Positions 1 to 45,654 of a DNA stretch of 45,654 nucleotides are shown here, one piece after another (the stretch's first letter is position 1; each line of letters starts with the position of its first letter). This stretch comes from Octopus bimaculoides (taxonomy: Eukaryota). Location of the stretch: assembly GCF_001194135.2 (NCBI RefSeq), contig NC_068993.1, positions 18,841,739 through 18,887,392 of the forward strand. The letters run 5' to 3'. The position numbers and the translations under genes were made by a program. Below the pieces are notes generated by a model that was given only the letters and a program-made list of their open reading frames with translations, did not search any database and was not told the origin of the DNA.

Positions 1-85
1 TAATAAGTCCTGGGGTCGATTTGCTCGACTAAAGGCAGTGCTCCAGCATGGCTGCAGTCAAATGACTGAAACAAGTAAAAGAGTA
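1..85 (+). mobile_element. SINE family A, 3' tail
   Basis: aataagtcctggggtcgatttgctcgactaaaggc...gaaacaagtaaaaga matches the tail at 33360-33445. Confidence 0.8.
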
Positions 86-435
86 ACTCTTTGACTAACC
101 ACCATTATTCCCTTCTTAAGTCAAGAAACTGATTTTGTAAAATCAGTTTATTGTTGAAGACTTTACCAGTTAAAAAAATTGTTATTGGCAGAAACTTGAG
201 GTCTCAGTCAAATCAATATCATCAATAATTTCATAAATTTCACAACGAAGAGATTTCACTAAATTTTTGATTTTGAGAAAAAATATATGTTATACATATG
301 TTCACAACCTTACAAAACTGTATCAGCTAAATAAATGATCTTCCCTATATGCTTTAAAAATACTGTAACATACTCATAGCACTCTTTCAAAAGAATTGTT
401 TCCGTTCTCTTTGAGCATACAAAAGACAGATTTAG

Positions 436-1155
436 CCGGGGCAAAATGAGTAAGGCAAAATAAGGTAAATTTGCTTCTTCAGTTCTCCAGAACTACATTT
501 GAAAACATCAATGTCCATCCTTAGACATTTGAAAACATCAATGTCCATCCTTAGACATAAAAATAATCAGAAATGCAGCAAAAATTGAAATTATCTCGAT
601 CAAATAAAAGAGGACCTTGGGAAAATGGCACATCATATGAAATTAATGAAACTCAACTAAATAAAAAAAACCTTAACATAAAATGTTCTCTATAACTTCT
701 TCACGATCTGCTGGAGTGGCTTTCGTCCTGATATATTTACGCTCCATTTAGTTAAAGAGAAGAAATTATTGAAATTACACATTACTCATTTTACCCCATT
801 TTAAACATCATTTTGAAACTTGAAAATCCCACATTAGTGTTGGGGCAAAAATGACTTGAAATCCAACAGAGTAAAGAAAATCGATTGTTAAACACCAAAA
901 ATTTTCCAGATATTTGATTAGCTACCTCGATTACAATCGGATCAAAGTTGAAGAAAAATTTCCTGGAAAAATAGTACCTGTCACCTGGCTGTTTTGGACT
1001 CTCTCAACTTCAATAAGAACAACTATGCTGACCAGTTTTTGCTAGCTAAAGATGATGTGATATTACAAAATAATGATGAAATATTTGCAATGTAATGATT
1101 TCAAAAAGCTTGGGAGGAAAAAATGAGAAATCAGGAGTTACTCATTTTACCCCGG
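436..1155. mobile_element. Possible decayed DNA-transposon/MITE segment bounded by 18-bp inverted motifs
   Basis: ccggggcaaaatgagtaa (436-453) versus ttactcattttaccccgg (1138-1155), 1 mismatch; further copies of the motif near 782-797 and 842-855. Confidence 0.4.
495..558. repeat. 30-bp tandem duplication
   Basis: acatttgaaaacatcaatgtccatccttag occurs twice, exactly. Confidence 0.9.
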
Positions 1156-1725
1156 ATCTAATTTTGCACCATCCCCTCCCACCATATTATCATGTATAAA
1201 TCCCGGCATTACTAAATATTTTATTGTTTTTCAACTGGTGCCATGGTTGCAATTTTTGAACAGATGTACTCCTGATTTGGTGCCGTAAGGATTAGAGTTC
1301 AGCTTCGTATAAGACAATGTTCTGGAAATGTTCGTAGGTAATACTCGCTTACGATGTAAAGTGAATATTGGCTGCTGATTTAAACACAAGGCTTGCAATT
1401 TTGAAGGAAGAGAGTTAGTCGATACCATACTGAAATACGATAAAATCTAATTATGGTGTATACTCGAAAACTTCGGTTAACTGAAGTTATACATGAGAAT
1501 AAAAAGTAAAACAACAAAAGAACAAGTTAAAGGTGCCTAAATCTAGTAACAAGCAAGGGAGATAATTCTAACAAATCAATTGATTTAAACCAGCTCATCT
1601 CGCCCATTTTTTTTACCCATGGTCCCCTTTGACTCCTATTATACTCAGTTGGACCCTCATAGCCATTCAATGTTTAAAAAATCCTATTGTATTTCCATAA
1701 TTAGATATTATTAGGAATAGCATTA

Positions 1726-1826
1726 AAAAATTGCTAAAATATTTTGTGTACTGCAGAAGTATAAGTAATTTATTGCGCATAAATTAATTATACTTCTGCA
1801 ATACACAAAATATTTTAGCAATTTTT
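1726..1826. repeat. Near-perfect palindrome of about 100 bp
   Basis: Arms of about 47 bp with 2 mismatches around a TGCGCA core; the core motif atttattgcgcataaat is repeated near 1830-1846. Confidence 0.85.
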
Positions 1827-2004
1827 AAAATTTATTGCGCATAAATTTTAACAACAAATTCTTACATGGGCTTCGGTTGAGAACTACGGATTTAAACAAT
1901 GCAGAGGCATGGATTGTCCTTAAAACCGACAAATGCATGCAAGGAGCATGTTTACTCTTATTACTCTCTAGTATCTTATTCTACTTTCTTCACTAAATTG
2001 ACCA

Positions 2005-2045
<41 letters not shown>

Positions 2046-2335
2046 ACACACATACATAGAGGAGGAGAGATAAACATGTGTGTATATATTTCCTTACACA
2101 CACACACACACTTTATTTCATCGATAGAAGTTACAAAGTGGCTCAAAGGCCGTAAAGGGCAAGTTACAAGTCACTACTTACCTGAAGATCCTGTGGACCT
2201 ACAGGTGAAACGCAGAACACCAAAACACTGACTCGACCAAAATAAATCATTAATCACTACTATGGTATTGAGTACTGTTTTTTTCTATCAGTACTTAACA
2301 CTAAAAGGGCACGAGGACACACACACACACACACA

Positions 2336-2377
<42 letters not shown>

Positions 2378-3092
2378 TGTAGGCACGCCTACACAAATGC
2401 GTTTCCTTGCCACCAACTTTCAGAAAACTGAATACCTCTGAGTGAAATTTCCAAAAAATATGCTTCAGATTTTGTAGATTCTGATTACACCGGAATTTGT
2501 TGCAAAAATATTTCCCCGAGGGTCGAGGTGAGGAGTTTCGGACAATTCACACAAGTGGGATTTGTGTCTTTATAACTTTCAGAAAAATGAATATTTTTTT
2601 GCTGAGATTTTTTTCTACAGATACTATTCAAATGGTGTAAATTACAATATTATCGGAATTTAATATANNNNNNNNNNNNNNNNNNNNNNNNNNNNNNNNN
2701 NNNNNNNNNNNNNNNNNNNNNNNNNNNNNNNNNNNNNNNNNNNNNNNNNNNNNNNNNNNNNNNNNNNNNNNNNNNNNNNNNNNNNNNNNNNNNNNNNNNN
2801 NNNNNNNNNNNNNNNNNNNNNNNNNNNNNNNNNNNNNNNNNNNNNNNNNNNNNNNNNNNNNNNNNNNNNNNNNNNNNNNNNNNNNNNNNNNNNNNNNNNN
2901 NNNNNNNNNNNNNNNNNNNNNNNNNNNNNNNNNNNNNNNNNNNNNNNNNNNNNNNNNNNNNNNNNNNNNNNNNNNNNNNNNNNNNNNNNNNNNNNNNNNN
3001 NNNNNNNNNNNNNNNNNNNNNNNNNNNNNNNNNNNNNNNNNNNNNNNNNNNNNNNNNNNNNNNNNNNNNNNNNNNNNNNNNNNNNNNNNNNN

Positions 3093-3153
<61 letters not shown>

Positions 3154-3409
3154 ATGTGTGTATACATACACTCACATACGTATATATACATATGCATATA
3201 CATCTACCTATCTTTCTATCTACACATACATGTATATACTGTATATGCCCATATAAGCACGCACACGTTTATCTTTATTTATCTATGTACCTCTCTCACT
3301 CTCTATATATAAATTTCAAGCCAGTTTGATAAGTACCATTACGCGAACCTCTCGGCCCTTGAGTCACTGTGATTTCTGTCAATTATTGATGAATGTGTAC
3401 ATGTACGCA

Positions 3410-3501
3410 AGAGAGAGAGAGAGACAAAGAGAGAGAGAGAGACAAAGAGAGAGAGAGAGAGACAAAGAGAGAGAGAGAGAGACAAAGAGAGAGAGAGAGA
3501 G
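3410..3501. repeat. (GA)n with periodic CAAA interruptions (about 18-20 bp higher-order unit)
   Basis: gagagagagagacaaa is repeated four times. Confidence 0.9.
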
Positions 3502-3539
3502 CTCACATAATATCTTCGTAATTCTCTCCTCTGTTATTC

Positions 3540-3656
3540 TTATGTTTTTCTCACTCGCCGCTAAGTGGCGCTATTTACCGCCTTCCATGTTATGCTTTCT
3601 GTCATAACAATAACTTCGCCGAACCAAACAGAACTTCAAAGGAGGAAAAAGAAACG
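3540..3656 (+). promoter_or_regulatory. Likely core promoter / 5'UTR of the KAR gene
   Basis: Repeat-free, locally CpG-rich stretch (ctcgccgctaagtggcgctatttaccgcc) directly upstream of the ATG. The TSS is not determined. Confidence 0.45.
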
Positions 3657-3852
3657 ATGCATGAGGAATTTACCAGCACCATTAGGGGCTTCCTAGGCGT
3701 TACTAACGAATACTTTTCTTGTTTTGGTTTCATTGTCTACAGTGTAGTAGTATGTCGTGTAATGACGTCTTTACTTTTGGCTGTTACACAGCCTTTGTTT
3801 TCCAAACACGCCGGTTGGTTGCGTCGGTTGAAGTCCATTGGGAACTGGGCAG
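3657..3852 (+). CDS. HSD17B12: KAR exon 1 (MHEEF...LRRLKSIGNWA, phase-1 donor)
   Basis: ATG at 3657; hydrophobic segment followed by LKSIGNWA (compare LKxYGxWA); donor G|GTTTGT at 3853; G+TC completes Val in exon 2. Confidence 0.85.
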
Positions 3853-6800
3853 GTTTGTTAATGCGTTTTTTGTGATCTCTCTTATTATTATTATTAGGTA
3901 CTACTAAAGCAGAGTGGTCCCCAAAATTATTTACTTTGTTTAAAAAAAAAATTATTTACTAATTTGCATACGCGCACTCACACACTTGTAGGATCGACTA
4001 CTCACGACTAGCTAGCGCGGACGCGCGACTGCGCGTTGGGGACCACTCTGCTTTATTTCGATAAAATAAGGACAAGTTGAACACTGGGGTCGATATTATG
4101 GACTCGTTCCTTCCCCCGAACCCTGCTGGCTTTGTGCCAAAATTTCAAATCCTCCTCCTCATTATTATTATTGAGATATTGATGTAAACCTTTCACTGTG
4201 TTATGTCCTGTCTTAGGAGCCTCCCCGTTGTTGTCTTTAAGCACCTGTGGCTAACAAACATGTTGGCAGACTCGTTAGCGTGTCCGACTGTATGCTTAGC
4301 AGCATTTCTGAGTTCAAATCCAGCCGAAGTCAACTTTGCCTTTCATCCTTTCGAGGTCGATAAAATAGAATTGATGTCATCGACTAACCACTTTCCCTCC
4401 TACAATTGCTTGCCCTGTATCAAAATTTGAAACAATTATTATTTTATAAAAGAACGGCAGTGGATTAATACAATTCCTGGGGCGTCGGGTCAAAATGCTT
4501 TGCGGTACATAGTTACTGCTCTTTACGCATTAAGTCCAAATCTTGCCTGTTACACCTCGGGACTCAATGTAAGAAAGCGTTAGTCAAATATTGGGATCAA
4601 TTTAATCGATTAATCTCTCACCTCTCGAAATTGCTAACCACCCGACTAAATTACAAATTATATATATATTAAAAAAAACTGTAGATTGTTATAATTATAT
4701 GAACCATGCTGTTTTCGTTCTGAGTTCAAACTCCACTGAAATCTGTTTTGCATTTCACCTTTCTGTGGTTTATAAAATAAAGAACAAATCAGGTGTTCGA
4801 TATAATTGTATGTTTCCCTTCCTATATAGATTTGTGACTTTTAAAAAGGATTTTAATCATTCTTTTTCTGTCTTAATGTCGAATATCCTTTTTTTCTTCT
4901 CCGGACTGCGATAGGAAAAGTACGTATTAGTAAAACACTATGGTTGTCTATTTAATTGTCTTCGGCTGCCCTCTTCCCCTATTTCTACTAAATATGCAAG
5001 AATTTCAAAGATAACGGTCCAAATCAGAGGGTTTTAAAAAAAATATTAATTGAAGGTCCGATTTAGTTTTCAGATATGCGCATGCGTAATTCATGTTCAA
5101 AATTCCGGCTACCCCCTTGTTTGACTATGACTACCCATGTACCAAAATAAATATCATGATTGCGGATAGGGTGGACAACACATGAGATTGCTTTTTTTTT
5201 TTCTATGCTAGCTTGGGTTTGTTGAAAGTATAAGGCATTTTACTGCTAGATACCCCTGCTATGGTTAACCATTTGCCTGTTACCTACGTAATGGATTAAA
5301 AAAAAAATTCCATACCTCTTTGAAAGTACAGAGCTATCGCTCAGTATTTTGACAGGGAATTGTCAACAAATTTCGTGTGTTTACATTCTGTAAAGTGCAG
5401 AATGTAAACATTCACACACACACACACGTGCGTTCACGCATGCATGCATATACATTCTTACGAATGTATATATGACAGACGTTGTACAATTTCTGTCTGC
5501 TAAATTCACTCATAAGGTATAATTTATTCAGAGCTGCAGAAAACACTTTCCCATGTGGTTGAGAAGCAAACGTCTTAACTATATTGTCATATCTGCAATA
5601 TTCAGTTACCTGAGTTTATATCCTACCTATTTCAGTGTTTTGAAAATTTTCTTTATCGATTTATGATGCTGTAGGGAAGTGGTTATACGCCATTATGTGT
5701 ACTCCGCTTCCGTACATTAAATTTCTTGAAGAAACAACGGAACGCAGATTCTGAACTATCAACACAACAATATTTATTACAATAGAATTCGGCAGTACTT
5801 CGCCCTTTGGTTACTGAGACGCTGTCAATGAAGTTGCGTGGTTATTTGTGTAGCTCCAGAGTTGGGTTGTTGGAGAGAGCTGCGACGACGTCTAGGCTCT
5901 TCGTCGGCCAGCGAGAAAGAGAATGAAAAAGGGCGCGAAAGCTTGGATGTCGATGACTACGCATACGCCTGTTCCTGTATTCCATCCGGAACTAGTCCCT
6001 GCGCATGCGTGGATAAGCTTTCCGGAAATGTCGTCTGCTATTAAGCCGTCACTACATGGCTCCCCCTCGAGTGCTGCAAGCATGAAAATAGAAATTTGGA
6101 GTGGCGCCTGAGGCAAGATGGCTACCGAAAGCACCCACAAGATGTGGCAGAAATATATATAAAGAAAAATCAAAGAAAGTGATGTACAATTGTGAGATAC
6201 ATGCATGCAATGTACAGAAGAATTGACAATGACAAAACAACCGTGATGACAACTGTCCAGGAAACTGGAATCACGCGATGTAAAAGTGATTTTTTTTGTT
6301 TTTTCCTGAAAGGAAAGAAAATATATGAGTGTACAAGTGTGTGAGAGAAAACACAGAACATAGTAAAAGTGTCTGTAGAGAAAAACCAGTTCATATTAAA
6401 GTTACACAAGGAGAATAGAATGTTCATACGCAGGAAGTTGTGGTCAAGGAGCAGAGTTGTAGTTGAGCGTCAATGCTGGGACCTGTGTTACCTGGTACGG
6501 AATATTCTGGCTGGTTAGTTCTGGTCTGTTGATCGTGAGTGGAAACATCCACTCTAACAGGGTCGAGATAAAACCGCGCTTGTTGATGTTGGTGTTGCTG
6601 GCGATGACAATGGTAGACAGTACATTGGTGGTGAAAACGTCTGCGCTGGAACTGGCTGTAGCTGTGTTCTGTATGTGTGTGGTGGTTATGTTGTTGACNN
6701 NNNNNNNNNNNNNNNNNNNNNNNNNNNNNNNNNNNNNNNNNNNNNNNNNNNNNNNNNNNNNNNNNNNNNNNNNNNNNNNNNNNNNNNNNNNNNNNNNNNN

Positions 6801-9800
6801 NNNNNNNNNNNNNNNNNNNNNNNNNNNNNNNNNNNNNNNNNNNNNNNNNNNNNNNNNNNNNNNNNNNNNNNNNNNNNNNNNNNNNNNNNNNNNNNNNNNN
6901 NNNNNNNNNNNNNNNNNNNNNNNNNNNNNNNNNNNNNNNNNNNNNNNNNNNNNNNNNNNNNNNNNNNNNNNNNNNNNNNNNNNNNNNNNNNNNNNNNNNN
7001 NNNNNNNNNNNNNNNNNNNNNNNNNNNNNNNNNNNNNNNNNNNNNNNNNNNNNNNNNNNNNNNNNNNNNNNNNNNNNNNNNNNNNNNNNNNNNNNNNNNN
7101 NNNNNNNNNNNNNNNNNNNNNNNNNNNNNNNNNNNNNNNNNNNNNNNNNNNNNNNNNNNNNNNNNNNNNNNNNNNGAAATAACCGTGAAGTTTTTTGTGT
7201 GAAAAACCACAAAGGTCTCAGCCGCAAAGAAGTCTTTGGTTATAGAATCTGGAAGTCATTGACAAAATGAAAAACTTTAACGTAGGAAAATTTACTTAGC
7301 TTTTCACTTGTGATGGATGAGAATATAGTGGCAATCCTGAAGTTGAACGTTGTGAAGCATACAAATTCAATGGCTGTTGAAACGAGGTCTGTAGATCTTT
7401 TAGCTCGGGGTACCAATTTACAAAGTACCGTGTGATGACCAAGAGAAAGTCCTGCAGCTGTGGAATAAGCTGATGCGAGTGAGTGTGTGCATTCTCTATT
7501 TGTGACGAGCATGTTGAGAGACAGGCGACGGCTCGTGTAGTATTATCGGTTGGTAGTTCAGATTTTTGGCTGCAGTTGTTCTTGATTCGGGGTCACCAAT
7601 TGTAGGGAATTGGTTGAACCGAATCACGTCGGGGTCACCAATTGTAGGAAATTGGTGACCCCCGACGTGATTCGGTTCAACCAATTTCCTACAATTGGCC
7701 TGCAGCTGTGGAATAAGCTGATGCGAGTGAATGTGTGCATTCTCTATTTGTGATGAGCATGTTGAGAGACAGGCGACGGCTCTTGTAGTATTATCGGTCG
7801 GTAGTTCAGATTTTTGGCTGCAGTTATTCTTGATTCGGGGTCACCAATTGTAGGGAATTGGTTATACTGAATCATGTCGGGGTCACCTATTGTAGGAAAT
7901 TGGTTGAACAGAATCACGTCGGGGGTCACCAATTGTAGGAAATTGGTTATACCGAATCACATCGGGGTCACCAATTGTAGGGAAATGGTTTAACTGAATC
8001 ACGTCGGGGTCACTAATTGTAGGGAAGTGGTTATACACCATTAGGTGTACTCCGCTTCCGTACATTAAATTTCTTGAAGAAACAACGGAACGCAGATTCT
8101 GAACTATCAACACAACAATATTTATTACAATAGAATTCGGCAGCACTTCGCCCTTTGGTTACTGAGACGCCGTCAATGAAGTTGCATGGTTGTTTGTGTA
8201 GCTCCAGAGTTGGAATGTTGGAGAGAGCTGCGACGATGTCTAGGCTCTTCGCCGGCCAGCGAGAAAGAGAATGAAAAAGGGTGCGAAAGCTTGGATGTCG
8301 ATGACTACGCAGGCGCATGAGACTCTTCCTGTATTCCTTCCGGAACTAGTCCCTGCGCATGCGTGGATAAGCTTTCTGGAAATGTCGTCTGCTATTCAGG
8401 CGTCACTACAATGCCTTACAAGACTATTCAATCGATGCCACTACTTAACTGGTGTTTTAATTTAATGACTCCAGGAGAATGAAGGGCAAAATTGGCATCA
8501 GTAAGATTTGAACATAGAAAATACTGTTTGGACACTCTAACGATTCTGTCTGCATATTTTCTCTTTTATTTGTTTCAGTCAATTGGGGCACTACCTAGGA
8601 GGGTTTAGACAAACAAATCGATCCCCAGTGCTTATTTGTTAAGTCTGATACTGATTCTATCGGTTGCTTTTACTGAATTGCTTAGTCGTGGGAATATAAT
8701 TAAAATAACTAGTTGTTAAGCAGTGGTGGTGGGGCAAACACATCACAATCACACACACATACATTCATAGGGAAAACCCCTAAGCCATTAGGAATCACTG
8801 CCGAGATGATTAAAATTTCTGGTGGTGTAGGATACAGCTTAGTCACCTTTATAGTTAATCCGGTTATTCAGGAAGGCACCATCCCCAGTGGCTGGTGTAG
8901 TAGTATTATAGTTTGCTGCTACAAAGGTAAAGGTGATGCCTTAAATAGAAACAACTACAGAGATATTAAACTGCTAGACCAAGTCATGAAAGCTACTGAG
9001 ATGGTTATAGCTCAGTTGATTAGGAATAGAATTCAACTAGATGAGATGCAGTTTGGTTTTGTATCTAGGAAGAGTACCACAGATGTCATCTTGCTAGTGA
9101 GACAGCCTCAGGAAAAGTACTTGGCCAGAAGTAAGCCATTGTACTTAGCCTCGTCAACCTGGAGAAAGCTTTTGACAGAGTTCCCCACTCTGTTATCTGG
9201 TGGTCTCTAAGCAAGTTATGAATCTAGGAGTGGCTTGTTAGAGTTGTACAAGCCATGTATGTGGTGCTGTCAGTGGCTGTGAATACAATGATGAATTTAA
9301 CGTACTTCTTAAGCCAAGACTTCATAGTTGGGGAGCAAATTTCTTAACCACACAGCTATGCCAGCACCTATACTAATTGATGGAGTACGTTCTTCATCAT
9401 TTAATGTCCGCTTTCCATGCTAGCATGGGTTGGATGATTTGACTGAGGACTGGTGAAACCAGATGGCTAACCAGGCTCCAATCTGATTTGGCAGAGTTTC
9501 TACAGCTGGATGCCCTTCCTAATGCCAACCATTCCGAGAGTGTAGTGGGTGCTTTTACGTGCCCCGGCATGAAGGCCAGTCAGGTGGTACTGGCAACGAC
9601 CAAGCTCAGAATGGTGTATTTTACGTGCCACCTGCACAGGAGCCAGTCCAGTGACACTACAGTATCAATAATGTAGTTTTTTTTCATAAAATAAATTCAC
9701 GAAATGAAGTTTCGCTTAGATAAAGGAAAGTAAAATGGTAATAGATGTACAGGTTGATTATATACATGTATATGTTAATGGTCAGATCACTAATTTTTTT

Positions 9801-12270
9801 CATTGCCATGTGGTTTATTATATCAACATTTTTCAATTTAGAATGAAATATAGGACAAGTTTATTGTTTTGTATGAGACTAGCAAATTCAGATTCTATGC
9901 TGTACTTGGGAAACATAAAATTGGAGAGCTTCTTGCAAGATATTGCATGAACACAACTTATGACAACTAATCATGATCCTCCCAAATATGTAACCTGAAA
10001 GTTTGTTAGAGGATTGGGGTGGTAAGGGTAGCATGGATGGTAATATATTGAGCGGTAATTAATTTTGTTGATAAATGACCGAGTTCAGTATCTGCCAGTC
10101 AGCTCTGACATTGCATTTTATCCCACTGTTGGCCTACTTTATGCAGTTCAATAGACAACAGCTCCAATGCATTATCTGTTTATGTACAAAAGAGTGCTGA
10201 AAAGTTTCTGATTTTGGGTAAAAGAAAACACAGGAGGATCAGTTAATTATGATTTTATCCAACATAATCCCCTTGCAGATTCACGTATTTATTGCAGTGG
10301 TCTTTCAGTTTTTCTAAACTCAGTAAAAGAACTTGGAAGGTTGGGCCTCCAACCAGGCCTTTTGCAAAACCCTTTAAGCCAAGAACTTTTCGGTACCCTC
10401 TCGTATAGTGGGACATATTTGAGCTTTGTACAACATCCATTACCTAACAAAGTTAAATTATTTCTAGAAACATCAGGACTATGAAAACATGGCAGACTTT
10501 ATTTTTTCTAATTAGAATAGTCATTAAGTAACAAACTAAGCTACTGTTGATACATTAACACTAAAAAATACAACAAAAAAGAATTTTAAATTTATATGCT
10601 TTAAGTTAATAACTTTGGTGAAATTGTATTTTACTTCAATAGTTTTTAAATTCTTTTATCAAAAATTAGAGCGGAATTAAGTGTAACATAATTAGATATG
10701 TTAAAAGCCTTTTAGAGAGGCTTATCAGTGTATAAACCATAGGTTATTTGCAGTAAGCTTCTTAAGATATTAGTTTCCTGCCAGATATATCAAACAATAC
10801 AATAAATAATTGTTTTTTTTTTTTCTAGTAGGCTGTTGCATTTATAATTTCAGCTAGATTATGAGCAACAGAAAAATGTATTGTCAAATTTAGATTACTT
10901 ATATAAGTTGTGTAAGGGAGTAGACAATAATTCCCTTGACAAATTTCAAATTGATTTTCTTAGATCTAAGATCTTTATATTTACCACTTTTGGAATCATG
11001 TTTCTGATAAGACACCTATGTATTTCAATTAATTTTAAAAACAAAGGATTTGGTCAGATTTAGTAAAATAACTCAATATTATAAAAGGGGGCGAGCTGGC
11101 AGAATCATTAGCATGCCAGGCAAAATGACGCTAGGCATTTTGCCTTTCTTTACGTTCTGAGTTCAAATTCCACTGAGGTTCATCCTTTCAGGGTTGATAA
11201 AATTAGTACCAGTAGAGGATTGGGGTCAATGTAATTGACTTATCCCCTCCCCCAAAATTGCTGGCTTTGTGCCAAAATTTGAAATCAATATTAAGTTACT
11301 GTAAGGTGGTGAGCTAGTAGAATGCTGGGCAAAATGTTTTGCTGTATTTCGTTTGTTTCTTTGTTCTGAGTTCAAATTTTGCTGAGATTGACTTTGCCTT
11401 TCATCCTTTTAGAAGCAATAAAATAAGTACCAGTTGAGCACTGGGGTCAGATTAATTGACTTATCCCCTGCCCTGAAATTGCTGGCCTTGTGCCAAAATT
11501 TGAAATCAATATTAAGTTGCTGTTTTACTTAAAATTATAATGAAATATAAATATTTTTTTTTTTTTTAAATCTAAATGAGAGGTTGTATAACAACCAGAA
11601 GCAGTCACTGGCTGAATAACATCAACAGTGCTAAATATGTTTTATATATATATATATATACTTCCTTTAGAATTTCTGTTGCTTGGCTCTGGCAGCAACA
11701 AAATGCCTGCCTTAGATATGGACTTTGTCAGTTCACTGCATTGAAAAAATATGTAATTTTTGAAGAATATTTAATATAAGACTCTGTATAGATCAGTTTA
11801 TTTTGTTGGATTATTTTAATATTTCCTTTTTTAGGGACTTATTAAAGGCAGCATTACTCTATCTCCAGCATTTAATTGTTTTTCAGGTGAGGGATTTTTC
11901 ATGCTTTGAAAGCACTGAATGACTCCTCATAATGTTAACAGAGAATGTAAACATCATATCGTCGTTTCACTCTGGCGAACACATACACATACGTGCATAT
12001 GTATATTACATGTGTCTGTACAATGTAGGGTTAGGTGCAGGTATGGCTGTGTGGTAAGAAGCTTGTTTCTCAACATGTATCTTCTACTATAGCCTTGGGC
12101 CAACCAAAGCCTTGTGAGTGGATTTGGTAGATGGAAACTGAACGAAGCTCATCGTATATAGCTGTGTGTGTTTTGTGTCTGTGTTTGTCCTACCATCACC
12201 ACCATCATCCTGCCAACACACTGCTGTTGGTGTGTTTTCGTTCCCATAACTTAGCAGTTTGTTATTTATT

Positions 12271-12301
<31 letters not shown>

Positions 12302-12775
12302 TATGTGTGGAGGCCTGTTAATATATATAATAGGCTTTCATACAATTTCTGCCTTGCAGTTTCACTTATAAAGCATTTGCCAGTCCGGGGCTCTGTAGAA
12401 GACAGCCAAGGTGCTGTACAGTGGACCTGAACCTGAAGCCATATGGTTGGCAAGCATCCACAAAACTGTGTCTTTGGATTACCATTGTTTCTTATTCCTT
12501 CAATAGGAATCGAACTATCAACAAATGCTTTCTGTGTTTTTTAAAAACAATAACCTATTTATTTTCTGTTTGTTTTAGTCGTGACTGGATCAACAGATGG
12601 AATTGGTAAAGCCTATGCAGAAGAAGTAAGTATATACGTTTTACTCTATCAACTAAATACCATTTTGTTTTACTTCCACCCTTTTTCTCATTGTGTCATG
12701 ATGCATGCTGTTTTTGTTTTCATTAATGTTGGTATGTTGAGTTTCTTTTAGACTAAATACATATGGTGTTACCTT

Positions 12776-12809
<34 letters not shown>

Positions 12810-12915
12810 TTATCATCATAATTTAGCATCTACTTTCCATGCTTGAATGGGTTAAACAGTTTCACTGAAACTGGTAAGCTGGAGAGCTGCTCCATGTTCC
12901 AGTCTGATTTAGAAT

Positions 12916-13002
<87 letters not shown>

Positions 13003-13688
13003 TTGTGGAAGAGGGATTCCATTGGTTGCGTGCATCACATTGATGGATCTCAAGTTTAATGGATATAATGAATTGTGGACGTTATAAAGATAAATTTACG
13101 AATGTTTTGAATGTGTGCGCATGCACATTAGAATCTTTAGACAACTGCATTGTACTACAGTTACTAAAGTTTGACATCACTGTCTGTAGTTCAGCTACAG
13201 ATTCTGGTGTCGTCATTTCTGCTTATTAGAAACAGTGATGTTTGCTAACATTTTTGCAATCTACAAATCATCTGTTAGTTCTGTGCATTACTTAAAAGAA
13301 CAAGTGAAGCTAGCATAAAGACGAACATCTGACCATTAAATTGAGATTCTTTTGCCTATTATAATAATATAACATCATACCTTTAACGAGGCTAATGTTT
13401 TCATAACGATTGTTTGGCAAAAGAGACTGATAGAATAAGTACTAGGCTTGCAAAAAGTAAGTTCTGGGGTTGATTTTTTTAACTAAAAACCCTTTAAGGT
13501 GGTGCTCCAGCATGGCCACAGTAAAATGCCTGAAATAAAGTAAAAGAATGTGTTTTCGATCGGCTAGATCTTCATTTTAGCACAACATGTGAAGTTTATA
13601 ATTCACTCATCACAGGTACCTGAAAGAATCTGTATAAAATAGTTTATTAGTTGAGTAAGCCTTTACTTCCCCTAACCTGCTGTAAAAG

Positions 13689-13723
<35 letters not shown>

Positions 13724-16700
13724 CTGGTAGTTCCTGTTTGGCCAAGTAACAAGGGAAATGATCAATAACTACAAGTAACATGATAGCAATGTTATCTGTC
13801 TGATAGACTTGTATTCTAATGCAAACAACATTGTTTGGTTGTTAAGAGAAATCATAAGATAATAGTTTTATTTTCCCTCCACTTTCCTCAGTAATTGAAA
13901 TATTTCATGACTCTACATTTCAGACGGAGAGTATACAATGGTGAAACTCGATATGTTTAGTTTATCTAGATACTTCACTGTATAATTAATGGAAAAGATA
14001 ATCTAAGAAGTAACAGAACATTTGTGTATGTTTGTGTATATGTATGCACACATACATATACATACATACACAGCCGTTTGGTAGAGTTGTTAGAGTGTCA
14101 GATACGATGCCTTATGGTACTTCTTTGATACTGTGCTCTGAGTTCAAGTCTTGCTAGGGTCCATTTTGCTTTTCACCCTTTAACTCTTTAAGCATTTAGA
14201 TTACTTTGTCAAATATAATGCTTATTTAATGACGTTGTTTTCAATTAATCTTACATAATATCTCATAGCTTTGAGACTTCAATGGCATGATTGTTTATTT
14301 TCAGAATGACATTGTTAGGTAGTTGTGAAAGGCCAGATCTGGCTGGTTTGGACATATAACAAGAATATTTGGGTCAGATATGGCTAGTTTAATGATAAAA
14401 GGTTAGACGTTGATTAAAACAACTACCGATCTCAGATGGAGGATTAGTGGAATGGCAGAAACATTGGACTGAAAGGCGGCGAGCTGCCAGAAACGTTAGC
14501 ACGCCGGGCGAAATGCTTAGCAGTATTTCATCTGCCGTTACGTTCTGAGTTCAAATTCTGCCAAGGTTGACTTTGCCTTTCATCCTTTCGGGGTCGATAA
14601 ATTAAGTACCAGTTACGCACTGGGGTCGATGTAATCAACTTAATCCCCTTGTTTGTCTCCTATGTTTGGCCCCTTGTGGGCAATAAAGAAATAAGAAATA
14701 TTGGACTGAATGTCTTCCATATTTTGTATTGGCTTTGTGTGTGTGTGTGTGCATGTGTCTGGCTATTTGTATGTATATGTGTGTGCATATATTTGTATGT
14801 ATGATTGTGAATATGATAAACAATTTGATTTCCGTTGGGATTTACCAGTGAAGACTTTACCTTCATATAGTGTATCTTAGTTATTTTGCAACTGCTACTT
14901 ACACATAGCTTTACATTGATTTTCAAAAGGTGAGGTGTTCTGGGTATTTTTACATACACACTATTACCTTTTTTTTTCCTGATAATTATGAATCGAACGA
15001 AGAAAACTTATGCAATTCATGTTTGTATGAAAAAAAAAAAAAAATCATTCATGGGACATAACTCTGCCTTAAGTTAATTCCTCTTGCCTGCCGTCTGCAT
15101 ATGTTAGTGACCTAAATTGTCTGTTTTATTAATATAATTTGAAACGCCTAATGTACATTCAAATTCTACTTTACTGGGATGAGTAGTTATGTCTTATTTA
15201 TTTCTATAGTAAATATTTGGACTGCCAGGTACATTAAGAACCTGATGGTTGCTTAAATTAGTGCTACTCGAAGTGGTGGTCCATGGACTGGTGCCGGTCC
15301 GTGAGCCGGCACCAGCTGCTGGTACATGGCGAGTTTCCAAGAATGAAAAAAAACATAAAATGCACATGTAATATTGTATTATTTGTTTACAAAATGAATA
15401 TAAGATAAAAAGAAAATTGTCAACTTTTATTGTATTCATTATATATATTGTTTCCGGTACAAATTGATATTACTAAAAAATATTACCGGTCCCTGGCACA
15501 TTTGAAAAAAAAAAAAAAAAAAAGATGACTGCCGCTATGCCACATCAGTTAGTTTGAGAAGCACTGGTTAAAATAACAGAAAGGTATTGAGAGCACTTTT
15601 AAAATATAAATTTAGCTCTCAAACCAAACTTTATTCTAATATTTTCTCAATGATTCCACTAACTCAAAGATAATCAAATGAAATACTCATGAATATTTAT
15701 CTTCCAAAATATGGTTAATTCTCTAAAAGGTATAATCCTTTTAATAATAGTTCATCTCAGATGTTTAAAGTTTGGAATAATAATTTGCTTTAAATTATTT
15801 ATATCTAGGTTAATAAAATAATTTATTTTTTGGATGAGTTTTTTTTCATTGTTAAGTTTTGATTCATTTTATTTAAAAAGAAAGTTTATATTTTTAAAAT
15901 TCTGTATGTAGTCAGTCAGGTCATTGAGGTATGGCTATCCTGGCACACAATCTTCAAAATCAATTATATGAATCTCAATTTTCATTTCTATCGAACTGCT
16001 AAGTTACAAGACAAAGATATAAGTGCACACAGCTTATACTAAACATACACACACACACACTTATGTACAGAGTTTCTACTTACTAAATTCCGCTCACTAC
16101 ACTTTGGGTAACCTAAGACTACAGTTGAAAAGATTAGCCCAAAGTACCTTGCTGATGGATTGAACCTGGTACCTGACCTCCTCAACCAAACTACTGAGGC
16201 TGCATGTAGTACAGTGATGCTAATTTTCTTTTTTTAGTTCAATGTGTTGAAATTTTAATTTCTTTAATAATTCTGTTATTGAAGTATCACATGTACACAT
16301 ACAACTATTTATTGTGTATTTTTGCATAGGAATTTCATTAAAAAGTTTTTCATGTATCACCTAAAAACCTGTAGGTGTGTTACAGGTGTGCCATCATTGG
16401 TCTGGAATGGCATTAGTTTGTCTTAATTTTAGTTTTTGTTAATCTTAGTAATTATGCTGCCATTGTTTCTTACAATATTTTATCTTCATTGCACTCATCA
16501 CATTTATAATTATTTATCATGTAATTAAAGAATGGATTTTGTAAGTTTTTATATTTTATTATTTCTTCCTTAACAGTTGGCATCAAAGGGTTTGAACATT
16601 GTTTTAATAAGTAGAAGTCCAGAAAAACTAGCTGCTGTTGCCAAAGAAATTGGTAAATATATCTTTTTAAATGTTATTTAAAATGTATTTTGTAAGTAAT

Positions 16701-19700
16701 ATACAAACTTAATGTTGTTCTTATCTGAACTAAGTAAAAGCTAATATCTTCTGTTCCTTCTGTTTTCAATCTTGGTTGTCATTATTATTAACTATGTCAG
16801 CAGTATTTGTTGTAGCTTTTGCATATTGACTGAGGAAGATAAAATAGTAACTAGTAAACTTATGTGGTTAAGCCTACCAAGAAATTCTTTCCCAGTGCAT
16901 ACTCTTTACTCTTTTACTTGTTTCAGTCATTTGACTGTGGCCATGCTGGAACACCGCCTTTAGTCGAGCAAATTAACTCCATGACTTATTCTTTGTAAGC
17001 CTAGTACTTATTCTGTCGTTCTCTTTTGTCGAACCGCTAAGTTACGGGGACGTAAACACACCAGCACTGGTTGTCAAGCGATGTTGGGGACACACACACA
17101 CACACATATATATATACGATGGGCTTCTTTCAGTTTCCGTCTACCAAATCCACTCACAAGGCTTTGGTTGGCCCGAGACTATAGTAGAAGACACTTGCCC
17201 AAGGTGCCATGCAGTGGGACTGAACCCGGAACCATATGGTTGGTAAGCAAGTGACTTACCACACACCCACTCCTATGCCATGATTAACAATTTGATCTCT
17301 TAATTATCTGCTTTAAATTCATCCTAAGACTTCCCTTTATCTCTTTGCTATTCCTCATTGGTGACTTGTGTGAGGCAAAGTGCTTACTGAGATAATTTAA
17401 CTACCAACAATTGTTTTCTACAAATATTAGTTTCAAATTTTGGCGCAAGGCCAGCAAGTTAAAGGGAGGAGGCTAGTCGATTATATCAATCCCAGTGCTC
17501 AACCAGTACTTATTTGATCGACTTTGAAAAGATAAAATGCTAAGTTCACCTTGGTGGAATTTGAACTCAGAACAAAAGACAGATGAAAAGCTGCTAAGTA
17601 TTTTGCCCAGTGTGCTAATGATTCTGCCAGCTCACCATCTTAATTTTCTACAAATATTATCAGAAACCTATTGGTTGTGAAGAAGTTTCAAAGTTTCTCA
17701 GTAAGCCATTATATAAAGCCAACATTTTGGATCAAGTGTCCTAATGTATTTTTCTTGTCAACGCCCAATTGCTGTTTGCTGGTTACATTATCTTCAGTTC
17801 AAACTGGACTACAGCTTTTGTGTTGTTGTCCAAGGCAAAGTTGTTTAGCTCCAAGATAGCCACTGATTGAACAGACATTTGATTGAAAACTATCCAGTAG
17901 TGACCATCCTGTCATTTCTCCAGGCATGTTGCACCCATGGGTACATTATGCAATGTATCTATTCCTAAGATGGTAGTAATATTTGAAGTAATATGGCTGC
18001 TGTTTCTAGCAGAATGGGCAACCACGTGGAAGCACTATCATTGGCTTATGCACGCACCATGGTTGTTTTTGTTTAGCTCCAGATCAGCTCTGATCAAGGA
18101 GATTTATGATTAAAGGTATTCGAGCTGCCTCCTTCCTGTCTTTTTAAGGGTGTGTAGGACCTTATAGTCTGGTATGTATTCTCTTTATTTCAGACATCAG
18201 GGTGGTATTTGAGGGAGATTTGGCTGCAATTTCTAGTTAGTTGAGTTTAATAAAAGTCTCCTCATATCTCTCAGAAACAGTACTTGTTAAATTATCATTG
18301 ATATATTATTGTCTTGTCCAAATGCAACAACTTTTGCTGTATGCTGGCCTTATCAATTCGTCGTCATCGTCGTCGTCGTCGTCCTCCTCCTCTTCCTCCA
18401 ACGTTCATTTTCCATCCTGGCATGAGTTGGATTGTTTGACCAGAGCTGACAAGCTGGAGAGCTGCACCAGTTTCCAGTCTGATCTGGCTTGGTTTCTATG
18501 GTCAGATGCCCTTCCTAACACCAACCACTTCACAATGTGTGCTGGGTGCTTTTAACGTGAAGCCAGCACGAGCACTTCTACATGGCACTGGCACAAGTGC
18601 TTTTTAAGTGACACCAGCGCAGGGCTCTTACAGGCCAATCCTCTTCATCAGGGGAAGTGGCCTTAACGCTTCTGTAATTTGTGTAAAATTTTCCTATCAG
18701 TGGTTATGAAGTATTAGTCTTACTATCTGTTTTGGTACATGTCGTACTGGTCATTCTTGTGTTCCAATATGTTTTGTGACATCTACCACCATGTCTCAAA
18801 AATAAATTCTTTAAATGTTGCCAGTCATATGAATTACCATGCTGTTGTGTAACTTCTGGCCGAGCATGATTGAACAACCTATGAGTAAATGTGATCTAGC
18901 CATAACCATCTCATCAATTTAAGGATATCTAAGCGCTTCATTATCTTTTGTATCTTTTTCCTATTTATGACATGATTTCTGATAGATCTGGCTGCTACTT
19001 CTAGTTATTCAAGTGACCACTTAGAAACCCCTTGCATTGACTGGAGATTGCTATCATACGGTATTAAACTAATTTTTCTGTATTTCTTCTATTTCTATAT
19101 TTCATTGTATTTTTATTTTTTACATTACAGAGACTACTTATAAAGTTGAAACCAAAACAATTACTATGGATTTTTCTGATAGAAGATTAAATTATGGTGA
19201 AATAAAATCAGTATTAAAGGATATGAAAATCTCTACATTAGGTAATATTGTCACTTTTTTTCTTTCATTACTCTCACTAGAACATCCTACTATTAAAGTG
19301 GTAGGATGTTTGTTTGAGACTTGAGTTCAGGCCAAATAATTAGGATTCCTTAGTAATCATGAGGATTTTTACAAATCAGTGGCCTTTCTAGTGTTGATGG
19401 TATGATAAAAGGCACCCAGCTCATATGGCAAACTGTTTAGTGATAGGAAGAGCATCTAAGTGCAGGAATGGCTGTATGGTGAGAAGTTTGCCTCCCAGCC
19501 ACATGGTTCTGGGTTCAGTCCCACTCATGCTAATGACCAAGACCTTTGGCATTATGTTGTGCTTGAGAAGAAGACCCATCAAGCCGAGCAAAATCAGTCG
19601 TGGCAGATAATGGTGTCATGCAAATGGCACCCGTGCTGGTGGCATGTAAGAGCACCCATTACACTCTCGGAATAGTTGGCGTTAGGAAGGGCATCCAGGC

Positions 19701-22700
19701 CTAGAAAACCATGCCAAATCATACTGGAGCCTGGTGCAGCCTTCCAGTGTGCAAGCCCAGTCAAACCATCCAACTCATGCCAGCATAGACAAAGGATGTT
19801 AAATGATGATGATGATAATGAAATATATAAATAACAAGCTCTGTGTAAATAAATAATTTTATTTTATGTATGTATAATTTTTGTACATGTTCATTTTTCT
19901 TTCCTTACTCTTTTACTTGTTTCAATCATTTGACTGCGGCCATGCTGGGGCACCGCCTTTAGTCAAGCAAATCAACCCCAGGACTTATTCTTTGTAAGCC
20001 TAGTACTTATTCTATTGGTCTCTTTTTGCCAAACCGCTAAGTTACGGGGATGTAAACACACCAGCATCGATTGTCAAGCGAAGTTGGGGGGGACAAACAC
20101 AGACAGACAAACATATACACACACATACATACATTTACATATACATATATACGACAGGCTTCTTTCAGTTTCCGTCTACCAAATCCACTCACAAGGCTTT
20201 GGTCGGCCCGAGGCTGTAGTAGAAGACACTTGCCCAAGATGCCCTGCAGTGGGACTGAACCCGGGACCTTATTGTAAAGAAATTTTAAGATTAATAAAAG
20301 AACAGTTAAACTACATTTACTGGTAGAAGTTTCAGTACAAAAAACAGAGTAAAAATTTATTATAAAATTAGTTTTGATTGTGATTTCAAGTCTTACCTAA
20401 TTAACCTGATTGAATAAGCTGTTGAGCAAACATTTCAAGTTAAAGATTATTTTTTAATTAATTTTCTGTGGAAGCTTTTATACCTTTTCCAGTGAATTTT
20501 TTACATTATTTTCTTAGTTCTACATTAGGTTGTTTGGTTGTACAAAGCTGCATATTTTACATTAATTGCTAGAACATGTAGTGTGCTGCTGAATGATAAT
20601 GGTATGGCATCAGTGTATTTTAGGTTTAGTTAGGATGAAGTTGGAATGAATTAGTTTGTCTTTGACTTTGAATCTGTGATCTTTGGGTCAGTAATACAAC
20701 ACCATAACTACACTTTAGCATTTCTCAAAATTCCATTAAGATGCTTTCTTTTATGATTAATTTTTTTGAAATTCAATCCTCAGCCTCCTGACATGTTTGT
20801 GACGATCTCTAATTGAATTTATTTTATTTGTTTTCCTCCCATAGTGAACAATGTGGGTGTTTCTTACCAATACCCTGAATATCTTCTAGACATTCCAGAC
20901 AGAGAAAAGGTTATCATTTTTATTATTATTATCATTATTATTATTTGTATTATTCACGTTTTTATTGTTAGTGAGAGCAGTAAACTTCTGTTGGGTTAGA
21001 GATTCAGTTTTGTTTTCATTCCTATTTCTAATCATTTCATTTCCCTGCAGTCATTCATCTTTGTTTGGTAAAGGCCAAACTGTTTAAATACCCATTTTTC
21101 ACTGAAGGTGAATAAAAGCCTTCTTGCCCATGTTAAGAAATATTCTGGCAGAATCATTAATGCTGCAGTCAAATTGCATAGCGGCATCTGTTCCAGCTTT
21201 TTAGGCTTCAAGTTCAAATACTGTTCAGGTCAACTTTGCTTTACTTTTTGGGCTTGATTAAATAAAATACTTGTCCAGTACTGGAGTTGATGTAATTGAA
21301 CTTGTCCTTTGAGTGCGGGAGCTTGCTCCAAAATTTGAAACCATTATTATGAAGGTGGTGAGCTGGCAGAAGTGTTAGCATACTGGGCAAAATGCTGAGT
21401 GATATTTTGTCTGTCTTTACGTTCTGAGTTCAAATTCCGCAAAGGTTGACTTTGCCTTTCATCCTTTCGAGGTCAATAAAAATAAGTACCTGTTGGACTC
21501 TGGGATCGATGTAATTGACTTGTCTCCTCCTCCAAATTTCAGGCCTTGTGCCTATACTAGAAAGGATTATTATTGTTATTAAGGTGGTGAGCTGGCAGAA
21601 TCGTTAGCATGCAGAATGAAATGCTTAGCGGTATTTCGCCTGTTACTGCATTCTGAGTTGAAATTCCTCCAAGGTCGACTTTGCTTTCATCCTTTTGGGG
21701 TCGATAAAATAAGTACCAGTTGTGTATTGGTTCATGTAATCGAGTTACCCCCTCCCCCAAATTTCGTAGAAAGGATTATTATTGTTGTTATCATGAAAAG
21801 CTGTGGTTTTAGCAGACTCCTTAGAGCATTGGAAAAAAGGGCTTTTAAGTACATTTTGCAGGCTCTTTGTTTTGATTTCAAATCCTTTGCCTTTTGTCCC
21901 TGTGGTGGGGGTCAGTCAAATAAAGTACCAGCCAATTATTGGGGTTGATGGTATCGAACCCAACCTTCCCTCAAAATTACTGGCCATCTGTCTATATCAG
22001 AATCCATAATTATTATGTTTATTATTATGTTTATTATTATTATACACTGATATATTGACAGTAACGACAAAGATAAGAAAACCAGTCTTGGATATTTGTC
22101 TATAAGTATGTATGTGTGTATTAATTATATTTTTTAACATATTTTCTTTTTTTTTTTTCCAGGCTCTTCTTGATTTGATTTGGATCAATGTGATCTCTAT
22201 GACAATGGTGAGTCCTTACTGTAATATCTATTATACAAAATAGACCTGTGTGTATGTGTATTCACTTTTCACGCAAAAAACGGCCATGCAAATTAGTTCC
22301 ATTCTTGGGATGCATGAATAATTTGACCTCAGATACATAATAGGGTCTTCATTTTAGATTTTTATTAAGAATAAATAATATTGCTTTATAGATATGGTTC
22401 ACTTCTTTAAAACGGTTGCTTAATGTCAACTTCCGATATTGACATAGCTACTACCTAAGCAATATTACTGTATTTTAATGTGTATAAGGAACTCCGTAAT
22501 TTTTTGGGCTTAAAATTTGGGAAAAACGTTCTACCTGTTTTATGTTCAAACCGGACAGATCCAGCCTCTCACAACTACCCTACAATGTCATAAGAATAAA
22601 CAATGGCATCATTGAAATCTCACAGATACAAGGTAACGCATGATTATTTCAAAGCAATATCAATGAGTAAGCTTTATATTTGGAAGAGTAATCTAAATGC

Positions 22701-25700
22701 TAAAGAGTTAAACATCTTATCTCATTATTTTCAGATGACAAGTATTGTCTTGCCTAATATGGTTGAAAAAGGCGGTGGTGTGATCATCAATGTAGGATCT
22801 GCCTCTGGAGATATGATCTGCCCCTTTTTAACAGCTTATTCTGCTTGCAAGGTTGGTAAGCTTTTTATATTTAACCCTTTTGATACCAACCTGGCTGAAA
22901 CTGGCCCTGGCTCTGATTACAAATGTCTTGTTTTCATAATTTTTGAATTAAAATCTTCCACTGAACCTTAGTCACAATTTATGTTCTTAACCCTAGATGA
23001 ATGATAACTACATAATTTTACTAAATTCTTTGTTATATTTAAAGTAATTGAAAGATATACTGAGCATGTCAAAATAAATACAGTAATGAAAGGGTTAAAT
23101 AAACACACAACTTCAGAACTGTGTTTGCTGTTTGTAGACGTTTCATTAACTGTTTCATTTCTTTGTTCTTTAAAGCAATAATGTTCATTGAAGACATTTC
23201 AAACGTTCCTTTTCATTGCTTTTTGATCCTCTGATGCTTCTAATTACCCTGATCATGCAGATCTCTGATCAAAGGTGGTTCAGCCATAACTGTATCTTTT
23301 AATTTTTATTGTTTTTTTTAAGGAGTTTCTAGGACTACACCCTGTGAATCCTTTTAAAACCAGGATATGTGATCTGATAGAAATTCAGTTGCAAATTCTA
23401 TCAGTTTGCGTAGCTGTATTAAAGTTCTTCTGTTGGCTGTTTTATTATATACGCAGAAACCTAGAGCATGCTGTCCAATTTACTCCAACCTTAGATGGAG
23501 CTGAAACCCACAGTCGCCATTTTTGTTCAAAAATAATTGCTGCTTTTATCCTAGTGATTAGATATTGTTTTTCTAGTTTCCTTATTTATTTTGATTGGTG
23601 TATACTCAAGGAGTGGGCTGCAACCATGGCTTTCATGGATTGGTGTGATTGGTGCCTTCAACATTTCACTTGCATAATATCAAATTGATGCAGGAAAAAG
23701 ATACGTGGAGTTATGAAATTCCAGAAGGCCAAAGTTCTAAATGGGTAGCCTGATTGTAAGAGTCAGTTTAGAGCCAGACATCATCAAACACACTGTATAT
23801 AATGAGAGGAGAAGTGTGAATCAGGAGTTGCTGACCAACCAACTCTGAGGAGCATAGGCCATTATGGTAGTGGTAGAAAAGGCAGACAGAGCTGAGAATA
23901 TGTCTGTGGGCTACAGTTTGCAGTAGGTTGGTGAGCAACTTCATGCTTTTATTTTGATATGCTGTAGAATATGAGTGTGAATATAGCCACAGTGCTATTA
24001 GGTTTCAGCTGAGCTAATAACTGTTAAGTGCTGTAAGAATTTTTATTATTGAAGAGTAATGCCAATCTGTGAGACACAGTATTTGCTTTGGTGAGGCTGT
24101 GTGCATGCCCGTAAGGTAATTGCACAGTTAAGTAAGCTTCAGTATCCATATGTGCTGGCTTAAGTTATCGTATTCCATATTTGGCACTCTACTTGCAGAC
24201 TTAAACTACTATGGTTTTCTTCTGTTATATTATTTTAATGTGTAGATGTCTAACTGAGACCCCCTTTGGTCATGACTGACCCTGGGATTGCGCCTAGAAA
24301 GTTACCTTCCCAGGCACAAGTCTGAGCAAGGTTGTTTATGGAAGACTAGCAGTTGCCCCTGCATACCGGCTTCCCCTCTCCACGCTGCCAGTGTTATCCA
24401 AGGGAAAGGCAAAGGGGCCGATACAGCTTGGCACCTGTGATGTCGCAACTCATTTCTACAGCTGAGTGAACTGGNNNNNNNNNNCTGTGATGTCGCAACT
24501 CATTTCTACAGCTGAGTGAACTGGAGCAACGTGAAATAAAGTGTCTTGCTCAAGAACACAACATGCAGCCCGATCCGGGATTGGAACTCACAACCTCACG
24601 ATCGTAAGTTCGATGCTCTAACCACTGAGCCATGTGCCTTCACTAGATGTTTAACTGAAGAAGTAGGTTCTAATGTATTCAAATTCTCTGTTAGGTGAAC
24701 ACTGATCTTAGAGGCTTCTTTTTTTTTTTTTGTTATTCTGAAACTCCCATTCTGTGTTGCTTATTTTTATTCTTGTTTTTTGTTTTAAGGCTTATGTGAA
24801 ATATTTCTCTGAAGGTCTCAATTCAGAATATAGTGATAAAGGTGTTATCACTCAGGTAACAATCCAAGTTTTTTCTTCTCTAATGTTTATTCTTAGCAAC
24901 TCACCTTTGTACCTTAATAGTTTCAATGGGAAGTCTAGAATTGTGGGTGACATCGATGTTTGTGTAAAAGGTTCTGCTAATATGTATTTAGTTTAAGGCA
25001 GTAAGCTGGCAGAATCATTAGCATGCCAGGCAAAAATGCTTAGAGGCATTTTATCCTTCCTTACATTCTGAGTTCAAATTTCGGTAGGGTCATCTTTGTC
25101 TTTCATTCTTTCAGGGTTGATAAAATAAGTACCAGTTGAGCACTGGGATCGATGTAATCGACTTACCCCAACCCCTAAAATTGCTGGCTTTGTGCCAAAA
25201 TTTGAAACCTCTATTAAATACTTACACTTCGTTTCTCCCCCACCACCCCGCACACATTTCCATTCCCATATTTTCAGTAACTGAACTTTTAACTGTTAGT
25301 AATCTTATTGTTCTAATCTTCCTTGAATCATCAGATTAGCCTAAATAGAAATGTATCGAAGTATTCTAACTATTTAAAACTAATTAAAAGTAATCAATAG
25401 TTAACCTTTAAGTCTTAAGCATTTAAACCAGCCTTTAATATTGGTTCCAAATTTTGGCACAAGGCTAGCGATTTGGGGGGAGGAGGTAAGTGATTAGCAG
25501 CCACAGCTGTCGTAGATGTAAGGGACATAACTGCTTTTATAGCTAATGAGCTTATATTTTCCCATCTATAACTTTTTTGTTACAATAATTCTGTTGAAAT
25601 ACACTGTGTTTTATTAGTTAATTTTGAAAACAATGAAGAACTTTTAACCTAGAATTTTGATAGGTTTTTATTTAGCTGACATTAAACAGGAAATTTGTAT

Positions 25701-25766
25701 TGTAGAATGAAAAATGGTGTCAGGTGGGTTAGCATCAAACAGGTTAATAAATGGTTACTACTACTG

Positions 25767-25856
<90 letters not shown>

Positions 25857-28800
25857 NNNNNNNNNNNNNNNNNNNNNNNNNNNNNNNNNNNNNNNNNNNN
25901 NNNNNNNNNNNNNNNNNNNNNNNNNNNNNNNNNNNNNNNNNNNNNNNNNNNNNNNNNNNNNNNNNNNNNNNNNNNNNNNNNNNNNNNNNNNNNNNNNNNN
26001 NNNNNNNNNNNNNNNNNNNNNNNNNNNNNNNNNNNNNNNNNNNNNNNNNNNNNNNNNNNNNNNNNNNNNNNNNNNNNNNNNNNNNNNNNNNNNNNNNNNN
26101 NNNNNNNNNNNNNNNNNNNNNNNNNNNNNNNNNNNNNNNNNNNNNNNNNNNNNNNNNNNNNNNNNNNNNNNNNNNNNNNNNNNNNNNNNNNNNNNNNNNN
26201 NNNNNNNNNNNNNNNNNNNNNNNNNNNNNNNNNNNNNNNNNNNNNNNNNNNNNNNNNNNNNNNNNNNNNNNNNNNNNNNNNNNNNNNNNNNNNNNNNNNN
26301 NNNNNNNNNNNNNNNNNNNNNNNNNNNNNNNNNNNNNNNNNNNNNNNNNNNNNNNNNNNNNNNNNNNNNNNNNNNNNNNNNNNNNNNNNNNNNNNNNNNN
26401 NNNNNNNNNNNNNNNNNNNNNNNNNNNNNNNNNNNNNNNNNNNNNNNNNNNNNNNNNNNNNNNNNNNNNNNNNNNNNNNNNNNNNNNNNNNNNNNNNNNN
26501 NNNNNNNNNNNNNNNNNNNNNNNNNNNNNNNNNNNNNNNNNNNNNNNNNNNNNNNNNNNNNNNNNNNNNNNNNNNNNNNNNNNNNNNNNNNNNNNNNTGA
26601 ATTTAAAAATATTTTTAGATACAGAAATAAATTTATTTCTCAAATGCGTGATAATGCTATAAATAGCGAGATCAGGATAAATTATCCATTTATTGCAGAA
26701 AAATATGTTACTGGCCAGCCATGAGACTTGAACTCACATCTCTGTGATTACGCGTCAAGTGTTTTACCATTAAACTAAACTGCCCAAAAACGAATTCTTC
26801 TGCAATTTTAGAACTTATAAATTTAGCTTCATAAGACGCTAACGTTAAATTCAACTTTAATGCTTCTAAAAAAGAACAAACTTTGTTTGTTTACTTTCAT
26901 TGTAAAGTTGAATTTAAAAATATTTTTATTCAAAAGTTTTGTGTCCTCCTGGTCTTTTAATATTTTAAAAATAATTAATAATTTCCTCAAATGTTATGAT
27001 TGTAACAAGAATTTTTTACATTTTAAATTATGCTTGAATTTAACAATGCATTATCATTTAAATACAACCTTCCTTATTGAGCACCTGGTAATATTAATTT
27101 CCTATTGTTTATAAGATTGAATGTTTCTTAATGTTGCAGTGTGTGATGCCATTCTATGTAACTACCAAATTGAGCAAATTCCGCAAATCCAGCTTGATGG
27201 TTCCTAACCCTAAGACCTATGTGAAAAGTGCTCTGAATTCATTAGGAATGTCATCCAGCACATACGGTTACTTTGCTCATAATTTATTTGTGAGTATAAA
27301 TGTCTAATTTTCCTTTCTTTTTTTTTTTTTTTTTTTAAAGTAGGAAACTGTATATAGAACAATTCTGCAGTTATTTAGTTTTGCCATTAACCCATTACCT
27401 CCCATAATTCTATTAACTGGAATTTTTTTTTATGAAACTTTGATTTCTAGCATAAAACAGCCTTAGAAACATGCTGGAATGATCAAAATAACATTTCAAA
27501 ATAACTTTTTAAATAGAAATAAGCGAGATATTGGGTGAAAAATTAGCAAACCTCATTTGAATATCAGAGACATATACCTAATAGATATAGCAAAAAGGTT
27601 TGATGTGTAAATATTGACAGATAATTACGAAATTTGTAATTTTTAAGTGATCTCATATGAGATCACTGGTAGGTATTGGTTTAAAGGCATAAATCATTGA
27701 ACCAATTTTTTTGATTCCTGTTTGAAGAGCTCTTTTTTTTCTCTTTTCTTTTATATTTTACTTGTCTCCGTCATTGGACTGCACCATGCTGAGTTAATGC
27801 CTTGAAGGGTTGGATTAAACAAATTGACCCCAGTGCTTATTCTTTAAGTCTGCCATTTATTCAATCAGTCTTTTATGCTGAACCACTAAGTTATGGGGAG
27901 GAACAAACACAAAAACACTCACACACACACATGTGTGCACACGCATTCATATGATGGGGTTCCACAGAATTATTGTCTGCCAAATTCACTCACAAGTTAT
28001 AGGTTGGTTCTAGATTGTAGTAGATGACACTTACCTAAGGTGCTGTGTAGTAGAACTGAACCTGAGACTGCATGATTGCAAAGCAAGCTACTTGACCATT
28101 CAGCCATGCCTGTCCTTTTTGTATAAAAGTTATAGAAAAATATGTTTCAACAATTCGTGACTTTTTGTGATTTTAGCTGTGAGTCAAGACTTAGCTGTGA
28201 GTCCAGCTGGTTTGTCTTAGGTTAGACATGCAATGTTTTGTTTGTTCTTATTTTACTTAGTTGTAAACATTCATAAGTCTAATCACAGAGGTTTTGACAG
28301 GAAGACTTAGTATTTATTTGTAGAGTATGTGTTTGTTCCTCCGCCACTGCTTGACAACCAGTGTTGGTGTGTTAATGTCCCTGTAACTTAGCAGTTCAAC
28401 AAAAGACACCAATAGAACAAATACCAGGTTTAAATAACAAGAATGAATAAGTACTGGGGTCAGTTTGTTCTTCTAAAGATTCAAGGTGGTGCCCCTGCAT
28501 GGCCACAGTCTAATGACTGAAACATGTAAAAGATAAAACATTACAATTATAAAAGGGTTTCGACTTGTATTGTGTTGCATGTTTCCCATATAAGAAGTAT
28601 AATATATTCTGTATAGGTGCGAGTGTGGCTGTGTGGTAAGAAGCTTACTTCCCAGTCACATGGTTCTGGGTTCAGTTTCACTGCCTTGCGCCTTGGGCAA
28701 ATGTCTTCTATCATAGCCTCAAGCTGACTAAAGCCTTGAGTGGATTTGGTAGATGGAAACTGAAAGAAGCTCATTGTTTCGAAACGCCTAGTTTTAGAAT

Positions 28801-28976
28801 AGAGGCAACTGATGAAGGAATAACTCCATACGTGGCTTGTTTGTTTTCCTATGTGTTCGTTCTGTTGTCTGTAAACTAAGTCCGTTTTTGTGCTTTATGT
28901 TCCCGTTCCTTTTCTGACGTCCTGTACCCAGATATGCATCTATATATACATGCATATGCTCATATATCATTTGTAT

Positions 28977-29013
<37 letters not shown>

Positions 29014-30646
29014 CTTGAGTCTGTGTTTGTCCTCATCCTCACCACTTGAGAACTCGTGTTAGTGTGCTTACATCCCAGTAACCTAGCAATTTGGCAAAAG
29101 AGACTGATAAAATAAGTACCAGTCTTTAAAAAAATGTACAGGGGTTGATTCATCTGACTAAAAATTCAAGGCGGTGCCCCAGTATGGCCGCAGTCTAATG
29201 ACTGAAACAAGTAAAAGATAAAAGATATTTTAACGCATGAAGTGTTAGGCATGAATAGACCATTGATTTTAATTACCAGTGACACCTGTCAGGTGTAATG
29301 ATTGCAAAATCAAAGTATCATTTTCGTTTTTCTAATGTCCTCTTTCTCATACTGACATTGGTTGGATGGAATATGTTGAGGTAGATTTTGTCTGTGGCTT
29401 GTTTCAAAGTTAGATAATACTGCCCCATGGCCAGACATGTGTTTCACGAAAGACTGGAAACAAAGGCTTGAAAAGTCATATGAATTGTTGAAATGTGTTT
29501 TTCTATAAAGAACTTTTCTAAAAAACAAAAACAAAAAACACTGGCATGGCTGGATGGTTAAGAAGCTTATTTTGCAACCACAGTCTCAGGGTCAGTCCCA
29601 CTGTGCAGTGCCTTAAGTGTCTTCTACTGCAACTTGTGCATGCACACACACATACACGCACCACCACCACACATGCACACGCACACACACACACACACAC
29701 AATGGGCTTCTCTTTTACTCTTTTACTTGTTTCAGTCATTTGACTGCGGCCATGCTGGAGCACCACCTTTAGTTGAACAAATTGACACCAGGACTTATTC
29801 TTTGTAATCCTAGTACTTATTCTATCAGTCTCTTTTTGCTGAACCGCTAGATTACGGGGACGTAAACACACCAGCATCGGTTGTCAAGCGATGTTGGGGG
29901 GACAAACAAACATATACACACACATACATATATATATGTATACGCATATATATACACCTATATACGACAGGCTTCTTTCAGTTTCCGTCTACCAAATCCA
30001 CTCACAAGGCTTTGGTTGAACCGTGGCTATAGTAGAAGACACTTGCCCAAGGTGCCACACAGTGGGAATGAACCCTGAACCATGTGGTTGGTAAGCAAGC
30101 TACTTACCACACAGCCACTCCTGCACCTCACAGCCACTCCTGCTTCATTCAGTTTCTGTCTTTTAAATCCACTCACAAGGCTTTGGTTGGCCTGGGGCAG
30201 AATTGCCCATACTGTAGCACTGAACCTGAAATGATGAGGTTGGGAAGCAAACGTCTTACAAAGCACTTGATTACTGATAACACTGTCTTGGCTTCAAATG
30301 TTTCTACCACCAGTAACTACAATCAGAACTAAGCTTATCTCTGTGCATCTTACTGAAAAACTGTGCTAAACCTCTTCTATGTTTAGCTGTTGAGAAGGCA
30401 TCCAGCTGTAAAAAAAACCCCATAGTATTTCTGAACAAAATCCTTCTTCTAGTGTATAGAACAGATGTTAAAACACTAAAGTAAAGCTGATAGGTGTTTA
30501 TCTACTTAGATTTATTTCTTGTCTTTTTAGTGTTATCAAATTCAGAATTAATTTCTTTCTCCAAGAGCCACTCCCACTATAGATTTCACAAAAAGATTTA
30601 TTGGTTGTTAACTCTGTCTGCTTCTCTTTCTCTCTTTCTCTCTCTC

Positions 30647-30692
<46 letters not shown>

Positions 30693-30851
30693 NNNNNNNN
30701 NNNNNNNNNNNNNNNNNNNNNNNNNNNNNNNNNNNNNNNNNNNNNNNNNNNNNNNNNNNNNNNNNNNNNNNNNNNNNNNNNNNNNNNNNNNNNNNNNNNN
30801 NNNNNNNNNNNNNNNNNNNNNNNNNNNNNNNNNNNNNNNNNNNNNNNNNNN

Positions 30852-30907
<56 letters not shown>

Positions 30908-32111
30908 CTTGTGTGTGTGCACTGTTTAATGTTCAGTTGGGAGAAAGAGTATTCAGTTCCATAGTTGAGATAAATTCTTGCCTGTTTGTTTAAAGTCATC
31001 TGGCATGTTATGACTATTTATAACTTGCACTGAGCAGAGAATGTGCAGGGTTTTGCGATCCCTCTATTCAATCTCTCTGGTGTTGGTGCTACAAAATAAC
31101 GCCCCCCCTATACAATCTGTAAAGTAGTTGGTAGTAGGAAGGGCATCACCCCATAGAAACCAAACCAAATGATTCAGTCCATGGAAGCAGCAGCTCCCAG
31201 TAAGGAATTACTTAGACCGTGATGACCTGACCAAGCCATTCAAGCATGAAAAGCTAACACGAAAGTGAAGATCTCTTGTCTTTTATCTTTTACTTGCTTC
31301 AGTCATGCAGCCATGCTGGGGCAATGCCTTCAAGAATTTTTAGTCAGATGTATTGACTCCAGTACATTTTGGTTTTTCTTCAAGCCTGTTACTTATTCCA
31401 TCGGATCGCTTTTGCCGAACTGCTAAGTTATGGGGATGTAAACACTCTAGCATTGGTTGTCAAGTGGTGATGGTGGGACACACACACACACACACAATAG
31501 GTTTCTTTCAGTTTTTGTCTACCACATCCACTCATAAGGATTTGGTTGACCTGAGGTTGTAATAGAAGATGCTTGCTTAAGGTGCCAAGGTGGGACTGAA
31601 CCCTGAACCATGTGCTTAGGAAACAAACTTTTTACCATACAGCTTCACCTGCACCGATTGATCATCGGATATATATATAATATCTATCTTTCTCTTTGTA
31701 TGCATCTCCTACATGTATATATGTAGCTGTCTGTCTTTCTGTATCACACATACATGCTCTCTGTGTCCCTCTGTCATCCACACATACATATACATGCTCT
31801 CATACATTCGTGTCTGCACACACAACTTAAAGGCCATCATTTGTTGGCTGAATTAATATCATATTATTTGTATCTTATTTATCATCTCTGTTGACAAGAA
31901 AGGTTCTGTTGAACTTTATCGAGTTTGAACCCTGAACAAAGAAGAATCCATTTACATTCTGCATTGCATCTAATCTTGCACAGTATTACTTTGGCTATCT
32001 CTACTGCCTCTTGTTTATAACAATGGATTCAGTTCCATTGTGTGACACCTTGGATAAGTGTCAGCTTTAGGCCAACCAAAGCCTTGTTAGATGGGAACTG
32101 AAAGAAGCCTG

Positions 32112-32149
<38 letters not shown>

Positions 32150-32999
32150 TCGTTATCGTTTAACGTCTGCTTTCCATGCTAGCATGGGTTGGACGATTTG
32201 ACTGAGGACTGGTGAACCAGATAGCTACACCGGGCTCCAATCTGATTTGGCAGAGTTTCTACAGCTGGATGCCCTTTCTAACACCAACCACTCAGAGAGT
32301 GTAGTGGGTGCTTTTTACGTGCCACCGGCACGAAGGCCAGTCAGTCGGTACTGGCAACGGCTACGCTCAAAATGGTGTATTTTATGTGCCACCCGCACAA
32401 GAGCCAGTCCAGAGGCACTGGCAACGATCTCGCTCGAAAGTCCTTACACATGCCGCGGGCACAAGTGCCAGAAAGGCGACGCTCCTCCTGTTTGTTAGGA
32501 GGCTCTAGCACTCATATGCACACACACAACAGAAATGTCTGCCTACCAAGTTCGATCACAAAGCCTCGGTTGGCCTGAGGCTATAGCAGAAGACACTTGC
32601 TGAAGGTGCCACACAGTGGGACTGAACCTGAAACCATGTAGTTCAGAAGCAATCTCCTTAACCATAATATGTATCATTGTCTTCATCATCCTTCTTTAGC
32701 ATCTGCTGTCCATGCTGAAGCTGGAGAGCTACACCAAGTTCTAGCCTGATTTGGCTTGAGTTCTGTGGCTAGATGCCCTTCCCAATGCCAACCACATTCC
32801 AGTGTGTGCTGGGTGCTTTTAACATGCCACCAGCATGAGTATTTTTTACGTGACACTGGCACACAACTTACAGGCCAATCATCTTCACCAGGAGGTATGA
32901 CCTTAATGCTTCTACTGCAAGGTGCCAGATAGCTCAGTCCTTTATCATGTTATCTGAGGGGTTCAGCATCTGGAGGTTGTCCTTCAGTACATATATGTA

Positions 33000-33051
<52 letters not shown>

Positions 33052-35343
33052 AGGCGCAGGAGTGGCTGTGTGGTAAGTAGCTTGCTTACCAACCACATGG
33101 TTCCGGGTTCAGTCCCACTGTGTGACACCTTGGGCAAGTGTCTTCTACTATAGCCTTGGGCTGACCAAAGCCTTGTGAGTGGTTTTGGTAGACGGAAACT
33201 GAAAGAAGCCCGTCGTATATATGTATATATATATGTGTGTGTGTGTGTGTCTGTGTTTGTTCCCCTAGCATTGCTTGACAACCGATGCTGGTGTGTTTAT
33301 GTCCCCATAACCTAGCGGTTTGGCAAAAGAGACCGATAGAATAAGTACTAGGCTTACAAAGAATAAGTCCCAGGGTCGATTTGCTCGACTAAAGGCGGTG
33401 CTCCAGCATGGCCACAGTCAAATGACTGAAACAAGTAAAAGAGAGAGAATATATTTGTGTATGTACCCTTCTCTAGACATGTAACGTTTGTAAATGAGTA
33501 TCGTCATCATACAAGCAAGGTTGTTCATTTCTAGTCTTCCATGAAAAACATGTCTTGCTTTGGGAAAATATTATCTGCCTCAACAAATTCCATCTGACCT
33601 ATACTAGCAAGTAAAAGTGGACATTAAATGATGATAATAAGAATAGTGTTCTGAAGCGACTAAGATATACCATTGTTCCTCCGTTTGGCCTTAAAACATG
33701 CATCCACTCTCCTAAACCAAAGCTGGTTGCAGACATAAACAGTATTGGAATGTTTATAACCTTCTTTTAAATATGGCTAGCATATGGAGTATTCTCAGAA
33801 TCTAAAAGAAATCAATAGTTGACCTTTTACCCTTTAACCTGGGTCATTTCAAATTGATGCAGCACAAAAATAGGGTTAGCAGTTAGGGTTAGAGAATTTC
33901 AGAAGACCAATGTTCTGAATGAGTAGCCAGTTGTAGGGATCAGTTTAGAACCAGAAGTAACTGGGTGAGATGAATGAGTAAGGAGTTACTGACCAGTCAG
34001 CTCTGAGGAGCACAGGCCATTATAGAAGTGGTAGAAAAGGCAGAGAGAGCTTTTTGGAAAGGTTACAGTGCAGAGAGCAAAATTTAACTGTTGGATTTCG
34101 ATACAACTTGCCTGAATGAAAGAACATCAGGTGAAAATATTGACTTGAGATTGAGCTAAATTTATTGAGTAAAGTTATAGCTTTTAATGCATTAGCCATA
34201 CCAGTAATTGTTGGCATTCCGTTGCTTATGACATTGAGGGTTCCAGTTGATCTGGTCAACGGAACAGCCTGCTCGTGAAATTAATGTGCAAGTGGCTGAG
34301 CATTCCACAGACACGTGTACCCTTAACGTAGTTCTCGGGGATATTCAGCATGACACAGTGTGACAAGGCTGACCCTTTAAATTACAGGTACAACAAAAAC
34401 AGGAAGTAAGAGTGAGAGAAAGTTGTGGTGAAAGAGTACAGCAGGCTTCACCACCATTCCCTGCCAGAATCTCGTGGAGCTTTAGGTATTTTCGCTCAAT
34501 AAACACTCACAACGCCCGGTCTGGGAATCGAAACCATGATCCTATGACCGTGAGTCCGCTGCCCTAACCACTGGGCCAATGCGCCTCCACCATACCAGTA
34601 ATAAGCTATAGTTTTAATGCAATAAGCTGAAAGATTAATTTAGAAGGCTTGGAGACAGAAAAACCAGAATATTAATATCTATTATTTTGTTTCAGTTATT
34701 AGATTGTAGCAATGCTTGGGTTACTGCCTTGGAGGGTTTAGTTGAACAAATCCACTCCAGTACTTTTTTTTTTATATATGACTGGTGCATGTTTATCATC
34801 CCTTTTGCTGAATTAGGTTACATGGTAGTAAACAAACCAACAATGGTTATTAGTTGGTAGTTGAGGGACAAATATAGAAATACACACATGTACATACATA
34901 TACACATACATGCATAGTGGGCTTCCATACAGTTTCTGTCTACCAAATTAACTCACAAGGTATTGGTTGGCCCATGACTTTAGATAAGACACTTGCCCAG
35001 GGTTCCACATAGTGGGATCGAACCCAAAACCACATGACTGCAAAGCAAGTTTCTTAGCTATGCTTGCACCTACAATTACTAAAATTACATGCCGGTGTCT
35101 GCTTTTGGTTAGTGTTTGTTAAATATTCTAAAGCCAGACTAGGACCATAAAGTGGATATATATGTTTGTTAGAAACTGTAACAACAATAGATTTGGAAAA
35201 AGAAAACAGGTGGCACAAAGATACAACTTAGATTCTGAATTTGGCAGAGTGACAATACTTTGGGAGTAAATTTGCACAGACTGACAAGAAAATAATATAG
35301 AACTATCCAGGTACATTGTTGTATTATCATGAGAGAAAGAGAG

Positions 35344-35388
<45 letters not shown>

Positions 35389-36693
35389 CACACACTCTTA
35401 CTTGTATAAATGAAGTATGAGAGGNNNNNNNNNNCACACACACACACACACGCACACACACACACTCTTACTTGTCTGTCTGCTAAATGAAGTTTCAATC
35501 CACTTAGATGTAAACATTTATCCAGAGATAATTTTTTTTTCTGCTAGGCCTTAAAAAAGAAATTGGTAAAATAATCATGGTATCAGAATTCAGGAAGCAT
35601 CATAACATACAGAAAACATATGTGAACTGTGTTAGGAATGGTTCACTGATTGCACCTCGCATGGCATTATAGTAAAATCACAAAGCAAGACGTGACTCAC
35701 TACATAACAGTGTCCCATGAAGGTTAACTTCTTATTGTGAATATGTGTGTGTGTGTAGTTTGTCCGTCGATGCGACATAGACCATCTAGTCATCCTGGGG
35801 TGGGGGTGGGCTTTTTTTGTGAGTCTGCAAATGGCTAGTGAGGCCAATCTGCGCCCATAAGAGTCTTTGACAGTGTGGACAGGGAATGGTAGCACCTGCT
35901 ACAGGGTTGTTAGCTCTGTTCTTCCTGGATTGTCTGCAGTCTTCTGCAGCAACGATCCTATTGGTCTCGCATATGTTGGCACCCTTGTGAACAGCTGATC
36001 ACCATCTTTCTCTGTCTAGAGCAGACTGCTCCCTAGTTGCATGATCGATGTTGAAGGGTTTCAGTGTGTGCTTAAAGCGCTTCTTTTGGCCGCCTTGTGA
36101 GCGCTTTCCCTTTTGCTGTTCGCCAAAGAGTAATCTTTTTGGTAATCGATCATCTGACATGCGAGCTACATGCCCTGTCCAGCGAAGCTGAGACTGCATC
36201 AAGATGGTATGGATGCTGGGCAGAAAATTCAGCACCATCGTAAGATAACTACATGATGACATGTTGGCAAGGGTACATCTGATTTATTGAAGCAAGATGA
36301 CAGCCATGTTGACGTCTTCATAACAAGCAATCAAAATTAAGTTTTTATGAAAATATATTCAAATTAGAATTAAGGTTTTATGATATTAAGGCTGAATTAA
36401 ATTTTTGGCTAAATACAAGACAGTGCTTCTTGCTCTATTATAATTAGCTAATAATACTAAAAATAACTGATTACTTACATTAGCATAAAACCATAAATTG
36501 TTTGAGAAGGGGTAAAGTGAATAGACTATTTATTTTGTTTATCTCCTCCAAAATAATGTTTATCTTTTATTTTTAATTTCAGGGTTGGCTTCTCAAAAAA
36601 CTCCCAACTTCATTGGTCACATGGCAGGTGAAAAATCAGCACCTTGGTATTCGAGCACGTCGCTATGCCAAAAACAGAGCAAAAGCAGAATAG
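3657..36693 (+). CDS. HSD17B12: Very-long-chain 3-oxoacyl-CoA reductase (KAR / 17-beta-HSD12-like SDR), 10 coding exons, 327 aa. Join: 3657-3852, 12579-12625, 16577-16652, 19131-19241, 20845-20909, 22163-22207, 22735-22851, 24790-24855, 27140-27289, 36583-36693
   Basis: Manual splicing gives 984 bp with no internal stop, and every intron is GT-AG. Motifs: hydrophobic N-terminus, WAVVTGSTDGIGKAYAEELA (Rossmann TGxxxGxG), LISRS, LVNNVG, NVGSASG, catalytic YSACK, PFYVTTKLS, basic C-terminus. Orthology to HSD17B12 rather than HSD17B3 or HSDL1 is by motif recognition, not phylogeny. Confidence 0.9.
3910..4050. mobile_element. hAT-like MITE, 141 bp
   Basis: Perfect 15-bp TIR cagagtggtccccaa / ttggggaccactctg with a CpG-rich subterminal segment. 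No clean 8-bp TSD seen. Confidence 0.65.
4255..4430 (+). mobile_element. SINE family B
   Basis: ttctgagttcaaatccagccgaagtcaactttgcctttcatcctttcgaggtcgataaaata core. Confidence 0.7.
5670..6056 (-). repeat. 3' LTR (387 bp)
   Basis: Direct repeat of 8018-8410; AATAAA on the - strand at 5773-5778; preceded on the - strand by the PPT. Confidence 0.9.
6057..6068 (-). promoter_or_regulatory. Polypurine tract
   Basis: The - strand reads GAGGGGGAG-CCA directly before the TGTAG of the 3' LTR. Confidence 0.75.
7451..7698 (-). repeat. 248-bp internal duplication carrying a second PBS block and an inverted unit
   Basis: 7451-7655 aligns with 7699-7903 (cctgcagctgtggaataagc...). 7653-7698 is the reverse complement of one array unit. 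Confidence 0.85.
7835..8017 (-). repeat. 42-bp tandem array of [U5-terminus copy + AT + tRNA-Trp PBS]: four full units plus one partial PBS
   Basis: On the + strand, TGTAGG(G/A)AA starts recur at 7849, 7891, 7934, 7976 and 8018 (the true LTR). PBS copies lie at 7869-7888, 7911-7931, 7954-7973 and 7996-8015, with a partial at 7835-7846. The - strand consensus TGGTGACCCCGACGTGATTC is complementary to the tRNA-Trp 3' end. Confidence 0.9.
8018..8410 (-). repeat. 5' LTR (393 bp)
   Basis: On the - strand it starts TGTAGTGACG and ends TTCCCTACA; AATAAA on the - strand at 8121-8126; followed by AT and the PBS. Confidence 0.9.
8770..9270 (+). mobile_element. RTE-clade LINE reverse-transcriptase fragment (degenerate)
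   Basis: Translation IPSGWCSSIIVCCYKGKGDALNRNNYRDIKLLDQVMK...QFGFVSRKSTTDVILLVRQPQEKY is a typical non-LTR RT N-terminal region. Confidence 0.85.
9401..9660 (-). mobile_element. SINE family C (RTE-like tail), 3' part
   Basis: tcatcatttaatgtccgctttccatgctagcatgggttgg...ctggatgcccttcctaatgccaacc; homologous to 32148-32500 and 19580-19817. Confidence 0.75.
10187..10403 (-). mobile_element. Mariner-derived MITE, TA-flanked, 217 bp
   Basis: Imperfect TIRs caaaagagtgctgaaaagtttctg / caagaacttttcggtaccctctcg; TA at 10185-10186 and 10404-10405; the - strand keeps LEKLKDHCNKYVNLQGDYV, resembling a mariner transposase C-terminus. Confidence 0.75.
11088..11512 (+). mobile_element. Two tandem SINE family B copies
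   Basis: gagctggcagaatc...ttctgagttcaaatt...ccaaaatttgaaatcaatattaagtt occurs twice, head to tail. Confidence 0.8.
12579..12625 (+). CDS. HSD17B12: KAR exon 2 (VVTGSTDGIGKAYAEE)
   Basis: Acceptor tgttttag, donor gtaagt, 47 bp, contains the NAD(P)-binding glycine motif. Confidence 0.95.
12917..13000. repeat. (GT)n microsatellite
   Basis: Pure dinucleotide run. Confidence 0.95.
14180..14405. mobile_element. TTAA-type (piggyBac-like) MITE, family P2
   Basis: Similar in reverse orientation to 22525-22707 and 45245-45370; ttaactcttt...aaaggtta ends. Confidence 0.55.
14474..14693 (+). mobile_element. Young SINE family B copy with 17-bp TSD
   Basis: TSD agaaa(c/t)attggactgaa at 14457-14473 and 14694-14710. 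Confidence 0.85.
15259..15566. mobile_element. hAT/Charlie-like MITE
   Basis: TIRs tagtgctactcgaagt / agtttgagaagcactg; degenerate 8-bp TSD gcttaaat / gttaaaat. Confidence 0.65.
16577..16652 (+). CDS. HSD17B12: KAR exon 3 (LASKGLNIVLISRSPEKLAAVAKEI)
   Basis: Acceptor taacag, donor gtaaat, 76 bp. Confidence 0.95.
16904..17275 (-). mobile_element. SINE family A, full length
   Basis: Reverse complement of 33052-33449; tRNA-like head plus internal microsatellite. Confidence 0.85.
17430..17642 (-). mobile_element. SINE family B
   Basis: Reverse complement of the B consensus (gaatttgaactcagaac...gattctgccagctcacc). Confidence 0.8.
18380..18660 (-). mobile_element. SINE family C / RTE tail fragment
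   Basis: aacgttcattttccatcctggcatgagttgg...gatgcccttcctaacaccaacc. Confidence 0.65.
19131..19241 (+). CDS. HSD17B12: KAR exon 4 (ETTYKVETKTITMDFS...DMKISTL)
   Basis: Acceptor ttacag, donor gtaata, 111 bp, phase 1/1. Confidence 0.92.
19445..19817 (+). mobile_element. SINE family C, near full length
   Basis: tRNA-like head shared with family A; tail gttaaatgatgatgatgat. Confidence 0.7.
19905..20270 (-). mobile_element. SINE family A
   Basis: Alignable to 16904-17275. Confidence 0.85.
20845..20909 (+). CDS. HSD17B12: KAR exon 5 (VNNVGVSYQYPEYLLDIPDREK)
   Basis: Acceptor cccatag, donor gttatc, 65 bp, NNVG motif. Confidence 0.95.
21140..21990 (+). mobile_element. Head-to-tail cluster of about 4 SINE family B copies
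   Basis: Heads near 21145, 21355, 21583 and 21810, all on the + strand. Confidence 0.75.
22163..22207 (+). CDS. HSD17B12: KAR exon 6 (ALLDLIWINVISMTM)
   Basis: Poly-T acceptor ttccag, donor gtgagt, 45 bp. Confidence 0.92.
22525..22707. mobile_element. Truncated P2 TTAA MITE ending 23 nt upstream of exon 7
   Basis: Ends aatgctaaagag-TTAA (22708-22711); homologous to 14180-14405 and 45245-45370. Confidence 0.6.
22735..22851 (+). CDS. HSD17B12: KAR exon 7, catalytic (MTSIVLPNMVEKGGGVIINVGSASG...YSACK)
   Basis: Acceptor tttcag, donor gttggt, 117 bp, contains the catalytic Ser and YxxxK. Confidence 0.95.
22875..23094. mobile_element. TTAA-flanked piggyBac-like MITE, family P1
   Basis: TTAA-CCCTTT...AAAGGG-TTAA; a second copy in the opposite orientation lies at 42619-42839. 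Confidence 0.8.
23400..24240 (-). mobile_element. CR1/L2-type LINE 3' fragment
   Basis: The - strand gives YQNKSMKLLTNLLQTVAHRHILSSVCLFYHYHNGLCSSELV, a post-RT C-terminal motif; a related copy lies at about 33880-34190. Boundaries are approximate. Confidence 0.65.
24258..24643 (-). mobile_element. tRNA-derived SINE (family D) with 15-bp TSD
   Basis: TSD tagatgt(c/t)taactga at 24243-24257 and 24644-24658; A/B-box-like head at the 24590-24643 end. Confidence 0.8.
24790..24855 (+). CDS. HSD17B12: KAR exon 8 (AYVKYFSEGLNSEYSDKGVITQ)
   Basis: Acceptor ttttaag, donor gtaaca, 66 bp. Confidence 0.95.
24996..25207 (+). mobile_element. SINE family B
   Basis: aagctggcagaatcattagcatgccagg...ccaaaatttgaaacc. 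Confidence 0.8.
25768..25857. repeat. (CTGT)n-(CT)n microsatellite running into a gap
   Basis: Seen directly. Confidence 0.95.
26713..26784 (-). pseudogene. tRNA-Thr(CGT)-like sequence (pseudo-tRNA or SINE head)
   Basis: The - strand GGCAGTT TA GTTT AATGGTA AAAC A CTTGA CGCGTAA TCACAG AGAT GTGAG TTCAAGT CTCAT GGCTGGC folds with D and T stems. The anticodon stem is imperfect, with G at position 33. Confidence 0.5.
27140..27289 (+). CDS. HSD17B12: KAR exon 9 (CVMPFYVTTKLSK...YGYFAHNLF)
   Basis: Acceptor gttgcag, donor gtgagt, 150 bp. Confidence 0.95.
27391..27680. mobile_element. TTAA-flanked MITE (piggyBac-like), 290 bp
   Basis: TTAA at 27387-27390 and 27681-27684; imperfect TIRs cccattacctccc / ggtaggtattggt. 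Confidence 0.6.
27762..28112 (-). mobile_element. SINE family A, diverged
   Basis: Same head, body and tail as the other A copies. Confidence 0.7.
28614..29225 (+). mobile_element. SINE family A, interrupted by about 180 bp of other sequence (28780-28960)
   Basis: Head gtgtggctgtgtggtaagaagc at about 28620; tail gaaacaagtaaaagata at about 29205-29225. Confidence 0.7.
29706..30125 (-). mobile_element. SINE family A, full length
   Basis: Alignable to 33052-33449. Confidence 0.85.
31283..31635 (-). mobile_element. SINE family A, diverged
   Basis: Shared tail and head motifs. Confidence 0.7.
32148..32500 (-). mobile_element. SINE family C
   Basis: Alignable to 9401-9660. Confidence 0.75.
33052..33449 (+). 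mobile_element. SINE family A, full-length reference copy
   Basis: Head ggcgcaggagtggctgtgtggtaagtagcttgc...ggttccgggttcagtcccactg (A/B boxes), body ccttgggcaagtgtcttctactatagcc, internal (TA)n(TG)n, tail gaaacaagtaaaaga. Confidence 0.88.
33880..34190 (-). mobile_element. CR1/L2-type LINE fragment
   Basis: Homologous to 23720-23950; the - strand gives SLCLFYHFYNGLCSSELTG. Confidence 0.6.
34209..34589 (-). mobile_element. tRNA-derived SINE (family E) with 13-bp TSD
   Basis: Perfect TSD ccataccagtaat at 34196-34208 and 34590-34602; tRNA-like head gtggaggcgcattggcccagtggttagggcagcggactc. Confidence 0.8.
34685..35070 (-). mobile_element. SINE family A, old copy
   Basis: Recognisable head and body; more diverged. 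Confidence 0.6.
35870..36340 (-). mobile_element. RTE/BovB-like LINE 3' coding fragment
   Basis: QLRWTGHVARMSDDRLPKRLLFGEQQKGKRSQGGQKKRFKHTLK...DRERW. Confidence 0.85.
36583..36693 (+). CDS. HSD17B12: KAR exon 10, last coding exon (GWLLKKLP...RRYAKNRAKAE*)
   Basis: Acceptor atttcag, phase 0, 36 codons plus TAG; the basic C-terminus is typical of the family. Confidence 0.85.
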   Translation, partial: GWLLKKLPTSLVTWQVKNQHLGIRARRYAKNRAKAE

Positions 36694-37213
36694 ATAGTGG
36701 TGAGATATGTTTGTCTTTCTTTTCTCTTTTCTTGTCCTTTTATTTATTCATTTCTATATTTAATTTTACATGGTAGTGTTGTTAGGAAATATTGCATATC
36801 AGAAAAACTTTAATTCTAGTTATTAATTACACAATTTTAAAAACTTTTCCTTATAAAGTATTTGATGATTGACCAACTAATATAATATAGAATACTATCA
36901 ATCTTTAGATTATGCATGTGGTGAGCTACTGAGGTAGACTTATTGTATTTAAAAGGAATAAATGAACTAAGATGAGCTAAATATCAATGCTTGATGTTAA
37001 CAGTGGCATTGATGGAAATTTCTGTGGAGTTGTAGACCTCTATTTAGACCTTAATAAATCTGCCTCTCTTCATCTATGTTCACTTCTTTATTTCTGTTCC
37101 CATATATATTCTTTTATTCACTGAGTTTCAATTCATTATCTCGCTGAAGAAAGAATAGGTTTGCCACAAGAATATTGGATGCAGACTACATGCTGAAAAC
37201 TGCACCAATTATA

Positions 37214-37420
37214 CAGGGTGTCCACAAAGTCTGGGTACATGGAGTAAATAAAAATATAACATAAACAATTAAATATAAGAAATAATAATTTCTTAAAGTA
37301 TGCGTTAATCCCCATGTGGGTATATGGAGTAAGTAAAATCATAAACAATTAAATATAAGAAATAATAATGTCTTAAAGTATGTGTTAATCCCCATGTACC
37401 CAGACTTTGTGGACACACTG
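37214..37420. mobile_element. Tc1/mariner-type MITE, 207 bp, with an internal duplication of about 80 bp
   Basis: 29-bp TIR CAGGGTGTCCACAAAGTCTGGGTACATGG with 1 mismatch; TA on the left and CA on the right. Confidence 0.8.
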
Positions 37421-37765
37421 CACAACTATTCTTGAAACAGCTGTAAAGGAAAAATTTGCACATCTTTTGTCTTTTTTTTTCAATTACAAGTTTTATGTGT
37501 GATAACTGTCATCTACCTGCCAAACTATGTCATATCAATACTACAGACTTACCTTCTGACTCTTCCTATTTACATTGCTGTTATTAAGAACTTTCAGTGA
37601 CCTCCTGCAATTTTACTAGTTTTTGCATTTGTTTTTCTCAATGTTGTATAAATATCTCATAAGCTGACCTGATGCCTGTTCTTTGCCAGTCTATTATACA
37701 AATATAAGTGTATGTTCATGCTTATATATTCATCTGTATATATATACTTTTGTGTATATAGGTTG

Positions 37766-37803
<38 letters not shown>

Positions 37804-37952
37804 NNNNNNNNNNNNNNNNNNNNNNNNNNNNNNNNNNNNNNNNNNNNNNNNNNNNNNNNNNNNNNNNNNNNNNNNNNNNNNNNNNNNNNNNNNNNNNNNN
37901 NNNNNNNNNNNNNNNNNNNNNNNNNNNNNNAAAATACTCCTCTAGTACTGTG

Positions 37953-38855
37953 CTAACCTTGTCTATAGAATTCATATTTTTTACCGTACAAATGATTTTG
38001 AAGACTGTGGAATAAATTATAATCAGATTGGGCAATGTCTGACAAATATAGTGGGTGGGGCATTGTTTCCCATTCGAAGTGCTCCAGCCTTTGGAATATC
38101 ATCCTCACTGTATGTGGCTGAGCGTTATCTTGATGGAAGAACACCTTTTGTTGTGAAACCAAAGATGGTTGTTTTTCTCCTAGTGCTGACTTAAGCCACT
38201 CAAGCTGCTTGCAGTAGATCTCCTTTGTTATCATTTGGTTTGGGTTTAAAAGTTCAAAGTGAACTAAATCTTTCATATTCCACCAAACGGATTACAACAC
38301 CTTATATGGGTGAAGGCCTTTAGCTTGGGGTGTTAGTGTTTCTCTTTTTCCTACCCACTATCTTTGGCGCTTGATATTTTTATGGAGAATCCATTTCTCT
38401 TCGCCAATCAATATTTGGTCCAAAAAGAGGTTCATTCGTGAGATGTGACGGCAAAGAAGTGCACACATTCACTCTCTGCATGTGATTAGACTTGGAAAGT
38501 TTGTGAGGAACCCATTGACCCAATTTGCTGACTTTTCCAATGCAGGTGTCGATGAATAGTTGAATGACCAAATCCCAGCTTCTCTGCTAGTTCCTCAACA
38601 GTTACGGTGAAATTTTGTTCCACCAGGATTTGCAGGACATCCTCGTCGAGCTCTACAGACTTACCTGGTTGAGGCTCGTCTTCTAGGCTGTAGTTTCCGG
38701 CTCAGAATTTCTGGAACTACCATTTACACTGGTTTACGGTTATTGTCCGATCCCCCATATACTGCATTGATATTCCTAGCACTTTCTGTTGTGCTGTTGC
38801 CGTTATTGAACTCAGAAAGCAAAATATGCCAAATACGCTCCTTTGTCACTTCCAT
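37953..38855 (-). pseudogene. Mariner transposase pseudogene (stops, frameshifts, internal deletion)
   Basis: ATG at 38855: MEVTKERIWHILLSEFNNG...SLEDEPQPGKSVELDEDVL (HTH region), then GQWVPHKL, FHQDNAQPH and PHPLYLSDIAQSDYNLFHSLQNHL (WVPHEL and YSPDLAPSD motifs). Confidence 0.88.
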
Positions 38856-39074
38856 TATAGCTCTGAAAATATAACTGTTAAAATCGAACTGCACTCTTCA
38901 AAACTTGCACCAAGAATAAGTTCAAGGCAAAATTACTACCTGTTTAATGCATTTGGAATATCATCAATACTGTCTTAGGAAATTTCTTGGGATAAATTGA
39001 AAAATGACCATCAGTGATGTGGAGGTACTTGAGAGAAGTGGTAGTAGAAGTGCAGACTCAATGATTCTGCAAAG

Positions 39075-39600
39075 TCATTTGTGGTGGGCTGAATATCTGG
39101 TAAGAATGGATGATGAAAGACTTCCATGGCAACTTTTGTATGGTGACCTGGAAGATGGTAGGAGACCCAGCAGATAAACCCAAAATGAGGTTTAAGGACT
39201 GCCTCAGAATTGCTCTGACACAGTAGTTTCAGTTGATTGGGAGATGGAGGCACAAGATCAGGATGGATGGAGGAAGAGAGTGCGCAGTGGTTGTTTGAAA
39301 GAGAAAAAAAATGAATCATGAGAATATTAAGAGAAAGCTTAGAAATCAACAGAAATCAGCCGATTGTAAATTGTGATATGGCTATTGTTCACCACAACAT
39401 GTGCAACCTGTGGATAGGTGTTGCTTTTCAGTTGGAAGATTTAAAAGGCATGTCAAAAGGGATCATACTATGGCACCTGTTCCTTCTGCCATCCAGTACA
39501 GCTGTGCATTATGCAGTGCACTCTTTAGCAAATCTTTAGCCAGGCTCAAAAGTCATACGAGGGCCTCACATTGCATCAACAATGACTCATTTTAGTGATT
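39075..39600 (+). mobile_element. RTE-like LINE 3' fragment
   Basis: HLWWAEYLVRMDDERLPWQLLYGDLEDGRR, then KPKMRFKDCL after a frameshift. Confidence 0.75.
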
Positions 39601-39643
39601 CTTTCTAGCAATGACTTTGCTCGTATACAAGAAAGCAGCTAAG

Positions 39644-39644
<1 letters not shown>

Positions 39645-39735
<91 letters not shown>
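39645..39735. repeat. (TG)n microsatellite
   Basis: Pure dinucleotide run. Confidence 0.95.
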
Positions 39736-39736
<1 letters not shown>

Positions 39737-40493
39737 AAAAGAATGTGTTATAATACGATGGTTCAGAGCTATACAAAATCCAGTTATTTTTTCGGAGCTA
39801 TACAAAAACAGCCATACTAACAATCCAACATACCTCCATCATCAGCTGCCCCATGGATAACATTATGGTTTTGACACCTGGGCAGTGCCATTTGATCTGG
39901 TGGTGTCAACAGCACTAAATTAAGTGTTGTTTGGGAACAAACATACCAAAAAAATCACAACTTTCAAATACATTTACCTGTGTGTGTACACGTTTGTTTA
40001 TATATATGTATGACTGTTTGTGTATGTGTATATGTATCTCTCACTCTCTTTCTGTCTATCTATCTGTCTATCTTTCTTCATGTTTCTGTATTTGTGTGTT
40101 GCTCTCTGTATGTATGTATATATATATATATGCATGTGTATGTATATATGCATCTGTATTAATGATATTTTGATATAGATATGACAATAAGTTTATGTGA
40201 GTTCCATAGTGTTGAAAACATCAGGATTTCTGTTGTGTAAATCTTGTTCTTCATTGCTTATCTTTGGTGGATTTACTTCATGCATGTATGTGTGTGTGTG
40301 TCTGATGTTTGGTGTCTGTGTGATGAGCTTCACACCTTATATATCTTTGGTGGTCTTTCAGACATTTCCTCTTGTAATGCTTTATCTAAACTTGTGTTGC
40401 ATTATAATTGGGCGGTGCTGCTGTGCTAACAGATATCTATCATTTTAACCCTTACCATAACTATGTTTATAGTCACTAATACATAATTACAAG

Positions 40494-40925
40494 GTGGTGA
40501 GCTGGCAGAAACGTTAGCGCACTGGGCGAAATGCTTAACAGTATTTCGTCTGCCGTTATGTTCTGAGTTCAAATTCCTTTGAGATCGACATTGCCTTTCA
40601 TCCTTTCGGGGTTGATAAATTAAGTACCAGTTACGCACTGGGGTCGATGTAATCGACTTAATCTCTTTGTTCTTGTTTGGCCCCCTCTATGTTTAGCTCC
40701 TTGTGGGCAATAAAGAAATAAGAAACATTAACACGCCGAGCAAAATGCTTAGCAGTATGTCGTCTGTCTCTACGTTCTGAGTCCAAATTCTGCTGAGGTC
40801 GACTTTGCCTTTCCTACTTTCGGGGTTGATAAATTAAGTACTAGTTGCGTATTGGGGTCAATCTAATTCACTGGCTGCCTCCCCCATTCTTTTCTACTCT
40901 AGGCCTTGTCGCTAGAGTAGAAAAG
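40494..40925 (+). mobile_element. Two adjacent or nested SINE family B copies
   Basis: A full copy at 40494-40725 runs straight into a head-less copy starting agaaacattaacacgccgagc. Confidence 0.8.
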
Positions 40926-40977
40926 AATAATACATGGTTACACACACACACACACACACACACAACTATACAAAGAT

Positions 40978-41415
40978 GCTACTTTTATCGTTTAGTTGTT
41001 TCAGCCATTAGACTGGGGCACTGCATTAAAGAATTTTAGTTGAACTTCTTGACTCCAATACTTATCTCTTTGTAAAGCCAGGTACTTATTCGGTCTCTTA
41101 TTCAGTCTCTTTTGCCAAGCCACTATGTTACAAAGACATAAACACACCAATATCAGTTGTCAAGCAGGTGGGGGACAAACACACACACACACACNNNNNN
41201 NNNNNNNNNNNNNNNNNNNNNNNNNNNNNNNNNNNNNNNNNNNNNNNNNNNNNNNNNNNNNNNNNNNNNNNNNNNNNNNNNNNNNNNNNNNNNNNNNNNN
41301 NNNNNNNNNNNNNNNNNNNNNNNNNNNNNNNNNNNNNNNNNNNNNNNNNNNNNNNNNNNNNNNNNNNNNNNNNNNNNNNNNNNNNNNNNNNNNNNNNNNN
41401 NNNNNNNNNNNNNNN

Positions 41416-41458
<43 letters not shown>

Positions 41459-41630
41459 GCATACATATATATACATATTCAAGATGGGCTTCTTTCAATT
41501 TCCATCTACCAAACCCACTTTGGCCAGCCTGGGGCTATTGTAGTAGGCCCAAGGTGCCATGCAGTGGAACTGAACCTGGAAGCATGCAGTTGGGAAGCAA
41601 ACTTCTTACCACACAGCCATGCCTGCACAT
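40978..41630 (-). mobile_element. SINE family A spanning an N gap
   Basis: Tail at about 40980-41180 and head at about 41470-41630; the internal microsatellite runs into the gap. Confidence 0.7.
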
Positions 41631-42019
41631 GTGCACACATTCATTAACAGTGCATTCACACTGAAATTCTTCCTTGGCCTTCTATGTAGAAACATATTGA
41701 AGAGGAGTTATGTAGAATGTCTTCAGACTCCTACCGAAACAGCAACAACAATAACAACAGTAGTAGCAATAGCAACTGAAAGCAAACTGTTCTTGTGATA
41801 AATGCATTGAGTGTTACAGTAAAAAGCTGTTCTTATCAGTAGTTTCCTCCCTTCTATGATAAGCAATAACTTCTGTGTGCCATTGCAATTGGTAATTGAT
41901 ATACAGTTTTAGATTGTTGATATGCACTTAGTGAACAATGAAAATATGTGGCACAGTTGTGTGTGTCTGTGAGTCTCTTGTGAAAGTAATTATCTTGCTG
42001 AATGTTATTTTTGTATTTG

Positions 42020-42590
42020 AATTGGTAGACTCGTTAGTGTGTTGGCAAAAAATGCCTTACAGCATTTGTTTCACTCCTCTTAATGTTCTGAGTTCAAAAC
42101 TAACTGAGGCCCGGCTTTGCCTTGTATCCTTCTGGGGTTTGTTAAAATGAAATACCAATCAAATACTTGAGTTTGGGGTATTTAATCACCTCTCTTAAAA
42201 ATTGCTAGTCTTCTGTCAAAATCAGGAACAATTGTCGTTGTTTGTTTATGCATGTGTGTGTGTCCATGTGTGCAGGTATAGTAGTGTGGTTAAGACGCCT
42301 GCTGTTCCACAACCTGTTTTCAGTCACACTTCACAACACCATGGACAGGTTCCTTATAAGGCAGTGAGCTGGCAGAATCATTAACACACTGGACAAAATG
42401 CTTAGCTAGCAGCATTTCATCTGTCTTTCAACCTGAGTTCAAATTCCACCAAGGTTGATATTGCTTTCATCCTTTTTGGGTTTAATAAAATAAGCACCAG
42501 TTAACTACTGGGATTGATGAAATTGACCAGTGCTCCCACCCCCTCATCACTCCAAAATTTCAGGCCTTGTGCCTATCATACAAAGGATTA
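42020..42590 (+). mobile_element. Two SINE family B copies
   Basis: Cores at about 42085 and 42435. Confidence 0.7.
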
Positions 42591-42618
42591 TTGTATGCAA
42601 GCATAGCTGTGTGCTTAA

Positions 42619-42839
42619 CCCTTTTGTTACCACATTTCTGTTGAGATACTTTGTGTTTCTTTCAATTAATATTAATATAACAAACAATTGAGTAAAATAA
42701 CTTAGTTATCATTAAGCTAGTGTTAGGAACATAAATTGTGACTAAGTTTTGGTAGAAGATTTTAATTCAGAACTTTTGAAAACAAGACATTTGTACTATA
42801 GAGCCTGAGGCGGTTTCAGGTGGGTTGGTGTTAAAAGAG
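42619..42839. mobile_element. P1 TTAA MITE, opposite orientation to 22875-23094
   Basis: TTAA at 42615-42618 and 42840-42843; alignable throughout to the reverse complement of 22875-23094. Confidence 0.75.
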
Positions 42840-42889
42840 TTAAGACATTTGCTTTGAAAGAACCTGGTTTTATGTCCACTCATTCTTTG

Positions 42890-43340
42890 CAGCAGCGAGC
42901 TGATAGAATCATTATCACACTGGACGAACTGCTTAGCACTATCTCTTTTATCTTTATGCTTCATGTTCAAATCCTGCTGATGTTAACTTTGTCTTTTTTT
43001 TTTTAAATCCTTTTTGGGTTGATAAAATAAAGCATCAACCAAGTACTGGGGGTTGATTTAATTGACTAGTCCTTTCTCTGTAAACTTGTTAGCCTTGTAC
43101 CAAACTTTGAAGCCATTGTTATTATTATTAAGATGGCGAGCTGGCAGAATCGTTAGCACATGAGGCAAAATGCTTAGCAGTATTTTGTCTATCTTTATGT
43201 TCTGAGTACAATTTTGATCAGCTTTGCCTTTCATCGTTTTGGGACGGTCAATAAAATAAGTACCAGTCGTACACTGGGGTTGATGTAATTGACTTGCCCG
43301 CTCCACTGAAATTGCTGGCCTTGTGTCAAAATTTGAAACC
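42890..43340 (+). mobile_element. Two tandem SINE family B copies
   Basis: Heads at about 42895 and 43133. Confidence 0.75.
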
Positions 43341-44471
43341 ATTCTTATTTATTCACTTAACTTAGCACCATCTCTTTTAGCTTTATGTTCCACATCTCAG
43401 CTTCATCCCACAGCTCAGCGATGCAACACTTCTCAATTAATGAGCTGTGTCCTAGTTTGGCTCTCTTTAAACTAGCCCTAAGGGCACCGACTACAATAGG
43501 TGCCCATGCAAACACATATTATACATGAGCACTTCTCAATTCATGAGCTGTGTCTTAGTTTTGCTCGCTTTGAACTGGCTCCAAGGGCACAAATCACAAA
43601 AGGTACACACATACACACACACACACATTATACATGATGGATTTCCACAGAGTTTCTGTCTACCATATTTACTGACAAAGCATTGATTGTCCCAGAGCTT
43701 TTCTAGAAAACATTTGTCCAAAGTACTGTGCTGTAGGATCGACCCTGAGACCTCATGATTGCAAACTGAGCTCCTTAACCACACAGCCATGCTTGCATCT
43801 ATGTTAGAAATCATCGTCTTTTATATCGAGCTACTTTGCTTGGCTGCTAATGGTTACAAATAAATTTCCTTTTTAAATGGCTTTAATCTTTGGCTTTCTT
43901 CTCTCTTATCAGCTCCATTCTCTTGACTTGTCTGTTGTTGTTGTTGTTGCTTCCTGTTTTGGCGAATATCTTTTTGTTTACTTTTTTTTTTTTGCTTGTT
44001 TCTTTTTTTGTATTGTTTCCACCTCTTTTATAGTTTATTGCCAACACAGAAACTAGCAGAAACATGCAAGGGAATGGAAGAGGAAAGTAACAGAACGAAC
44101 CACCACCACCACCACCACCACCACCNNNNNNNNNNNNNNNNNNNNNNNNNNNNNNNNNNNNNNNNNNNNNNNNNNNNNNNNNNNNNNNNNNNNNNNNNNN
44201 NNNNNNNNNNNNNNNNNNNNNNNNNNNNNNNNNNNNNNNNNNNNNNNNNNNNNNNNNNNNNNNNNNNNNNNNNNNNNNNNNNNNNNNNNNNNNNNNNNNN
44301 NNNNNNNNNNNNNNNTTTATGCATAGGTAGGTGGGGGTAGAGGTTATCTACTGTCTGCTATTTCACTTAAAAGACCAACTAACACAAAATGGTTTCTTCG
44401 TATCTCTCATCTTCACTTTGAAATGCAATAATTTATTTTGGCCAGAAAAGTAGCCTGTTTTTGTATATTTA

Positions 44472-44518
44472 AAATAATAATAATAATAATAATAATAATG
44501 ATAATAATAATAGTAATA
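44472..44518. repeat. (AAT)n microsatellite
   Basis: Seen directly. Confidence 0.9.
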
Positions 44519-45244
44519 TAAATCACTGAAGTTAATTATTTAGGGAAACCATAAAGTTAGTGTCAATGCCTTCAGTGTGATGAACAGCAAAAAATTTTAA
44601 TTAGAAATATTAATTAGAAATGCAGTGAAGAATAGACGAACATTCAACATGGGAGACAACTCTGGTTGTGTTTTAGTATTAGGCTTCCTCAACAAAGCAC
44701 AAGGCGTACTTACCAAAGTAATGATGAAGCAATTGCTAAGATGTTATATATTGTAGATGTATAAGGTTGAGAAATTCGATGCTTATATAATTATTAAGTC
44801 TGAAGTGAGAGAAAGTTATTGAGCAAGACCCTTTTAAGATATGCACTCGATATATTCTCTTTAAATTTCTAACACAAGAACAAGGGTAAAACCTCATCAT
44901 TAGAATGGTGCTTGACTTGTTTTCTCCAGTCTAGGTTGTTGGAAGACAACATCAATCTGATTGGAGATAAAATTTGAAGTCAGAATGTAAATGTTGAAAT
45001 CTCACTGGAGTAGACTTTGCCCTTTATCCATCTATGGTCTATGACAACGATGATGGTGTCTTGAATAATAATAAGAAAGCAACGCAATAATGATATTTAA
45101 TAATGATATTCATATCCAATCTCTGTTTCCTGTATACTTGAGTAAATTTATTACGATTAATTAAATGAAATGAAATGAATATTGATGATGTAAGTATTAG
45201 AAGAATCTTGAAAGTAATGAAATTAACAAAGTTTTATTTTAGTT

Positions 45245-45370
45245 TAAGCCTTTGGCGTTCAAACTGGCCATATCTGGCCCAAATATTCTACCTGTTTTAT
45301 GTTCAAACTGGCCAGATCCAACCTATCACACCTACCCTACCATGTCATTCTAAAAAGTAAACAATAACAT
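45245..45370. mobile_element. P2 MITE fragment
   Basis: aaactggccatatctggcccaaatattctacctgttttatgttcaaactggccagatcc is shared with 22525-22620 and, as reverse complement, with 14300-14400. Confidence 0.55.
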
Positions 45371-45596
45371 CATTGAAATACATGAATAATTCAAAACAAC
45401 ATGAATAAATTTGACAATAATCTGAATGCACATTTGACAGTAATCTGAATGCACAATAAAGTTTCTTATTCTAACAACAGGAAAGAGGTGGGTTTGATGC
45501 ACGATACATAGTTCTGTTGTATATGACATATAATAATTTTTCAACTTTTTCAGTTTGATTAAAATTCAGATGTCCTTGTAAGTGAAATGAAAGAAG

Positions 45597-45599
<3 letters not shown>

Positions 45600-45654
<55 letters not shown>
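45600..45654. repeat. (CA)n microsatellite to the window end
   Basis: Seen directly. Confidence 0.95.

Follow-up and report, generated by a model that had tools for sequence, protein, structure and literature searches.

The region examined here, within a 45,654-nucleotide stretch of Octopus bimaculoides DNA (the window), forms the 5′ leader of an LTR retrotransposon copy that is old, free of coding sequence, and primed by tRNA-Trp. Behind its 5′ LTR, the minus strand carries a main array of four units of 42–43 nt, each consisting of AT, 20–21 nt of tRNA-Trp complement, and ∼20 nt of U5 tail. We consider this array to be probably a scar of faulty reverse transcription at the U5/PBS junction that was later multiplied. 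The copy itself is an old, inactive, and rearranged retroelement and not a new class of element.

An old LTR retrotransposon copy without visible coding capacity

The element has direct LTRs with TG...CA ends, a 4-bp GCAT target duplication, a tRNA-type PBS, and a polypurine tract (Table 1), and is an LTR retrotransposon by these features. An earlier note on this DNA had recognized an LTR retroelement, and this assignment is upheld. The two LTRs are 95% identical, differing at 18 of 387 aligned positions (4.65%) and by a single 6-nt indel. This divergence, together with CpG decay, marks the copy as old. The 3′ LTR terminates in CCCTACA, lacks an attached PBS unit, and adjoins the target duplication directly.

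Table 1. Positions of the element and its parts in the window
Feature	Position	Strand	Remarks
Target duplication GCAT, 5′ copy	8411..8414	-	Read directly; identical to 5669-5666
LTR retroelement, whole	8410 to 5670	-	
5′ LTR, 393 nt, TGTAG...CTACA	8018..8410	-	Alignment to 3′ LTR
AATAAA within 5′ LTR	8126-8121	-	
Unit 1: AT + TAGTGACCCCGACGTGATTC + AGTTAAACCATTTCCCTACA	8017-7976	-	PBS 8015-7996 with TGG>TAG; 20-nt U5-like tail
Unit 2: AT + PBS + U5-like tail	7975-7934	-	PBS 7973-7954, one CpG>TpG change
Unit 3, 43 nt: AT + PBS + U5-like tail	7933-7891	-	PBS 7931-7911, extra C in C-run
Unit 4: AT + PBS + U5-like tail	7890-7849	-	PBS 7888-7869, TGG>AGG, one CpG>CpA
Partial unit: AT + 12-nt PBS TGGTGACCCCGA	7848-7835	-	Fused directly to unique leader ATCAAGAA...
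Leader copy A, 136 nt	7699..7834	-	Within 248-nt repeat; 95% identity with copy B
Inverted unit: PBS with CCCCC + U5-like tail + ATTGG	7650..7698	+	Orientation opposite to array
Direct unit, second block: tail fragment, AT, PBS, tail, AT, partial PBS	7587..7656	-	
Flawless 20-nt PBS	7640-7621	-	Second block; the only one of the element
U5-like tail	7620-7601	-	Second block
Second 12-nt partial PBS	7598-7587	-	Second block
Leader copy B, 136 nt	7451..7586	-	
Unique internal sequence	7176..7450	-	No coding signal
Assembly gap, 477 N	6699..7175		Inside element; size estimated
Unique internal sequence	6069..6698	-	No Pfam match
Polypurine-tract-like GAGGGGGAG	6060..6068	-	3 nt upstream of 3′ LTR; read directly
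3′ LTR, 387 nt	5670..6056	-	Read directly and by alignment
Target duplication GCAT, 3′ copy	5666..5669	-	Read directly

The 1484 nt of visible internal sequence, the 477-N gap excepted, contain no notable ORF and gave no Pfam match, in agreement with the non-autonomous nature proposed earlier. Protein database searches for further copies of the family, with an 87-amino-acid ORF running from U5 through the array and with a 2499-amino-acid concatenation of the six frames of the LTR and 5′ leader region at 7176–8414 (the internal sequence 6057–6698 left out), returned no match. As assembled, the element has LTRs, a PBS, and a polypurine tract without coding capacity (LARD/TRIM-like), the size of the gap at 6699–7175 being an estimate; the label "non-autonomous" thus depends on the assembled gap length. 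It has no pol, and the order protease, RT, RNase H, integrase is found only at one of the termite loci described below.

Avian sarcoma/leukosis viruses have a single tRNA-Trp PBS, a U5 inverted-repeat stem, a 6-bp target duplication, and gag-pol-env. The window element shares their 18-nt PBS and a short stem that pairs the U5 end with the beginning of the PBS (ACCAATT/AATTGGT). In contrast to these viruses, it is flanked by a 4-bp duplication and lacks genes, and thus it is not an alpharetrovirus.

Tandem PBS and U5 modules behind the 5′ LTR

TRF reports a period of 42 with 4.8 copies, 85% matches, and a score of 297 at 7835–8036. With head-to-tail copies and a unit between 10 and 100 nt, the array is also a minisatellite. 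One junction is common to all units, in which the final 19–20 nt of U5 follow GATTC(G) directly. At 17 of 20 positions, the U5-like tail agrees with the real U5 end, and on this ground a tRNA origin of the tail, which has CAACC/TTC in common with the tRNA complement, was rejected for the window. The 18-mer TGGTGACCCCGACGTGAT occurs four times in the array at three or fewer mismatches and nowhere else in the window; its chance expectation is 0.00 (100 shuffles), and copies bearing indels are missed by this count.

The PBS motif is the exact complement of the tRNA-Trp 3′ end of mouse (tRNA-Trp-CCA tRF-3; PMC7555719) and of human tRNA-Trp (10.1101/400127), which bears out its identification as a tRNA-Trp PBS against references from mouse and human rather than the host. 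A search of the window for a tRNA-Trp gene found none.

The tandem modules, each made of a U5 end, 2 nt, and a tRNA-Trp PBS, lie where they had first been seen, and the count of four full PBSs and one partial PBS is confirmed. The TGG>TAG change beside the LTR is likewise present; the accompanying claim that all internal copies keep TGG fails at unit 4, which reads AGG. Every PBS copy of the main array has at least one defect. That the PBS looks better conserved than the tail is unconvincing as a sign of selection when shared mutations are counted once.

The fifth PBS breaks off after 12 nt, at the start of the unique leader, whereas every copy upstream has 20–21 nt of tRNA-Trp complement. By analogy with the single-PBS relatives of the termite elements described below, we infer that TGGTGACCCCGA, in the partial unit at 7848–7835, would be the original short PBS of the element.

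A 248-nt duplication with one inverted unit

TRF also detects a period of 248 (1.8 copies, 95%) at 7451–7904. The duplicated block at 7587–7698 holds full, partial, and inverted PBS copies, as had been reported. A CCCCC insertion is common to unit 3 and the inverted unit, and in an RNA fold these two are predicted to pair over ∼48 bp (z = −12.4). A natural palindrome, ACCAATT-TCCTAC-AATTGGT, is located at the U5/PBS boundary.

Similar modules in termite gut metagenomes

Metagenomes were scanned for two 12-nt PBS cores 25–40 nt apart. Nine loci were recovered, and seven of these (five distinct places) are animal-type DNA with the same module; L003 and L009 were rejected as bacterial chance matches. 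A prokaryotic control scan (596 Gb) gave 13 matches, all of them high-GC or unrelated repeats and none with an 18-nt PBS. Viral contigs scanned for the two-PBS pattern and the family-specific U5/PBS junction yielded nothing.

Five loci from termite gut metagenomes (L001, L002, L004, L005, and L008) have the module architecture of the window. L002 and L010 derive from IMG 3300009784, a metagenome from the gut of the termite Embiratermes neotenicus (PMC7800795). At L001, the Ty3/gypsy element is complete: it has an LTR pair and encodes protease, RT, RNase H, and integrase. The upstream PBS copies of the termite loci contain 24, 32, or 36 nt that match the human tRNA-Trp complement TGGTGACCCCGACGTGATTTGAACACGCAACCTTC, including the post-transcriptional CCA, with up to two mismatches in some copies. 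The last PBS of the termite arrays has 14 nt and enters the same leader as in the single-PBS relatives L010, L014, and L028/L029, which have one 14-nt PBS and an RT that is 79% identical. The 24–36 nt of the upstream copies, compared with 14 nt in these relatives, points to primer read-through by reverse transcriptase as their origin.

Like the window, the termite loci have tandem modules of U5 end, 1–3 nt, and tRNA-Trp PBS. L001 and L005 also have the short PBS beside the leader with the internal region following, and L004 has inverted copies at the same U5/PBS boundary. The termite loci differ in coming from another phylum, in having no sequence similarity to the window beyond the PBS, in their longer tRNA stretch and two to three units, and in that one of them is autonomous. 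At L008, the U5-like tail of the second unit ends exactly at ...CCCACA and adjoins unrelated DNA, with no leader and no gag. To see whether L008 could be an integrated LTR extended by units, LTR pairs and ends were sought in L010, L014, and L028; only the start of the L028 3′ LTR was recovered.

A probable scar of faulty reverse transcription

We propose the following history for the array. The ancestral element would have had a single short PBS, TGGTGACCCCGA, 12 nt long and two bases past the CA end of U5. During reverse transcription, plus-strand strong-stop DNA may have over-copied the tRNA primer to nucleotide 20–21, passing modified A58, where copying usually stops, and going far beyond the 12 nt that match the element. 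This extended 3′ end would have been unfit for the normal second jump and could have reannealed to minus-strand DNA at a site ∼20 nt upstream of the U5 end, where it would copy the U5 tail, AT, and PBS once more. The expected product is U5-AT-PBS(long, tRNA-derived)-U5 tail-AT-PBS(short)-leader. Reverse transcriptase, by switching between homologous templates, or else replication slippage could then have multiplied the resulting 42-nt direct repeat, and a later rearrangement centered on ACCAATT-TCCTAC-AATTGGT would have given rise to the 248-nt duplication with its one inverted unit. Each step we infer from the sequence features and the comparative pattern, which are what was observed. The array of this dead copy would be a scar that is carried passively, with no demonstrable role. 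If this history is correct, then the host tRNA-Trp should have the T-loop TTCGAAT, with the complement ...GTGATTCG.

There is a retroviral precedent for part of this pathway. Defective HIV-1 proviruses can carry 7–54 nt of tRNA-Lys3 after the PBS, which has been ascribed to deferred second-strand transfer after m1A58 read-through (PMC12657518). As proposed for the window, these proviruses retain primer-tRNA sequence beyond the PBS, integrated immediately behind it. The HIV-1 inserts are attributed to plus-strand strong-stop DNA that passes the m1A58 stop and lands elsewhere on minus-strand DNA; landing downstream creates a deletion and a dead provirus. In contrast, landing upstream in U5, as envisioned for the window, would duplicate the junction and leave the element structurally complete, after which the duplication was multiplied.

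The putative tRNA-derived excess past the canonical 18 nt is only 2–3 nt in the window, as opposed to 6–18 nt at the termite loci. Read-through in the window thus rests mainly on the contrast between 12 and 20 nt and on the termite analogy. Further points weigh against the scar: the 12-nt PBS could be a 20-nt PBS shortened by deletion, and microhomology at the tRNA/U5 junction is at most 1–2 nt.

The age of the array relative to the insertion also bears on its origin. The four full units have a mean pairwise divergence of 14.5%, compared with 4.65% between the LTRs, in a comparison of 42-nt units with hypermutable CpGs; under the LTR rate, individual unit pairs have P values of 0.003–0.05. The greater divergence of the units suggests that the array predates the insertion, and therefore that it has been reverse-transcribed at least once.

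Alternative origins of the array

The array might instead have arisen as a minisatellite after insertion. The inserted PBS would have been at least 20 nt long, host slippage or unequal crossing-over would have duplicated the 42-nt U5/PBS segment, and a small deletion would have created the junction between the 12-nt PBS and the leader. Tandem repeats with such a period are common, the window is rich in micro- and minisatellites, and the phase of the unit is arbitrary, so any duplication of the U5/PBS segment would look the same. However, the units have diverged three times as much as the LTRs, and the deletion is an additional, unexplained event that would have to predate the 248-nt duplication, because it is common to both partial PBS copies. 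Moreover, this origin does not explain the tRNA sequence in the upstream termite units that is absent from the single-PBS relatives. On this evidence, we regard it as unlikely.

Internal tandem repeats are documented in non-autonomous LTR elements of Culex quinquefasciatus (PMC3286476), which also speaks for a minisatellite. Like the window element, the Culex elements are coding-free, with LTRs, PBS, polypurine tract, and target duplications and an interior made largely of tandem repeats, but these repeats are not reported to be the PBS/U5 junction itself. Another Culex element, cqgypsy_1, has a tRNA dimer and a 26-nt duplication of the LTR end at the PBS (PMC3286476), and thus resembles the window in combining tRNA-derived sequence with a duplicated LTR end. 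Unlike the window, it contains whole tRNAs, which were interpreted as a SINE-like insertion.

Another explanation is functional, with the units retained as useful, whether as alternative priming sites each with its own CA att end, for primer capture, or as a 3′-tRF-Trp sponge or target. Each unit repeats the CA end, 2-nt spacer, and PBS in the arrangement that priming and the formation of a usable cDNA end require. In Ty1, an extended complementarity to the tRNA is functional. In addition, the architecture is seen in two phyla, the array apparently outlived at least one retrotransposition, and the end of L008 at ...CCCACA against unrelated DNA fits priming from an internal unit. Set against this, a single PBS suffices in close relatives of the termite elements, the main-array units in the window are all mutated, and the 3′ LTR lacks a unit. 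A recurrent enzymatic error predicts recurrence equally well, and extra PBS copies provide more targets for 3′-tRFs, not fewer. We therefore find a functional cassette distinctly improbable.

A related and similarly doubtful scenario concerns an active progenitor, in which any unit might have bound tRNA-Trp and started minus-strand synthesis. If the modules work, the U5-like ...CA end in front of each PBS would let the cDNA keep a usable integrase site, so that the LTR boundary could slide by whole units and PBS copies that were damaged or targeted by 3′-tRFs would be backed up; L008 might be such a product. The earlier proposal that a non-autonomous element had amplified a cis-module it required from a helper, to trap tRNA, to provide redundant priming sites, or to act as a tRF decoy, is not supported, and the architecture is not tied to non-autonomy because L001 is complete.

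Mis-assembly from short reads, of the array or at least of the 248-nt inverted/direct duplication, is very improbable: although the scaffold is gapped, with the 477-N gap lying within the element 275 nt away, and mis-assembly typically occurs at repeats and palindromes, each unit has private substitutions or indels by which short reads could order it, the two 248-nt copies differ by 5%, and two termite loci were each assembled twice independently (L001/L007 and L002/L006) with the same architecture, which shows that those arrays are not assembly noise.

Implications for LTR elements

Our search of the literature, limited to open-access papers, found no description of multi-PBS or duplicated-PBS arrays in retroelements, which agrees with the earlier impression that the architecture is undescribed. 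Its ingredients, retroviral tRNA read-through and tandem repeats in non-autonomous LTR elements, are already known.

If the scar hypothesis is true, then such arrays preserve, in integrated DNA, natural traces of primer read-through and a subsequent backward second jump, an error known mainly from dead-end deletions in HIV proviruses. Here, the element would have stayed structurally intact despite the error and apparently could transpose further, as the divergence of the units and the termite Ty3/gypsy element suggest. The same error would offer LTR elements a simple route to extra or longer primer sites, and would leave a signature useful for annotation, namely a short PBS at the leader with long tRNA-derived PBS copies upstream. 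Arrays of this kind would also present stacked targets for PBS-directed silencing by 3′-tRFs. As modeled, the inverted unit would additionally place a ∼48-bp hairpin in any transcript.

Anatomy of the window element

Aligned over 387 positions, the two LTRs of the window element show 18 mismatches (4.65%), with CpG transitions accounting for many, and one 6-nt indel. Both are flanked by GCAT, and GAGGGGGAG is found just before the 3′ LTR. The element is a genuine integrated LTR retroelement, and its placement stops there, no pol being visible. No Pfam match was obtained for ORFs in the visible 1,484 nt of the interior, whose real length may differ because of the gap of 477 Ns inside it. The window is a short-read scaffold marked by many gaps. 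Besides the one within the retroelement, N runs are present near 3136, 25857, 30693, 37804, 41195, and 44126, and the gaps mostly adjoin microsatellites.

Features of the window element and its primer-binding site (PBS) array
Feature	Position	Strand	Remarks
5′ LTR	8410-8018	-	begins TGTAGTGACG, terminates ...CCACTTCCCTACA
3′ LTR	6056-5670	-	second copy of 5′ LTR
GCAT flanking both LTRs	8414-8411 and 5669-5666		
Interior	8017-6057		contains 477-N assembly gap at 6699-7175
Unit 1	8017-7976	-	
Unit 2	7975-7934	-	
Unit 3	7933-7891	-	
Unit 4	7890-7849	-	
AT + TGGTGACCCCGA, 12-nt PBS	7848-7835	-	fused directly to unique leader ATCAAGAA...
Inverted unit, second block	7650-7698	+	
Sole flawless PBS 20-mer, second block	7640-7621		
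Another 12-nt PBS, second block	7598-7587		fused to second leader copy, 7586-7451

A tandem array of tRNA-Trp PBS modules

An earlier note described modules of an LTR end and a tRNA-Trp PBS repeated behind the 5′ LTR, and this array is present in the sequence as described. Each of the four full units (42–43 nt) consists of AT, a PBS of 20–21 nt, and a 20-nt U5-like tail. Tandem Repeats Finder returns a period of 42 with 4.8 copies and 85% matches for the array, and a second repeat of 248 nt at 7451–7904 (1.8 copies, 95%), which is the second block of the table. Within the 45.6-kb window, matches to the 18-mer PBS with ≤3 mismatches are confined to the array region, and shuffles expect 0.00. 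The internal copies had also been said to keep TGG, but unit 4 reads AGG, and no PBS copy in the main array is free of defects.

The motif ATCACGTCGGGGTCACCA is given as the 3′ tRF of mouse tRNA-Trp-CCA (PMC7555719), and the human tRNA-Trp template has been printed as TGGTGACCCCGACGTGATTTGAACACGCAACCTTCTGATC... (10.1101/400127). Judged by these mouse and human references, which may not match the tRNA of the host, the window PBS copies are complementary to the terminal 18 nt of tRNA-Trp, CCA included, and add TC(G). At tRNA positions 59–57, each of the six full copies (7587–8017) has GATTC; human, mouse, and the termite loci described below read GATTT. This pattern predicts G57 (T-loop TTCGAAT) in the tRNA-Trp of the source organism. 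The window contains no tRNA-Trp gene. A tRNA-like sequence adjoining an assembly gap at 26713–26784 (-) reaches 34.3 bits against the Rfam tRNA model, with no ARAGORN call, and is possibly a tRNA pseudogene or SINE head.

Comparable arrays in termite elements

No copies of the window family were found in a protein database, searched with the ORF running through the array and with all six reading frames of 7176–8414, the stretch covering the LTR and 5′ leader, or in scans of viral contigs. JGI metagenome contigs were scanned for two 12-nt PBS cores spaced 25–40 nt apart, which yielded nine loci. Two were rejected as high-GC bacterial chance matches, and the remaining seven represent five distinct places, with L001/L007 and L002/L006 each being one place recovered in separate assemblies of different samples. 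As a control, 596 Gb of prokaryotic genomes were scanned, and none of the 13 matches contains the 18-nt PBS. Among the source samples, IMG 3300009784 derives from a gut compartment of the termite Embiratermes neotenicus and is a metagenome known to be rich in host DNA (PMC7800795). A 49-nt tandem repeat in a contig binned as a Crocinitomix MAG (L020:1–400) holds TGGTGACCCCGA by chance and is unrelated to PBS arrays.

Locus L001 is a complete Ty3/gypsy element with an LTR pair and encoded protease, RT, RNase H, and integrase, and the named RTs closest to its own belong to arthropod ‘17.6-like’ Pol proteins. The array had previously been tied to non-autonomy, a connection weakened by the same modules occurring in this autonomous-type element. 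Close single-PBS relatives (L010, whose RT is 79% identical, L014, and L028/L029) read U5...CCCACATATA-T-TGGTGACCCCGACG-AGCGACA..., where the tRNA complement spans 14 nt only and is followed by the leader and a DUF7041 gag.

In the multi-PBS loci, extra modules sit between U5 and the position of the short PBS, which is retained in L001 and L005. Their tRNA-matching PBS is 24 nt (L002, L004, L008), 32 nt (L001), or 36 nt (L005) long and is followed in each module by a copy of the last 11–20 nt of U5. The extra tRNA sequence is an exact or near-exact complement of human tRNA-Trp that spans the post-transcriptionally added CCA, and it is missing from the single-PBS relatives. These comparisons imply that it can only have been acquired when the mature primer tRNA was reverse-transcribed. 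In L001 and L005, where the internal region still follows the array, the last PBS on the leader side is the short ancestral form. The layout in the window is alike: the upstream PBS copies measure 20–21 nt, and the one at the leader 12 nt. At L002:3139–3210 (-), a ‘mini-LTR’ of ~60 nt precedes three PBS modules, with unrelated DNA on both sides of the whole; it joins the LTR start TGATGTGGGAGCACCCACAT..., as seen after the G11 polypurine tract of L028, to a U5 end.

A proposed origin of the array

In the synthesis of plus-strand strong-stop DNA, U3-R-U5 is copied first, followed by the 3′ end of the tRNA, which remains joined to minus-strand DNA. Synthesis normally halts at m1A58, once 18 nt of the tRNA have been copied, and the second jump is then directed by the PBS copy. 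Read-through of the tRNA and aberrant plus-strand transfer are already known from retroviruses: defective HIV-1 proviruses carry 7–54 nt of tRNA-Lys3 after the PBS at deletion junctions, which were read as stop read-through with a deferred, misplaced second transfer (PMC12657518). If the tRNA were copied further in an element whose own PBS matches only 12–14 nt, the 3′ end would be unable to pair at the normal acceptor. This end could re-anneal slightly upstream, in the U5 complement, and extension would make a second copy of U5 tail, 2-nt spacer, and PBS before continuing normally into the leader. Copying of the extra module by the minus strand would then fix it in both strands.

Read-through and upstream re-annealing would account in one step for the order of the parts and for a long tRNA-derived PBS upstream of a short one at the leader. 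Recopying of the U5 tail would place a U5 CA end in every module, and the read-through step would explain lengths that vary among lineages. Because the window units have one common junction, GATTC[G]/GTATAACC, we infer a single founding event followed by multiplication, which might proceed by homologous RT template switching on the direct repeat or by replication slippage. At most 1–2 nt of microhomology are visible at the window tRNA/U5 junction, which weakly backs the re-annealing step. For the termite loci, ACC is common to the tRNA-derived ...CAACC and the U5 ...ACC(C/T)CCA.

PMC12220202 cites an older report in which circular MLV DNA carried tRNA sequence between its LTRs. Non-autonomous LTR elements filled with tandem repeats are known, and one Culex element carries tRNA sequence and a 26-nt LTR-end duplication at the PBS (PMC3286476). 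No description of tandem modules of U5 end, PBS, and tRNA extension was found in searches of the open-access literature; subscription journals or repeat databases may contain one. The recurrence of this scar in a termite and in the window's organism is the part worth following up.

Timing and inversion

Mean divergence among the four full units is 14.5%, threefold that between the LTRs (P = 0.003–0.05 for individual pairs under the LTR rate), whereas the two 248-nt copies differ by 5%, close to the LTR value. These values suggest that the RNA parental to the window copy already carried the 42-nt array, though the units are short with hypermutable CpGs, and that the 248-nt rearrangement came about near the time of integration or later.

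The inverted unit and unit 3 have an extra C in common. The end of U5 and the start of the PBS together form a natural palindrome, ACCAATT-TCCTAC-AATTGGT, on which the inversion point lies; the inversion would fit a strand switch at a hairpin. In the predicted RNA fold of 7560–8060 (-), the two units form a duplex of ~48 bp enclosing leader copy A (-174 kcal/mol, z = -12.4), and any transcript over this region would bear a long hairpin. A parallel is seen at L004:1784–1933, where the PBS modules are immediately preceded by 53 nt that match an L008-type LTR U5 end in reverse complement (51/53 identical). This inversion is snap-back-like and lies at the same U5/PBS boundary.

Function or scar

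Nothing here demonstrates a function for the array. Retention of the modules as working priming sites appears improbable, even though each has the CA-2 nt-PBS geometry required for priming and a usable cDNA end. At L008:1–190, two PBS modules come after the U5 end of the LTR, and the U5-like tail of the second stops exactly at ...CCCACA against unrelated DNA. Such a structure is expected if an internal PBS primed and a unit-extended LTR integrated, but a deletion could leave an identical one. No leader or gag follows the second module, and the contig begins within the LTR, so no target duplication is readable. Against working sites, moreover, the window copy is old and CpG-decayed, its 3′ LTR end is normal without an attached unit, and a single PBS is the standard form in the termite clade. 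The window element is an ordinary dead retroelement.

Other features of the window

A 165-aa ORF just outside the 5′ LTR (8713–9210, +) contains a reverse-transcriptase-like FGFVSRKSTTD stretch; it had no significant Pfam match and looks like a LINE fragment. A host SDR gene probably has an exon at 22603–22971 (+), where part of an ORF is short-chain dehydrogenase sequence (Pfam adh_short, E = 1.2e-9). An interspersed short repeat with TTCTGAGTTCAAAT... occurs in both orientations at 4058–4446, 4700–4779, 11137–11523, 14497–14647, and 17423–17576; its copies are 61–87% identical and look like a SINE-like family.
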